A DNA stretch of 64,000 bases from an uncultured delta proteobacterium (GCA_963724765.1 CAVRVY010000001.1:1088001-1152000), one strand, 5' to 3'. Shown: positions 1 to 64,000, numbered from the stretch's first letter. A program made the numbers and translations. The notes: a model not told the origin generated them from the letters alone.

Positions 1-2
1 CA

Positions 3-1121
3 ATCGCCGCGCCGATAGCAAGAATTGGCGAGCTGCTCGAGAACGATCGAATCGAGCTTCCATCGGAGGAGACTGAAATCGACCAGCCGGCGGAGCCGCC
101 GCCGCCCGTCGTACGGAATTTCCTGGTTCGCTTCAGCGCGCGGAACACGATTGCGCTCACGGCCGCTTTTCTGATCGGGCTTTGGGACGACAATCCGGCG
201 CTGCACGCGGCGATCTGGCTGCTGATGCTCGGCGGCCCGCCCAGCCATGGAGCGACGGTGCGCAAATTCACGATGCGCGCGATCGGTGCGTCGGGAGCTC
301 TCGCGCTGGCCGCGCTTGGCACAGTTATAATAGCTCCCAATTTCACCTCGCCCGGACCCTATATGGCCGCGATCTTCGTGGGCACGATGCTAATGGCGTT
401 TATCGGCGAGGGTGGCGGAATCCTTTCATATCTCGCGATTGGCGGCACCGCATTCGTTATCGGCTACGGAGGTCCAGGGCCGCGCGCCGACGTGCTCGAC
501 TCGATATGGAGCATCTGGGGCATCAGCCTCGGCATGATAGTCCGCGCCGTCGTTTCTCTCCTGTGGCGGGAGCGGGCAAGCCGCACGCTTGCAGAGCAGT
601 TCCAGGCACCGCTCGCCGCCATGCTCGAACTGATGGAAGAAAGCGGGGGCTTTGATGAGAAGCGCCGGCGCGCCGCGGCCGAGAGGGCGACCATCGCCGG
701 CATCGCTATGATGTTGACGGTCGCGAATGACGCGATGCTCGAGGGTCGCGGCGCTGAAATCGACAGCGACCAATTGGTCAACGCGCTTGACACGCTGCGC
801 CGCCTGGCCTTTGCGCTGGGTAACCTGGCCCGCGTCGGACCGGCCGGAACCGCCGTGAGCGCCGCGTTGACCGACGCTATCAGGGTGCGTCTGGAATCGT
901 GGCTATGCAGCTTGCGCGATCAGACGGACTCCGGCGTCGCAAGCCGCGCGCCGCTCAGGAAAATGGTTGCAGAAGCCAACGCGCCCGATCTGCCTCTATT
1001 GCCGGGTGATGAGCAGCGCGCCGCGACCGGGATCGATAGATCGTACGGCATGGCCGCCGAGCGCGTGATCCGGCTGACACAAACGCTGGAGCATCAACTG
1101 GCCGCGGTTTCGCGCAACTGA
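3..1121 (+). CDS. FUSC-like (fusaric acid resistance-like) membrane protein, C-terminal part; 5' end lies outside the window
   Basis: Frame is open from position 3. Several TM helices (FLIGLW..HAAIWLLMLGGP..RAIGA...SLLW) are followed by a helical tail, as in FUSC exporters. Confidence 0.6.
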   Translation: MAAPIARIGELLENDRIELPSEETEIDQPAEPPPPVVRNFLVRFSARNTIALTAAFLIGLWDDNPALHAAIWLLMLGGPPSHGATVRKFTMRAIGASGALALAALGTVIIAPNFTSPGPYMAAIFVGTMLMAFIGEGGGILSYLAIGGTAFVIGYGGPGPRADVLDSIWSIWGISLGMIVRAVVSLLWRERASRTLAEQFQAPLAAMLELMEESGGFDEKRRRAAAERATIAGIAMMLTVANDAMLEGRGAEIDSDQLVNALDTLRRLAFALGNLARVGPAGTAVSAALTDAIRVRLESWLCSLRDQTDSGVASRAPLRKMVAEANAPDLPLLPGDEQRAATGIDRSYGMAAERVIRLTQTLEHQLAAVSRN

Positions 1122-1209
1122 ACAGTCAGGCTACGCGCCCCGTTTCGGCATCGACAGGTTCCAGGGGCCGTATTTGCGCGCGGACGCGCCGCACGGCGCA
1201 GCGCCCGCT

Positions 1210-2082
1210 CTAGCGCGCGATGCTAAACGCGCGGGCCAGCGAGATGTCATGCCGTAGCTGGTCCATCGGTTCGCTCGTGGTGAGTACACAGATGAAGTGG
1301 CTCCGTTCCGACACCGTTACGCAGAGACTATAGCCCTTGTACTTATAGAGTATATGGCCGTGCATCTCGCCGACGGCGCCGGGCGGCACGACGAAGTCGC
1401 TCGCCTTGTAACGCGTGCACAGGATGTCGCTGTTGCGACCGTGATAGAGCGTATAGGTAACTGGATTACCGTCGGGCAACTGGTCAATTCGTCCGCCGAC
1501 GACACCGTAGCCGGCGAATTGGAAAGTCCACATCAGGTCCGGCATCTCGGCTGAGCCATAAGCCATCGCGATTGCGGACAGCGAGCTCGACGGCACGTTG
1601 GGCCGAAAAGCGGTCTCGAAAGTTTCGTAACTGTAGACGGCCTGGTCGAGAACGTCGCTGGCCGGGATTGCGCTGACTCCGTTGCTGACGGGCGATGCGC
1701 CTTGATGCATGCCGGGCAGGAGGCCGCCCGCTAGCAGCACGACGAACAGCATCGCCGCCGCGGCGAGCGGCGCCCACGTGCGTGGCCGCCTGAGTTCGCG
1801 CATCACCGCGACTCCCATTCGTCGCGGCGCGGGTCCGCGGTCGAACTGGTCGAGCGCGGCATTGATACGCGCCTGGAGTTCCTGAGGGGTGTTGACGGCG
1901 GCGGCCTGGCGCCTGATCAACGACTTCAGCAGGCGCTCTTCGGCCAGGCGCGCCCGGCACGCGGCGCATCCGTCGGCCGGACCGCTACCCAGATGCTGAG
2001 CGACCGCGCGCTCCTCTTCGGGCGTGAGTTCACCGTCGGCATGCGCCGAGAGGTAGTTAGTAATGTACTCCTCGCAGTTCAC
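1210..2082 (-). CDS. Anti-sigma factor, zf-HC2/ZAS-type, with a TM helix and an extracytoplasmic domain
   Basis: MNCEE..LSAHADGEL..H-x8-CAAC, then a TM segment. Lies directly downstream of an ECF sigma gene. Confidence 0.85.
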   Translation of the reverse strand: MNCEEYITNYLSAHADGELTPEEERAVAQHLGSGPADGCAACRARLAEERLLKSLIRRQAAAVNTPQELQARINAALDQFDRGPAPRRMGVAVMRELRRPRTWAPLAAAAMLFVVLLAGGLLPGMHQGASPVSNGVSAIPASDVLDQAVYSYETFETAFRPNVPSSSLSAIAMAYGSAEMPDLMWTFQFAGYGVVGGRIDQLPDGNPVTYTLYHGRNSDILCTRYKASDFVVPPGAVGEMHGHILYKYKGYSLCVTVSERSHFICVLTTSEPMDQLRHDISLARAFSIAR

Positions 2083-2144
2083 GGTCTCCTTCGTTTATAT
2101 ACGCAAGCGCGAATCATCTTAATAGTATAACACCCCCCGTGGAT

Positions 2145-2717
2145 TTACCTGGCGACCAGCCCGCGGCGCCGGGCGAACGCGCCCAGCGCAGTGCGCATCA
2201 TCTGACGGCCGCGCGAGACTCGCGACTTGACCGTTCCGATTGGTATTCCAAGTACTTGCGCGACCTCCTGGTAATTGAGTTCCTGCACATCCACCAGCAT
2301 CAGCGCCGTGCGAAAGTCCGATGGCAGAGCGTTGAGCGCCGCTGCCACTTCATGGTCCAGAACGCGTTCCGAGATAAGCATCTCGGGATTGTTCAGTCTT
2401 TGGTCCCCCCGCGCACTCAAGCTTTCGACCTCACGCTCGAAATCCTCAGGCGTGAGGGCGACTTGTTCACGGTCTGCGCTACGGTAGCCATTGCGGAAAT
2501 TGTTATACAAAATGGTCAACAACCACGCGCGGCAGTTGGTGCCCGGGGTGTACTGATGAAAAAATCGGTAGGCGCGCAGCACGGTCTCCTGCAAAAGATC
2601 GCGGGCGTCGTCGGGATTACGCGACAGCCGTAAGGCCGCCGAGTACAGCGCGTCGAGGTGAGGCAGCGCCTCGCGTTCGAACAGCCCGCGCTTTTCGCTG
2701 CCCCCTTTGTCCTCCAT
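2145..2717 (-). CDS. ECF RNA polymerase sigma factor (SigH/SigR-like)
   Basis: [27 protein letters not shown] in region 2; [23 protein letters not shown] in region 4. Confidence 0.95.
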
Positions 2718-2753
2718 ACCTGAAGAGCACCATATAACACCGCTACAGGGTTA

Positions 2754-2779
2754 AATCCCGCCGCTGATCGTAAAGTTCC
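2754..2779 (-). promoter_or_regulatory. Putative ECF promoter GGAACT-N16-GATT for the sigma/anti-sigma operon
   Basis: Same motif and spacing as the divergent copy at 2941-2966. Confidence 0.55.
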
Positions 2780-2840
2780 CAGGTTTCGTCCGGCAACGAT
2801 GATCTTTACGCCCCTTTTTCGCTTCGATTCATGACGCGAC

Positions 2841-2882
2841 TTATTGCTTTCGCGCAGGAATTTATTGTCTTCGCGCAGGATT
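2841..2882. repeat. 21-bp direct repeat x2 (TTATTGCTTTCGCGCAGGAAT / TTATTGTCTTCGCGCAGGATT)
   Basis: Read directly in the sigma-precursor intergenic region. Confidence 0.8.
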
Positions 2883-2940
2883 AGAGCGATCGAAAAGGGG
2901 GTTCTCTCGCCCGGAAATGGCGAGACTCGCGTTTTTGAAA

Positions 2941-2966
2941 GGAACCGTGGCCCGCCACTTGAGATT
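2941..2966 (+). promoter_or_regulatory. Putative ECF promoter GGAACC-N16-GATT for the RiPP precursor
   Basis: Matches the divergent motif at 2754-2779. A second candidate, GAACC-N16-CGTAT, lies at about 3027-3052. Confidence 0.55.
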
Positions 2967-3110
2967 CAAGTACATTGGCGCGAAGCTTACCGCAGGGAGC
3001 CAAAAGATACCCCGGCGCTCAAAACCGAACCGCGAGCCGGGCGGACGCGTATACTTAATCGAGGGTCGAAGGGCAGGGCCCTCGTCAAGCCGAAGAGGAG
3101 AGTCAACACG

Positions 3111-3398
3111 ATGGATCGCAAGACGATTACAGGAGCGGCTTTGGCGGCGGCGGTTGGTGCGATGTTTCTGACCACGCCAGTCCTTGCGCAAAGCTCCTCA
3201 GGGAATTCAGCGAGCGGCGCCAACGTGAAGTGCGTCGGCGGCAATAGCTGCAAAGGCCAGAGCTCGTGTAAGAGCGTGAACAACGGTTGCATGGGTCAGA
3301 ACTCATGTAAGGGCAAGGGTTGGGTGATGACCACCTCGGCCAAGGTTTGCACCGATAAGGGTGGCCAGCCGGAAAAGAATCCAACCAAGGCGATGTAG
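3111..3398 (+). CDS. Bufferin-type (BufA2-like) Cys-rich secreted RiPP precursor
   Basis: RBS GAGGAG and a Sec signal peptide. Core is CVGGNSCKGQSSC..CMGQNSCKGKGW..C (repeated NSCKG). Upstream of DUF692. Confidence 0.85.
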   Translation: MDRKTITGAALAAAVGAMFLTTPVLAQSSSGNSASGANVKCVGGNSCKGQSSCKSVNNGCMGQNSCKGKGWVMTTSAKVCTDKGGQPEKNPTKAM

Positions 3399-3566
3399 GC
3401 GCGGCGCCTACCGCTTTAGAGAGACGCTTTGCGTGATTCGCGCGGCCGGGTTTTAACCTCTCATTGTTTTAGCAGAGCTTTGTACCGCGGCGATCCTTTC
3501 CGACCCCCTCTTCTTGTCCGGGGAGAGAGGTTTCTCTATAGCTAACGGCTCGGCGATGAATCGGCG

Positions 3567-4454
3567 ATGAATCAGTTTGACTTCGCACCATTGGGGTTTG
3601 GCGTTGGACTGCGCCGTCCGCATTACGCTCGCGTTCTCGAACAACATCCTTGCGACGAGGCTCCGCGGGTGGACTGGTTCGAGGTCATCTCGGAGAACTT
3701 CATGGTCGAGGGCGGGCGGCCGCTGGAAGTGCTTGAGGGCGTACGTCGGCAGTATCCGGTCGTGATGCATGGTGTGTCGATGTCCATCGGCTCGAGCGAT
3801 CCGCTCAACCGCGGCTACCTCGGCGCGCTCCGCACGCTTGCCCGCCGCATCGAGCCAGCATGGGTCTCCGACCATCTGTGCTGGACCGGCGTGGGCGGCC
3901 GCAATCTGCATGACCTGCTGCCGCTGCCCTATACCGAGGAGACCGTGCGCCATGTCGCCGGGCGTATCCGCGAGGTCCAGGATATTCTCGAGCGCACGAT
4001 TCTGATTGAGAACGTGTCGAGCTACATGGCGTTTCGCGCCTCGCGCCTGACCGAGTGGGAATTTCTGAGCGCTGTGGCCGAAGAGGCCGATTGCGCGATC
4101 CTGCTCGACATCAACAACATCTTCGTCAGCGCCTTTAACCATCGCTTCGACCCGCTGCGCTACCTCGACGCCGTTCCCGCCGGCCGCGTGGCGCAGTTCC
4201 ATCTTGCCGGTCATAGTGACCACGGCAGCTATCTGCTCGACACCCACGACCATCCGATTCGTCCCGAGGTGTGGGCGCTGTTCGAACACGCGCTGCGGCG
4301 CTTCGGCCGCGTCCCGACGCTCATCGAATGGGATGACAATATTCCCGAGTTCGAGGTACTGGCCGGCGCCGCCGGCGAGGCGCGCCAAAGATGCGAATCC
4401 GCCCTGGCCGCCGCCGGTCCCGTCCCGTCCGAGCGCAGCACGCTCATCCATTGA
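3567..4454 (+). CDS. DUF692 family multinuclear non-heme iron oxidative enzyme (MNIO, BufB-like)
   Basis: GVGLR, EVISENF, HGVSMSIG, VSDHLCW, IENVS, LLDINNI, HLAGH, DTHD and LIEWD motifs. Confidence 0.95.
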   Translation: MNQFDFAPLGFGVGLRRPHYARVLEQHPCDEAPRVDWFEVISENFMVEGGRPLEVLEGVRRQYPVVMHGVSMSIGSSDPLNRGYLGALRTLARRIEPAWVSDHLCWTGVGGRNLHDLLPLPYTEETVRHVAGRIREVQDILERTILIENVSSYMAFRASRLTEWEFLSAVAEEADCAILLDINNIFVSAFNHRFDPLRYLDAVPAGRVAQFHLAGHSDHGSYLLDTHDHPIRPEVWALFEHALRRFGRVPTLIEWDDNIPEFEVLAGAAGEARQRCESALAAAGPVPSERSTLIH

Positions 4455-4761
4455 TTCTCGCGTGATTCTCGCGCCCGCGCGCGGCGCCTCGTACGCGAGC
4501 CGGCGCACCCATGTAGCGGGAGAGACCGGCCCAGCCGCGGCATACGAACTAGCTGCATGCCAACGGCCGGACCGGGTGGGGGACGTTATCCAGACCGGAG
4601 TCAGCCGGCGCTCCGCGATGGGTGAGGTGGTCGCCGCACCGCACTGCCCCTGATAAACCAAGCGTGTCGCTACGAAGTTCCCGTTACGAAATTACCGCGG
4701 CGCCGGTTTCCGTGGCGCTGGATAATTAACCGCGCGTGGGCAATGCTAATCTTCTAAGGAC

Positions 4762-5862
4762 GTGAGCGCCGCCGCCAACATACGGATCGAGGCTATCAAC
4801 AGCCCCCAGGCGTTCGAGGAATTCGCGCGCTTGCCATACCAGGTCTACGCCGATCGCGAGGCCTGGTGGCCGCCCGACATCCGCAACGAGGTCGACCTGC
4901 TCTCCGGCCGCACGCTCACCGCGCCTTACCTCGACCTGCAGCCATTTTGCGCCTGGAGCAACGGCCGGCTGGTGGCGCGGGTAAGCGCCGTGATCAACCG
5001 CCGTTACATCAGCCACTGGGGCCAGCGCCTGGGCCAATTGATTCATTTCGAGGCCGCCGCCGACGAGGACGACGCGGCCGGCGCGATGCTGACGCGCGCG
5101 ATGGAATGGCTGGCGCGCGGCAAGATGGAGTCAGTGCGCAGCGGGTTCGCCGCTTTTCTCGATTATCCCTACGCGATCGACAATTACGGCGTCCTGCCGT
5201 CGTTTCTGCTGCGCGGCAATCCCGAGTACTACCATCGCTACCTCAAGGACGCCGGCTTCGAGACCGAAAAAGGGCAGATTGATTACACCGCCGCGCTGAA
5301 CTCCGAGATGCTGGCGCGCTATGCGCGGATGGTCGAGACGGCGCGCTCGGCTGGAGTCGCCGTGATGAGCTGGCGCGAATACGGATTCCTGGCCGCGGTC
5401 GACGCCTGGACCGAAGTCACCAACGCGGCCTTCGCCCGGCATTGGGGATGGAACCCGATAACCCGTGACGAAGTTCGTCCTATGATGACTCCGCTGCACG
5501 GCACTGCGGTCGGCGATCTTTCGATGGTCGCGGTGGCCAACCGCGAGGTTATCGGCGTGGTCTTTTCGGTACCCGATTTAAGCCCGGCGCTCGCGCAGGT
5601 CCGCGCGGGCGTCAAGCTGAACCCAAAGCGCGGCGGCGGCACGCGCGGAGCGCTGATCAATATCGGCGTGCTCGAGCGCGCACGGGGCAAGGGCGTCGCG
5701 CTGGCGATGGCGGCGCGCTCGTTCACGACCATGGCGCATAGCGGGATGCGCTATGCCGGCTACACGCTGGTGCTGGACGACAACTGGCCCTCGCGCCGCA
5801 CCGCGATGGCGTTGGGGGCGAGGGCCACGGGAAATTTCGTCACCTACCGGCGCGATCTGTGA
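4762..5862 (+). CDS. Tandem-GNAT-like protein (YghO-like N-acetyltransferase)
   Basis: F..LPYQVY, RVSAVIN, HFEA, NPEYY..GF, IGV..RARGKG and LVLDDN motifs. Confidence 0.7.
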   Translation: MSAAANIRIEAINSPQAFEEFARLPYQVYADREAWWPPDIRNEVDLLSGRTLTAPYLDLQPFCAWSNGRLVARVSAVINRRYISHWGQRLGQLIHFEAAADEDDAAGAMLTRAMEWLARGKMESVRSGFAAFLDYPYAIDNYGVLPSFLLRGNPEYYHRYLKDAGFETEKGQIDYTAALNSEMLARYARMVETARSAGVAVMSWREYGFLAAVDAWTEVTNAAFARHWGWNPITRDEVRPMMTPLHGTAVGDLSMVAVANREVIGVVFSVPDLSPALAQVRAGVKLNPKRGGGTRGALINIGVLERARGKGVALAMAARSFTTMAHSGMRYAGYTLVLDDNWPSRRTAMALGARATGNFVTYRRDL

Positions 5863-5907
5863 ACGGCGACTTGCGCAAATGGCGCGATCTATAAACGGCA
5901 ATTGACG

Positions 5908-6393
5908 ATGTTGAGTCTGCGCCTGTTCGTGCTGTTCATCCATGTGACGGCGGTTATCGTGGCGCTCGGCGGTTCGCTGTTCAGCACTTTCGCGCTTGCC
6001 CCGGTGCTGGCCGAGGAACTCGACGGCGCGGCGCGCACCAGGGTCGCGCGCCGGGTTGTACGGCGGCTCGGCGTGATCGTGCTGAGCGCGCTGGTAATCC
6101 TGGTCGTCACCGGAATTCTCAACATGATTTTCATCGGCGCGGCCGGTCCGCTGCTCGATTTAAAGCTCGGCCTGGTCGCCATCGTAATTGTCCTCGCGAT
6201 CTACCAGTACGGCACGCTCGGGATGCGGATATGGCGAGTTTCAGCCAAGGGCCCGGACCCGCTGCTCGCGCCCTTGCAGGCGCGCTTTCGCAGCGTCGGG
6301 CTGAAGGTCGGGATGCTGGTGCTGGTGATCGTTTATCTTTCGCTGGGCCTCACGCGCGCGGCGTCGGGGTCGCTGACGCTCGCGATACGCTGA
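5908..6393 (+). CDS. CopD/DUF4149-like four-TM membrane protein
   Basis: FIHV.A..VALGG..F...L.P, VVTGI.N and LKL.LV pattern. Confidence 0.55.
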   Translation: MLSLRLFVLFIHVTAVIVALGGSLFSTFALAPVLAEELDGAARTRVARRVVRRLGVIVLSALVILVVTGILNMIFIGAAGPLLDLKLGLVAIVIVLAIYQYGTLGMRIWRVSAKGPDPLLAPLQARFRSVGLKVGMLVLVIVYLSLGLTRAASGSLTLAIR

Positions 6394-6427
6394 TACGGCC
6401 GGCGCGACGCCAGCCCCAGGGAATTGG

Positions 6428-6477
6428 ACACCTGACATGCAACATCTGGCATGAAACATCTGGCATGAAACATCTGG
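6428..6477 (+). repeat. 14-bp tandem repeat (ACATCTGGCATGAA) x about 3.6, overlapping a start codon
   Basis: Units start at 6428, 6442, 6456 and 6470. Confidence 0.85.
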
Positions 6478-7040
6478 TCGGACGGCTGCTTCAGGCCTGC
6501 CTCATCCTCGGTCTGCTCGCGCTGTTCAGTTACGCCAGCGGGCTGCACAACGCGGTGCGCATGAAAGCGCCGGCCGCCGGAGCGTGGTGGAACGCGCACG
6601 AGTTCTATTTCATGGAAGGCGCGGCGACCGCGTTCGGATTGCTCGTCGCGCTGCGCGTCGGATTGCGCTTTGCGGCGGAAGCGGAGCGGTCCCGTTATTT
6701 GACCATAGTCACGCTGGCGCTCGAGGTTGCGCTGCTGATGCCGCTGACTTCTCTGTGCGCGCGAGTCGCGCGTATCGGCGCCGACGGCGGCGCGATAGTG
6801 GCGCCTAACCGGATCGCCGCGTATGCCGGTTTCGAGACCGCAAAGATGCTTGATAAGCTGGTGATCGCGGCGCTGTACTTTCTCAAGACCGTGGCCTTCG
6901 GCTTCCTGGTCGGGCTGGCGCTGTTTGGAGCCGTGCTGGTCGGCGCGATCGTGAGCGCGCGAAGCGGCGACGGGTCAATTGAAACTCTCGATAACCACGA
7001 CACTGGCGTCGCGCGCGCCTCGACGGCCAACCAGCCATGA
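6465..7040 (+). CDS. Hypothetical membrane protein
   Basis: Four to five hydrophobic segments; ATG at 6465. Confidence 0.6.
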   Translation: MKHLVGRLLQACLILGLLALFSYASGLHNAVRMKAPAAGAWWNAHEFYFMEGAATAFGLLVALRVGLRFAAEAERSRYLTIVTLALEVALLMPLTSLCARVARIGADGGAIVAPNRIAAYAGFETAKMLDKLVIAALYFLKTVAFGFLVGLALFGAVLVGAIVSARSGDGSIETLDNHDTGVARASTANQP

Positions 7041-7069
7041 AGCGGTCGCGAGATATATGAAGCGCAAAG

Positions 7070-7765
7070 ATGAAGTCCGATAAATCCGACAAGCCCGGCA
7101 AGCCCGCGCGCCAGCCGGCTGCCACGACGCTCACTCGCCGCGCCTTTATCAAAGGCGCGGGCGCGGCCGCCGCGGCGGTCGCGAGTCTCGGCGCCGCCGT
7201 CGCGCCCGCCGACGCCGCCGGCCAGGCCGATGCCGCCAACTCCGACGGCGTAGTTGAACGTCTCGGTCCCGGCGCGCAAACCTACGAGCTCAACATCAAC
7301 GCAAAAACGGTGCAGGTGACGGCCGAACCGCGCGTGACGTTGCTGGGCGTGCTGCGCGATCAGCTCGGGCTCACGGGCGCCAAGCTGGTATGCGACCGCG
7401 GCGCGTGCGGCGCCTGCACGGTGCATCTCGACGGGCGACCCGTCACCTCCTGCATGGTGCTCGCCGCGCTCGCGCGAGGCCATCAGATTACGACTATCGA
7501 GGGTCTCGGCACCGCCGACCGGATGCATCCCGTGCAGAGCGCCTTCGTCGCGAACGACGCGCTCCAGTGCGGATTCTGCACGCCCGGGATGGTGATGTCG
7601 GTTGCGGCGGAGCTCAACCGCAATCCCGCCGCCAGCCTCGACGACATCAAACATGCGGTCGCCGGCAACATCTGCCGCTGCGGTACCTATCCGCACGTTT
7701 TCAAGGCGGCGCTCCAGGCTGCCGGGTTCAACGCGCCGGGCAAACCTTCGAAGGGAGAGGCCTGA
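7070..7765 (+). CDS. (2Fe-2S)-binding subunit with Tat signal (PaoA/YagT-like)
   Basis: TRRAFIK twin-arginine signal; CDRGACGAC..C, QCGFC and CRC ligands. Confidence 0.92.
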   Translation: MKSDKSDKPGKPARQPAATTLTRRAFIKGAGAAAAAVASLGAAVAPADAAGQADAANSDGVVERLGPGAQTYELNINAKTVQVTAEPRVTLLGVLRDQLGLTGAKLVCDRGACGACTVHLDGRPVTSCMVLAALARGHQITTIEGLGTADRMHPVQSAFVANDALQCGFCTPGMVMSVAAELNRNPAASLDDIKHAVAGNICRCGTYPHVFKAALQAAGFNAPGKPSKGEA

Positions 7766-9978
7766 TGGCCCGGCAGGTGACGCTCAAGCTCGGCTTTGCC
7801 GGCGACGTTCGCGACGTGACCGTCGTGCTTCCCGACGGCGAGCCGATTCCCTGGCAATGGGGCGAGCAGTTCAGCGTATTGCGCAAGGAGACTCCGCGCG
7901 TCGACGGCCCGCTCAAGGCGACCGGGGGCGCGCGCTACAGCTACGACATCCAGATGCCCGGGATGCTCTACGGCGCGATCCTGCGGAGCCCCTATGCGCA
8001 CGCGACGGTAGGTAACGTCGATTTGTCCGAAGCCCGGCGGCAAAGCGGCGTGATCGCGGCGCTGCGGGTCGAAGATAGCGAGGTCCGCTTCGCTGGCCAG
8101 CAGGTCGCCGCCGTCGCCGCGGTCAGCCCCGAGCTTGCGACCCAGGCGCTCGGCCACATCAAGGTCGAATACACGCCGCTGCCGTTCGTGGTCGATATGG
8201 ACAAGGCGATGGCCGCCGGAGCGGCAAAGGTTTTCGGCAGCCGCCCGAACCTTGGCGAGCCTCGCGTCACAAGCCTCGGCGACGTGGCGCGTGGCTTTCG
8301 CGCAGCCGCCGCCGTTCACGAGGCGCTCTACACCACGCCGGTTCAGACGCACGTCTCGCTCGAGACTCACGGCGCGGTCGCGAGCTGGAACGACGACGAG
8401 CTTACGGTCTGGTGCTCGAGCCAGGGCGTTTTCACCGTGCGCGACGACCTTGCGGTGCTCTTCGAGTTGCCGCCCGACAAGGTGCGCGTGATAACCGAGT
8501 ACCTGGGCGGCGGTTTCGGCTCGAAATTCGGCGCCGGCGCCGAGGTCGTGATCGCCGCGCGGCTGGCGCGCCTCGCCAGCGCGCCGGTGAAGCTCATGCT
8601 GCCGCGCGAGGCCGAGCATGTCGCCACCGGTAATCGGCCGAGCTCCTCGCAACGGGTCAAGCTCGGAGCCGGCGCCGACGGCAAGCTGACAGCAATCGAG
8701 CTGACTTCCCATGGCAGTGGCGGAATCGGCGGCGGTGCGGGAGTCTCGGGGCCGTATCGTTCGATCTATCCCTGCGCCAACCTCCATATCGAAGAGCGCG
8801 ACGTCTATATCAACGCCGGACCGTCGTCACCGATGCGCGCGCCGGGATGGGTGCAGGGTCTGTTCACACTGGAGCTCGCGATGGACGAGCTGGCGCGCAA
8901 GCTGAAGCTCGACCGGCTGGAGTTTCGCCGGCGCAACGATGACAACCCGGTGCGCGCCGCCGAGTTCGAGCTGGGCGCGCAACGCTTCGGATGGGTGGAA
9001 AAGAGCTCGGCGGCCAAATCGTCGACCGGGCTACCGGGATATCTAAGGCGCGGAGTCGCGGTCGCTTCGTGTGCCTGGCATAGCCTTGGCCGCTCCGGCC
9101 CGGAGGCTATCGCCGTGGCGCGGCGCGACGGCCGTTTCGAGGTGCGCGTCGGTACCCAGGACATCGGCACCGGGACCCGCACGGTGCTGGCGATGGTGGC
9201 GGCGGAGGAACTCGGGATGCCGCTAAGCGCGGTGAGCGCGCAGATCGGCGACACGCGCTTTCCCTTCTCGGTGCCGTCGGGCGGCAGCAGCACCAGCCCC
9301 TCGGACTCGCCCGCCATCCGCCAGGCCGCCGCGCATCTCAAGCAGAAGCTCTTTCGAATCGCGGCCCCGATGCTCGGCGTGGAGCCGGGCGACCTCGAGG
9401 CGCGCGACGCCACGATTCGCGTCCGCTTCGAGCCCGCGCGCGCGGTCGCGATGGCCGAGGTCTGCCGGCGTATCCCCGGCGATTCAATTTCGGCCGAAGG
9501 CGAGCGCGTGCCGAACTATCAGGGCTTTCGCTACGACCAGGCCGGATGCCAGTTCGCCGAGGTCGAGGTCGATATCGAGACCGGCGTGGTGCGCGTGCTC
9601 AAGGTAGTCGCGGTGCATGACTCGGGGCTGATTATCGATCCACTCACCGCGCGCAGCCAGGTCAACGGCGGCGTGATCATGGGCGTCGGGTTCGCGCTCT
9701 TCGAGGACCGTCGCCTCGATCCGCAGACCGGACTGATGGTCAATCCGACGATGGACGACTACAAGCTGCCCGGGTCGCTCGACACCCCCGATATCGACGT
9801 GACCTTCGTCGAGGTCGCCAACGGCGTCACCAATACCGGCGTTATCGGATTGGGCGAGGCCGCGCATGTCTGCTCGACGGCGGTGGTCGCATGTGCGGTG
9901 TACGACGCGATTGGCGTGCCGATACGCGATCTCCCGATCACGCCCGACCGCGTGCTGGCGGCGCTGGGCAAGGTTTGA
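7765..9978 (+). CDS. Xanthine dehydrogenase-family molybdopterin-binding subunit (PaoC/YagR-like)
   Basis: KATGGARY, GGGFGSK, MRAPG, QDIGTG, QVNGGVIMG and GLGE motifs; TGATG overlap with the preceding gene. Confidence 0.92.
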   Translation: MARQVTLKLGFAGDVRDVTVVLPDGEPIPWQWGEQFSVLRKETPRVDGPLKATGGARYSYDIQMPGMLYGAILRSPYAHATVGNVDLSEARRQSGVIAALRVEDSEVRFAGQQVAAVAAVSPELATQALGHIKVEYTPLPFVVDMDKAMAAGAAKVFGSRPNLGEPRVTSLGDVARGFRAAAAVHEALYTTPVQTHVSLETHGAVASWNDDELTVWCSSQGVFTVRDDLAVLFELPPDKVRVITEYLGGGFGSKFGAGAEVVIAARLARLASAPVKLMLPREAEHVATGNRPSSSQRVKLGAGADGKLTAIELTSHGSGGIGGGAGVSGPYRSIYPCANLHIEERDVYINAGPSSPMRAPGWVQGLFTLELAMDELARKLKLDRLEFRRRNDDNPVRAAEFELGAQRFGWVEKSSAAKSSTGLPGYLRRGVAVASCAWHSLGRSGPEAIAVARRDGRFEVRVGTQDIGTGTRTVLAMVAAEELGMPLSAVSAQIGDTRFPFSVPSGGSSTSPSDSPAIRQAAAHLKQKLFRIAAPMLGVEPGDLEARDATIRVRFEPARAVAMAEVCRRIPGDSISAEGERVPNYQGFRYDQAGCQFAEVEVDIETGVVRVLKVVAVHDSGLIIDPLTARSQVNGGVIMGVGFALFEDRRLDPQTGLMVNPTMDDYKLPGSLDTPDIDVTFVEVANGVTNTGVIGLGEAAHVCSTAVVACAVYDAIGVPIRDLPITPDRVLAALGKV

Positions 9979-10038
9979 GGAACAATCTGAGGGCAAAGTT
10001 TTGAGGACTGGATAAGCTTCAACGCTGAATAAAGTTCG

Positions 10039-11031
10039 ATGAACCGCTTTGAGATCGTGACGCCCGCTGATTTGCCCGCAGCCGTGCGGCTGCTCGCGCA
10101 GCCCGGACATATGGCGCTGGCCGGCGGCGTCGACACGCTCGACCTGCTCAAGCAGCAACTGGCCGCGCCGCGCACGCTGGTCGATCTGAACGGGCTCAAG
10201 GAGCTGCAGGGGATCGACACGGCGCCCGACGGCGGATTGCGCGTGGGCGCGCTGGCGCGCCTGAGCGACGTGGCGGCGCATCCGCTCGTGCGCTCGCGTT
10301 TCGCGGCGGTGGCCGCGGCGGCCGGCGAAGCGGCGACCCCACAGATTCGCAACCTCGGGACCGTCGGCGGCAACCTGCTCCAGCGGCCGCGATGCTGGTA
10401 CTTTCGCAACCCCGACATCATGTGCCTCAAGAAGGGCGGCCATATCTGCTACGCGATAAACGGGCTCAATCGCTATCACGCGATCCTTGGCGGCGGTCCG
10501 TCGTTCATCGTGCATCCGTCCAACCTTGCCCCGGCCCTGATCGCCTTCGGCGCAAGTGTCCGGCTTGCCGGTCCCGCCGGCGAACGCAAGGTCGTGCTTG
10601 ACCAGTTCTTCGCGCTGCCGAGCGTCGACGCGAGACGCGAGAACGTCCTGCAGCCCGGCGAGATAGTGGTCGAGGTGATCGTGCCGCCGCCCGCGGCGTC
10701 GACGCACAGCGCCTACCTCGAAGTGCGCGAGAAGCAGAGCTTCGATTGGCCGCTGGTGAGCGCCGCGGTGGTGCTTGAAATCGATCCGGACGCGAAGAAA
10801 ATCCACCAGGCGAGCGTGGTGCTCGGCGCGGTGGCGCCGATACCGTGGCGCTCGCGCGAGGCCGAGCAGGCGCTCGCAGGCGCCACGCTCGATCGTGCAC
10901 GCGCGGTTAGTGCGGCAGAGGCGGCGCTCAAGGACGCTCGGCCGCTGCCGCATAACGCCTACAAGGTCGCAATCGCCCGCGCTGTGGTGCGGCGCACGGT
11001 GCTCCGCGCGGGTCAGGTTGAGGATGCCTGA
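10039..11031 (+). CDS. FAD-binding subunit (PaoB/YagS-like)
   Basis: LAGGVD, QIRNLGTVGGNLLQRPRCWYFR, Fe-S insert and NAYK motifs. Confidence 0.92.
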   Translation: MNRFEIVTPADLPAAVRLLAQPGHMALAGGVDTLDLLKQQLAAPRTLVDLNGLKELQGIDTAPDGGLRVGALARLSDVAAHPLVRSRFAAVAAAAGEAATPQIRNLGTVGGNLLQRPRCWYFRNPDIMCLKKGGHICYAINGLNRYHAILGGGPSFIVHPSNLAPALIAFGASVRLAGPAGERKVVLDQFFALPSVDARRENVLQPGEIVVEVIVPPPAASTHSAYLEVREKQSFDWPLVSAAVVLEIDPDAKKIHQASVVLGAVAPIPWRSREAEQALAGATLDRARAVSAAEAALKDARPLPHNAYKVAIARAVVRRTVLRAGQVEDA

Positions 11032-11042
11032 TTCTGGTAAGT

Positions 11043-11261
11043 ATGCCTGACATGCCGGACGCAACGCGAAACTTCTGCCTCTACCTGCGCACCAAGAACG
11101 GGTACTTTCGCTCACCCGAGGCCCGTAGGATGATCGACCCGGACAGTTCGACCGCCTGCTACAGGTGCCTGCTGACCCAAAGTCCGGTCGGTCCTGACGG
11201 TCTGCCGTGCGACGCCCGCGAGTGCACGGAGAGTCGGGGCTGCTTTAAGGAGGAGAATTGA
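11043..11261 (+). CDS. Small Cys-rich hypothetical protein (6 Cys)
   Basis: CLYLRTK..CYRC..T..GPDG..C..C..RGCF. Starts 11 bp after the FAD subunit gene. Confidence 0.7.
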   Translation: MPDMPDATRNFCLYLRTKNGYFRSPEARRMIDPDSSTACYRCLLTQSPVGPDGLPCDARECTESRGCFKEEN

Positions 11262-11434
11262 CGGCGATGGGCTGCGCGCGCGGCGTCGGCGCGCTCTATC
11301 GCCTCGGCCGGCGCGCGGTTTCGGTCGCACTTATCGTTATCTTCGCCGCATATTGCACGTCTGAGTCCCATTTCCGTGAGTTTGTTTCGAGTTACAGCTT
11401 GAAGGGCGGGATTGGCGGGTGTTAGTGTAGCGCC

Positions 11435-11475
11435 TTGCTCCTTGCTCCCTCTGGGGGCTGGAATCCACAAGGAGG
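11435..11475 (+). promoter_or_regulatory. S6:S18 ribosomal protein leader RNA
   Basis: TTGCTCCTTGCTCCCTCTGGGGGCTG..CAAGGAGG. CTCCTTG can pair with the RBS CAAGGAG around an inner hairpin, the layout of the known rpsF leader. Confidence 0.7.
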
Positions 11476-11482
11476 CTGCCGC

Positions 11483-12040
11483 GTGCGGCGCTACGAAACT
11501 ATTTTCATCCTTCGCTCCGATCTGGGCGAAGCCCAGGTCAAGGACAACATCAAGCGTTTCGAGGGTTTGGTCGCCACCGGCGGCGGCGAGCTGCTCGAAA
11601 CTGACGAATGGGGCTTTCGCGAACTGGCCTACCGGATTCACAACGAACGCCGGGGCTATTACGTCCGCCTTGACTATGCCGCCACCGGCCCCGTGATGAA
11701 CGAGGTCGAACGCAATCTTAAACTGTCCGATAGCGTGCTGCGCTACCTCTCGGTGTTGCTCGATCCCGAGGTCGATACCGCCAAAGTGCGCGCGGAAATC
11801 GAGGCTCGGCTCCATCGCGCGGCAGAAGCAAAGGCCGCGGCCGAGGCCCGTATGGCTGCAGCCGCTGCCGCCGCCGAGCATCCCGCCGGCGAGGCGCATC
11901 CGGCCGCTCCAGTTGCCGATCTTACGCCCGAGGAGGCGGCGGGCGAGGCTGAAGTAGCGCAGAGGGCCGTGTCCGAACAGCCGGAGGGAATCGCCCCTGA
12001 CGCGGAGGCGAGTCCCACGAGTGAGCCGAAACAGGATTGA
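11483..12040 (+). CDS. rpsF: 30S ribosomal protein S6 with long Ala/Glu-rich tail
   Basis: RRYETIFIL..WGFRELAYRI..GYY..VLRYL. Confidence 0.95.
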   Translation: MRRYETIFILRSDLGEAQVKDNIKRFEGLVATGGGELLETDEWGFRELAYRIHNERRGYYVRLDYAATGPVMNEVERNLKLSDSVLRYLSVLLDPEVDTAKVRAEIEARLHRAAEAKAAAEARMAAAAAAAEHPAGEAHPAAPVADLTPEEAAGEAEVAQRAVSEQPEGIAPDAEASPTSEPKQD

Positions 12041-12327
12041 ACTGGTCGGCAAAGTGGCTTCCACGCCCGAGGTGCGGACCACGCCGACCGGGAAACCGGT
12101 GTTAAGGATCGAGGTCGACTGCGGCGAAGGCCGCGAGCACCTGCGGCTGGGAATCCTTATGGCAGGGGAGGGCGCCCGCGAGCTTGGCGCGCGTATTTCC
12201 GCCGGAACGACGGTCAGGTAACGGGAGCTTTGCGTGCGGTACCCGGGCGCGTGGGATCTGCGGCTGCGGGCGGGGTCGAAGTGCTGCAACCGAGGTAAGC
12301 GAAGTCGTCGCGGACGCGGTTTCATAG
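12021..12327 (+). pseudogene. PriB/SSB-like OB-fold gene, frameshifted in this sequence
   Basis: NRIELVG...RTTPTGKPV sits between rpsF and rpsR. The frame stops at 12221 but continues (VTGAL..) if one G is restored at about 12218. Confidence 0.7.
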
Positions 12328-12414
12328 AGTCGATGATTTTATCGCATAAGAGTTAATCAGGCGCTTTAAAGCCTGGCTTGGATACGATTCGACGCAGGAT
12401 TTGACAGGACAAAA

Positions 12415-12777
12415 ATGGCCGACGAAGAAAGAATGGAACAAGGCCCCGGACATGGTGGCCATGAGCACGGCCGCGGGCCGCGACCTGGGGGTCCGCGCTC
12501 GGACTCCGATCGCCCGGGCGAGGGACGCGGGGGCGAGCGAGGCGGGATGCGCCGGCGGCCCGGCGGAAGCCGGCGCAAAGTATGCCGTTTCTGCGCCGAC
12601 AAGGCGCTAAAGGTCGATTACAAAGACGTGCGCACTTTACAGAATTTCATCACTGAAGGCGGCAAGATCGTGCCCAGCCGCACTTCAGGCAACTGCGCGC
12701 GCCATCAGCGCCAGCTCGCGGTCGCGATAAAGCGCGCGCGGGTGATAGCGCTGTTGCCCTTTTCTACTCTGGGATGA
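12415..12777 (+). CDS. rpsR: 30S ribosomal protein S18 (N-terminal Gly/Arg extension)
   Basis: [37 protein letters not shown]. Confidence 0.97.
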
Positions 12778-12810
12778 CGAGGGCGTGACAATCAGGATGA
12801 CGAGCGAGCG

Positions 12811-13782
12811 GTGAGACGCAGGCGGATAATCATCGGGCTGCTGGTGGGTGCGATTCGCGCGGCCTTCCTGTCGGCGGCGTTCTATCTGGCGGCGGCGGTG
12901 GTGCCGCTGGTGGGGGCGATAGCCTCGCTGTTCGCGCCGGCGCCGATTCTGCTCTTCTCTGTAGGGTTTGCGAGGGCGCGATTGCGCGCCACGGTGGCGA
13001 TTGTGGTGGCTGCCGCCGCGGTCATGATGCTTGGCGGATGGATCGCGGCGCTTGGCTACCTGGTGACCTTCGGACTGGCCGCGGCCGTGATGTGCGACAT
13101 GATCGAGCGGCGCAAGCCCTTCGAGACGATCGTGCTGGTGACCGGCGCGCTCGTTTTGGCGGCCAGCGTGATCGCGGCCTTCGCGATGGCTGGTTCGGCC
13201 GAGGCATTGGCCAAAGGGGTCCACGATGCGTTGGCGTCGGGGATGGCGCGCGGCCACGACTTTTACAAAGTGCTCGGCATAGAGACCGGGATGGCCCACG
13301 AGGCTGAGGCCGGTCTGCTGGACATGATGCTGCGGCTGTGTCCGGCGCTGGTGGCGATGTGCGCGGGCTTTGGCGCGCTGCTCAATCTGGCGGCGTTTTG
13401 GCGGCTGGGCGGCCGACAGCGGCTCAGTTATCCACTGTTTGGCGACCTGGCCCGATGGTCGACGCCGGAATGGCTCATCTGGGTGTTGTTGGCGGCCGGG
13501 TTCGGGATGTTCGTTCCAGTGCCGGCGCTGGCGGTGGCCGCGATGGATGCGTTCGTGTGCGTGGCGGCGGTCTACTTCTGCCAGGGGCTGGCGATCATGG
13601 CCTTCTATTTTAAGGCCCTGGTTATCCCACCATGGGTCCGGGGATTGATCTATTTTGTTACAATAATTCAGCCGGTGCTTGCGGCGCTGGTATGCGCAGC
13701 CGGTATTTTCGATCTCTGGGTAGATTTTCGGCGGCTCAAACCGCCGAGCCAGGAGGCAGGTAACTTTGGCGACTTTTTCTAA
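12811..13782 (+). CDS. DUF2232 (YybS-like) membrane protein
   Basis: Multi-TM; QGLAI and GIFDLWVDFRR motifs; conserved position between rpsR and rplI. Confidence 0.85.
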   Translation: MRRRRIIIGLLVGAIRAAFLSAAFYLAAAVVPLVGAIASLFAPAPILLFSVGFARARLRATVAIVVAAAAVMMLGGWIAALGYLVTFGLAAAVMCDMIERRKPFETIVLVTGALVLAASVIAAFAMAGSAEALAKGVHDALASGMARGHDFYKVLGIETGMAHEAEAGLLDMMLRLCPALVAMCAGFGALLNLAAFWRLGGRQRLSYPLFGDLARWSTPEWLIWVLLAAGFGMFVPVPALAVAAMDAFVCVAAVYFCQGLAIMAFYFKALVIPPWVRGLIYFVTIIQPVLAALVCAAGIFDLWVDFRRLKPPSQEAGNFGDFF

Positions 13783-13811
13783 GCGCCGGAGGAGTTTCGG
13801 CGGTCAAGCCT

Positions 13812-14261
13812 ATGAATGTGCAAGTAATTTTAAGTGAGGACGTGCCCAATCTGGGCCGTCCCGGAGACGTGGTCAAGGTCCGCGCCGGGTACGCTCGCAA
13901 CTACCTGCTGCCGCGCCGTCTCGCGGTCGAGGCCAGTTCCAGGAATCTGCGCGCCTTCGAGCATCAGAAGGGCCTGGCGATGCTGCGGCGCGAGACCAAC
14001 AAGGGCGTCGCGCTCAGGCTCAAACAGCAGCTCGAAGCGTTGACGCTCACGGTCGGCGCCAACGCCGGCGAAGAGGGCAAGTTGTTCGGATCGGTGACCA
14101 ATATCGATATCGAACGGGCGTTGCGCGAGCGCGGATTCAATATCGAGCGGCGAAAGATAATGTTGGCTGAGCCCATCAAGCAGCTCGGCGAGTTTACCGT
14201 TCCGGTGAGGCTCGACCCGGAGGTTGAAGCTGGCGTGAAGCTCACAGTCGCGGCGTCATAA
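13812..14261 (+). CDS. rplI: 50S ribosomal protein L9
   Basis: VILSEDVPNLG..GYARNYLLP..GKLFGSVT. Confidence 0.97.
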   Translation: MNVQVILSEDVPNLGRPGDVVKVRAGYARNYLLPRRLAVEASSRNLRAFEHQKGLAMLRRETNKGVALRLKQQLEALTLTVGANAGEEGKLFGSVTNIDIERALRERGFNIERRKIMLAEPIKQLGEFTVPVRLDPEVEAGVKLTVAAS

Positions 14262-14273
14262 GGCCATCCGGGT

Positions 14274-14912
14274 ATGATGAAACTTTACGATTTCCTGCCC
14301 TGCCCATTCGGTCAAAAAGTGCGGATCGTTCTGGCGGAGAAGAGCCTCACCTACGAGCTCATCCAGATCGACCTCGCCCAAAACGACCAGCGGCGTCCCG
14401 AATTCCTGCGCCTCAACCCGTTCGCCCGGGTTCCGGTGCTGGTCGACGAGGACACCACCGTCTACGATTCGACGATCATCGTCGAATACCTGGAAGACGA
14501 GTATCCGGAGCCCCCGGTGTTGCCAACGATCAGCTCGAGCGCGCTGCGCGCGCGGGCACGGCTCTTCGAGGATTTTGCCGACACCTCGTTCACGCCACAG
14601 GTCGGACAGCTCATGGCCGAGATGGCTCGGGCCGAGGGCGAGCGCGACCAGGGACGCCTCCAGCGGTTGCATCGTTCGATCGAGCGGGCGCTCGATTATC
14701 TCAATCATGAGCTCACCGGTCAGCAGTTTCTTGCCGGCGATTTTTCGGTCGCCGACATCGGCTTTGCGCCGCGCGTGTTGGTGCTGAGCGAACTGGGCCT
14801 CGAGACGAGCACCAATCGCCCCAACGTCGACGCCTGGATAAAGCGGATGCTGGAGCGGCCGAGCATTCAGTCGCTGCAAGGCGTGACGCTCGAGCCGCTG
14901 GCCGGAGTTTAA
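14274..14912 (+). CDS. Glutathione S-transferase family protein
   Basis: CPF..KVRI, LNPFARVPVL, YDSTIIVEYL and FSVADI motifs. Confidence 0.92.
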   Translation: MMKLYDFLPCPFGQKVRIVLAEKSLTYELIQIDLAQNDQRRPEFLRLNPFARVPVLVDEDTTVYDSTIIVEYLEDEYPEPPVLPTISSSALRARARLFEDFADTSFTPQVGQLMAEMARAEGERDQGRLQRLHRSIERALDYLNHELTGQQFLAGDFSVADIGFAPRVLVLSELGLETSTNRPNVDAWIKRMLERPSIQSLQGVTLEPLAGV

Positions 14913-15004
14913 TCACCGCGCGCGAGATCCAAACGATCCATCTCGCCGCGCGATCTCGCTGAGCAATCTTTTTGATCGATTTTGCGGATCGATCCTGAAG
15001 CCGG

Positions 15005-15047
15005 AAAAAGACAGACGCGCCGTCCGTACAAACGGGCGGCGCGCCTG
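15005..15047 (-). terminator. Rho-independent terminator
   Basis: GC-rich stem (CAGACGCGCCGTCCGT/ACGGGCGGCGCGCCTG) followed by a U-tract on the minus strand. Confidence 0.8.
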
Positions 15048-15136
15048 ATTTCAGGGTCACGGATGTGGAGCGGTAACGTCCTAACCTAGACCATCCGCGG
15101 TCGGTTTAATAGGGCAACCGGTTAGTAGGCGGCCCC

Positions 15137-15439
15137 TTAATAACGTTGATCCTCACCGAACAGTGGCTCTTCCTCGTCAGCTCGCGTCGAGGCCACGCCG
15201 GTTGCCCGGTAGAGCAGCTTGGCAGCGAACAGCTTGTTGCCCAGCCGGCCCTGCGGCTTGAGCATCCCGCCGTGTCGACGGCATCGTGGACAGGCCATCG
15301 TGCCGCTTAGCAGGCTGGCGTTGTCTGGAGTGATTCGCAAATCAAAGGTCGCTCCGCATCCCGGGTTCTGACATGCGGTCCTGTATACCACCCCCGGTCG
15401 CTCGGCGGTCTTGGTTTCAGTGCTCATCGCGGTTTGCAT
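15137..15439 (-). CDS. Small Zn-ribbon-like hypothetical protein
   Basis: CQNPGC and CPRC pairs; RBS GAAGGAG. Confidence 0.7.
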   Translation of the reverse strand: MQTAMSTETKTAERPGVVYRTACQNPGCGATFDLRITPDNASLLSGTMACPRCRRHGGMLKPQGRLGNKLFAAKLLYRATGVASTRADEEEPLFGEDQRY

Positions 15440-15519
15440 AGCGCTATCTCCTTCCTGCGTCTATAAGTCCTTATCGGCCGCGCCGTTGGATTAGACGTAA
15501 ATGGTTTATAGAAGTTTCA

Positions 15520-15536
15520 AGCAAGCGATGTGCCGG
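15520..15536 (-). promoter_or_regulatory. Sigma-54 (-24/-12) promoter CCGGCACATCGCTTGCT
   Basis: GG-N10-GC with GGCAC and TTGC, followed upstream by an AT-rich region. Confidence 0.7.
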
Positions 15537-15809
15537 AATTGCCCTGAAGCTGCGATCGAAGAAAATCCATATATAAATCTTGATCTTAGAGACCTTGAGC
15601 GCGTTTGAGACCGGGATCATGAAAATTTCGCACTGTGGTCCTTTTTTGCAACAATCGTAACGGGTTTCTGGCAAAATGACCCAGAATCTCAAAGAGAAGC
15701 GTCTCATTTTAGAGCGGTTTCTATTTTGCGATGCTAATTATACGAGACGGCGCGCTCCTGGGATGACCGCCGAATGATCAGCTGATTAAACGAGAGGGTG
15801 GGCAGGGCA

Positions 15810-17045
15810 ATGAGGACGCTTGCGATGGTGATGGCTGGGGGACTGGGCAGCAGACTTCATCCGCTGACCCGCGACCGCGCCAAGCCAGCCGTGCCTTTCG
15901 GTGGGAAGTATCGGATCATCGATTTCGTCCTCTCCAACCTCGTGAATTCAAGAATCTATGCGATTTACGTGTTGGTCCAATGGCGCTCGCAGTCGCTTAT
16001 CGAGCACCTCAAGGACGGATGGCAGTTCGGCGGAATACTCAACGATCAGTTCGTCACTCCCGTCCCGGCGCAGATGCGGATGGGCGAGAGTTGGTACCAG
16101 GGCACTGCCGATGCCATCTTCCAGAATCTCAACCTGCTCGACGACAACCGCCCCGACCTCGTAGCGGTCTTCGGCGCCGACCATATCTATCGGATGGACG
16201 TGCAGCAGATGATCGAGTTCCATCTCGAGCGCAAAGCGGCCGTGACCGTCGCCACCATCCCGGTGTCCGTCGAGGAGTCCGACCAGTTCGGTATCGTCGA
16301 GGTCGATTCGGGGCTTCGCGTGTCGGGCTTCGAGGAGAAGCCGTCCACGGTCCATCCGATGCCGGGGGCTCCGGGACAATGTCTCGCCTCGATGGGCAAC
16401 TATCTGTTCGATCCCGAGGTGCTGCGCCGGGCGCTGCTGGAGGACTCGACGATCGCGTCGAGCCATCACGATTTCGGCCGCGATCTCATCCCACGCCTGA
16501 TTGAAAACGTTCCGGTCTACGCCTATAACTTCATGACCAATCGCATCCAGGGCGATTCCGAGGTCAACCTGAGTTACTGGCGCGACGTCGGCACGATCGA
16601 CGCTTACTACGAAGCCAACATGGATCTGCGCGACGCGCGGCCTCATCTGAACCTTTACAACCAGCGCTGGCCGCTGCGCACGGCTTACTACGACCAGCCG
16701 CCGGCCAAGTTCGTCTTCGACGAGAACGGGCGCCGCGGCGAGGCGCTGCACTCGATCATCTCCGAGGGCTGCATCGTGTCGGGCGGGATAGTGCGCAACT
16801 CGGTGCTCGGCCGTTCGGTCTTCGTGCACTCGTGGAGCCATGTCGAGGATTCGGTGCTGATGGACTATAGCGAGATCGGCCGCCACGCCCGCGTCCGCCG
16901 CGCGATCATCGACAAGAACGTTTACGTCCCCGAGGGCGACGAGATCGGTTACGATCTCGAGCGTGACCGCCAGCGCTTTCACGTCACCGACTCCGGCCTG
17001 GTCGTGATCGCCAAGGCCCCCAAGCGCGAACGGCAGAGCCTGTGA
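15810..17045 (+). CDS. glgC: Glucose-1-phosphate adenylyltransferase
   Basis: MAGGLGSRL.PLT..RAKPAVPFGG, WYQGTADA, FEEKP and YWRDVGT motifs. Confidence 0.97.
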   Translation: MRTLAMVMAGGLGSRLHPLTRDRAKPAVPFGGKYRIIDFVLSNLVNSRIYAIYVLVQWRSQSLIEHLKDGWQFGGILNDQFVTPVPAQMRMGESWYQGTADAIFQNLNLLDDNRPDLVAVFGADHIYRMDVQQMIEFHLERKAAVTVATIPVSVEESDQFGIVEVDSGLRVSGFEEKPSTVHPMPGAPGQCLASMGNYLFDPEVLRRALLEDSTIASSHHDFGRDLIPRLIENVPVYAYNFMTNRIQGDSEVNLSYWRDVGTIDAYYEANMDLRDARPHLNLYNQRWPLRTAYYDQPPAKFVFDENGRRGEALHSIISEGCIVSGGIVRNSVLGRSVFVHSWSHVEDSVLMDYSEIGRHARVRRAIIDKNVYVPEGDEIGYDLERDRQRFHVTDSGLVVIAKAPKRERQSL

Positions 17046-18175
17046 CACAAAGCCATGCCAACGCCCCGACGGATAAGGCGGCTGGCGCCTCGTTCGTCAC
17101 GCCGGCTGTCGCCAATCGCACGGCCGCCGCCGGTAACACGATTCGCGACGACGGCGCGGCCGAGGCCGCGCCGTTAAGCGGCGGCGCGCGCGAGCGTCCA
17201 CCGCTTGCCGGGCTTAAGCTCGGCCGCAAGGACTGGCTGCTGTTTCAGTTGATGCGAGCCGTGGTCCAGGCTTTCAGCCTGTTGCCCGACTTCGTGCTGT
17301 ATCCGCTCGGGGTGCTCGGCGGTTATATCTGCTATCTGATTGACCGGCGCCACGTGGCGATCGGGATGGTCAATCTGGCGATTGCGTTTCCGGACCGCAG
17401 CGAGCGCGAACGCCGGCGCATCGTGCGCGCCTCGTACCTGAATCTGGGCCGCGGCGGCGCCGAGTACGTGCGCCTGGCCGGCTTTTTCTATCGCCGGCTC
17501 GTCGGACGCGTGGCCTACGAGCGCTTCCAATACTGGGACGAGCTCAAGCGGCGCTATCCGGGCCGCGGCATCGTCGTACTCAGCGCCCACTTCGGTAACT
17601 TCGAACTTTTGGCGACCGCCCACGCCCTTCACGGCCATCAGATAACCCTCGTCCATCACACGCAACGCTTTGTGGCCGGCGACGCATTGATGACCTGGGT
17701 GCGCGAACGCGCCGGCGTCAACGTCGTACGCAAGCGTTCGGCCGCGCGCGCGGTGCTCAAGGCGCTCGGCGATGGCCAACTGGTCGGCGTGCCGTTCGAT
17801 CAGAACGCCAAGCGCGGCGAGGCGGTTTTTGTGCCGTTCTTCGGCGAGCCGGCGGCGACCTCGCGTACGCTGGCGCGGTTGGTGCAAAAGTCGCATGCGA
17901 TCGTGGTTCCGGTCTTCATCGTGCGCGAGCCCGACAACCGCCACCATCGCATCGTCATCCGGGACCACATCGTGCTCCAGGAGAGCGCCGACGCCGAGGC
18001 CGATATCGAGGAGAACACCCGGCGGTTTCTGTGCCCGATCGAGGACATGGTGCGGCGCTATCCCGAGCAGTTCCTGTGGCAGCATCGGCGCTACCGCACG
18101 CGGCCGCGTGGGATGCCGCCACTGTACGTAGAAGGCCGCCGTCATCGCGATTCCCGCCCCAAAGCGGCGCGATAG
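17042..18175 (+). CDS. lpxL: Lipid A biosynthesis lauroyl-type acyltransferase (LpxL/HtrB family)
   Basis: HFGNFE, DQN, VPFFG and PEQFLWQHRR motifs. Confidence 0.85.
   Translation: MTQSHANAPTDKAAGASFVTPAVANRTAAAGNTIRDDGAAEAAPLSGGARERPPLAGLKLGRKDWLLFQLMRAVVQAFSLLPDFVLYPLGVLGGYICYLIDRRHVAIGMVNLAIAFPDRSERERRRIVRASYLNLGRGGAEYVRLAGFFYRRLVGRVAYERFQYWDELKRRYPGRGIVVLSAHFGNFELLATAHALHGHQITLVHHTQRFVAGDALMTWVRERAGVNVVRKRSAARAVLKALGDGQLVGVPFDQNAKRGEAVFVPFFGEPAATSRTLARLVQKSHAIVVPVFIVREPDNRHHRIVIRDHIVLQESADAEADIEENTRRFLCPIEDMVRRYPEQFLWQHRRYRTRPRGMPPLYVEGRRHRDSRPKAAR
18133..18175 (+). repeat. Direct repeat copy 1: 3' end of lpxL
   Basis: 37/43 identical to 19997-20038. Confidence 0.8.
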
Positions 18176-18414
18176 ATCGTCCGCGCGCAGCTCCTCTGTT
18201 CGAAGAAATCGCTACAGTCAGGCCCTCGTCGTAACCGCAACACCCTCAAGCGAGTTCTGAAGCCTTCACTTTATCGCAGACGCCGCTATTGATTCTCGTT
18301 GTCTCGGAAAGACGCCAGAAAGTCGCTTGACTGATACCCTATCGCAACGTAGGTTGTGTACCCCTGGCTCGGCCCAAATCGCCGAATCGAAAGCCCCTAT
18401 ACGGGAGTTTCAAA

Positions 18415-19800
18415 TTGGGCAGCTTTAACATTGGGCGCCGAGAGGTTTCGTTTCCATCAGTTCCGCCAGGCATTGGTAACGTCATCGTCGAGTCGTGGTC
18501 GCGCTGCTGCGAAGCCGGAATAGATCCCGGCAACACACCGTTACGTAGAATTTCCGATGACGATCTGCAGCGCCGCTTGAACCGCAATCGCCTGCTGGTC
18601 GAGACTGCAGCTCCTCATCTGAAGTGGCTTTCGGCCTCAATGGCGGGACCTCAGCAGGCAGTGTATATCGTCGACGGTGATGGCATCGTGCTGGATTCTG
18701 TTGCGAATGACGGCACCAGCGTGCGCGAGATCGGTCTGGAACCTGGGTTCGATTGGTCAGAACCCAGCATGGGAACGAATGGGGCAGGGACTGCGTTGGC
18801 CGCCAATCGGCCGGTTGCCATCGTTCGACACGAGCATTTCTCCTGCATGCTCGACGGCTGGACCTGCACTGCCGCCCCGATACACGGTCCAGATGGCGAG
18901 GTCATCGGAGCAATAGATATGAGCACGACGGCCCCGGGCTCCGCTTCGGAACGAGTGTTCCTGGTGGCCTATGCTGCATCGATGATTGAGCGCGACCTTG
19001 CCTGGCGCGTTAAATCCGGAAGCAGGGACGTGTCGGCCGATCTTATCGATGGCGCACGTGCCGAGCACCTTCGAGTCTTGGAGCAATCCGAGCGAGAAGT
19101 GCGCAGCAGGGAAATGGCACTTGCAACGGCAGCGCACGAGATCCGCTCACCGCTGCAGCTCTTACGACTCGAGATGCATCTGACGATTCTAGAGGCGTCG
19201 TCGATGGAAGGGCTGGGCTCGGGCGCGCCAGAATGGCTGCAGAAGCGCTTGCACAAGATCTCTGCGTGTATAGATGAGTTAGAGGGGCTGCTCAATGATT
19301 TCCTCGACGTGAATTTGGCCACCGAGGGGAAATTCAACTTTCGGCCCGAGCTAATCGATCTAGGCGACACAATTCGTGACCTTGCCGCTGATTTTCAGAA
19401 ACAAAGACGGGGAGACCGCCCTCAGATCAGATTTGATCTGCCCTCAGGCATTGTTGGCATGTGGGACAAGACCCGCGTACGGCAGATTGTGGCGAATCTA
19501 CTTGGCAATGCGGCCAAGCACTCGCGAGGTGAATTGGTCGACGTAGTGCTCAGTTCTGATATTGCCTGCGGCTATATTGAAGTTCGTGACAATGGGGTGG
19601 GAATCAGCCAGTACGATCAGGAGCGTATCTTTAGGCCGTTCGAGACGGCGGGGGATTCACCGGGAAAGACCAGCGGACTAGGGCTCTGGATCGTCCGAAA
19701 GTTAGTCACTGCGATGCGGGGACGTATATTTGTCATCAGCGAGGTCGGACTTGGAACCACATTTCGAGTCGAACTGCCTCGTGAAGTGCCTTCAAACTAA
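18415..19800 (+). CDS. Sensor histidine kinase with AcoR/DhaR-type GAF domain
   Basis: SWSRC, WSE..GTNGAGTAL and WTCTAAPI in the GAF; AHEIRSPL, NLLGNA, DNGVG and GLGL boxes. Lower GC; start uncertain. Confidence 0.85.
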   Translation: MGSFNIGRREVSFPSVPPGIGNVIVESWSRCCEAGIDPGNTPLRRISDDDLQRRLNRNRLLVETAAPHLKWLSASMAGPQQAVYIVDGDGIVLDSVANDGTSVREIGLEPGFDWSEPSMGTNGAGTALAANRPVAIVRHEHFSCMLDGWTCTAAPIHGPDGEVIGAIDMSTTAPGSASERVFLVAYAASMIERDLAWRVKSGSRDVSADLIDGARAEHLRVLEQSEREVRSREMALATAAHEIRSPLQLLRLEMHLTILEASSMEGLGSGAPEWLQKRLHKISACIDELEGLLNDFLDVNLATEGKFNFRPELIDLGDTIRDLAADFQKQRRGDRPQIRFDLPSGIVGMWDKTRVRQIVANLLGNAAKHSRGELVDVVLSSDIACGYIEVRDNGVGISQYDQERIFRPFETAGDSPGKTSGLGLWIVRKLVTAMRGRIFVISEVGLGTTFRVELPREVPSN

Positions 19801-19996
19801 CCTTCACCATACACACGGTGCCCGCTCCATCGCGCGGCCTTGGCAATGAGTCCGCGGGGCCAGGTAGGATACCGAGAGCTTACGGGCGTTCCAGGAGATG
19901 CATCGCCGTGGCCTCGGCGATTCGCTGCTCAAGCTGACCGATTGCGCGCCCGCTGATTCAGAAGTTCACCCTCTCCCATAGGGCCGCCACGTGACG

Positions 19997-20038
19997 AGGC
20001 CGGCGCCATCGCGATCCCGTCCCTAAGCGGCGCAATAG
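19997..20038 (+). repeat. Direct repeat copy 2: diverged lpxL 3'-end relic
   Basis: AGGCCGGCGCCATCGCGATCCCGTCCCTAAGCGGCGCAATAG versus lpxL end AGGCCGCCGTCATCGCGATTCCCGCCCCAAAGCGGCGCGATAG. Confidence 0.8.
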
Positions 20039-20113
20039 CCGTATCGCACTGATCGTTCCCGCCGGAACATTGTCCCGGAGGCGGCGGTTCTACAGTTACA
20101 GTAGAATATCCGC

Positions 20114-21277
20114 ATGATGATGAATTTTGAGTTTTTTGACGGCGCCTGGGCCGCCAGCAGGCCGTCGCACCACTACGCGTTGTCTGAGGGATTTGGCGCC
20201 GCGCCGGCGATTTTAGCCGCCGCCACCGCGCTCCCGCCCAACGTGGTCGAGCAGCAGTCGCTGGCCGCTCTGCTCAAGGCGCTGTGGGGCGAAAAATACG
20301 ACCAGTCGCGGCGCTGGCGCTCGACTTTCGAGCAGATCCAGCGCTCCGTGCGGATCGATCGGCGCTACCTGGCGCTGCCGGTCAGCGAGTACCCGGCGCT
20401 CGACTCGTTCGCCAAGACCAACGCCGCGTGGACCACTGTGGCGCCGGAGTTGGGCGCCGCCGCGGCCCAGCGCGCGCTTGCGGCGGCCGGGATGACGGCG
20501 CGCGACGTCGATCATCTCTTCTTCGTTACCGGCACCGGGATCGCGACGCCGAGCCTCGATGCGCGAATTGTCAACCGGCTCGGGATGCGTGCGGACGTGC
20601 GGCGCACGCCGATTTTCGGCCTGGGTTGCGCCGGCGGCGTGGCTGGCGTCATCCGCGCCACCGACGTGTTGCGCGGATTTCCCGGCCAGGTCGCGATGGT
20701 CGTGTCGGCCGAGCTGTGCTCGCTCACCTTGCAACGCACCGACGACTCGGTCGCCAACATCATCGCCTCGGCGCTCTTCGGCGATGGCGCGGCGGCCGTG
20801 CTACTGGGCGGTGCGCATCTGGCCAACTGCGGCGCCGGCATCCCCCCGCGCGTTATCGCGACGCGCTCGGTCTTTTATCCCGACAGTGAACGGATGATGG
20901 GATGGGACGTGGTGGACAGCGGATTCAAGATTGTGCTTTCGCCCGCGATTCCCGACTTGGTCCGCGAGCATCTGGGCGGCGACGTGGACGCGATGCTCGC
21001 CGAGCATGGGCTTGCGCGCTCCGCGATAAGCCATTGGATCGCGCATACCGGCGGCAACCGCGTGCTCGAGGCGATCGCCACGGCGCTCGATCTTCCGTCC
21101 GGCGCGCTGGACCGTTCATGGCGGCTGCTCGCGGCGACCGGTAATCTGTCTTCGGCCTCGGTCCTGTTCGTGTTGCGCGATCTGCTCGACGCGCGCGCGG
21201 CGCGCGCCGGCGATTACGGGCTGATGCTCGCGATGGGCCCGGGTTTCTGCGCCGAGCTGGCGCTTCTGCAATGGTGA
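20114..21277 (+). CDS. Type III polyketide synthase (SrsA/BpsA-like)
   Basis: Cys-His-Asn triad (GLGCAGG, HTGG, GNLSS); LFGDGA and MGPGF motifs. Confidence 0.92.
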   Translation: MMMNFEFFDGAWAASRPSHHYALSEGFGAAPAILAAATALPPNVVEQQSLAALLKALWGEKYDQSRRWRSTFEQIQRSVRIDRRYLALPVSEYPALDSFAKTNAAWTTVAPELGAAAAQRALAAAGMTARDVDHLFFVTGTGIATPSLDARIVNRLGMRADVRRTPIFGLGCAGGVAGVIRATDVLRGFPGQVAMVVSAELCSLTLQRTDDSVANIIASALFGDGAAAVLLGGAHLANCGAGIPPRVIATRSVFYPDSERMMGWDVVDSGFKIVLSPAIPDLVREHLGGDVDAMLAEHGLARSAISHWIAHTGGNRVLEAIATALDLPSGALDRSWRLLAATGNLSSASVLFVLRDLLDARAARAGDYGLMLAMGPGFCAELALLQW

Positions 21278-21888
21278 TCTCGCTCGGCGCGTATCTGGCG
21301 ATTGTGGCGGCGCTCGCGCTCGAGCGGGTATTCCATCTTGGGCTCGCATCGCGCAACGCGCGCCGCGCGTTTGCGATGGGCGCGGTCGAGCGCGGGCGGG
21401 GTCATTATCCGGCGATGGCCGCATTCCATGCGCTCTTCCTGTTCTCGGCCGCGGCCGAGGCGATCGTACTCAAGCGTCCATTTCCGGGGGCGCTTGGATG
21501 GACGGCGCTCGGCGGCGCGCTCGGCGCTCAAGCGCTTCGCTACTGGTCCATCGCGAGCCTCGGCGCGCGCTGGAACACGCGCATCATCGTGTTTCCGGGG
21601 ATGCCGCCGATAAGCCGCGGGCCGTATCGTTTCGTGCGCCATCCCAACTATCTCGCCGTAATCGTCGAGGTCGCATGCGTGCCGCTGATCCATGGATGCT
21701 GGCTCACAGCGGTCGTTTTCTCGATCGGCAACGCGGTGCTGTTGCGCGTGCGGATTCGCGAGGAGGAGGCCGCGATGGGCCCGCGCTACGCGCTGAAGTT
21801 CGGCAGCCGGCCGCGGCTGATTCCGAAGCTTCCGCCGCGGCCGGAGCGTCGCGAATCCAGCGCCGACGCCCGCCGCACCACCGGTTGA
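21271..21888 (+). CDS. ICMT-family methyltransferase (SrsB/BpsB-like)
   Basis: LG.RWNTRI, GPYRFVRHPNY and RIREEE motifs; overlaps the PKS stop. Confidence 0.9.
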   Translation: MVISLGAYLAIVAALALERVFHLGLASRNARRAFAMGAVERGRGHYPAMAAFHALFLFSAAAEAIVLKRPFPGALGWTALGGALGAQALRYWSIASLGARWNTRIIVFPGMPPISRGPYRFVRHPNYLAVIVEVACVPLIHGCWLTAVVFSIGNAVLLRVRIREEEAAMGPRYALKFGSRPRLIPKLPPRPERRESSADARRTTG

Positions 21889-21979
21889 GGGCTTGGCTGG
21901 AGCGAGTCTCCTTTGACGGCTCGCCACTTGCGCCCGCTGAGCGTTCGAGTCTTTCCACTTGTGACGGGCGTGCCTCTTA

Positions 21980-22064
21980 CCCCTTCCCCAATTGTCTCGG
22001 GGGAGGTCGGGTGGGGGTCGAGCGAGGAAGCGCCGGATGTCCGCGCTCAAGCGGCGCTTCCTCG
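21980..22064. repeat. REP-like palindromic elements
   Basis: CCCCTTCCCC..GGGGGAGG..GGGG followed by a perfect 13-bp stem (CGAGGAAGCGCCG/CGGCGCTTCCTCG). Confidence 0.5.
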
Positions 22065-22199
22065 TCCTAATCTTCCTGTCATGAGCGCGCGGCCCTCACG
22101 CGATGACCCTCGCAAAATGCCTGAATCGCGATAGACTGGGCGGCCAATGCGCGACGCGGGAGCTTGATGCTCCGCGTCATAACCACGGAGGATTTCCCA

Positions 22200-22616
22200 A
22201 TGAGTAAGACTTTCGAGAAGCACGCAATCACCGCGGAGTTCGCCCAGAAGCTGGTCGAGGCGGCGGTCGCAAAGGCCCACGAACTCAAGGTTCCGCAGTG
22301 TGTGGCCGTCCTCGACGATGGCGGGAATCTGAAGGCGTTCGTGCGCATGGACGGCGCCGCGCTCATCCCGATTGAGATCGCGCAGAGCAAAGCCTACACC
22401 GCGCTGTTCGGCTTTCCGACTCACGATTTTTTCAACTTTATCAAGGGCGATCCCGCGCTGGTCGCCGGCATCCCGTCCCGCCCGCGCGTGGCCGCGTTCG
22501 GCGGCGGCTATCCGATCAAGATTGACGGCCACATCATCGGCGCGATCGGCGTCAGCGGCGGATCGGTCGAACAGGATATGCAGTGCGCCGAGGCGGCATT
22601 GCAGCTTACGAAGTAG
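22200..22616 (+). CDS. GlcG/HbpS family heme-binding protein
   Basis: VAVLDDGG..RMDGA..KAYTA..GGGYPI..GAIGVSGG. Confidence 0.9.
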   Translation: MSKTFEKHAITAEFAQKLVEAAVAKAHELKVPQCVAVLDDGGNLKAFVRMDGAALIPIEIAQSKAYTALFGFPTHDFFNFIKGDPALVAGIPSRPRVAAFGGGYPIKIDGHIIGAIGVSGGSVEQDMQCAEAALQLTK

Positions 22617-22646
22617 AACTGCGAAGCGGCTTACGAAACAAACCTG

Positions 22647-22689
22647 AAAAAAGCGGAGCGCATCGCGCCGGCGTTGCGCTCCCGCTTTT
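22647..22689. terminator. Bidirectional terminator
   Basis: A-tract, GCGGAGCGCA..TGCGCTCCCGC stem and T-tract between convergent genes. Confidence 0.75.
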
Positions 22690-23557
22690 ACGTTTGAGTA
22701 CGCCTGCCGGTCAGGCGCGGCAGCAGCGCTAAAATGACCAGCGCCATTACCCACGCCGCCGCGCCGCTGATCAGCGCCGGCCGATCGTAACCGACGATCC
22801 AGTGGGGCAGCGCCGCTCCCGGCGCATCGCTGAAGGGCCATAGCTTTACGCCGAGCACCAGACCGGCATGCAGTCCGGCCGAGAAATAAACATTGCCGGT
22901 CACCAGGAACGCCTCACCCAACACCAGGCCGAGCAGAAAGAGTCCGAATAGCGCGGGCAGTGCCGCTGCGGGATGCGCCAGTTGCGCGAGGCTCGCGTAG
23001 AGATTGTAAAAGCCCGCCGCCGCGTCGAACCCGGTCAGGTAGAATCGCGCGGGCGAGCGCACCAGATGCGCCAGCGCATAGATCGCCGCGCTGATCGCCA
23101 GCGCACCGGTGCGGCCGAAGTCCGCGACCATCCCGCCCAGCAAGAAGGCGCGGAAGAATCCCTCCTCGATTATCGCGATCAGGATTGCCCCGGCCACGTA
23201 TTTTGGCGCGCGCGCGAGCGCCTCGCCGGCCCGCATCCCGTTGCGTCCGCCGAACGCCGCGCCGAGCGCGAGCAGGATTCCAATCACCGCCGCCGCGACC
23301 AGCAATCCGCGCAGCAAGGCGCCGAGATTATCCAGCGGGCGCGCGAAGCCGCGCCGCAACAGCCGCGCGACTCCCAGTTGGCGCGCCCACAGCGTCAGCA
23401 TCACCGCCAGCGCGGCCATCACGGTGCGATCGAAGATGCGTGGGAACGGGAAATGGTACCCGGCGGCCACAACCGCGGTTGCCACGAGCGGTGCGATGAG
23501 CGCCGCCGCGGCGGCTGCGAGCAAAAGCGCGATCGTTAGTCTGAGCGTGAAGGGCAT
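22688..23557 (-). CDS. CPBP family intramembrane metalloprotease
   Basis: EEGFFR, YALAH and GLHAG motifs. Confidence 0.85.
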   Translation of the reverse strand: MPFTLRLTIALLLAAAAAALIAPLVATAVVAAGYHFPFPRIFDRTVMAALAVMLTLWARQLGVARLLRRGFARPLDNLGALLRGLLVAAAVIGILLALGAAFGGRNGMRAGEALARAPKYVAGAILIAIIEEGFFRAFLLGGMVADFGRTGALAISAAIYALAHLVRSPARFYLTGFDAAAGFYNLYASLAQLAHPAAALPALFGLFLLGLVLGEAFLVTGNVYFSAGLHAGLVLGVKLWPFSDAPGAALPHWIVGYDRPALISGAAAWVMALVILALLPRLTGRRTQT

Positions 23558-23690
23558 CGTGGATGAGCGTTCGCGTTCGGCTTGGCGCACAATCCCACGA
23601 GCGATATCGGTTGCAGGCGCGCCATGCAAGCGGCGATATTGAGATGACAGTCGCTGCGAACGATATTGAAGATCGGCGAGGAGGGCTCGT

Positions 23691-24470
23691 ATGGACCTGG
23701 GACTCAAGGGCAGGGCCGCGCTGGTGACCGGCGCGAGCATGGGAATCGGCGAAGCGGCTGCGATTGAGCTTGCGGGCGAGGGATGCAACCTCGCGATCTG
23801 CGCGCGCCACGCCGACCAGCTTGCCAAGGTGCGCGATGAGGCCGTTGCGCGGGGCGTGCGATGTCTGGTTGCCGAGTGCGACATCCGCAAGCCCGACGAT
23901 ATAGCGGCCTTGATAGACGAAGTCGGCCGCGCTTACGGCCGCCTCGATATCCTGGTGAACAACGCCGGCGCTGCTACCCACGGCACCTTCGCCTCGTTGA
24001 GCGACGAGCAACTGCTGGCGGACTACGAGCTGAAGGTTCTCGGACAGTTGCGATGCACGCGCGCCGCGCTGCCATTGCTGGAGCGGAGCCCGGCGCCCCG
24101 CGTGATCAACGTCAACGCGATCGCAGGGCGGGTGGTGATGCCCGGGCTGTTCGCCACCGCCACCCATCGCGCATCGTGCTACGCGCTTAGCAAGGCGCTC
24201 GCCTGGGAACTCGCGGACCGCAAAATCCTGGTAAACTCGGTGAATATCGGGCTCGTGCATACCAACCAGATCGAACGTGCCCATGCGCGCCGCGCGCCCG
24301 ACGTCCCGCGGGAGAAATTCATGGCGCAGGCGGCGCAGATCGTGCCGCTCAAACGCTTCGGCGAACCGCACGAGGTCTCGGGCCTGATCGCGTTTCTGGC
24401 GTCGGACCGCGCGGGCTTCATCACCGGCGCATCGATCGACGTCGGCGGCGGGCAAGGCGCCCACGTGTAA
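23691..24470 (+). CDS. SDR family oxidoreductase (SDR1)
   Basis: TGASMGIG, LVNNAG and FITG..VGGG motifs. Confidence 0.92.
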   Translation: MDLGLKGRAALVTGASMGIGEAAAIELAGEGCNLAICARHADQLAKVRDEAVARGVRCLVAECDIRKPDDIAALIDEVGRAYGRLDILVNNAGAATHGTFASLSDEQLLADYELKVLGQLRCTRAALPLLERSPAPRVINVNAIAGRVVMPGLFATATHRASCYALSKALAWELADRKILVNSVNIGLVHTNQIERAHARRAPDVPREKFMAQAAQIVPLKRFGEPHEVSGLIAFLASDRAGFITGASIDVGGGQGAHV

Positions 24471-24567
24471 GGCGCCGAGAAGACCCGATGGTCACGTTTG
24501 ACGGCTCTTGCAACCGATGCGATCGAGAGGGTTGAAATTGCTACCGCGGCCGCGCGAGTATTGAACA

Positions 24568-24780
24568 ATGAAATTCGTTGTGACGCTCCAAAAGGGCGAG
24601 GACGGGTTCATTATTGCTGAGTGTCCGGCTCTCCCGGGATGCATAACGCAGGGCCGGACCAACGAAGAGGCGCTCGCCAACATCCGCGAAGCGATTGAGC
24701 TCAGCCTGGAGAGCCGCATAGCGCTCGGTATGCCGCTATCCATGGAGATCGCCGAAGTAGAGGTTTCGGCGATTGGGTGA
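24568..24780 (+). CDS. hicB: HicB family antitoxin (short, no DNA-binding domain)
   Basis: GF.AECPALPGCITQG.T.EEAL.NIREAI. Confidence 0.9.
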   Translation: MKFVVTLQKGEDGFIIAECPALPGCITQGRTNEEALANIREAIELSLESRIALGMPLSMEIAEVEVSAIG

Positions 24781-25007
24781 TGGCCCAGCTTCCTGTCTGC
24801 TCCGGTGCCGAAGCAATCCGGGCGTTCGAGCGGGCGGGGTGGATTCGGGTTCGTCAACGCGGCAGCCACGTCTCTCTGCACAAGCCCGACATGCGGGATC
24901 TCCTTACCGTGCCGCTTCATCCAACCCTTGATCGCGGGATGCTTCGAAGCCTTATTCGCAAGGCCGGACTCTCGGTCGAGGAGTTTGACGCTCTGCTGGC
25001 TGGTTGA
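24777..25007 (+). CDS. hicA: HicA family toxin
   Basis: RQRGSH..LTVPLH..L.RGML.S.I..AGL. Confidence 0.9.
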   Translation: MMAQLPVCSGAEAIRAFERAGWIRVRQRGSHVSLHKPDMRDLLTVPLHPTLDRGMLRSLIRKAGLSVEEFDALLAG

Positions 25008-25029
25008 GTTGAGCCGTCAATAGATCGCT

Positions 25030-25095
25030 CGCGCTCTCGGGGTTGCGTTGCGGTCCGAGCACGACGTCGGCGGCGGGCAAAGCGCCCACGTGTGA
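25030..25095. repeat. Chimeric relic: SDR2 3' end (25030-25064) fused to SDR1 3' end (25062-25095)
   Basis: 32/35 identical to 26435-26469 and 32/34 identical to 24437-24470; joined at a shared CGA. Confidence 0.9.
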
Positions 25096-25159
25096 TCCAT
25101 CGCCTTGCAAACGCCTTGGTCGCGGCGATCGCGCCGCCAAGAGCGCAAGGGGAGGCTAA

Positions 25160-26419
25160 ATGGCCATCGATTTCACTTTGAGCGAGGGGCAACAACAACT
25201 CCAATCGGATGCGCGGGCTTTCGCCCGCTCCGTTCTCGGCGGTGTGAAGGAGAGAATCGCGAAGATTGCCAAGCCAGAGGAGCGATTCTATGCGACCCGG
25301 CCTTTTTACCGCGAGATGGCGCAGGCCGGATTCGTGAAATCGCTGATCCCCAGCCAATACGGCGGCGCGGGGCTGTCGACCATCGATCTCGCGCTCGCCG
25401 CCGAAGAGCTCGCCGCCGTTGACGTCAACGTTCCGACCACGCTCCTTGCGACCGGTCTCGGCCTTCAGCCGGTGATCCAGTTCGGCTCCGAGCGGCACAA
25501 GCGCGAATTTCTTCCCGACTTCGTCCATCACGGAGAGGATCGCCTGGCGGCATTCGCCTTTACCGAGGTGACCGGCGGCGCCAATTTTGATTCACCCGAT
25601 CCCGCCACCGGCGTGCGCACCTTAGCCCGGCGCGAGGGGGACGAATGGGTCATCAGCGGGCACAAGCATTACACCACCAACGGCACCGGATGGGACGGCA
25701 AGGGTGCGCATCTCTACACGGTCATTTGCCGGACCGATCTTAACCAGCCTCCGCACGAGTCGCTCGCCGTCATCGCGGTGCCAGGAAACAGCGAAGGCAT
25801 CCGCATAACCGGGATGATCGATACGCTGGGACATCGCGCCGTAAGCTCGCCGCGCATCCACTTCGACGATGTGCGTGTCCCGGCCGCAAACCTTATCGGC
25901 CGCCCCGGCGACGGAGCTGCGATCATCTCGCGCTCATTCGCGTGGACCGCGGCTCTTATCGGCGCTGCGTGCACCGGCGTGATGCGTTCGGCGTTCGATT
26001 GCGCGCTGAATTTTGCCAGGACCGACAAGCGCTCGGGGCCGGTGCCGGTGATCGAGTACCAGAACGTGGGCTACATGCTGGCGGACCTGAAGATGAGGAT
26101 CGAAGCCTCACGCTATCTCACCTGGAAGGCGTGCCATTACTTCGATGCCACCGGCGGGCTCGGCGAGGAGCTGCCGATCATCGCCAAGGTTTATTGCTCG
26201 GAACTTGCCGTGCAGGTGGTTTACGACGCGATGCGGCTGGTCGGTATCGATAGCTACACCGACATGCAGCCGTTGGCGGGGTTGATGCAGGACGCGCTCG
26301 CCTTTCCGCTCTATGACGGCGGCAACATGGGCGTCAGGCGCCGGCAGTTGCATGCGATCTTCCGCTCACCCCGGTACGATCCGATGGCGGCCGCGGAAGG
26401 GCGCCCGCCGGTGCGCTGA
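25160..26419 (+). CDS. Acyl-CoA dehydrogenase superfamily flavoprotein, nitroalkane oxidase-like
   Basis: RFYATRPFYRE, GWDGKGA and PLYDGGNMGVRRRQ match fungal NAO signatures as I recall them. Confidence 0.8.
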   Translation: MAIDFTLSEGQQQLQSDARAFARSVLGGVKERIAKIAKPEERFYATRPFYREMAQAGFVKSLIPSQYGGAGLSTIDLALAAEELAAVDVNVPTTLLATGLGLQPVIQFGSERHKREFLPDFVHHGEDRLAAFAFTEVTGGANFDSPDPATGVRTLARREGDEWVISGHKHYTTNGTGWDGKGAHLYTVICRTDLNQPPHESLAVIAVPGNSEGIRITGMIDTLGHRAVSSPRIHFDDVRVPAANLIGRPGDGAAIISRSFAWTAALIGAACTGVMRSAFDCALNFARTDKRSGPVPVIEYQNVGYMLADLKMRIEASRYLTWKACHYFDATGGLGEELPIIAKVYCSELAVQVVYDAMRLVGIDSYTDMQPLAGLMQDALAFPLYDGGNMGVRRRQLHAIFRSPRYDPMAAAEGRPPVR

Positions 26420-26428
26420 GGGCTAGCG

Positions 26429-27160
26429 CTAACGCGCGCGCTCGGGGTTGCGTTGCGGCTCGAGCACGATTTCTACCGGACATGCGCGCACTGGCGCGCG
26501 CAGCACGGACATCACCGCCTCCGCCACGTCCTCGGGTGCGAGCATCAGTGAGCGGTCGAGATGCTTGTTGTGCGGGATGAGCGCGGTGTCGGCCAGTCCC
26601 GGAATTATCACCGCCAGCTTCACGCCGCTCGAGCGAAGCTCGGCAAAGGCGGCGCGGCTGAACGCGACCAGCCCGGCCTTGGCCGCCGCATAGACCGTCT
26701 CTCCAGCCGGTGTGCTGTGCGCCGCTGCCGAAGCGATATTGACGATCGCGCCGCCGCCGCTTTTGACCATTCGCGTCGCGGCCAGGCGTGCAAGCGCGAT
26801 CGGCGCGCGCAGATTCACGGCCAGAATGCGGTCCTGCGTCGCCGCGCTGGTCTTGAGCAGCGGCGTTCGCGGCGGAGCCCATCCGGCATTGTTCACCAGC
26901 ACGTCGACTTGTCCGAAATGCTCGAGCGCCGTATCGAATAGCTCCTGTGGGCTCTCCTCGCCGGCGAGATCGATCAGCACGATGAGCGATCGCGCCGGCT
27001 CGAGGCCCGAAAGACGCCGCGTCTGTTCGAGTTCATCGAAGCTGCGCGCGGCCAAGCATAGTGCGTAGCCCTCGCGTGCGAGCGCCAGCGCTGTCGCGCG
27101 GCCGATTCCGCGTCCGGCGCCGGTTACCAGCGCAACGCGCTGCGTCTTTTGCCCTGCCAT
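26429..27160 (-). CDS. SDR family oxidoreductase (SDR2)
   Basis: TGAGRGIG, LVNNAG and YAAAK motifs. Confidence 0.92.
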   Translation of the reverse strand: MAGQKTQRVALVTGAGRGIGRATALALAREGYALCLAARSFDELEQTRRLSGLEPARSLIVLIDLAGEESPQELFDTALEHFGQVDVLVNNAGWAPPRTPLLKTSAATQDRILAVNLRAPIALARLAATRMVKSGGGAIVNIASAAAHSTPAGETVYAAAKAGLVAFSRAAFAELRSSGVKLAVIIPGLADTALIPHNKHLDRSLMLAPEDVAEAVMSVLRAPVRACPVEIVLEPQRNPERAR

Positions 27161-27300
27161 CCCGATATGCGGCGGCCCTGCCGCCGGTCAGAAACGCAGC
27201 TTGCACGATCAGGCCGACTTCCACAAACTGTGGTGGACACGGCCGCGGGCTGGGGGCTTCGTGAGGGCTGCGGCGCGCGCTGGGGAGGCAGGCAGCAACG

Positions 27301-28656
27301 ATGAATCCGCAGGTTTTTCGCGAGTACGATATTCGCGGCATTGTCGAGCGCGACTTCGACGACGACCTCGTCGTTAGTCTCGGACGCGCCTACGCGACGA
27401 TGCTCAAGCGGGCGGGCAAGGCCACGATTACGCTTGGCCGCGACTGCCGGCTGTCCTCGGACCGCCTGTTCGGGCTGCTGAGCGACGGACTGCTGCAAAG
27501 CGGCATCAACGTGGTCGACATCGGTGTCGTGCCCACCCCGCTTCTGTACTTTTCGGTGATTCACTGGCGGATGGACGGCGGCGCGATGATTACCGGCAGT
27601 CACAACGCCGCCGAATACAACGGCTTCAAGCTCGGCGTGGGGCCCTCGACCATGTACGGCGAAGAAATCCAGGAACTCCGGCGCATCATCGAGCGCAAGG
27701 ATTTTCCCGCCGCCGGCGCTCGCGGCGCGCTCAGCACGCGCTCGGTGCATGGCGACTACAACAACTTCATCAAGCGCACCATCACGCTGCGGCCGGGACT
27801 CAAGGTCGCGGTCGACGGCGGCAACGGATGCGGCGGGGTGGTCGCGGCGCCGTTGATGCGCGAGTTAGGACTCGAGACGGTCGAACTGTTCATTGAGATG
27901 GACGGCCGCTTCCCCAACCATCATCCAGACCCCACGGTCGAGGAGAACATGCGCGATCTCATCGCGGCGGTGAAGAGCAGCGGTGCGCGAATCGGGATTG
28001 CTTACGACGGTGACGCCGACCGGGTCGGCGCGGTCGACGAAAACGGCCGTATCGTGTGGGGCGACGAGTTGATGGTCGTGTTCTCGCGCGCGATTCTGCG
28101 CGAGCGTCCAGGCGCTGCGATTATCGGCGACGTCAAATGTTCCAACCGCATGTACGACGACATCACGGCGCACGGCGGCCGCGCGATCATGTGGAAGACC
28201 GGCCATTCGCTGATCAAGAGCAAGCTCAAGGAGGAGCACGCTGCGTTGGCCGGCGAGATGAGCGGGCATATGTTTTTCGCCGACCGCTACTACGGCTTCG
28301 ACGACGCCATCTACGCCTCTTTCCGCCTGCTCGAGATCGTCAGCCGCGAGGGCCGCGGTCTGGCCGACATCCTCGCCGACCTGCCCAAGAGCAGCTTCAC
28401 GCCCGAGATTCGTCTGGATTGCCCCGACGAGCGCAAGTTCGACGTGGTGCGCAAGGCCGCCGACTACTTCCGCGCGCACTACGAGGTGATCGAAATCGAC
28501 GGCGCACGAGTCAAGCTCCCCGGCGGATGGGGCCTCGTGCGCGCCTCGAATACGCAGCCGGCGCTGGTGATGCGCTTCGAGGCGCGCGACGAAAAGACCC
28601 GGGACGAAATTCGCACGCTGTTCGAGAGCAAGCTCAAAGAACTGGGCGCGATGTGA
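27301..28656 (+). CDS. algC: Phosphomannomutase/phosphoglucomutase
   Basis: FREYDIRG, TGSHN, DGDADR and GEMSGH motifs. Confidence 0.95.
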   Translation: MNPQVFREYDIRGIVERDFDDDLVVSLGRAYATMLKRAGKATITLGRDCRLSSDRLFGLLSDGLLQSGINVVDIGVVPTPLLYFSVIHWRMDGGAMITGSHNAAEYNGFKLGVGPSTMYGEEIQELRRIIERKDFPAAGARGALSTRSVHGDYNNFIKRTITLRPGLKVAVDGGNGCGGVVAAPLMRELGLETVELFIEMDGRFPNHHPDPTVEENMRDLIAAVKSSGARIGIAYDGDADRVGAVDENGRIVWGDELMVVFSRAILRERPGAAIIGDVKCSNRMYDDITAHGGRAIMWKTGHSLIKSKLKEEHAALAGEMSGHMFFADRYYGFDDAIYASFRLLEIVSREGRGLADILADLPKSSFTPEIRLDCPDERKFDVVRKAADYFRAHYEVIEIDGARVKLPGGWGLVRASNTQPALVMRFEARDEKTRDEIRTLFESKLKELGAM

Positions 28657-29711
28657 GCGCGGCCAGGCCGAGCGCGCTCATCATCGCCGGCGGACGCGGC
28701 ACCCGTTTTTGGCCCGAGAGCCGCGCCTGGCGTCCCAAGCCGCTGTTTTCGATTGACGGCCGCACCTCGTTGCTCGCTGACACTATCGCGCGGGTCGCGC
28801 CGGTGACCGGGCGCGCCCGGACGTTCGTGCTGGTTTCGGCCGATCAGCGCGCGATCTTCCGCAAAGCGCTGCGCGGCCTGGTCCCCCCCGCGAATCTCAT
28901 CGTCGAGCCGAGCGCACGCGGCACCGCGATCGCGATCGCTTACGGATGCGCGACGATCGCGCATCGCGCCGGCCCGGGTGTCGTCGCCGTGATGCCCGCC
29001 GACCACTACATCACGCCGCCCACGGCTTTTCGCCGCACGCTCGGCGACGCGATCTCGCTTGCCGCCACGCGCCACGCCGTGGTCGTGATCGGCGTCGTCC
29101 CCGATCGCCCCGAGCCCGGCTACGGCTATCAGCAGATCGGGCGACCGATGGGGCGCGGATTCCAGGTCGTGCGTTTCGTCGAAAAGCCGCCCCTTGCAGT
29201 GGCGCGCCGGATGGTCGCGTCGGGAAAGTTTTGGTGGAACGCCGGGATGTTCGTGATGGAGGCCGCGACGCTCGCCTCCGAGCTCGACCAGCACGCTTCG
29301 GGCCTCGCCGCCGCGATGCGCGAATTCGCCGGAGCGCCGGCGGCCAGGGTCGCGCGCATCTACCGCGGGCTCGACTTCGGCGCGTTCGACCGCGTAGTGG
29401 CCGAAAAGAGCCGCAACGTGCTGAGCGTGCGCGCGCGTTTTCGATGGCATGATGTGGGAAGCTGGGAGGGGCTTTGGGAGGCGCTTGGCGGGCGCGAATC
29501 CAACGTGCTCAAGGGCGAGGTGATCGCACTTGACTGCGAGGGCGTGCTGGCACGCGGCGGCGCGGGGCGCCTGACGGTGTTGCTGGGAGTTAAAGACCTG
29601 GTCGCAGTTGACACCGGCGACGCGCTCCTGATTGCCAGCCGCAAAAGCTCGCAGGATCTCCGCTGCGTGGTCGACGAACTCGCCCGCCGCCGCCTCGATC
29701 GCTACCTGTAG
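28653..29711 (+). CDS. manC: Mannose-1-phosphate guanylyltransferase
   Basis: AGGRGTRFWP.SR..PK, PADH, FVEKP, WNAGMF and WHDVGSW motifs. Confidence 0.9.
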   Translation: MSAARPSALIIAGGRGTRFWPESRAWRPKPLFSIDGRTSLLADTIARVAPVTGRARTFVLVSADQRAIFRKALRGLVPPANLIVEPSARGTAIAIAYGCATIAHRAGPGVVAVMPADHYITPPTAFRRTLGDAISLAATRHAVVVIGVVPDRPEPGYGYQQIGRPMGRGFQVVRFVEKPPLAVARRMVASGKFWWNAGMFVMEAATLASELDQHASGLAAAMREFAGAPAARVARIYRGLDFGAFDRVVAEKSRNVLSVRARFRWHDVGSWEGLWEALGGRESNVLKGEVIALDCEGVLARGGAGRLTVLLGVKDLVAVDTGDALLIASRKSSQDLRCVVDELARRRLDRYL

Positions 29712-29726
29712 TATGGCAGCCTGGAT

Positions 29727-30185
29727 TCAGTCGAGCGCCTGCGGGTCGCACTTTAGCGCGAGCTCGCGCAGTTCGCCGAGACTGCGATCGTCTTCGAGCG
29801 CTATCGTGCGCAGGCGCGCCGCAAACGCCGGATCGATTTCCTCCCAATGGAGCGCCTGCTGGTTCACCTCGCGCGAGAGCTCGAGCATCAGCGCAAGGTC
29901 GCCGCTCACGCGCGCCCAATTGCTGGAACCTTCGGCGCCCATCGGGTGCGGCAGCTTCGACCATGCGTGGCGCTTTCTGAGGAGCGCGTCGAGCGTGCGG
30001 GCGTGCTCAGCCTGGCGCGCCGCCAGCGCGACGAGGCCGCTGGCGATATTGGTGTAAGCGCAAAGCTCGGCGTGATGCGCCAGGCGGTCGGCCAGTTCCT
30101 GATGGCGGCCGGCGATGTCGGCCAGTTCGGCGAGCAGCCGCTCTTCGGGCGGTACCGTGGTAAACATGCGTTGCAGTATTCCCAT
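29727..30185 (-). CDS. Hypothetical all-helical (ferritin-like bundle?) protein
   Basis: Amphipathic helices; AEHA and EDD motifs; codon usage typical of the genome. Confidence 0.55.
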   Translation of the reverse strand: MGILQRMFTTVPPEERLLAELADIAGRHQELADRLAHHAELCAYTNIASGLVALAARQAEHARTLDALLRKRHAWSKLPHPMGAEGSSNWARVSGDLALMLELSREVNQQALHWEEIDPAFAARLRTIALEDDRSLGELRELALKCDPQALD

Positions 30186-30284
30186 CAGATTTTCATCGGA
30201 CTCGCATCAGCCGCGGGCCTTATTTGTCGCTGCCGCCAAATGATACACGCGGCAAACCGGATATGCATCGGCCATGCTTAATTT

Positions 30285-30869
30285 TCAAGCCTGTTCCGGG
30301 CCGGAGTCGGATGGAAAGACCGCGCGCACCAGGAACGATTCACGTTTGAAGAAGCCGCGCGTATGGTACGAGTTGCCCAGGCGCAACAGCGCGTAGTCGA
30401 AGTAGTGCGCCAACTCGTGCATCAGGGTGCGCAGAAAAGTTTTGGGCTTGACCACGTCGTGGCGCAGCGCCGTGCGCGTCCACAACACGATGCGCGGTGC
30501 GTCGGAATAGAAGATGCCGTGAAGCTCGCCGCGCTGGTTGCGCGGCCGTGCGCCTTTGACTTCGATCGGCACGACACGCACCTCGAGCAGCCGGCATAGC
30601 TCGGCCACCAGGGCTTGCGCCGCGCGCCCGGTGCCCGCGACGCTGCCGCTTTCGAGCGCCGCAACCAGGGCCTCGGCGAGCGCGAGCGCGTTGGGCCCGG
30701 CTACCAGGTCGAAGGCGTCGATCGCGTCGCTGCGCAGGTAGACCTTCTGGTCGCGTGGCGCGAGCCGGTAGAAAAAGCCCGGCAACGCGGCGCGGCCCGC
30801 GGCGGCGCCGCGCGGCGCCGCGGTGCGCGAGCGGGGTTGGGTCGCGCGATGACTTCGGCGGGTTTTCAA
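30285..30869 (-). CDS. Hypothetical HExxH (SprT-like) metallopeptidase
   Basis: TLMHELAHYFD..SYHTRGF. Confidence 0.65.
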   Translation of the reverse strand: MKTRRSHRATQPRSRTAAPRGAAAGRAALPGFFYRLAPRDQKVYLRSDAIDAFDLVAGPNALALAEALVAALESGSVAGTGRAAQALVAELCRLLEVRVVPIEVKGARPRNQRGELHGIFYSDAPRIVLWTRTALRHDVVKPKTFLRTLMHELAHYFDYALLRLGNSYHTRGFFKRESFLVRAVFPSDSGPEQA

Positions 30870-30968
30870 TGAATGCCTCGCAACAAATGCCTCGCAATCG
30901 ATGCCTCGGCTCTCCTATCATCCAGCAACCATCGCAGACCCGTAACGAATAGCGGAGAACGCAAACCT

Positions 30969-31451
30969 ATGGAACTCAGTGCAATCGAAATCGTTAAGCC
31001 CGCTGACGCTAACGTGATCATCGGCCAGGCCCACTTCATCAAGACCATCGAGGATCTTTACGAGGCGATCGTCGCAGCGGTGCCGGCGGTCAAGTTTGGC
31101 GTCGCCTTCTGCGAGGCCTCGGGACCGTGCCTCATCCGGCACACCGGAACCGACGCCGAACTGGAAAACGCCGCGGTGCGCGCCGCCAACGCGATCGGCG
31201 CGGGACACGTGTTCGTGATCATGCTTGGCAACGTTTTTCCGATAAACGTGCTCAACCAGGTGAAGGCGGTCGCGGAGGTATGTTCGATCTTCTGCGCCAC
31301 AGCCAATGAGGTGCGCGCGATCGTGGCCGCCGATGGCGGTGCGCGCGGCGTGATGGGCGTGATCGATGGCAGCGCGCCCAATGGAGTCGAGGGCGAGCAG
31401 GACCAGGCCGAGCGGCGTGCGATGCTGCGGCGGTTCGGTTACAAACAGTAG
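30969..31451 (+). CDS. Adenosine-specific kinase family (DUF355)
   Basis: NVIIGQAHFIKT.EDL, FCEASG, FPINVLN, IFCATAN and RFGYK motifs. Confidence 0.9.
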   Translation: MELSAIEIVKPADANVIIGQAHFIKTIEDLYEAIVAAVPAVKFGVAFCEASGPCLIRHTGTDAELENAAVRAANAIGAGHVFVIMLGNVFPINVLNQVKAVAEVCSIFCATANEVRAIVAADGGARGVMGVIDGSAPNGVEGEQDQAERRAMLRRFGYKQ

Positions 31452-31541
31452 CGGCGGTCGCGCGGTCGCTGGAATCGACGCTCGCGGGCCATTACGCTCA
31501 AGAGAGACGGGGATCGGGATTGCGATGAGATCGGAGAACCG

Positions 31542-33500
31542 ATGAGCCGAGCCGCGATAACGCCCGCGCCGGGCGCGAAGAAACAATCGCGCCCGCGCGA
31601 GCCCTGGATTATCAGGACCTACGCCGGTTTCGGCGACGCGCGACAGGCCAATCGGCGCTTTCTGGAGAACCTGGGCCGCGGACAGCGTGGACTTTCGATC
31701 GCTTTCGATCTGCCCACGCAAAACGGTTATGACCCCGACGCGCCGGTCGCGGCGGGCGAGGTCGGCAAGGCCGGCGTCTCGATCTGCCACTGGGGCGATA
31801 TGGAGGATTTGCTCGCCGGAATCGACCTGGGTGCGATCAACACCTCGATGACGATCAACGCGACCGCGCCGTTTCTGCTCGCGCTCTACCTGGTGGTCGC
31901 CGAGAAGCGCGGCGTGCCATGGACGGAGCTGCGCGGCACAACCCAGAACGATCTGCTCAAGGAATTCGTTGCGCGCGGCACCTCGATTTTCCATCCCGAG
32001 GTCTCCTTCCGCATCTCGACCGAACTCATCAGCTTCGCGGTCGAGCGTGTGCCCAACTGGAATCCGATCAACTGCTGTGGCTACCACTACATGGAGAGCG
32101 GGGCCGGCCCGGCCGAGGAAATCGGCTACACGTTCGGCAACGCGCTGATGATTCTCGACGCGCTGCGCCCGCGTCTGGCGCGCGAGGCTTTCGAGCAGAC
32201 CGTGCGGCGCATCTCGTTCTTTATCAATAGCGGCATCGAGTTGGTGCCCGAGATAAGCAAGGTGCGCGCCTACTTCAAGCTGTGGCGCGAGCTGTGCCGC
32301 GACGAATATGGCATCGACGACGTCGCTTTTCGCGCCGGATGCCAGGTGCGTTCGCTGACCCTCACCGAGCGTCAGCCCGAACTCAACATCATCCGCATCG
32401 CCTACGAGGCGCTGCCGGTGGTGATCTCGGCCGCCGCGCGCGTCAACGCCCTGCAGCTCCCGGGCTTTCGCGAGGCGATGGCGCTGCCAGACCAGGCCGA
32501 GCAGGCGCTCAGCCTGCGCACGCAGCAAATCCTGATGCACGAGACCGGGCTGGCCGAGTGGGGGGACATCTTCGAGGGCAGCAAGGTGATCGAGAAACTG
32601 ACCGGCGAAATTGCCGACCGTGCGCGCGCGATCGCACTCTCGCTGCGCGCCTCGGGCTACTCGCGTGCGATCGCTGTCGTCGGCGGTGAACTGACGCGTC
32701 TGCTCGCTGAACGCCAGCGCAAACTCGCAAACGGCGAACTGGTGCAGATTGGAGTCAATGCGTTTCTCGACGAGATTGGCCTCACCGGCCCCGGCTTCGT
32801 CACCGACGACGCGGCGGAACACGCGGCGGCCGAGCGCGAACGGATCGAGTCGCTCATCCGATGGCGCCGCGAGCGCGACGCCCATAGCGATGGCGCGGTC
32901 GCCCATGCGTTAGAAGCGCTGGAGCGCGCGGCCGCGAGCGGCGGCGGCGTGATGGAGCCGACGATCGATCTCGCGCGCGCCGGCGGCACGGTCGGCGAGT
33001 GGACCGCGGCTATCGAGCGCGCGACCAATGGCCGCTATACGCCGCCGGTGCTGGATCGCACGATGGCGCTGGCGCCGCTTGACGTCCCCCGCGCCCCACG
33101 CCGTATCCGCATCGCATTGGGCAAGGCCGGACTGGACGGCCATATCAACGCGGTCAAGCTGCTCGCGCATGCCTGCATGCAGGCCGGGATGGAGGTGATC
33201 CTAGCGGGCTTCAAACAGACGCCGGCCCAGATGGTCGAGACCGCGCTGCAGGAGGACGCCGAGGTGCTGGCGATAAGCTCGCTCGCCGGAGCTCACCTGG
33301 CGATCGCCCGCGAGACGGTCGCGCTGCTCAAGGAACGCGGCGCGGACGACGTGAGGCTGGTGATGGGCGGGATAATTCCCAATCGCGACCGCCAGGCGCT
33401 GCTCGAGATGGGTGTGCGCGCCGTGTTCACGCCCAAAGATTCAGACCTCGGCGAGATCGTGCGGCGGATTATCGAAGTATGCGACGGGGCGGCGGCTTGA
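31542..33500 (+). CDS. B12-dependent acyl-CoA mutase, ethylmalonyl-CoA mutase (Ecm/MeaA)-like
   Basis: PWIIRTYAG, GLSIAFDLPTQ.GYD, TSMTINA and QPE motifs; C-terminal B12 domain GLDGH. Confidence 0.85.
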   Translation: MSRAAITPAPGAKKQSRPREPWIIRTYAGFGDARQANRRFLENLGRGQRGLSIAFDLPTQNGYDPDAPVAAGEVGKAGVSICHWGDMEDLLAGIDLGAINTSMTINATAPFLLALYLVVAEKRGVPWTELRGTTQNDLLKEFVARGTSIFHPEVSFRISTELISFAVERVPNWNPINCCGYHYMESGAGPAEEIGYTFGNALMILDALRPRLAREAFEQTVRRISFFINSGIELVPEISKVRAYFKLWRELCRDEYGIDDVAFRAGCQVRSLTLTERQPELNIIRIAYEALPVVISAAARVNALQLPGFREAMALPDQAEQALSLRTQQILMHETGLAEWGDIFEGSKVIEKLTGEIADRARAIALSLRASGYSRAIAVVGGELTRLLAERQRKLANGELVQIGVNAFLDEIGLTGPGFVTDDAAEHAAAERERIESLIRWRRERDAHSDGAVAHALEALERAAASGGGVMEPTIDLARAGGTVGEWTAAIERATNGRYTPPVLDRTMALAPLDVPRAPRRIRIALGKAGLDGHINAVKLLAHACMQAGMEVILAGFKQTPAQMVETALQEDAEVLAISSLAGAHLAIARETVALLKERGADDVRLVMGGIIPNRDRQALLEMGVRAVFTPKDSDLGEIVRRIIEVCDGAAA

Positions 33501-33602
33501 TGCTGCACAAGGAAGGACGGCGAAGCGGTAGGCGCAGGTCTCCGGTGGTCGAAGCGCCGACATCGGAGGCGCGGGGCGAGGGTTGGTAAAAGAGAGGATG
33601 AG

Positions 33603-34073
33603 ATGAAGCTCAAAAGTTTATTGCTCGTTGTGAGCTGCGGAATCGCTTTCGCCGTTGCGGGCGCGCCGTGGGCGAATGCAGCCGAGGCGCGGCCGTGGCT
33701 TTGCCGCTCCAAGCCGGTTTTTTCGTCGGATTCCGCGATGACCTACCAGGTGGTCAATCACGGCGCCTCGCGATGGAACTTGCTATTGATGCAATTCGAG
33801 ATGGGCAGCGCACACGATGGCTATGAGATCGTGGCTTCGCAGGAATTGCCCGCGGACGCGGGACAGGCCAGCGGCACGCTCGCGCCCGGCCGCTACTTCG
33901 CGGTCGCGATGTATCGGAGTGGGGGAGGGCGCTGGATTTGCCCTGGCTACGCCGAGGACAAGGACCGTCCCGCCGGCGCAGTCAGCCGGATCTGTTACGA
34001 CGAAGATTCACCGGGATGCCCGGTGACGCTGACTGTCCGTTCCGCCGTTCCCGCGAGCGGAGCTTCACACTGA
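33603..34073 (+). CDS. Hypothetical secreted protein
   Basis: Signal peptide; 4 Cys in the mature part; RBS GAGG. Confidence 0.7.
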   Translation: MKLKSLLLVVSCGIAFAVAGAPWANAAEARPWLCRSKPVFSSDSAMTYQVVNHGASRWNLLLMQFEMGSAHDGYEIVASQELPADAGQASGTLAPGRYFAVAMYRSGGGRWICPGYAEDKDRPAGAVSRICYDEDSPGCPVTLTVRSAVPASGASH

Positions 34074-34081
34074 TCGCGAAA

Positions 34082-34130
34082 GCAAACGGCCGCCGCCAGA
34101 GCTCGTGAGCCCTCGACGGCGGCCGTTTGC
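34082..34130. terminator. Hairpin/terminator between convergent genes
   Basis: Perfect 14-bp stem (GCAAACGGCCGCCG/CGGCGGCCGTTTGC). Confidence 0.75.
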
Positions 34131-34166
34131 GTGGTATGCGCGCAACCGCTGTTGCGCCGCTATCGC

Positions 34167-34757
34167 CTAGTCAGTAGGTGCGTTGCTGCCGCGCGCGCTA
34201 TCGAGGTGCCCGTCCATCGACGCGGCGTCGATCGTCGAGGTCGCGCCCGTGCCGGCGGTCATTCCGGTGACGATGCAGTGGTACTGGCCCGCGTCGAGGT
34301 CATCGACCAGCAGCTTGTGCAGCAGCGAGCGATTACACTGCAACGTGGTGGTCGCCGGGATGCAGTAAGCGCCGGTGCTGGTCGGGGCGAAGCTAAGGCT
34401 GACCGCGAATTCGCCCGCGCCCGAGCCGAAGCTTCCCGAAGGCGGCGTGATCGTTCCGTTGACCGTCCCGTTGCAGACCTCCCCGGCCGGCACCGTGGGG
34501 TCAACCGCGTTGAAGGTCTCGGCGCCGCTCAGATTTCCTTTGGCGTCCGCGATCACCTGACCGATCGCGTCGATGCTCAGCCGGACCGGCGTGGTCGAGC
34601 TCTCAGGGGTCACCAACTCGTAGCCGTTGAGGCGGAGATTGAGGTTTCCTGACGGCACTGGCAGGTCCGCCGCGGCGGCGAATTGTCCGAGTCCCATCCC
34701 CATCGCTACCACTATAGCCGTCCCCGCCATGATCCTGATTTGACTCTTGAAGTTCAT
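34167..34757 (-). CDS. Hypothetical secreted beta-rich protein
   Basis: Signal peptide; Thr/Gly-rich; 4 Cys. Confidence 0.7.
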   Translation of the reverse strand: MNFKSQIRIMAGTAIVVAMGMGLGQFAAAADLPVPSGNLNLRLNGYELVTPESSTTPVRLSIDAIGQVIADAKGNLSGAETFNAVDPTVPAGEVCNGTVNGTITPPSGSFGSGAGEFAVSLSFAPTSTGAYCIPATTTLQCNRSLLHKLLVDDLDAGQYHCIVTGMTAGTGATSTIDAASMDGHLDSARGSNAPTD

Positions 34758-34813
34758 GCTACCTCTCTAAGACCTGTTGTTGCATACACTATTCCGTTAT
34801 TGACTATTAGCTA

Positions 34814-35131
34814 TTAATGAGTCTGATCGTATCTGTCCTCGTGATTCATGTAGCGGTACGGATGCGACTTCCAGTCGGCGCGTGCGATCGGATGCGTCGC
34901 GAGGTATTCGTGCAGCCCCGGATGATTAGCCATATACCTGGCGTTATCGACCAGGCCGGGATGCTGCTGGAGCTGCTGTGCGACCTCGGGATGCCGGTCG
35001 AGATAGTGATCCGTGGTGGCCAGCGGATGTGGGCCGCGCCAGTCCTGCGCCATGGCCGCGGTGCCTAGCGCTCCGGAGAAAACCACGACGGCGAGAGCGG
35101 TCAAGGTCTTTTTGAGTTGATGCCTCTTCAT
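34814..35131 (-). CDS. Small secreted protein with Y-L/M-x-x-HP repeats
   Basis: Signal peptide (AMA|Q); YLDRHP, LQQHP, YMANHP, YLATHP and WKSHP; strong RBS. Confidence 0.75.
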   Translation of the reverse strand: MKRHQLKKTLTALAVVVFSGALGTAAMAQDWRGPHPLATTDHYLDRHPEVAQQLQQHPGLVDNARYMANHPGLHEYLATHPIARADWKSHPYRYMNHEDRYDQTH

Positions 35132-35232
35132 TTCCCTTCCTCCTTTCTCCCTTGCGGGCGCGGCGATACCGTGGCCGCGTTTGTGGTCTGTGTTTTCCCC
35201 GTCAAAAATGCGGCGGCTATGTGCGGCGTGTC

Positions 35233-35508
35233 CTAGTGGCGCACGGCGTACAGCAGAAAGCCTGTGCCTTGCGCCAGGTGGCCAACGCTCGAGACGACGT
35301 CGGCACTGGTACGCCAGGCCTGGTTGCTCTGGTTGGAGAGATGGTCCTCGAGCTGCATCTTCTGTTGCGCGCTCAGTTGATCGTAGGACTGGTTGTAGTA
35401 GCTCGGCGCGTATTGCTGGGCCGCGCCTTGCGGGTCATACGCAGTGCATCCGGCGAGCTTGCACGCGCGTTTGCGATTGCCCTGGATACCCTGATCCTTC
35501 ATCGGCAT
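35233..35508 (-). CDS. Small hypothetical protein, possibly a lipoprotein remnant
   Basis: RBS AGGAGG; LAGC lipobox without a hydrophobic h-region. Confidence 0.45.
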   Translation of the reverse strand: MPMKDQGIQGNRKRACKLAGCTAYDPQGAAQQYAPSYYNQSYDQLSAQQKMQLEDHLSNQSNQAWRTSADVVSSVGHLAQGTGFLLYAVRH

Positions 35509-35537
35509 CCTCCTGTCTTCCCACGTTCAACCGCTTG

Positions 35538-35565
35538 GACGATCACGGGGCGGGTTTCGTTTACA
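35538..35565 (-). promoter_or_regulatory. Putative ECF promoter TGTAAAC-N16-TCGTC
   Basis: Mirror of the copy at 35600-35627. Confidence 0.7.
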
Positions 35566-35599
35566 TCGGGGATGCGTCTCGCCCGATTATTGAACATCG

Positions 35600-35627
35600 T
35601 GTAAACGGACAGCCCCGTGCTTTCGTC
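35600..35627 (+). promoter_or_regulatory. Putative autoregulatory ECF promoter TGTAAAC-N16-TCGTC
   Basis: Identical -35/-10 elements and spacing to the divergent copy; AAC and CGT cores. Confidence 0.7.
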
Positions 35628-35750
35628 AAAAGCGTCGGGAAAGGTAGCATCGGTCCGACGGTCAGCAGTGGGGGGGATTCCGCCGCCGGGCTGCGGGTTC
35701 GGACGGCGGCGTCTCGCTGGCCGAATTCGCGATGGGATGGAACGGTTGCG

Positions 35751-36317
35751 GTGGAGCCTTCCGATGAGGAGTTGTGCAGGCGGGTTGCCGAACGCGATGC
35801 GCAGGCTTTCGACTTACTGGTCGAGCGGCATCAGGCGCGCGCTTATCGGCTCGCCTGCTCCATCGTGGGCAACGAGGCCGACGCGCGCGACGTGTCGCAG
35901 GAAGCGTTCATCCGGCTCTATGAATCGGCCAATCGTTTCGACGGGCGATCGCGCTTCTCGACCTGGTTCCACCGCATCCTGGTCAACCTCTGCATCGACC
36001 ATCGCAGGCGCAATCGATGGTGGCGCAGGATCGTTCCGCTATCGGCGCCGGGTGGCGAGAGCGACGAGCCGGCTATCGATTTGCCGTCGGCCGAGCCGGG
36101 GCCGGAGTTGGACGCGATTCGCAATCAATCGATCGGCAAGCTGCGCGGCCTGCTGGACAATCTGTCACCCAAGCAGCGCGCGGCCGTATTGTTGCAGGTG
36201 CAGGAGGGTCTGAGCAGCCGGGAAATTGCGGCGGTGCTCGAATGCTCGGAGAATACGGCCAGGGTTCACGTGCATCGCGGGATAACGGAGCTGCGAAAGG
36301 CGCTCAAACGGGAATAG
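35751..36317 (+). CDS. ECF RNA polymerase sigma factor
   Basis: SDEEL..AFDLLVERH, DARDVSQEAF, FSTWFHRILVN and SSREIA..ENTARV motifs. Confidence 0.93.
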   Translation: MEPSDEELCRRVAERDAQAFDLLVERHQARAYRLACSIVGNEADARDVSQEAFIRLYESANRFDGRSRFSTWFHRILVNLCIDHRRRNRWWRRIVPLSAPGGESDEPAIDLPSAEPGPELDAIRNQSIGKLRGLLDNLSPKQRAAVLLQVQEGLSSREIAAVLECSENTARVHVHRGITELRKALKRE

Positions 36318-36362
36318 TCGGGAATATGATCGAGGGCAGGGCCAAAGGCCGAGAGTAGAGGC

Positions 36363-36920
36363 ATGATTACGAGGCATCCCGATACGACGCTCGTTCCATA
36401 CCTGCTCGGCGAGCTGAGCGGCGAGGAAGGCGCGCGCGTTGCGCATCACCTGGAAGGCTGTGCGTCGTGCCGCGAGACAGCCGATTCGGCCACGGCCGCG
36501 ATGCGCGAGCTGGCGCGTCGCGTCGAAGACCTGCCTGCGCCCGACCCTGCGATCTACCGCGCCGAGCTGTATCGCAAGCTCAACGTCCGCGCCGAGCGTG
36601 CCGCGCGTAGAGATGCCGAGGCTCATTGGCTGCGGCCCCGGACCGTCGGGCTGTCGCTCGCCGCGCTCGGAGCGGCGGTCGCCGCGCTTATCCTGATCTT
36701 CGTGATGCGCCAGGGCGCGCGCGTCGCGCCGCCGCCGATAGATCAGCTCGCGACGCAGGAAGACACGATGCGGGAGGCCGCGATGACCGGTGCGGATGTC
36801 GGCCTGTTGCGCGATTACCCGATGGTCGAGCATCTCGACCTGCTCGAGAATTACGACGTGATTGCGCACCTCGACGAAGTCTCGCCGTCGGCGCCGGCCA
36901 ACGATGAGAACCGGTCGTAG
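36363..36920 (+). CDS. zf-HC2 anti-sigma factor
   Basis: YLLGEL..HLEGCASC followed by a TM helix. Confidence 0.88.
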   Translation: MITRHPDTTLVPYLLGELSGEEGARVAHHLEGCASCRETADSATAAMRELARRVEDLPAPDPAIYRAELYRKLNVRAERAARRDAEAHWLRPRTVGLSLAALGAAVAALILIFVMRQGARVAPPPIDQLATQEDTMREAAMTGADVGLLRDYPMVEHLDLLENYDVIAHLDEVSPSAPANDENRS

Positions 36921-37260
36921 CCTGGCCGTGATCGTGCTCGCGGCGGCCGCGCTCGTGATGGGAAGTAACAGGATCGGGGCGCAGGAGCAGCCGCCGCCGG
37001 ATTTGCGGATGTTACTGAATCTCGATCTATTCAGGCCACACCCGCCGGACGCCAACAGCGGCGGGGCCGGGGAGTCGTCGAACAACTCGATGCTCGATCA
37101 GATCCGCACGCTCAAGGCGATGGGCTATCTGCGGGGGAACTCGCAGGGTTCGGACGATGCTCATGAGCCGGACGATGCGGGCGACAGCGCGTCGCCCGTC
37201 AGTGGCGCTCGGGCGACGACCCCAAACATGCCGCCCAAAGACTCCGAGGGACAGCCATGA
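36904..37260 (+). CDS. Hypothetical secreted protein
   Basis: Signal peptide; overlaps both neighbours in the operon; QIRTLKAMGY. Confidence 0.6.
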   Translation: MRTGRSLAVIVLAAAALVMGSNRIGAQEQPPPDLRMLLNLDLFRPHPPDANSGGAGESSNNSMLDQIRTLKAMGYLRGNSQGSDDAHEPDDAGDSASPVSGARATTPNMPPKDSEGQP

Positions 37261-37844
37261 CCCGCCGCACGCCAGGGCTTTCGATCGTGCTGGCGGCGGC
37301 AATCGCGCTGGGCGCGCTCGCGCGGCCGGCGCGCGCGCAGTCACCCGGGCAGGAACCGCCGATGGCGGCGGATCAGCCGCAGAACGCCGCCGAGCGTGCG
37401 CTCGCCACGCAGCATCCCGACGCCTGGGCGAGGCTGACGCCGGAGCAACGGGCGCGTGTGCTCCAGAATTACCGGCAGTGGCAGAAGATGACTCCCGCGG
37501 AGCAGGGCGCGGCGCGGCAAAACTTCCAGCAGTTTCGCAGTCTCCCGCCCGAGGAGCGCCAACAGGTGCTGCAAGGGCTGCATCGATGGCGCCAGCTTCC
37601 GCCAGAGCGCCGCGAGCAATTGCGCCAGGCCTACGCGCACTATAGGCAGCTTCCGCCTGAGCAACGGCAAAAGGTCTTCCAGCGCTATCAGCAGTTCCAG
37701 CGGCTTCCTCCGGCCCAGCGTCAGCACATGCTTGAGAACTATCATCGCTGGCAACAGATGACGCCCGAGCAGCGCAAGGCCGCGCGCGTCCGCTGGCGTC
37801 AGTTTTACCCCAAGCACGCGCCCCCGCTAACGAAAATTCCGTGA
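37257..37844 (+). CDS. DUF3106-like secreted helical repeat protein
   Basis: Signal peptide plus about 18-aa repeats (W/F/Y)xxL(P/T)PE(Q/E)R. Confidence 0.8.
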   Translation: MTRRTPGLSIVLAAAIALGALARPARAQSPGQEPPMAADQPQNAAERALATQHPDAWARLTPEQRARVLQNYRQWQKMTPAEQGAARQNFQQFRSLPPEERQQVLQGLHRWRQLPPERREQLRQAYAHYRQLPPEQRQKVFQRYQQFQRLPPAQRQHMLENYHRWQQMTPEQRKAARVRWRQFYPKHAPPLTKIP

Positions 37845-37924
37845 CGACGCGATCCGCGAGGGGCGCCGGCCGGAAGCAACCGCGCCGTCCGCATTAAGGA
37901 CATTAAACAGATGAGGGAAGAGTT

Positions 37925-38000
37925 TGGAGGCGGCGAGCGGATTCGAACCGCTGAATGGAGGTTTTGCAGACCTCTCCCTTAGCCACTTGGGTACGCCGCC
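37925..38000 (-). tRNA. tRNA-Cys (GCA)
   Basis: GGCGGCG acceptor stem, CTGCAAA anticodon loop, GGTTCGAATCC T-arm and encoded CCA. Confidence 0.97.
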
Positions 38001-38178
38001 CCTGTGCGTAAGACTCTAGCGGAGCGGGAAAGTTAGCACACCACGCGCGGCCCCCGCAATTTGCGCCGGCCGCGCGCCCGGCTCCTACGGCCGTGTGGTT
38101 GACACTAAACGATGATTCTGCGGCAATGGGTTCGACGCGGCCGCGCGCCGCGAGCAACGCTCAGCAGGGAGGCAGGTA

Positions 38179-39291
38179 ATGCCTACTGTTCCGATCAAGG
38201 ACGAACATCGCGTCGGCACCGAGGCCCGCTCCAAGGTCGAGCCGTCGGCCTATCTCCAGAAGCTGTTCCAGAGCGGCACACCAGATCTGAGTTGGATGAA
38301 AGAGACCGGAGAGTGGGGCGTGCGCGCCAAGCCGTCAGGCCTGGGGCTGCGGCTCAAGGACGTCGAGATCGGCAGCTATGGCGTGGTGCCGGAGCGCGGC
38401 GGCGAGCATCGATCGATGGCGCCGCGCGGCAGCGTGGTCCCGGACAACGTGCCGTCGCTCGGCTTCACCATCAACAACAAGGACGAGTGCTGGGCCGACA
38501 ACGTGTCGGAGCTTTACGAGGAGGCGGTGGCGCGCCAATGGAGCTCCGCGCGCGACATCCCGTGGGAGGAGCTCAAGCCACTGCCCGACGATCTCGAACG
38601 CGCGATGTGCCAGCTCTGTACTTTTCTCACGGAGGTCGAGTTCATCGCCGCTGACGCGCCGACGCGCTGGATGAGCCGCATCAACCAGGACTTTTTCGAG
38701 GTCAAGATGTTCCTCGCCACCCAGGCGATGGACGAGGCGCGCCACATGGACGTTTTCCGCAAGCGCGCGCTCGCCAACGGCGGCGGGTTGGGCAAGGCCA
38801 GCCCCTACAGCGAGCTCGGGCTGAAGAAGATTTTCGACGCGCCGAGTTTCTCGGCGCAGACCGGCAGGCTGCATCTGCTGGGCGAGGGCTTCGTGCTGAC
38901 GATCTTTCGCCAGGGCGAGTTCATCGCGCCGAGCCGGGTCGATCAGGAAATCTTCCGCCGCTGCATGCAGGACGAGTCGCGCCACGTCGGCTACGGCACG
39001 ATGCATCTGCGCGCGCAGCTCAAGTCGCGTCCCGAACTGGCCGACGAGATCCACACCGAGCTCGACGACGCCGAGCGCATCCTGCTCGAGATCTTCAGCG
39101 AACCCGAGTCGGTCGAGCCGATGGCGGTGCTGATGGGCGGCGGACTCGAGCACTTCGACAAGGGGATGGAGATGCAGTCGCAACTGTGGCGGCGGATCGT
39201 CGGCGAATACCTTCAGCGCTGCGACTCGGCCGGCCTCGACCGGCGCCCGCGCTGCCTCTTGCCGACCGAGTTTGCCAAGCTCTTCTCCTGA
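38179..39291 (+). CDS. Ferritin-like diiron carboxylate protein (uncharacterised)
   Basis: E..(TEVE), DEARH, GE and DESRH ligand pattern. Confidence 0.75.
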   Translation: MPTVPIKDEHRVGTEARSKVEPSAYLQKLFQSGTPDLSWMKETGEWGVRAKPSGLGLRLKDVEIGSYGVVPERGGEHRSMAPRGSVVPDNVPSLGFTINNKDECWADNVSELYEEAVARQWSSARDIPWEELKPLPDDLERAMCQLCTFLTEVEFIAADAPTRWMSRINQDFFEVKMFLATQAMDEARHMDVFRKRALANGGGLGKASPYSELGLKKIFDAPSFSAQTGRLHLLGEGFVLTIFRQGEFIAPSRVDQEIFRRCMQDESRHVGYGTMHLRAQLKSRPELADEIHTELDDAERILLEIFSEPESVEPMAVLMGGGLEHFDKGMEMQSQLWRRIVGEYLQRCDSAGLDRRPRCLLPTEFAKLFS

Positions 39292-39743
39292 TGGCGCCGC
39301 GCTTTCCCGATCCGCATTGGTTTCTTGCCTTGGGCGGCCTGATGGCGGCCCGGAGCGAGCTTTTTCAGCGCATCGGCTACGTCGAGAGCCGCTTCGTCGT
39401 GCGCGTGCTGCCCGATGAAGATGGTGGCGGCGAGGAGCAGAACACCGGCGTCGCGATGTCAGGCTACGCGCTTACCGACGCGGCGGCGCTTGCTCCCGGC
39501 GAGACGGCGTCATTCGATCCGGACTTCGCAATCTGTGCGCGGCGCGCGGTGTGGCGGCGGATGCTGGATGAGATCGCGCGCAATGGCCGCCCCGAGTTGA
39601 GACACACGCTCAACTCGCTCGCACTCATCGGCGACGAGCTTTGGCTGGAGTCCGCCGACCAGTTGCGCGAAGACAAGTTCTACCGCTTCAATCAGAGCCT
39701 GCAGGAACTCTTCAATCTCGCCGCGCAATTGCCCGCCGGCTGA
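39291..39743 (+). CDS. SCP2-like partner protein
   Basis: FPDPHWF N-terminus and DPDFAI..VWRRM; translationally coupled (TGATG). Confidence 0.55.
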   Translation: MAPRFPDPHWFLALGGLMAARSELFQRIGYVESRFVVRVLPDEDGGGEEQNTGVAMSGYALTDAAALAPGETASFDPDFAICARRAVWRRMLDEIARNGRPELRHTLNSLALIGDELWLESADQLREDKFYRFNQSLQELFNLAAQLPAG

Positions 39744-39771
39744 TTTTCTCAAACGGCCTTTCAGCCGATCG

Positions 39772-40890
39772 CTAAAGCGTGCGCTTCACCGTCATGCTCG
39801 CAATCACCAGCATGATCGCGGTGAAGACCACCAGGAACGCGAGGTCGTTCGAGATCGCGGCGAAGTTTGCTCCCTTGAACAGGATCGATTTGAGCGCGCT
39901 CACCGCGTGGGTTTCCGGATTGTAGTGAGCGAAGGCCCGCAGCCACGGCGGAAAGCTTTCGATTGGATAAATAGCGCCGCTCGGAAAAAACAGGATCACG
40001 TTGAGGAAGCCGGCCGACGCGCCGACCACGCGCGGATTATTCGCGCGCGCCAGTATAACGAAGGTCATCGCGAGAATTCCGGTCGCCCCGATGATGATCA
40101 CGCCCACCAGCATCGCGGCCGCCAGCGCCCCGCCGGTAATCGTGCCGCCGGTGATCAGCAACCCCACCGCCAGCACGATCACCGACGCAACGCTGGTCAC
40201 CAGCACGCTCGAGCCCAGCACGCCGGCGGCGAGGTTCCAGCGCGACAGCGGCGTCACCAGGTAGCACTCCGTGATCCCCATGAAACGGTCCATCACCCAG
40301 TTGAACACGCCCGAGGTCAGCGAGCCCATGAACAGCGCCATCACGATCACGCCGGGAATCAGCGAGCGGTCGTAGTCGACGGTGGTGAAAAGGTTGCTCG
40401 GGCGCATCACGATCTGGTCGAGCTTGGGCTCGCGCGCGGTGACGTAGCCGGCGCGGATCACGGCGGTCGCCTGGCTGAACACCCCCGTAAGCGTCGCCGC
40501 GCTGATGGTGTCGACGTTGTCGGTGAACAATCCCAGCTCACCGATGCGGCCCTCATCGATGCTGTGGCTGAAACCGGCCGGGATGATCAGCGCGGCTTTG
40601 TAAACGCCATCGCGCACGTCCTGGATCGCCGTGCCCGCGTCGCTGTTATAGGTGATGGCGATGGTTTTTGGGCCGGCGGCCAGCGCCTGCATCTGCTCCA
40701 TCACGCGGATCGCATAGGGGCCGTTGTCCTGACTGACGATCACCACCGGCAGATGCTTGAGCACGCCCTGGAATGAGTTGCCGAAGATGACCAGGTAGAT
40801 GATCGGCAGCAGAACGCTGGTAAAGATGGTCAGCGGATTGCGCCCGATCTTGAGCAGGTCGCGCCGCATTATCGACCACGTTTTTCTCAT
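39772..40890 (-). CDS. ABC-2 type transporter permease
   Basis: LIPGVI, LVTPL, SGAIYP..P.WL and NPETHAV motifs. Confidence 0.9.
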   Translation of the reverse strand: MRKTWSIMRRDLLKIGRNPLTIFTSVLLPIIYLVIFGNSFQGVLKHLPVVIVSQDNGPYAIRVMEQMQALAAGPKTIAITYNSDAGTAIQDVRDGVYKAALIIPAGFSHSIDEGRIGELGLFTDNVDTISAATLTGVFSQATAVIRAGYVTAREPKLDQIVMRPSNLFTTVDYDRSLIPGVIVMALFMGSLTSGVFNWVMDRFMGITECYLVTPLSRWNLAAGVLGSSVLVTSVASVIVLAVGLLITGGTITGGALAAAMLVGVIIIGATGILAMTFVILARANNPRVVGASAGFLNVILFFPSGAIYPIESFPPWLRAFAHYNPETHAVSALKSILFKGANFAAISNDLAFLVVFTAIMLVIASMTVKRTL

Positions 40891-40906
40891 CGCCGTTAAA
40901 TCTCCG

Positions 40907-41925
40907 TCAGCGTCCCGGCGGCATCGGCATCCCGAAGCTCGAGCTGAAGAAGCCGCCCTTGCGCGCCGGTTCGTCGCGCAGACGCCGCCCGGTGAAGCGG
41001 ATGAAGACGTCCTCGAGCGACATCCGCTCGAGCTTGATCGATGAGACCTTGGCGCCGGCGTTTTCGATCTCGCTGATGATTTTCGGCATCGCGTGGGCGC
41101 CGTCGTCGACCGAGACGATAATCGGGCCGTCGGGATCGCGCGTGACGTCGTGGACGCCGGGCTGTCCGCGCAGCATCGCGATGATCTTCTCGGCGTCGCC
41201 CATGCACCTCGAGTTCGATGCGGTCCGAGCCCTTGACCATCGCCTTGAGCTCAGCCGGCGTTCCGATCGCGATGATCTTGCCGCCATCGACGATCGCGAT
41301 CCGGTCGCATAGCGTTTCCGCCTCGTCCATATAATGCGTGGTAAGCGAAATGGTGAGTCCGGTGTCGCGCCGCAACTGCTCGAGCAAATCCCACACCGCG
41401 CGCCGGCTCTGCGGGTCAAGCCCGATGGTCGGCTCGTCAAGGAACAGGACCTCGGGCGAATGGATCGAGCCCGCGCGCGATTTCCAGCCGCCGGCGCATC
41501 CCGCCCGAGTAGGTCTGTACGAGATCGTTGGCGCGCTCGGTCAAGCCCACCATGTGGATCAGATGCTGCGCGCGCTCGCGCCGCACGCGCCGGCTGAGAT
41601 TGTAGAAGCCGCCGTAGATGTCGACGTTCTCCCATCCGGTGAGTTCGAGGTCGGAGGTCAGCGCCTGCGGAATCACGCCGATCGCCTCGCGCACGCGCAC
41701 GGGGTCGCGCGCGACGTCGAGGCCGGCAACGAAGCCGTGCCCCGAGGTCGGCACGATCAGCGTCGTCAGCATCCGGCTGAGCGTGGTCTTGCCCGCACCG
41801 TTGGGTCCGAGCAGGCCGAACAATTCGCCGCGCCGCACCTCGAAACTCACGTGGTCGACGGCGGTGAATTCGCCGAAGCGCTTAGTGAGTTCGAGCGCCT
41901 GTATTGCTGCTGATTGCGATTCCAT
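40907..41925 (-). pseudogene. ABC transporter ATP-binding protein (DrrA-like), two apparent +1 frameshifts
   Basis: [29 protein letters not shown] and SLEDVF are spread over three frames. Confidence 0.85.
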
Positions 41926-42767
41926 TGTTGAGCGCAAATGCGACCTCGGCGGTCATCCCCGGCTTCACCTGCCCGGTCGCCTGCAAAACCCGCACTTTGA
42001 CGTAGAACGTGCGGATGTCCTGGCGGCCTCGGCGAACGTCGGTCTCGGTCGCGAATTGTCCCTCCTGTCCGATCGCCATCACTTGCCCCGGAAAAACCAG
42101 CGGCGGATGCGTCGGCAGCGTCACCTGTGCCGGAGCGCCGACACGGATCGCGCCGAGGTCGGTCTCTTCCATGTCGACGCGCGCCCAGATGGTCGAAAGA
42201 TCGTCGATGGTGAGGACTGGCGTTCCCGGCGTGACCCATTCGCCGACTTCGAGGTTCTTGCTCACGACGGTCCCGGAGATCGGAGAGCGAATGACGGTGT
42301 CGTTCAACTGGTCGGCGTAGTACTGCACGTTGGCTTTGGCGGCCGTCACCGCGCCGCGGTCGCTGTCGAGCGCCGCGCGCGCGTCGTCGCGGTCCTTGGT
42401 CGAAATCACGTGCTCGGCATACAGCTTGTCGTCGCGCGCCATCGTGATTTCCGCGTCTCGCAGCGTGGCGCTGGCATTCGCGAGATCGCCTCGCGCCTTG
42501 GCGAGCTGATTCTTTATGTCGATGTCTTCGATGCGGCATACGACCTGGCCGCGCTCGACCGTGTCGCCCTCGAGCAGGTCGAGCTGCACGATCCGGCCGG
42601 CGATGCGGCTCGTGATGTTCACCTCGGGCGCTTCGATTATGCCGACGGTCTGGATCGTTCCGGTATCAGGCGCGGGCCAAAGATATCTGCTGCCCAGGTA
42701 GTAGCCGCCGCCGAGAATCAGCGCGACGAGCGCAAGTCTTCATCACTTTGCGGATAATGGCATTCAT
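41882..42767 (-). CDS. HlyD family efflux adaptor subunit (apparent frameshift near 42740)
   Basis: VNITSRIAGRI, IRSPISG and VKPGM motifs; the N-terminal TM anchor is in a shifted frame. Confidence 0.85.
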
Positions 42768-42899
42768 AGGATTGTGCCGTGTTTCGCCGGCGCCGAAGCG
42801 CTGTACGGCCAGCGTCATGATTTTCGCCGCTTTGCCGGTTACGGCGCGTTCCATTGCGGGAACGCGAGGCGCTGCGGAGCTCGCGTGCCAGCCGGACCA

Positions 42900-43514
42900 T
42901 CAGCTTGTCGAACAGCTTGGCCCTTGAGCGCGCGATACTCCATGGCCAATCTCGACCATGCTGGTGCGAAAAGGGCTCGCGCCATGGCTTTTCATGTCCT
43001 CCAGCAGCTGTTCGAGGAACGACTGCCACGCGCCGGCGAAACGGCGCTCGCGCTCGACATGATGCAGCGCGGCCTCCGGGTCGTGATGCGCGAAATAGAT
43101 TTTGACCTGCGCCTCGTCGTAGACGAAGATCGGCTGCGCGGGCTCGCGCAGCGTGCGCAGGAAATACTCGCGTCCCTTGTGAGTGATCGCGTAGACTTTG
43201 CGGGCGCGCCGGCCATGCCGCTCGGCTCGCATCGTGACCATCGCGTCGTGCGCGAGTTTCTTGAGCGCGGGATAAAGCGAGCCGTCGCTGGCCCGGTAGA
43301 AGAAGCCGATCGGATCGCGAAAGCGGCGCTTGATGTCATAGCCGGTCATCTCGGACTCCATCAGGAAGCCCAGGATGGGAAACTTGATGTCGATACGCGG
43401 CGGCTTTTTGGGCCAGCCGACCTCGGGAGGCGCTTCCCAGCGTGAGAAGGATTCCTTGGCCGCCGGCCGCTTCGGTGAAATCGTCGTTCGCCCCTTTGTG
43501 TGGTTCGATTTCAT
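42900..43514 (-). CDS. PadR family transcriptional regulator (C-terminus frameshifted)
   Basis: ILGFL..MTGYDI..GSLYPALKKL..RKVYAIT..G. Confidence 0.88.
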   Translation of the reverse strand: MKSNHTKGRTTISPKRPAAKESFSRWEAPPEVGWPKKPPRIDIKFPILGFLMESEMTGYDIKRRFRDPIGFFYRASDGSLYPALKKLAHDAMVTMRAERHGRRARKVYAITHKGREYFLRTLREPAQPIFVYDEAQVKIYFAHHDPEAALHHVERERRFAGAWQSFLEQLLEDMKSHGASPFRTSMVEIGHGVSRAQGPSCSTS

Positions 43515-43536
43515 CCTCGTCTCCTACAGCATCACA

Positions 43537-43555
43537 ATATATCGACTTGATGTAT
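43537..43555. promoter_or_regulatory. Imperfect palindrome ATATATCG-ACT-TGATGTAT, putative PadR operator
   Basis: AT-rich inverted repeat about 22 bp upstream of the padR start. Confidence 0.55.
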
Positions 43556-43693
43556 CGAAGCAAGTCTCTGGGAAAAGCCGCATAAATGCCGGAGTCGATC
43601 GCCTTCGGCCGCGGATCGCCGGCGCCTTGTTTCCGTATGGTCTGGTTTCGCAGAGTCTGCTAGATATCTCCGCGAAAAGAAGGAGCGGTCCGA

Positions 43694-44923
43694 TTGGCAG
43701 GTGGCGTCCCAGGCAGATCGATCCCGGTTGTGGAAGTCAGCGATGAGCAGGAGCTCGCGGCCACGACCGCGCAATCCCGCGAGCGATTCTATCTGCCGGA
43801 ACTCGACACGCTGCGCTTCTTCGCCTTCCTCTGCGTCTTTGCGTTCCATCTTACGTACAGCCTCACGTGGCGGCCGGGGATTGTCAAAACTATATTGACT
43901 AAAGATCTACTTCCGGCAGGAGCTTTCGGAGTCGATCTGTTCTTTACGCTTAGCGCATACCTGATTACGAAACTTCTGTTGAAAGAGCGCGCTACTTCAG
44001 GGAAGGTCCATTTTCTGTACTTTTATGCGCGCCGCGCGCTCAGAATCTGGCCGCTGTATTTTTGCTTTCTGGCGTTTGGATCGGTTCTTGTCTACTTCGA
44101 TGCTGCTTTTCGCTACAGCACAGTAGAGCCCAAATATCTATTGCTGATGGCGGTTTTCGTGGGTAATTTTGCGCCGGCAAGCTGGATGGGATCCGCTTTT
44201 GTCTTAAGCCATCTCTGGAGTGTGTCAGTGGAGGAGCAGTTCTACCTATTCTGGCCGATGGCTATTCGAAAGGCGTCTGAGCACAGAATTAGAATAATCG
44301 CTGTGGGATTGCTCGTAATCGCGTCTTTCGCGCGGATAACAGCTTATTGGGCGAGGGTTTCGCCGCTATGGGTGTGGACGTGTACCTTCACGCGTCTCGA
44401 TCCATTCGCGGTGGGTATTCTGTTAGGTACGATGCCCTACGCGAAGGTCTCCGCGCTGCGCTCGCGCTGGCGAATAGGTGTCTTGCTGACGGCGATTGTA
44501 GCCTGGTCGTTCGCGCGCTATTTCAACGCGGCGTTAGTGCCGAGACAGATGCACCCGGGCTTGCTCCTGGGATATCCGTTGGCCGCCCTTGGCAGCGGAG
44601 GATTTCTGCTTGCGATGCTGGGGGCGGGCAGCGCAGGCGTGCGCTGGGCGACCAACGCGTGGCTAGTCTACTTGGGCAGGATCTCGTATGGCCTTTACGT
44701 TTATCACTTGTTCGCCATGCTCTTCATCAGTCACTACGTATTTCCGTGGTATGTCGCCCGGTTTCAGGACTCAGGTGGGCCGCTGTGGGTCGGATGGCTG
44801 ATGTACATTACGCTGAGTCTTTCATTGACGATTCTTATGGCCGCCGCTTCCTACAGATGGCTTGAAAGTCCATTTCTCAAGCTGAAGCATCGATTCACCT
44901 ATATTGAGTCGCGCCCCGTCTGA
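43694..44923 (+). CDS. Acyltransferase family 3 (OafA-like)
   Basis: LDTLR..H, GVDLFF.LS, RRALRIWP, HLWSVSVEEQFY and GRISYGLY motifs; lower GC. Confidence 0.92.
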   Translation: MAGGVPGRSIPVVEVSDEQELAATTAQSRERFYLPELDTLRFFAFLCVFAFHLTYSLTWRPGIVKTILTKDLLPAGAFGVDLFFTLSAYLITKLLLKERATSGKVHFLYFYARRALRIWPLYFCFLAFGSVLVYFDAAFRYSTVEPKYLLLMAVFVGNFAPASWMGSAFVLSHLWSVSVEEQFYLFWPMAIRKASEHRIRIIAVGLLVIASFARITAYWARVSPLWVWTCTFTRLDPFAVGILLGTMPYAKVSALRSRWRIGVLLTAIVAWSFARYFNAALVPRQMHPGLLLGYPLAALGSGGFLLAMLGAGSAGVRWATNAWLVYLGRISYGLYVYHLFAMLFISHYVFPWYVARFQDSGGPLWVGWLMYITLSLSLTILMAAASYRWLESPFLKLKHRFTYIESRPV

Positions 44924-44948
44924 AGAAGTTGCCAGCGCTTGGCGCACC

Positions 44949-45758
44949 TCAATCCTTCGAGCTGTAGCTGACCCCGAGCCCGGCGCGCGCGTCCTGCTGG
45001 ATCCCGTACTGCGGAATCGGATAGCGCAGGCCGTTGGCGGCCAGGCGCTTCAATCCTTCGATCGTTTTCGGCAGGTAGCGCGGCGGAATCGCCATCAGTA
45101 GTTCGTCGTCCAGCACGCCGCCGTAGCGGCGCTCGGCGAAACACGGAATTGAGACGCTCGGCTCGCCGGTCTTGAGCGCGCGGCCCCACGAGTCTGCGCA
45201 TGCCGACTCGCCGACGCATCCCCACTGAAACTTCTTGTAGCCCGCCCACTGCAGGCCATTGATGAAGATGATCATCTGGCCCGGCGTTCCGTAAATCAGG
45301 CAGATGTCGGGCGGGTTGAGGCGACCCGAGGTCAGCGGCGAGACCGCCATCGCGGCGTACTTCCCGTGAGGCACGACGTCCATCGCATGCTGATGGGCCG
45401 AGGAATCCTCCACCGTCGAGTACCATACGCCGGCCATCTGCTTGCCCGAGAGCCAGTGATCGTCGGCTGGTTGCAGTCCGATCACCACCGCGCATTGCGC
45501 GCCGACCAGGTCCTTGGCGGTGATGCCTACGGTCCAGCCCAGGCGTGCGGCCTGGGCGACGATCTGATCGGTGGTGTGGATCGACTTTGGCCGGCGCAGC
45601 TTGGGAATCTGCTCCATCTCCTCGACCGTGGCGAACAGTTTCATCCCGATCGGCGTGGTGCGGAGCCGCAGCAGGCGGTTGAGATCATCGACGATCTGGT
45701 TCCAGTCATACGATTCGGGTTCGGCGAAGCTCGCCGGCTCCGGGCGGGTCCGTTCCAT
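44949..45758 (-). CDS. DUF169 domain protein
   Basis: LRLRTTPIG, PL..PD..IYGTPGQ, GESACAD and PCFAERRYG motifs. Confidence 0.8.
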   Translation of the reverse strand: MERTRPEPASFAEPESYDWNQIVDDLNRLLRLRTTPIGMKLFATVEEMEQIPKLRRPKSIHTTDQIVAQAARLGWTVGITAKDLVGAQCAVVIGLQPADDHWLSGKQMAGVWYSTVEDSSAHQHAMDVVPHGKYAAMAVSPLTSGRLNPPDICLIYGTPGQMIIFINGLQWAGYKKFQWGCVGESACADSWGRALKTGEPSVSIPCFAERRYGGVLDDELLMAIPPRYLPKTIEGLKRLAANGLRYPIPQYGIQQDARAGLGVSYSSKD

Positions 45759-45912
45759 CTGCTCTTACCTCCGGTGATGCGTTTTATACCACAGGCCGTC
45801 TGCCTCGCCACGAGGCGGCGGCGCGCGCCACGCGTTACGCGCCTACTTGCTGGCGCGCGTTGCATTGACTGTCCGCCGATGCGACCATAACGTCGATCGA
45901 GTGAGACGCGAA

Positions 45913-46278
45913 ATGGATAGACCGTTGGCACCGGCGGGGGGGTCGCGATTTCGATTAGCACCCTTCATCCTGTTCCTGCTGCTGTCCACGTTTGCGCTCA
46001 GTCTGCATGTTCAACTGGGCAGGTACGACCATCTCTCCAGCTTCTCCGGCAAGCACATACTCCACGGCGACCTCCGGCCTAACGGCGACAAACCCGTGCA
46101 AAATTTCGCCGAGGCACATGGCGCAACGGTTTCAGCGCTTGCCGTGAGCGTGTCACCGCATATAAGTTCGCTTTCGCGGTTGATCTCGAATACCGCTTTG
46201 CCGTCCTCCGAGACCTCAGTTCGCAAATTGTTAAGCTACCTTGCGCTGTTCGTTCGCCCGCCCCCAATTCTCCCCTAA
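45913..46278 (+). CDS. Small membrane-anchored protein ending in RPPP (candidate arrest/leader peptide)
   Basis: N-terminal hydrophobic segment; C-terminal LFVRPPPILP. Confidence 0.5.
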   Translation: MDRPLAPAGGSRFRLAPFILFLLLSTFALSLHVQLGRYDHLSSFSGKHILHGDLRPNGDKPVQNFAEAHGATVSALAVSVSPHISSLSRLISNTALPSSETSVRKLLSYLALFVRPPPILP

Positions 46279-46459
46279 GCGACCAAATAGTCGCATTTGA
46301 AAGAATCGCCTGACGTGACCGATACCTGTCGGTCCGACATGTGGCGTATTTCCGCTATTTGCGCGACAGACGCTCCGGATGACGTCGGTGTCCGTGACCC
46401 GCGCAAACGCAAACGACGAGGGACGGTTCCCGAGCAGATTAAGGAAGGGCTTCACCAGA

Positions 46460-46744
46460 ATGGATAGCGTGAAGTTTAAGACGATCGAGATCTTCGAAGT
46501 TCCGAAGTGGGTGCGCAGACTAAGCGAGTGCAAAGGTTTGGTTCTTTTTCTGGCCTGGCTCGGATACGCGGCGTACGTGTCAGTCATCAACCACCTCGGA
46601 TGGCCTGCGAGTCATGAGCAATGGGACATCGCCCTGGTTGCGATTCTGGCCTTCGCTGCGGGATGGGCCTGTGTGCGGATCGGCTTTTGCCTGATCAGCC
46701 GCGCGCAGACCGAGTTGCATCGGGCGGGTAGGGATGTGCCTTGA
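46460..46744 (+). CDS. Small two-TM hypothetical protein
   Basis: Two hydrophobic helices; RBS-like AAGGAAGG upstream. Confidence 0.5.
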   Translation: MDSVKFKTIEIFEVPKWVRRLSECKGLVLFLAWLGYAAYVSVINHLGWPASHEQWDIALVAILAFAAGWACVRIGFCLISRAQTELHRAGRDVP

Positions 46745-46784
46745 GTGATCGCTTCGACTGAGCGGGCAAGGAGGAATAGAAGAC

Positions 46785-48137
46785 GTGACTTCCACAGGCA
46801 TCGCTACCCTTCCGTACGTTGACGTTGCTTCGAAAATTGCACTCGCCGTGGCGGTGGGACTTCTCGTTGGTCTGGAGCGAGAATGGGCGCAAAAGGCGGT
46901 AGGGGCTCGGACCTTTGCAATAATTGCATTACTCGGGACGCTCACTTACCTGGTTTCTTCCGAGCTTCTGGTCGTCGCTTTTTGCGGAACCTTCCTGCTC
47001 GTAGTGCTTTTGAATATCAACCACCTGCTGAAGAATTGGCCACTCGATACGGCTAGTCCGGGCGCACCGCGCAAACGTGCGCGCGAGCCAGCGTACGTGA
47101 CTGATCGAGACTCGCCCCTGGAAATAACGACTTCTGCGGCGCTCGTGGTGACGTTGATGCTCGGAGCACTGATCGGACAGGGCCATTATTTCACCGCGAT
47201 TACGTCGGCCGTAGTGATGACAATGCTGCTCGCATGGAAGGAAGGGCTGTCTCGCTTCGCGGGCGGATTGCAGCCAGAGGAGATTCGTAGCGCAGTCCTC
47301 TTGAGCTTGCTTACTTTCGTCATCTATCCGCTGCTGCCGAACAGATTCATCGATCCGCTGGACCTGCTTAATCCAAAACAGTCGTGGCTCATCGTGGTCG
47401 TTATCGCCGGTCTCGGGTTTACCAACTACGTGATGCTGCGGCTTTACGGGACACGCGGCGTGTACTACGCCGCCTTCCTCGGCGGACTCGTCAATAGCAC
47501 GGCAACCGTAGCCGAGCTTTCGGGCCTCTTCAGAAACTTGGACGGTTCTACCTCACTTACTGTCGCCGTGATTATGGTCACCAGTGTCGCGATGTTCCTG
47601 CGCAATCTCGTGATCCTCGCGATCTTCGCGCCTGCCGCTGTCGGCACGGCGTTACTTCCGCTGACAGCGATGGCGCTCGCCGCGCTCTCGATAGCGTGGC
47701 TACATGCACAGCGGGAAGACTCTCGGATGTCGCCACCACTTGCTCTCTCGTCGCCCGTCTCGCCGCCGCATGTGCTGAAATTTGCCGCGATGTTCGTCGC
47801 CCTCGCCGCTGCGGGCACTCTCGCACAAATGTATACGGGTACGTTGGGCTTTTTGGCGCTCAGTATCGTTGGCGGGCTGGCGAGCAGCGCGAGCACGACG
47901 GCGACCGCTGCTGCCCTCGCCGCAGCCGGGAAAATAACCTCCAGCAATGCGGGTATGGCTGTCGTGCTCACTTCAATGGCGAGCGCCCTCGTCGATATGC
48001 CGATCGTTTACCGGCAGATTCGCGCCAAGGCCGTTTCCTACCGGCTGGCCGCTGTGTCGATGCTGGTACTCGTAGTCGGGCTGGGCGTCATGGCGCTGGG
48101 TCGTTCAGAAGGGCATTGGTGGCGTTGGCTTCGATAG
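46785..48137 (+). CDS. MgtC/SapB family protein with DUF4010
   Basis: GLLVGLERE..GARTF, EITT, GGLVNSTA and R.L motifs. Confidence 0.85.
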   Translation: MTSTGIATLPYVDVASKIALAVAVGLLVGLEREWAQKAVGARTFAIIALLGTLTYLVSSELLVVAFCGTFLLVVLLNINHLLKNWPLDTASPGAPRKRAREPAYVTDRDSPLEITTSAALVVTLMLGALIGQGHYFTAITSAVVMTMLLAWKEGLSRFAGGLQPEEIRSAVLLSLLTFVIYPLLPNRFIDPLDLLNPKQSWLIVVVIAGLGFTNYVMLRLYGTRGVYYAAFLGGLVNSTATVAELSGLFRNLDGSTSLTVAVIMVTSVAMFLRNLVILAIFAPAAVGTALLPLTAMALAALSIAWLHAQREDSRMSPPLALSSPVSPPHVLKFAAMFVALAAAGTLAQMYTGTLGFLALSIVGGLASSASTTATAAALAAAGKITSSNAGMAVVLTSMASALVDMPIVYRQIRAKAVSYRLAAVSMLVLVVGLGVMALGRSEGHWWRWLR

Positions 48138-48169
48138 CAAGTCGCGCTATCTGCCCTGGCTATCCGTGT

Positions 48170-48496
48170 CTATCTTCCGTGATAAGTGAAAAATGGCGTC
48201 ACGCCGATTGACGTGAGGCGGCCGTTCTTGTCGAAATCGATTCGAATCGCGATGTCTTCGCGGGTGAAACTGAAGCGCGAGCCTACGTTGCGGATTCCCG
48301 CGAGATAAGAGCGCTCATCGGGCAGATAGCTGTGTCGCCATCCGTGCGCCGTGAGGTACGCCTCGACCTGGCTCGCCGATGTGCCGATGGGAAGCTCGCG
48401 TCGTAATTGCGCGTCGAGCTGATGCGGCTCGGGGCCGCGAGCGCATCCGATGACTCCGATCGCGAGGGCCAGCAGCGCTGCGCGGGCGCGTTTCAA
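48170..48496 (-). CDS. Putative lipoprotein
   Basis: Signal with VIGC lipobox; LPIGTS and F.KNGRL. Confidence 0.65.
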   Translation of the reverse strand: MKRARAALLALAIGVIGCARGPEPHQLDAQLRRELPIGTSASQVEAYLTAHGWRHSYLPDERSYLAGIRNVGSRFSFTREDIAIRIDFDKNGRLTSIGVTPFFTYHGR

Positions 48497-48544
48497 TCAA
48501 ACCTCGTTAGGTGGATGCGGCACGTCCACGGCGCGTGGAGCGCG

Positions 48545-51376
<2,832 letters not shown>

Positions 51377-51488
51377 TACCGATCTGCCACTGCTGCCAAA
51401 CTCTCCGCGCCCGGTTTTTCCGGCTCAGCCTTGGCGCGGCCGTTTCGCCGTCGCGGCCGCGCCGCTGCGCGTGCCGAGCGTCTATCTT

Positions 51489-52538
51489 TCACACCGTTCG
51501 CTCTCGCACCGTTCGCCCGCGCACCGCCCGCCATGCGTATTCCATCGCCGCCAGCATGCTTGCGCCGTTTGCCGTACAGCATCCCGCTATATCATACGCG
51601 GTGCCGTGATCGGGTGAGGTCCGCACGAACCGCAATCCAAGGGTCACGTTCACCGCGCGCTCGAACTCCAGCGTCTTGAGCGCGATCAGCCCCTGGTCAT
51701 GATACATCGCTACCGCTGCGTCGAAGCCGAATTTACCCGCCGGCCGGATGAACGCGGTGTCGGGTGCGAGCGGCCCGTGCGCGTCGATGCCGGCGCGCCG
51801 GGCGCGGCGGATGGCCGGGACGATCACGCGCGCCTCTTCGTTGCCGAAAAGCCCGTGCTCGCCAGCGTGCGGGTTGAATCCGAGCACTCCGACGCGAGGC
51901 CGGAGCACTCCCAGGCGTCCGCTTAGATGCTGCGCGAGCAGCCGGATCGTGTCAAAGACGCCCTGACTGCTGAGCGCGCGCGAGACTCGCGCGAGTCCTA
52001 TATGTACCGTCACCAGCGCCAGCCGCAACTGGTCGCCCGCGAACATCATGCGCCAAAGCCGCGCCCGGCTAAGTTCGGCAAGCAACTCGGAGTGGCCGGG
52101 AAAGCGATGGCCCGCGCGGTTGAGCCATTCCTTGTTGATCGGCGCGGTCACCAGCGCGTCAGCCTCGCCCGCCATCGCCATCCGCGCCCCTTGCACAATA
52201 TAGCGGTACGCCGCATCGGCGCCCTGGACGCTCGGCGTCCCGGGCTTGAGCGCGGAGGCGCCGAGCCGGCCGATTTCCAGCACTGCCAGCCCGTCCGCCG
52301 GGCGCACGGGCGCGTCGCCCGGCCGCCATGTTCGCGGCTCGGGTACGCCGCGCAAACGGCGCGCGGCCTCGCGCATCGCTCCGATATCGCCGACCACGAC
52401 CAGCGCGGGTGCGCCGCGGCGCGAAGCCATCGCGGCCGCCGCCTTCAGGATAACCTCGGGACCCACGCCGGCCGGATCGCCCATGCTTACTGCCAGCAGT
52501 GCTGGCGCGCCGCGCCCTGATGGCATCCGCCGCGTCAC
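51489..52538 (-). CDS. pdxA: 4-hydroxythreonine-4-phosphate dehydrogenase
   Basis: [28 protein letters not shown] and RTSPDHGTA motifs. Confidence 0.96.
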
Positions 52539-52539
52539 T

Positions 52540-53529
52540 CTAGTTGAAGGTTTCGATGTAATGCTGCTTGACGAGGTCGTTGTCGACCCACGTGGCGAAC
52601 TGTTTTTGAGCTTTTTGGCTCACCAGCCTGTCCCGGATCTGACCGGAGACCTCAGCGAGCGGTTTGAGGCCGGACTGCTCGTGCGCCTCGAGCTTAACGA
52701 TGTGGAAGCCGTGCTCGGTCCGTATCGGCTCGGAAATATCGCCCACCTTCATGTGATCGATCGCGTTCTGAATGGCGTCGATCATGTCGCCGCGGGAGAA
52801 GTCGCCCAGCTCGCCGCCCTGGCTCTTGGAATCGTCGTCGGAGTACTGGCGCGCCAGCTGGCCGAAGTCGGCACCGTCGAGCAGTTGCTTGTGGATGCTC
52901 TCGGCCTTGACGCGCGCCGCCTCGACCTGGGCCGGCGTGGCGTTAGGTGGCACCGCGATCAGGATCTGCGCAAGCTTGAAGCTTTCCTTGCCGACGCTGA
53001 ACTCTTGCGGATGCGCGTCGTAGTAGGCCTTGATCTCGTCGGGCGAGATATTGACCTTTCCGCGCACCTCTTTCTGGATCATCATCATCTTTTGCAGTTC
53101 CAGCCGGGAGTGTTTGCGGAATTCCTCGAAGGAGTGGCCCTGGCTCTGGAGCTGCGCGCGAAGCTGCGCGTCGGTTAACCCGTTGCCCTGCTCGAAGTTG
53201 GCGATGTATTCATCGACTTGCCGCTCATCGATCTGGTCCTTGTACTTCTTGACCTCGCTTTCCAGCAGGCGCTCCGAGATGACTCCCTTGAGCACGGCCT
53301 TGGTGTCTGGCGAATTCATATCGCCTGGATCGTTCAGCGTTACTTTGTTGATCGCCGCAAAAGTCTTGAGGTCGTGAACGGTAATCGGATCGCCGTCGAC
53401 GCTGGCTACCACCCGATCGAGGTCATTCTGCGCACGTGCCGCGCATGGCCTCGCCACTGACACGGCCGCGATGCACGCGACGATCAGCGCCACGGCGCCC
53501 AGGCGCATGCGAAAATGATGCTGACTCAT
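52540..53529 (-). CDS. surA: SurA-like parvulin peptidyl-prolyl isomerase/chaperone
   Basis: DRVVASVDG..IT, F..LARQYS.D..GGELG and GFHI motifs; upstream of pdxA. Confidence 0.85.
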   Translation of the reverse strand: MSQHHFRMRLGAVALIVACIAAVSVARPCAARAQNDLDRVVASVDGDPITVHDLKTFAAINKVTLNDPGDMNSPDTKAVLKGVISERLLESEVKKYKDQIDERQVDEYIANFEQGNGLTDAQLRAQLQSQGHSFEEFRKHSRLELQKMMMIQKEVRGKVNISPDEIKAYYDAHPQEFSVGKESFKLAQILIAVPPNATPAQVEAARVKAESIHKQLLDGADFGQLARQYSDDDSKSQGGELGDFSRGDMIDAIQNAIDHMKVGDISEPIRTEHGFHIVKLEAHEQSGLKPLAEVSGQIRDRLVSQKAQKQFATWVDNDLVKQHYIETFN

Positions 53530-53532
53530 GGT

Positions 53533-56500
53533 CTAACTGGCGAGCGGCCCGGCGGGGCGGCCCGGCCCAGCTTCCAATTTTTCACAGGCGGCCAGGGCCT
53601 GCAAGACGCCGTCGAGTTGCTCGAACAACAGTTCGTAATTGTTGCCGGACTCGCTGGCGCCGGTCTCGATCCGCACCATCACCTGGAACGACGGGGTGAG
53701 CCGCATGCGGCGCCGGTTGGCCTCGGTCAGCGCGACCAGCCGCGCCGTGTCCAGCGGCGCGTCGGGATGAAATTTCACTTCGAGCTGGTCGCCCTTGAGG
53801 ATCGCGCTCAACATCAGCATCTCGCGCATCCGCCGGCGCAAATCCATAGCGGCCAGCAGGTTGTCGACCAGTGTCGGCGGCGGTCCGAAGCGGTCGCGCA
53901 TCTCCTCGCGCAGCGCGTCGAGGTCGGCCCTGGAAGCCGCTCGCGCCATCCGACGGTACAGTACCAGCCGCTCGCCCTCGTCGGGCACGAAGCTGTCGGG
54001 GATGTAGGCCGGGATGCCGAGCCGGAGTTCGGGCTCAAAATCCGGACGCAGCGGCTCGCCGCGCAATTCGTGAATCGCCTGTTCCATCATCTCCGTGTAC
54101 AACTCGAAGCCGACCGCAGTTATCTGGCCCGATTGCTCGCGGCCGAGCAGGTTGCCGGCGCCGCGATGCTCGAGGTCGCGGATGGCGAGTTTGAAGCCGC
54201 CGCCGCTTTCGGTCTCGACCAGCTCGCGCAGGGCCTCGATTCGTTTCTTGGCGTCGCGCGTGATGATGTGCTCGCCCGGGATCAGCAGGTAGGCGTAGGC
54301 CTTCTGGCGTGAGCGCCCGACCCGGCCGCGTAACTGGTAGAGCTGGGCCAGGCCGAAATGGTCGGCGCGGTTGATGATCATGGTGTTGGCGTTGGGAATG
54401 TCGAGGCCCGACTCGATGATCGCTGAGCATACCAGCAGGTTGACGCGGTTCTCGATGAACTCGCGCATCACGTTCTCGAGCTGGCGCTCCTTCATCTGGC
54501 CGTGCGCTACCGCGATCTTTGCCTCTGGCACGATCGCCCGCAAATGGCGCGCCACGTACTCGATGTTCTCCACGCGGTTATGTACGAAGAACACCTGCCC
54601 CGAGCGGTTGAGCTCACGCATGATGACCTCGCGCAGCAGCCCGTCGTCGAAATGTGCGACGAAGGTGCGGATGGCCTGGCGGTCCGGCGGCGGCGTCTGG
54701 ATCACGCTCAAATCGCGAATGCCGAGCATCGCCATGTGCAGCGTGCGCGGAATCGGGGTCGCGGTCAGGGTCAGGACCTCGACCAGCTTGCGCAACCGCC
54801 TGATGCGCTCCTTGTCGGCCACGCCGAAGCGATGCTCTTCGTCGACGATCAGCAGGCCCAGGCGCGGAAACTCGACGTCGTCCTGGAGTAGGCGATGGGT
54901 CCCGACCACGATATCGACTTTGCCGCGGCCGACGTCATCGATCACCGCCCTGTTCTCGCGCGCGTTGCGAAAGCGCGAGACCATTTCGATTCGCACCGGG
55001 TAGCCGTCAAACCGCTTGCGCATCGTGTTCCAGTGCTGCTCCGCGAGCACCGTGGTCGGCACCAGCATCGCCACCTGCCGCCCGTCCATCACGGCGATGA
55101 AGGCCGCGCGCAGCGCCACCTCGGTCTTGCCGAAGCCGGCGTCGCCGCAGATCAGCCGATCCATCGGCTTGGGCCGGCACATGTCGCGCACGACCTCGTC
55201 GATCGCGGCGAGCTGGTCGGGCGTCTCCTCGAACTCGAAGCCCTCGGCGAATTCGGCGTAGTCGGCCCCCGGATGGGCGAAGGCGTGGCCCTCCATCACC
55301 TCGCGCGCGGCGTAGATGTCGAGCAGCTCGGAGGCCATCGCGAGCACCGCCTCCTTGGTCCGCCGCTTGACCCTATCCCAGGAGCCGCTGCCGAGCTTGT
55401 CGAGCTTGGGTTCCTGGCCGTCGCCGCCGATATAGCGCTGGACCAGGTTGATGCGCTCCACCGGCACGTACATCGCGTCGCCGGCCGCGTACTCCAACGC
55501 CAGGAAATCGCCCTCCGTCCCGGCGACCTTCATATGGCGCAATCCCCGGTAGCGTCCGATCCCGTGATCGATATGCACCACCACGTCGTCGGGCTTCAGC
55601 TCCTCCAGATTGAGCAGTGCGCCCTTGGAGACCGGCCGCGAGCGCCGCCGCACGCGCGGCTCACCGAAGATGTCTTCTTCGCTGTAGACGTAGAGCCCGT
55701 CGGCTTGCAGCACCACGCCGGCGGAAACTTCGCCCTCCATGATTGCGGGGCGGAAGTCGGGCCACTGGAGCAGCTCGCCGAAGCTCTTGCACTCGGTATT
55801 GACCGCGAGATCGTAGGCCTCCAGATGACGGCGCAGGCGCGCGGCCTGGCTGGCGCCTTCGACCACCATCAGCGCGCGGCCCTGTCCACGTTGCACCTCG
55901 CGCAACTCCGTGGCGAGCGGCTCGAAACTGGGCGGCGTGCGCGGCCCGCTGAGCGCGCTCGCGCCGAGCTTGAGACTGGGCTGACATTTGACCTCGATCG
56001 GCGGCGCCCATCCCTCGCGCGGCGCGGTCACGGTGACCAGCGAACCAACCTCGACCGCGGTCATCGCGCCCAGCGCGTCTTCGAATTCATCGGCGCCGAG
56101 GTAGAGCGACGGGGGCGGCGGATAGAACGAAGGCTTGCTCTGCGCGGCGTCGGCCTCGGCGGCGGTTTGCTCGGTGACCCTGATCGCCTCGGCGAGCACG
56201 CGCCCCGGCTCGACGATCCAGACCACGGTGCCCGAGGGCAGGTAGCTGAACACGGTGTCGAGCGGACGGCCGAACAGCAGCGGCGTCAGCAGCTCGGCGC
56301 CCGGGAACAGCAGCCCGTTGGTCAGCGAGTCGCTCAGCTCCGCCAGCTCCTTGCGCACCAGCCCGATCTCGCTCGCGCGCAGCGCCACGCGCTCGCGCAC
56401 CTTATCGTCTTTGAGCGTGATCGGCGGCACCAGGCGCGTACGAATCACGATCGCCTCGCGCACCTCGCCAAGCGACCGCTGCGAGGCGGGATCGAACGGG

Positions 56501-57126
56501 CGTATCGAGGTCACGATGTCCTCTTCCAGCTCGATGCGCATGGGGTTGTGGTAGAGCGGCGAGAAGATGTCGATGATTCCGCCGCGCACGCTGAAGTCGC
56601 CCGGTTCCTCGGTCTGCGGCACCCGCTGGTAACCCGCTGCGCTCAGAGCGTCGACCAGCGCTTCGAGGTCGAGCGTGTCGGCGGCGGCGATTCGCAGCAC
56701 CGAGGACTCGAACACCGGGCGCGGCAGGGTCCGCATCAGCAGCGCCTCTGCCGACGCGACCAGCATCGGGGCCTCGCCGCGCAACGCCGCGTATAGCGCC
56801 GCGAGCTGCGCCGCCTGCGTTTGCGGCGGCGGCGAGAGATGGGCGAACGGCTTCAGCTCCCAGGCGGGCAGCAGATGGACCCGGCGCGCGAGCGGGTCGC
56901 GTTCGGGCGGCTCGTCGAGGAAAAAACCGATTTCACTCGCCAGCGCCTCGGCCTCGCGCGCAAGCGCCGTCACCACCAGGATCGGACGGCCCAGGCCAAG
57001 CGCGGCCTCGCGCAGCATCAGCGCTCCCGCCGCGCCGTTAAGCCCCATCAGCGGAAAGCGGCGCGCGCCGCCGCCGTCCAGGCGCGCCCTAAGCTCGCTC
57101 GCCGCCTCTTTCAGACTCCGTTCCAA
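53533..57126 (-). CDS. mfd: Transcription-repair coupling factor
   Basis: VRGGIIDIF, VVHIDHGIG, GFGKTEVA, DEEHRFG, QLRGRVGR and TRG/TRCF regions. Confidence 0.98.
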   Translation of the reverse strand: MERSLKEAASELRARLDGGGARRFPLMGLNGAAGALMLREAALGLGRPILVVTALAREAEALASEIGFFLDEPPERDPLARRVHLLPAWELKPFAHLSPPPQTQAAQLAALYAALRGEAPMLVASAEALLMRTLPRPVFESSVLRIAAADTLDLEALVDALSAAGYQRVPQTEEPGDFSVRGGIIDIFSPLYHNPMRIELEEDIVTSIRPFDPASQRSLGEVREAIVIRTRLVPPITLKDDKVRERVALRASEIGLVRKELAELSDSLTNGLLFPGAELLTPLLFGRPLDTVFSYLPSGTVVWIVEPGRVLAEAIRVTEQTAAEADAAQSKPSFYPPPPSLYLGADEFEDALGAMTAVEVGSLVTVTAPREGWAPPIEVKCQPSLKLGASALSGPRTPPSFEPLATELREVQRGQGRALMVVEGASQAARLRRHLEAYDLAVNTECKSFGELLQWPDFRPAIMEGEVSAGVVLQADGLYVYSEEDIFGEPRVRRRSRPVSKGALLNLEELKPDDVVVHIDHGIGRYRGLRHMKVAGTEGDFLALEYAAGDAMYVPVERINLVQRYIGGDGQEPKLDKLGSGSWDRVKRRTKEAVLAMASELLDIYAAREVMEGHAFAHPGADYAEFAEGFEFEETPDQLAAIDEVVRDMCRPKPMDRLICGDAGFGKTEVALRAAFIAVMDGRQVAMLVPTTVLAEQHWNTMRKRFDGYPVRIEMVSRFRNARENRAVIDDVGRGKVDIVVGTHRLLQDDVEFPRLGLLIVDEEHRFGVADKERIRRLRKLVEVLTLTATPIPRTLHMAMLGIRDLSVIQTPPPDRQAIRTFVAHFDDGLLREVIMRELNRSGQVFFVHNRVENIEYVARHLRAIVPEAKIAVAHGQMKERQLENVMREFIENRVNLLVCSAIIESGLDIPNANTMIINRADHFGLAQLYQLRGRVGRSRQKAYAYLLIPGEHIITRDAKKRIEALRELVETESGGGFKLAIRDLEHRGAGNLLGREQSGQITAVGFELYTEMMEQAIHELRGEPLRPDFEPELRLGIPAYIPDSFVPDEGERLVLYRRMARAASRADLDALREEMRDRFGPPPTLVDNLLAAMDLRRRMREMLMLSAILKGDQLEVKFHPDAPLDTARLVALTEANRRRMRLTPSFQVMVRIETGASESGNNYELLFEQLDGVLQALAACEKLEAGPGRPAGPLAS

Positions 57127-57281
57127 ATCGACCTTCGACCGCTCCGATCGGTGCTCGATAACTCTCTGCGCGATGAGTCGTCGAACTAAGAATCAAACCA
57201 ATGGCCAAATTAAAGGTAATGATCCAATCGATGATAGCAAAGGCGGCCGCCGCGGTCGCGTAGGCGGTTTCCGGCGCGCGT

Positions 57282-57986
57282 CTAATGGGTCGCGTCGGCG
57301 CTTTTTTGAAAGCCCAGCGTCACCGGCAACTTGACCGCCTTGTAGGTTCCGCCCCGCTGCTGGCGCAGGACGGTCAGATAGATAATGTCGCCGGGATGGA
57401 GTCGGGCGAGGTGGTCGGGCAGGTCGGAGTCGCTGGTCACGCGATGGTCATCGATTGCGACGATGAGGTCGCCGTCCTTGCCGAGTTGGCCTGTCTTCGC
57501 GAGCAGCGGCCTGAGCGCCGCGTCGAGCGGGCCGAGCAACTCGCCCGTTGTCGCGCCGCTGGCGCCGACCGTGGTCATCGGCGTGCGCGCCCTGAGCCCC
57601 GCGCGCGATGCCGGGCTGTCCTCATCGACGTCCATCACCTCCAGCCCGCCGACCTTCTGCCCGTCGCGCGTCGAAACCGCGTACAGCACCGTGATCCCGA
57701 GGTATGGGCGCGGTCCGTTATTCGCGGGGGCGGATAAATCCGAGGGCAGCGGAGCGTTGTCGGAGCCGACGTCAGGCTCCGGCGCACTTTGCTCCGGCGC
57801 GCGAGGCGCTTGGGCGCTCGGGGTTACCGCCGGGGGCGCCGAAGGCGCCGCCGGCGGTAACACGAGCGTCTGGTCGCCACCGGCCGGGATGCTTTTCGGG
57901 GCGCTCTGTGTTTGGGCGCCCGCCGGCCGCGCGCATAGCAACGCCGCCGCGAGCACGGAACAGAAAATGGTCCGAACGTGCTTCAT
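57282..57986 (-). CDS. Secreted PDZ-domain protein with Pro-rich linker
   Basis: Signal peptide; PYLGI..V..DSPA..AGL..GDLIVAID. Confidence 0.75.
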   Translation of the reverse strand: MKHVRTIFCSVLAAALLCARPAGAQTQSAPKSIPAGGDQTLVLPPAAPSAPPAVTPSAQAPRAPEQSAPEPDVGSDNAPLPSDLSAPANNGPRPYLGITVLYAVSTRDGQKVGGLEVMDVDEDSPASRAGLRARTPMTTVGASGATTGELLGPLDAALRPLLAKTGQLGKDGDLIVAIDDHRVTSDSDLPDHLARLHPGDIIYLTVLRQQRGGTYKAVKLPVTLGFQKSADATH

Positions 57987-58098
57987 TGTCGCGTTACGCA
58001 GGCAAGGTGCCACCATCAACAGCCGTCGTCCATTGCTGTCGTCCAGTCGTCAATGATGATGATAGGACCTGCGGATCGGAGCCTCAAGCGGCGATTGC

Positions 58099-58138
58099 AA
58101 AACGCGCCGGGGGCGCCGCCATTCGGCGGCGCCCCCGG
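58099..58138 (-). terminator. Rho-independent terminator
   Basis: Perfect 14-bp GC stem with an ATTC loop, downstream of the large secreted protein gene. Confidence 0.75.
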
Positions 58139-58189
58139 GTTATCAGAGTTCGGATATCGCACTCGCGTCCTATGCGCGACGCAAGTCGC

Positions 58190-60958
58190 TTACCATGGTG
58201 CGCTCGAGGCCGGGCACTTGAACGTTCTCGCCGATTTGCAGTCCACTCCCCACAGCCGCACCAGGCCGCGATTGAGGTCGTGCTGTCCGGCAGGGGTCGT
58301 AAGCGCGCGGTTTGCGCCTTCGAAGCGAAGATCGAAGGCCGGAGCCGCCGCGGTTCCCGTGTTGAACAGCTCGAACACCGTGGCCTGCGAGTTGTTGCCG
58401 ATCAGGTTGCCGATGGGGAAATTCCCGAGATTGGCGGTGGTGCACAGCCCTGACGGACTAGAGGGCTGATCACCCACCGAGTACCCAACCAGTACCGGGT
58501 CTGCCGCGCTTCCGAGCAGATCCATCCGCCCGTAATGGAAAGTGATATAGCCGCTGCCGTCAGGGCGGGTAACTTTGCCGACAAGCCCTTTGAAGCGCAG
58601 GTCGGTCGGTCCCTCCTGGAGATCGAAAGGCACCACGTTGTTGCCGATCGGATTGCCCGCATTAAGGGTCTGCGTCGCGTTTTCATCCACTCCAGTACCG
58701 TCGTCATAGAGCGATACCGAAAACGTGTTGCTCGACCCGCAGGCCTCTTTGCCGGCCTGCGGCACGTCGATCCAGCGGAAGATGAAATGGTTGATGTTGG
58801 CGAATCCCATCGCCTGCACCGGAAACGTGTTGTTGAACGATGAGCGGCTGGCAGTATTGAGCGCCGTCCAGGCGGGCGCAATCATCGGCACACCCGACAG
58901 GAACGAGCCCGTTGCGGGCGAACTGCTGCTGTTACCGTTGCCGAAGCTCACGTTGCCGTTGGAATTCAGGAAGAATGTATTCCATGGCGAGGTACAGACT
59001 GCGGCTTGAACGCCGCCATAGACGAATTCGAAACCGCCGGCGAGCGGATCTGTGATCGCTGGGTCATTGGGGCCCGAGAAACCGTCGGAGTCGTCCCCCT
59101 TGAACGGATAATTCTGATCGTCGCCGCCCGCTACCTGATGGCTGGGATCGAAGTGCTCCCAGTACTCGGCACCACTGGAACTATTGGCCGCTTGCGTCGA
59201 TCCATTGGGCAGCTCCGGCGTATTGTCATCGGTGCGAGTGCGGTTGAGGTAGAGCAGGAAACCGTGTGACAGGCCTGCGATTCCGGTCGGAGTGTTGGTC
59301 ACCGGATCGAGGGGTGCCTGCCAATAGATGTAGTCGAAACGATTCGCAACGCCATTGCCTTTATTGCCGCCGCTCGAGCCGCTGTTAGGTGGGTTATTGC
59401 CGCGCAGATCCATATAGTCGGCGCGCAGGTTGTAAGGCCGGTCGTCGGGGAAGACCAGAATCTCGCCCAGGGTCGGCGAAGGATTGGTGCCCGCTCCGGC
59501 CGGCGTGCCGCCCGAAATGACGTAGACCTTGCCCTCCTGGTCGACGGTGACTCCCGAGTAGGTCGTGTAGTCGACCTGGAAACCGACCTTCTGCGTGCTG
59601 GCAGTGCTGCCAAAAATTGGCCCGCCGTCGCGCCGGTCAGGTCCCGTTCCGAGAACGAAGGCGCAGAAATTGTTGACGCCTGGCACCAACGGCACTCCCT
59701 TAATCGCATTGTCGGCGAAACCGTCGGCCACCGGAACCACGCCCGCGCAACCGTCGAGCGCGCCGCTATTGTCGGTGAAAGTGATGATCATCGAGGGCGT
59801 TGGGCCGAGCGCCGGCGAATTTTCGAACGGGCCGGAGTTCGCGGCTGCTCCCTTTGAAGCCGAGACCGCCGCATACACGACATTGTTGGGGCCGGTCGCG
59901 ATCGCCGCGATATTACCGAAGAAGGCTGATGTGCCTGAATAATTGGTGGCGGTGCTATGTTGCGATGCTGGTCCGCTTGCGGTGCCATACGCGCCATTGG
60001 CAGGATTCAGCGTGGAGATATTGGGGAGAAAGCTGCTGGTAGCCAGCGATCGCGTCTGGTTTGTACCGTCGGGCGTGATCTTCACGATATTCCCGCCGGT
60101 CAAACCGATCAGATCGGCCTGGTGAAAGTACAACGCTCCGCTATCGTCCACGGCAATTCCGCCTGGGTTCTGAAATGCCGAAAATAGGATTCCGAACGGT
60201 CCCCCAACCTGCACCGGAAAGCCACTGGGACTCGAGATGTTCGGACCGGTGCCCGAACTGATGTCCGCGACCGGAAAAGCCAGCACGCCGCTCCGTGCGA
60301 GCTGGTTGTTCTGAACCAGGCGGAAGCCGCCGCCATTGTCGGTGAAGCTCACGTACAAAATCTCACCGGTGAGCCCGTTAAACGACGAGAAGCCGCCATT
60401 GACGTTTGCAAATGAACTCAAATCGGCGACCGGCTCTACGGCCAGACCCGTAATCGCGATCTGATCATTGCTCTGCAGGGAACCGAAGGCATTGGTCAGC
60501 AGTGTCGGCAGGTTCATCGTGAACTTGTTGGGTGTCGGCGGCGACTGTTGCACATTGTTCGTCGCGGCGACGGTGACGTTGCCGAGCGAGTCTCCGTAAT
60601 AGAGGACGTCTTCGGTAAAGCCGTTGGCAATCGTATGCTCGGAAATTGCCACCCTGGTTAGAACCTGCGAACTACTGGTAAAGCTGTTCGCGAGGTCGTC
60701 GACGAGGCCGGAATGATCGGCGACGTTGTCTTCGCTGCCATCCCAGTCGCCCAAAAGATCGACCTCCGCCAGCGAGCTGCCTCGGCCGCCAACGTTGGTC
60801 GCGACCGCCGCCGACAGCGCTGCGCTGGCCGACATAATGTTAGGGATGCCGGCAGCTTTGATACCACTGGTTGTCGCCGCTGGATGAGGCCGCGCCAACA
60901 TTGCGGACAGGCCCAACGCCACCACTAATCCTGCAAACACCAGTTTTTTCGTCCTCAT
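58190..60958 (-). CDS. Large secreted beta-rich protein (propeller-like repeats, C-terminal NIDO-like region)
   Basis: Signal peptide; GGIAVDDSGALYF, GVTVDQEGKVYV and FLNSNGNVSFG..IAPAW. Confidence 0.7.
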   Translation of the reverse strand: MRTKKLVFAGLVVALGLSAMLARPHPAATTSGIKAAGIPNIMSASAALSAAVATNVGGRGSSLAEVDLLGDWDGSEDNVADHSGLVDDLANSFTSSSQVLTRVAISEHTIANGFTEDVLYYGDSLGNVTVAATNNVQQSPPTPNKFTMNLPTLLTNAFGSLQSNDQIAITGLAVEPVADLSSFANVNGGFSSFNGLTGEILYVSFTDNGGGFRLVQNNQLARSGVLAFPVADISSGTGPNISSPSGFPVQVGGPFGILFSAFQNPGGIAVDDSGALYFHQADLIGLTGGNIVKITPDGTNQTRSLATSSFLPNISTLNPANGAYGTASGPASQHSTATNYSGTSAFFGNIAAIATGPNNVVYAAVSASKGAAANSGPFENSPALGPTPSMIITFTDNSGALDGCAGVVPVADGFADNAIKGVPLVPGVNNFCAFVLGTGPDRRDGGPIFGSTASTQKVGFQVDYTTYSGVTVDQEGKVYVISGGTPAGAGTNPSPTLGEILVFPDDRPYNLRADYMDLRGNNPPNSGSSGGNKGNGVANRFDYIYWQAPLDPVTNTPTGIAGLSHGFLLYLNRTRTDDNTPELPNGSTQAANSSSGAEYWEHFDPSHQVAGGDDQNYPFKGDDSDGFSGPNDPAITDPLAGGFEFVYGGVQAAVCTSPWNTFFLNSNGNVSFGNGNSSSSPATGSFLSGVPMIAPAWTALNTASRSSFNNTFPVQAMGFANINHFIFRWIDVPQAGKEACGSSNTFSVSLYDDGTGVDENATQTLNAGNPIGNNVVPFDLQEGPTDLRFKGLVGKVTRPDGSGYITFHYGRMDLLGSAADPVLVGYSVGDQPSSPSGLCTTANLGNFPIGNLIGNNSQATVFELFNTGTAAAPAFDLRFEGANRALTTPAGQHDLNRGLVRLWGVDCKSARTFKCPASSAPW

Positions 60959-61423
60959 TTCGCCCCCCTTCAAATAGAGTTAGGGATTCTGGTCGCTAAT
61001 GCTGCGATACCCTTAAGATCTGCTATGGCTTTTAGCTCTCAAGCAGTCTCCGATAGACACCTATTTTCATGTGACGCAGGCACAATAATTGTCAAACCAT
61101 CATAGAGTCAATCAGGAATGCTATTCACTTATATACACACAACTAAATGGCGAGAATCAGCAGTAAGTTTAAACTGATCTTTATTATCTTATTGCAATCA
61201 CTAACCATCTTAATTGTCTGTGGCCGCTGATCTGCTGCTGGCCTTAGGTGTGAAAGAAACTCAACTTGAACGCCTCAAACGCTTAGTGTCACAGTCGCAC
61301 TCGCCTGCGGTGATAACAGGTAATCGCTGGTCGCTGAGCGTTGGAATGCCCGAGCATTCGGGCGAGAAAAATTAACTTGAACATTTGAAGGTCCCCGTGC
61401 CACTGTTGGCGCGGGAAGCCTTG

Positions 61424-62434
61424 ATGAAAATCGTCAGCACCGTCGGCCTGAGGCCCCCTCAGCGCGCGCTCCTCGAAAAGGCCGTGCCCGGCGCTGAAAT
61501 CGTCGATCGTCAGTGTCGCACTATCGAAGAGATGGCGGAGCTGGTGGGCTCCGCCATCGGATGCGACGTGCTCTTCACCTTCCGGGTGCCGCCCGAGACG
61601 ATGCGAATTGCGCCGGGGCTCAAATGGATTCAGCTCCTGAGCGCGGGCGCCGATCACGCGCTCAAAGGCCAGGTTGGCGCCGGCGTCGCGATGACTACCT
61701 CCAGCGGAATCCATGCGGCGACGATGGCCGAGTACACGATAGCTTCGATGCTGGCGTTTGCGCACAAGCTGCACTTGCTCATCCGTGCGCAGATGAATCG
61801 CGAATGGCGGCGTTCGGGCGACTTCATGTCGATGGTCGACGCGATGCGCGGCCATACGCTGGGCGTGATCGGCTACGGCTCGATCGGGCGCGAGACGGCG
61901 CGGCTGGGGCGGGCGCTTGGGATGCGAATGATCGCGCTCAAACGCAATCCGGCCGCACACCGCGATGAAGGATGGATGCCGGCGGGGCTCGGCGATCCCG
62001 ACGGCAGCATCCCCGAGCGCTTCTTCGGCCCCGGCGAGCGCGTGGAGATGCTCGGCGAGTGCGATTACGTCACGGTCACGCTGCCGCTCACGGAGGCGAC
62101 CCGCGGATTTATCGGCGAGCGTGAGCTCGGCGCGATGAGACCGCACGCCTACCTGGTCAACGTCGGACGCGGCGAAGTCGTCGACCAGGGCGCGCTGATC
62201 GAGGCGCTGCGCGCGGGCCGTATCGGCGGAGCCGGTCTCGACGTCTTCGAGCGCGAACCGCTGGAGGCGGAGAGTCCGCTGTGGACGATGGAGAACACGA
62301 TCCTGACGCCTCACATGTCGGGCGCTTTCAGGGGCTACGTCGAAACCTGTTGCGAGCTTTTCGCCGACAACCTGCGGCGCTTCGCCGCCGGCCAGCCGCT
62401 GCTCAACCAGGTCGACCCGGCGCTCGGCTACTGA
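61424..62434 (+). CDS. D-2-hydroxyacid dehydrogenase
   Basis: GYGSIG, LPLT..T, NVGRG, LDVFE.EPL and TPH motifs. Confidence 0.93.
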   Translation: MKIVSTVGLRPPQRALLEKAVPGAEIVDRQCRTIEEMAELVGSAIGCDVLFTFRVPPETMRIAPGLKWIQLLSAGADHALKGQVGAGVAMTTSSGIHAATMAEYTIASMLAFAHKLHLLIRAQMNREWRRSGDFMSMVDAMRGHTLGVIGYGSIGRETARLGRALGMRMIALKRNPAAHRDEGWMPAGLGDPDGSIPERFFGPGERVEMLGECDYVTVTLPLTEATRGFIGERELGAMRPHAYLVNVGRGEVVDQGALIEALRAGRIGGAGLDVFEREPLEAESPLWTMENTILTPHMSGAFRGYVETCCELFADNLRRFAAGQPLLNQVDPALGY

Positions 62435-62543
62435 CCGCGGGCGTCCGCTCTCTTACACTCGCGCTGGCAGTGCACCGCTCGTGCCGGGGACGCCTTGTTC
62501 GCTCCGGCGGCGCCTCTTATGCTGCCTGATTGGCGGTGGCGCA

Positions 62544-63371
62544 ATGGGCGACTGGGATCCCGATCTTTATCACAGGTTTCGTCGTTATCGCTCCGAGCCC
62601 TTCGCGGCGATTGTGGCGAGGCTCGAGCCTGACCGCTATGTGCGGCGGATCGTCGATCTCGGCTGCGGCACCGGCGAGAACACGGCGGAACTCGCGCGCC
62701 GCTTTGCCGGCTGCACGGTGGTCGGGATGGACTCGTCGCCGGCGATGATCGATCGCGCGCTCAAACTGCGCGAGGGCCTGGAGCCGGCGCTGCGCGAACG
62801 GCTGAGCTTTGTCCTTGGCGATATCCGCGAATTCAACGGACCGCGCAAATCTTCTGACGAGCCCTCGCGTGGATACTCGATGATTTTCTCCAACGCCGCG
62901 TTGCAGTGGCTCATTGAACATCGTGAAATCTTCACGCGTTGCTTCGAGGCGCTGGCGTCCGGCGGGCGGCTGGTGGTGCAGATGCCCGCCAACGATCACG
63001 AGACCGCGCAGGTCACGCTCGACGCGCTGGCGCACGAGGAGCCGTGGCGCGCAGCTCTGGCCGGCGTCAGACCGCCCTCCGCCACGGTCGCCGCGCCCGA
63101 GGTTTACGATCGGATGCTCGGCGCAATCGGTTTCACCGGCATCGATTGCTACTACCATACGTTTCATCACCCGATGGGCTCGCCCGCCGAGATCGTCGAA
63201 TGGTGCCGCGCAACCGTGTTGCGCCGTTACGTGGACTTGCTCGAGCCCGCGGCGCGCGAGCCTTTCGTCGAGGCTCTAACCGAGCGCCTGGAGACCGCCT
63301 ACGGCACGCGAGGGCCTTTGACCTTCAACTTTCGCCGGCTTTTTATTTGGGCGCTGCGCCCGGCCAACTGA
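62544..63371 (+). CDS. tam: Trans-aconitate 2-methyltransferase-like SAM methyltransferase
   Basis: WDPDLY..F, DLGCGTG, SNAALQW, VQMP and FRRLF motifs. Confidence 0.85.
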   Translation: MGDWDPDLYHRFRRYRSEPFAAIVARLEPDRYVRRIVDLGCGTGENTAELARRFAGCTVVGMDSSPAMIDRALKLREGLEPALRERLSFVLGDIREFNGPRKSSDEPSRGYSMIFSNAALQWLIEHREIFTRCFEALASGGRLVVQMPANDHETAQVTLDALAHEEPWRAALAGVRPPSATVAAPEVYDRMLGAIGFTGIDCYYHTFHHPMGSPAEIVEWCRATVLRRYVDLLEPAAREPFVEALTERLETAYGTRGPLTFNFRRLFIWALRPAN

Positions 63372-63372
63372 G

Positions 63373-64000
63373 GTGGAACACGCGCGCATAACTCCGGCCA
63401 AAGCGCCAGCCAGAGCTGCAGCATTGATCGCGCATGGCGGCGCGGGCGGCCGCGGTCCGGCCACAGAGCGGCCGGAGCGCCGGCGCGGGATGCTGGCCGC
63501 GGTGGCTGCCGGCGCGGAAGTCCTGCGCGCCGGCGGCAGCGCGCTCGACGCGGTCGTCGCCACGGTGCTCGCCCTGGAGGACCATCCGCTGTTCAACGCT
63601 GGCGTGGGCTCGCTGCTGACGGTCGAGGGAACGGTGGAGATGGACGCGTCGGTAATGGTTGCCCTGCCGCCGCCGCCGATGCCGCGCCGCGGCGCGGCAT
63701 CGGCGGCGGCAGCCGGCGCTCGCGCCGCGACCCTCGGACCGCTCCCGCGCGCAATATTGCGCGCCGGTGCGGTCGCCGGAATCACGCGCGTGCGCAATCC
63801 GATCCTGCTCGCGCGCGCGGTGATGGAGCTTACGCCGCACGTGCTGATGGCGGGTGCGGGCGCCGAGCGCCTCGCGCGCCGCGCCGGAATCGCGCTCTGC
63901 CGCCCCGCCGACCTGATAACGTTGCGCGCGCGCGAGCGCTGGCGCGCTGCGATCGAGCGCCGCGCCGAAGCTGCCGGGACCGCCGCCGCAGGCGGCGGTC
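63373..64000 (+). CDS. Isoaspartyl peptidase/L-asparaginase (Ntn hydrolase), 3' end outside the window
   Basis: IAHGGAG, SALDAV..LEDHPLFNAG.GS, EMDAS and VRNPI.LAR motifs. Confidence 0.92.
   Translation, partial: MEHARITPAKAPARAAALIAHGGAGGRGPATERPERRRGMLAAVAAGAEVLRAGGSALDAVVATVLALEDHPLFNAGVGSLLTVEGTVEMDASVMVALPPPPMPRRGAASAAAAGARAATLGPLPRAILRAGAVAGITRVRNPILLARAVMELTPHVLMAGAGAERLARRAGIALCRPADLITLRARERWRAAIERRAEAAGTAAAGGG

Follow-up and report, generated by a model that had tools for sequence, protein, structure and literature searches.

Two alternative inserts of one chromosomal slot joined head-to-tail through copies of both flanking gene ends

Small toxin-antitoxin and restriction-modification (RM) modules sit in bacterial chromosomes without mobility genes, and how they arrive, persist and gather neighbours is a long-standing question. 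The slot between two housekeeping short-chain dehydrogenase genes, SDR1 and SDR2, in G000, a metagenome-assembled genome (estimated contamination 5.2%) of a delta proteobacterium from soil, poses it within a few kilobases: how did two cargos come to lie in a row, separated by copies of the ends of both flanking genes? The slot reads SDR1-A-hicBA-B'|A'-NAO-B-SDR2, with the two flanking genes and both cargos intact, and it is confirmed that both alternative inserts of its relatives are present, joined head-to-tail. Positions below count from the first letter of the window, the whole 64-kb stretch of DNA that was analysed.

23691..24470, plus strand: SDR1, short-chain dehydrogenase gene, left conserved flank (Pfam adh_short_C2, E 7e-48)
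24437..24470, plus strand: A, the last 34 nt of SDR1 including its TAA stop (32/34 match to A')
24471..24567, plus strand: 97-nt spacer to the left of hicBA, equal in length to and collinear with that of the hicBA-only allele of G013
24568..24780, plus strand: predicted hicB-like antitoxin gene, 70 aa (Pfam HicB_lk_antitox, PF15919, E 2.5e-7)
24777..25007, plus strand: predicted hicA toxin gene, 76 aa (Pfam HicA_toxin, PF07927, E 3e-18; HicA-like by PADLOC)
25008..25029, plus strand: spacer on the right of hicBA, in which what was once the stop region of SDR2 has decayed; collinear with the spacer between hicA and SDR2 in G013, L042 and L043
25030..25064, minus strand: B', relic of the SDR2 3' end (32/35 match to B)
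25062..25064, no strand: CGA, the 3-nt overlap at the novel B'|A' joint, read from the sequence
25062..25095, plus strand: A', relic of the SDR1 3' end with a TGA stop (32/34 match to A)
25096..25159, plus strand: 64-nt spacer preceding NAO in its allele; the stretch between SDR1 and NAO is collinear with it in L046, G001, L053 and G012
25160..26419, plus strand: second cargo, gene for a nitroalkane-oxidase-like (NAO) flavoenzyme of 419 aa (Acyl-CoA_dh N, M and C-terminal domains by Pfam)
26429..27160, minus strand: SDR2, short-chain dehydrogenase gene, right conserved flank, converging on SDR1 (Pfam adh_short, E 2e-44)
26435..26469, minus strand: B, the 3' end of the functional SDR2 (from the sequence and the repeat search)

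The two small genes of the first cargo overlap by 4 nt, and their adjacent HicA_toxin and HicB-like domains mark them as a putative type II toxin-antitoxin pair, HicA/HicB; the hicB-like product is 94% identical in amino acids to the copy in the same slot of G013. The product of the second cargo is predicted to have the acyl-CoA-dehydrogenase fold, with nitroalkane oxidase 3mkh as its best solved relative (E 1e-81), and is 87-93% identical in amino acids to the slot cargo of G001, G012 and L046. In 14 genomes of the genus SDR1 has a syntenic orthologue (86-93% amino acid identity), and SDR2 is syntenic in relatives. A promoter and terminator scan of 24300-26600 gave no promoter-like and one terminator-like site, no more than expected from shuffles.

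The scar between the cargos had been described in a first-pass annotation, made from the sequence alone, as relics of the two flanking gene ends fused through a CGA microhomology, and the sequence and the repeat search bear this out. A' departs from A by G>A at 25081 and by its stop codon; it reads DVGGGQSAHV-stop, and the minus strand of B' reads VLGPQRNPES against VLEPQRNPER in SDR2, both as had been written. CGA closes B' and opens A', and because the bases on either side differ between the parents the overlap is exactly 3 nt. By our own estimate an overlap of this length is expected in roughly one in 20 random joins; it is thus near chance expectation and hardly proof of microhomology-guided joining. 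Each cargo is indeed bracketed by its own A..B pair, A/B' around hicBA and A'/B around NAO, and direct repeats of 34 nt (A/A') and 35 nt (B'/B) surround hicBA plus B' and A' plus NAO, respectively, giving inserts of 0.6 and 1.4 kb. The joint is head-to-tail and novel, the end of one unit meeting the start of the next, and reverses the ancestral A-spacer-B order. The unit interiors (561 and 1341 nt) have no similarity to each other by blastn or tblastx. As a chance control, internal copies of the local gene ends were sought in 12 other filled slots of relatives; the best reached 16-22/36 for A and 17-21/35 for B, against 32/36 and 30/35 in G000.

The three differences in B' are unique to the relic, B having the genus consensus. 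A and A', by contrast with every relative, have in common two G000-specific codon variants and are each other's closest relatives. The relics carry four derived changes in 66 nt, and 5 of 69 positions distinguish them from the full copies. Taken together, the private codon variants and the derived changes suggest that the stacking event lies within the G000 lineage.

If the slot holds two concatenated alleles, each should be found alone elsewhere, as the first-pass annotation predicted. Such single-cargo alleles do exist between SDR1 and SDR2 in relatives, which supports the core of that reading. Among 18 related genomes, the slot is without cargo in 13, has hicBA only in one (G013), NAO only in two (G001 and G012), a PMT_2-like membrane protein gene as other cargo in one (G014) and a hicA remnant in one; in the 20 metagenome contigs where the slot could be determined, 13 are empty, four have hicBA (L041-L043 and L059) and three have NAO (L046, L053 and L056). 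All 38 have one A and one B. The stretch of G000 from hicA to B' is collinear with the hicBA-only alleles up to the joint, and that from A' to NAO with the NAO-only alleles, again up to the joint. None of these 38 other copies is stacked, so the stacking process is rare, and the further proposal that the slot grows like a cassette array is not borne out.

The slot alleles appear to be old and linked to their flanks. Divergence of the cargo tracks that of the flanks, both for hicBA (90.0%, flanks 88-90%) and for NAO (86.7% and 82.2%, flanks 88% and 78-83%). The alleles are patchy on the flank tree, and empty alleles of different clades have an identical hairpin spacer in common, which points to long-lived alleles exchanged via the flanks. 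When left and right flanks were compared as possible donor and recipient sides, their identity to hicBA-bearing and NAO-bearing species did not differ.

A metagenome-assembled genome with some contamination and flank copies of about k-mer size could in principle owe such a joint to an assembly chimera of two coexisting strains, each carrying one allele. The first-pass annotation had asked for reads across the joint, and short contigs from two public runs of different studies bridge B'|A'. A 159-nt contig from run X4 covers 24967-25125 with zero differences, and a 203-nt contig from run X1, from another study, covers 25016-25201 with three changes and two gaps, as if from a slightly different strain. 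Since independently assembled contigs of two studies contain it, the joint is not an assembly artefact; nor are differences at 5 of 69 positions between relics and full copies expected of a graph artefact. The chimera is rejected, its probability being practically negligible. Contigs skipping either cargo, which would represent single-cargo alleles of the same species, were not found in runs X1, X3, X4 and X5, whose cover of the locus is few-fold, patchy and fragmented.

Gene 3'-end copies between stacked cargos look like the scars left at att sites by elements whose targets are gene ends, and a dedicated site-specific system, either integron-like or an integrative element with att sites, might therefore have stacked the cargos. 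The absence of an integrase or transposase nearby, claimed at first pass, holds: Pfam finds none in 22 flanking open reading frames across 12.8-37 kb of the window, and the tyrosine recombinase family PF00589 has no match in the whole window, the nearest lying 118 kb away on the contig. Folded as single strands, the joint, A and B do not outdo their shuffles (z of +1.53, -0.78 and +1.18), and Rfam gives no relevant match at the locus. Each cargo is bounded by two unrelated sequences, A on the left and B on the right, rather than by one repeated core, the lengths of the duplications vary (23, 30, 34 and 54 nt at four slots), and stacking is confined to one copy of the slot. A site-specific system is thus very improbable, and we reject it on the distance of the nearest integrase and the lack of fold signal and Rfam match. 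ComEC and DprA are widespread and not diagnostic of natural competence; the genome encodes homologues of both, and of Ku.

Is the scar then one of a kind? A strict scan of G000 gave 407 direct repeats (25 nt or longer, within 15 kb); among these, nine pairs of pairs are in the B'/A' configuration, with the end of B' no more than 15 nt from the start of A'. The SDR1/SDR2 locus alone has unrelated interiors; the other eight are tandem paralogues, internal repeats of one open reading frame or plain tandem duplications. Plain tandem duplications occur elsewhere in the genome, an example being a 768-nt unit on contig C4. A relaxed scan gave five configurations, three of which are not stacked alleles (paralogues, internal coding repeats, or a dispersed intergenic repeat in the lower-GC stretch C1:601000-612000), and added a second slot with relics of both flanks, L205 (EtfA/amidase). 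This slot also holds a HicB-like gene, one of just four HicB-like loci in the genome; it has no hicA, and 1.5 kb with a SIR2-like gene lies between its B' and A'. The double-relic form is thus seen at this locus alone in the strict scan and at one more in the relaxed scan, which gives no sign that it is common. The double-flank scar belongs to no cassette array, yet it is not unique.

A further trace of the slot lies on another contig, C3, as an ectopic 3' fragment of NAO with its spacer and 22 nt of B. Over 149 codons it has 31 synonymous-only and 10 amino-acid-changing differences, and it suggests that foreign DNA of the same slot enters the genome illegitimately. Its copy of B stops within 1-4 nt of the end of B', which is not predicted by a purely random breakpoint. 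A candidate A-like relic behind this B, which would make a second B|A joint, was rejected, its alignment to six A regions being no better than shuffles (p 0.10-0.83).

With both gene ends at the joint and both parental alleles in relatives, the product can be read as allele plus allele with one illegitimate exchange. It is probable, in our view, that a homologous exchange and an illegitimate one together put the two alleles in series, with addition possibly favoured by lethality of hicBA replacement. The SDR1/SDR2 gap would be a polymorphic islet in the genus, with empty, hicBA, NAO and at least one more allele, and a chromosome with the hicBA allele would have recombined with NAO-allele DNA of the same lineage to give addition instead of replacement. 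The first exchange would be homologous and inside a conserved flank, a step that we infer, parental alleles of the same species not having been seen. The illegitimate exchange would have left the hicBA allele 35 nt inside its SDR2 end (B') and entered the NAO allele 34 nt ahead of its SDR1 stop (A'), the crossing point being a CGA that both contain; this joint itself is observed. Such concatenation would need neither a recombinase nor a specific site.

Two other recombination routes lead to the same arrangement. In one, the second of two mechanisms put forward at first pass (the other being homology-anchored illegitimate recombination), A-cargo-B would be excised from an allelic chromosome, closed at CGA into a circle and integrated by a single RecA crossover of the Campbell type in the 34-35-nt A or B homology. 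It gives the exact order observed, with B'|A' as the closure joint, and the 1.5 kb with the SIR2-like gene at L205 would be the extra 'backbone' expected after a crossover in A; a preferred closure point would also fit the end of B in the ectopic NAO fragment. It would, however, require two rare events in succession: first an illegitimate excision at the cost of both donor genes, then recombination on about 35 nt, which is near the lower length limit for RecA recombination. There was no sign of a circle, of genes for replication or a recombinase, or of a hairpin or other site signature, and no A-like relic follows the ectopic B (p 0.1-0.8 against shuffles); we regard this route as unlikely. 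In the other, A-cargo-B would first be duplicated in tandem, in place, at CGA, after which homologous recombination would exchange the cargo of one copy for that of the other allele. In form, B'|A' is the joint of a tandem duplication, A and A' are mutually closest, and the genome has plain tandem duplications such as that on C4. Two steps would again be needed, and to swap one copy alone the crossover would have to fall inside the 34-35-nt relic, since a longer homologous stretch on that side would let the whole duplication be replaced. Without selection, moreover, a tandem duplication is unstable, and the two interiors lack any similarity. Duplication followed by a swap is thus quite improbable, which leaves concatenation of two alleles by a homologous and an illegitimate exchange as the preferred route.

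Homology-facilitated illegitimate recombination in natural transformation was reportedly described by de Vries & Wackernagel 2002 and Prudhomme 2002. It is RecA-dependent and uses 3-10-nt matches, as far as the available part of PMC6382021 describes it, and its scheme is that proposed here, one homologous anchor and an illegitimate joint at a short match, in this case CGA; both would add foreign DNA beside a conserved gene. It differs in being known from laboratory crosses, whereas G000 provides a natural footprint, with uptake genes (ComEC, DprA) and Ku recognised by homology. It also deletes recipient DNA, whereas the joint in G000 lies inside the homologous region and 34-35 nt are duplicated instead. 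Replacement flexible genomic islands, for which homologous recombination in conserved flanks is the means of exchange, resemble the slot in having alternative unrelated contents at one position, conserved flanks and no integrase, to judge from the available part of PMC4033161; those islands are large and are replaced, whereas this slot is a tiny islet with an additive outcome and a preserved scar. Integron arrays and tRNA-linked integrative stacks likewise place unrelated cargos in a row with short repeated scars. In G000, in contrast, there are two units only, and what forms the scars is plain coding sequence from the neighbouring genes; neither the integrase beside the array and attC-type fold at each cassette end of an integron, nor the same core at both ends and recombinase gene of an att-site element, is found. 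The joint is head-to-tail as in a plain tandem duplication, but the units are not copies of each other.

The closest known kind is the 'insertion with long target duplication' of addiction modules, as defined by Furuta 2010. As in that class, direct repeats longer than 30 nt lie on both sides of the inserts (A/A' and B'/B), the repeat is single-copy in relatives without insert (the 18 genomes and 20 metagenome contigs), mobility genes are absent and the insert is under 20 kb. In the available part of the catalogue, too, repeats often reach into the 3' end of an adjacent gene, and their length differs between cases. The insert, however, contains no restriction and modification genes, only hicBA, a type II toxin-antitoxin module by its domains, and a flavoenzyme gene, so the locus is a variant of the class rather than a strict member. 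It differs also in a scar with both flanking gene ends and in a second unrelated cargo, which indicate another allele of this slot as the source of the 'insert'. The class is catalogued, in that same part, with no established mechanism given, and no paper describing two islet alleles joined via copies of both flanking gene ends was found in the full-text literature searched.

Why might addition have prevailed over replacement? Allelic replacement would remove hicBA, and if a recombinant that loses its addiction module dies, the survivors would be the rare additive ones. Handa 2001 is said to be the source for the resistance of RM modules to allelic replacement. The step proposed here is likened to such chromosomal modules, which resist replacement by allelic DNA (PMC3874152, in the part available), and to transformation with a lethal cassette, which yields tandem merodiploids with both alleles (Johnston 2013, PMC3784515, likewise in part). 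These merodiploids hold the old and the incoming allele, as G000 holds the hicBA and NAO alleles in tandem, but the duplications given there span 100-900 kb between long repeats (IS copies), against a 0.6-1.4-kb slot and a 3-nt overlap here. In the published cases replacement is lethal, whereas hicBA of G000 is a putative addiction module, recognised by sequence. The double-flank scar at L205, again with a HicB-like gene, was counted, along with the flank copies at L237 and L247, as a recurrence of the pattern with this module; hicA is frameshifted or truncated in the alleles of several relatives (L041, L042 and L059) and missing at L205, which counts against the addiction step. That the additive product was kept because replacement of hicBA was lethal has, we suggest, somewhat less than an even chance of being right.

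Additive recombination selected by the lethality of addiction-module replacement is nevertheless a concrete and directly testable model. An islet may gain cargo by host recombination alone, and small toxin-antitoxin islands may pile up without an integrase, which bears on how flexible genome content in uncultured soil lineages is interpreted. A broader extension is rather doubtful: the 'long target duplications' flanking integrase-free addiction modules may be scars of failed eviction rather than footprints of insertion, with slots ratcheting upward as the module drags in cargo. Whenever homologous recombination with an allele that is empty of the module, or filled otherwise, threatened to remove the toxin-antitoxin pair, the survivors would be the rare recombinants that are additive and half illegitimate. 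If so, B'A' would give the first natural example of a product from which both parental alleles can be read.

Flank copies beside hicBA modules are uneven. The other two hicBA loci of G000 (L219 and L220) have no convincing flank relic, the best candidate being a 23-nt pair at 21/23 around hicBA and a 531-aa gene at L219. Repeats at other hicBA slots of the genus are 54, 30 and 23 nt long. Among 30 HicA loci of the genus, copies of the 3' end of the upstream gene flank the module at the SDR1/SDR2 locus and, in relatives, at L237 (23 nt) and at L247, where a 54-nt copy is exact.

In the metagenome-assembled genome to which the window belongs (G000; 5.4 Mb in 4 contigs, with the window on contig C1), two short-chain dehydrogenase genes, SDR1 and SDR2, converge at 23.7-27.2 kb of the window. 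The slot between them holds two cargos separated by a 66-nt scar made of copies of the two flanking gene ends, with A and B denoting the 3' ends of SDR1 and SDR2 and A' and B' their relic copies:

23691-24470, + strand: SDR1, short-chain dehydrogenase (Pfam)
24568-24780: HicB-like gene (Pfam)
24777-25007: predicted HicA toxin gene (Pfam)
25030-25095: 66-nt scar B'A', between the HicA gene and the flavoenzyme gene
25030-25064: B', copy of the SDR2 3' end, 32/35
25062-25095: A', copy of the SDR1 3' end including the stop, 32/34
25160-26419: flavoenzyme gene, 419 aa (Pfam)
26429-27160, - strand: SDR2, short-chain dehydrogenase (Pfam)

The two relics overlap by exactly three bases, CGA, and the first-pass annotation had described the scar exactly. 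Its label 'NAO-like' for the flavoenzyme is also fair, since the nearest solved relative is the nitroalkane oxidase 3mkh (E 1e-81).

An assembly artefact is ruled out by contigs, assembled from single public sequencing runs and aligned to window 23000-28000, that cross the joint in runs from different studies. A 159-nt contig of run X4 covers 24967-25125 with no differences, passing from the interior of hicA through B'A' into the NAO-side spacer. A 203-nt contig of run X1 covers 25016-25201 with three substitutions and two gaps, and thus comes from a strain that differs slightly but shares the joint. SDR1 is linked to hicB by contigs of runs X3 and X5, and the NAO gene to SDR2 by contigs of X1, X4 and X5. 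The G000 assembly can derive from no more than one of these runs.

The contents of the slot in relatives identify the two halves. Of the 16 further genomes of the genus, 14 have an SDR1 orthologue, as have four genomes of the family, and comparison of the 10-kb stretches around these orthologues showed the order CAAX protease, SDR1, SDR2, phosphomannomutase to be conserved throughout the 18 genomes. The slot lacks cargo in 13 of these (5-294 nt), most of the cargo-free slots containing a small hairpin spacer that is recognisably alike across different clades. It holds hicBA only in G013, NAO only in G001 and G012, and a 531-aa PMT_2-like membrane protein in G014. The 105-nt slot of G004 (locus L028 2778-2882) retains about 50 nt of the hicA 3' end. 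It has therefore lost a hicBA allele, and slots can thus come to look empty by deletion. Both slot ends are visible in 20 of 23 orthologous metagenome contigs (13 empty, 4 hicBA, 3 NAO), some of them probably from the same organisms as the genomes. The single-cargo alleles predicted from the G000 sequence therefore exist, whilst stacked cargo or internal relics were found in none of these 38 other slots. The hicA-spacer-B' segment of G000 aligns collinearly with the hicBA-only alleles through the last base of B'. Starting at the very first base of A', the A'-stop-spacer-NAO segment does so with the NAO-only alleles. Thus, the product is one allele plus another, and the core proposal that two alternative alleles of one slot were concatenated is right. 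Chance resemblance was gauged in 12 other filled slots of relatives, where the best internal copies of the slot's own A and B score 16-22/36 and 17-21/35; the same measure gives 32/36 and 30/35 in G000.

Several of these alleles show apparent lesions. In three hicBA-only metagenome loci (L041, L042 and L059) hicA is in two frames or shortened and hicB is intact, so that the toxin gene appears to be decaying in several such alleles. The NAO gene of G001 (L023 2846-2890) has an in-frame TAG at codon 15, a glutamine codon in G000, through nonsense mutation or an error in sequencing. The alignment of SDR1 in G003 (L033) and G005 (L034) breaks into two overlapping parts that differ in frame, through frameshift or assembly error.

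The cargos have diverged as far as their flanks: hicBA of G000 and G013 are 90.0% identical (flanks 88-90%), and NAO of G000 is 86.7% identical to that of G001 (flanks 88%) and 82.2% to that of G012 (flanks 78-83%). The alleles are also scattered over the flanking-gene tree, and G012, which branches off first, carries NAO. Hence the alleles are old, persisting or moving with their flanks, and in this the slot resembles a miniature replacement island. The stacking itself joined alleles of the G000 lineage and took place within it, since A and A' have in common two codon variants absent from every relative and the relics carry just four derived changes in 66 nt. It is nevertheless old enough for a few neutral changes and for presence in two strain variants.

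As had been noted at first pass, no integrase or transposase lies nearby: none is found in the 22 ORFs at 12.8-37 kb of the window, a housekeeping neighbourhood, and the closest tyrosine recombinase on C1 is 118 kb away. Folded as single strands, the joint, A and B do not outperform shuffled sequences, an Rfam search gave nothing relevant, and the two borders of each cargo differ in sequence instead of repeating one core. On these grounds integron-like and att-type stacking are excluded as far as sequence can exclude them. The suggestion of cassette-array-like growth is not borne out either, as none of the 38 other slots is stacked; recombination has here given a rare product, and there is no cassette system.

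Formally, B'|A' is a tandem-duplication joint between two non-identical units. Its most economical origin would be a homologous exchange in one flank combined with an illegitimate exchange at CGA, that is, homology-facilitated illegitimate recombination, which PMC6382021 describes in transformable bacteria as RecA-dependent and using matches of 3-10 nt. Homologues of Ku, ComEC and DprA in G000 would allow such a route but do not prove it. Integration of a circle carrying flanks of about 35 nt would give the same product but takes more steps, and is unlikely; a duplication followed by a swap of cargo would also do so, again with more steps, and is more improbable still.

Homology-facilitated illegitimate recombination would add an allele, and the cargo offers a possible reason why addition was favoured over replacement. 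Chromosomal restriction-modification systems withstand replacement by allelic DNA, according to PMC3874152, and cells transformed with a lethal cassette are reported in PMC3784515 to hold on to both alleles in tandem. Exchange of hicBA for the NAO allele would likewise be a lethal replacement, with the stacked product as the survivor class. That the additive product was kept because loss of hicBA would kill is a tentative reading, given somewhat less than an even chance. The 'long target duplication' cases, as described in PMC2853133, lack mobility genes, have repeats of >30 nt that often reach into the 3' end of a neighbour, and are found mainly in competent species. The window locus has the features of this class, save that its module is a predicted toxin-antitoxin pair. 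It is a readable natural footprint that ties hicBA islets to the class and suggests a testable cause, the survival of additive recombinants where replacement is lethal.

A k-mer and extension scan of G000 for direct repeats (≥25 nt, copies within 15 kb) found 407, among which nine pairs of pairs had the end of B' no more than 15 nt from the start of A'. Eight were paralogues in tandem, repeats inside a single ORF or simple tandem duplications; at the window locus alone did neither blastn nor tblastx show similarity between the interiors. Where this strict scan demanded that B' touch A', a relaxed one took in isolated repeats wherever they interleaved as A, B', A', B. It gave five configurations: three were paralogues, coding repeats or a dispersed repeat, and the others were the window locus and a second slot, L205 (C3:644300-648500), where EtfA-like and amidase genes converge. 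The double-flank pattern recurs in this second slot. In order, L205 comprises:

EtfA-like gene; its last 30 nt, stop included, are A
HicB-like ORF
B', a 60-nt copy (53/60) of the end of the amidase gene
AT-rich SIR2-like ORF, other strand
A', 30/30
21-nt spacer, then B and the amidase gene

The equivalent slot is empty in G011 and G012 and holds hicB with a decayed hicA in G009. G000 has four HicB-like and three HicA loci, and its only two double-flank-relic slots each hold one of the HicB-like loci. When 30 HicA loci of the genus were searched, with 1.5 kb on either side, for direct repeats of ≥22 nt, module-flanking repeats occurred at three, non-flanking repeats at three more and none at 24. 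Besides the window locus, the three are L247 1026-1783 (G013 contig C13), where the last 54 nt of the upstream gene, stop included, recur unchanged directly after hicA, and L237 1188-1729 (G004 contig C9), with hicBA followed by a 23-nt copy of the upstream gene's 3' end. Both modules lie in slots other than SDR1/SDR2, and in both the next gene is convergent. A 23-nt direct repeat (21/23; L219 3098-3120 and 5331-5353, C1:748597-750852) surrounds another hicBA pair and a 531-aa gene in G000.

DNA of the same slot also occurs at an ectopic site in G000, where a 525-nt piece (C3:136310-136834; L040 5311-5835) holds NAO codons 272-419, the spacer and 22 nt of B. The piece as a whole is 87% identical to the window copy. 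Of the 149 codons in its NAO 3' third, 31 have synonymous differences only and 10 encode another residue, so it evolved as a functional gene of another lineage and reached G000 as a fragment. The B copy within it stops at the position corresponding to 26465, 1-4 nt from the end of B' at 26466-26469; no A-like relic was found after this copy. The piece lies within a patchwork (L040 4700-7300, C3:135700-138300) of 70-525-nt pieces with 76-94% matches elsewhere in G000 or relatives, adjoining a 95-aa N-terminal fragment of phosphofructokinase; the patchwork also holds an element of about 100 nt with many copies across the genus.

Isolated 45-57-nt direct repeats resembling parts of tRNA genes, 10-14 kb apart, occur at five places in G000, given here as position and distance to the second copy:

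C1:459612, +13.7 kb
C3:820396, +14.5 kb
C3:936176, +12.9 kb
C4:621282, +9.6 kb
C4:1240778, +13.3 kb

These are candidate att pairs of integrated elements, and one of them adjoins a tyrosine recombinase match at C4:1241380.
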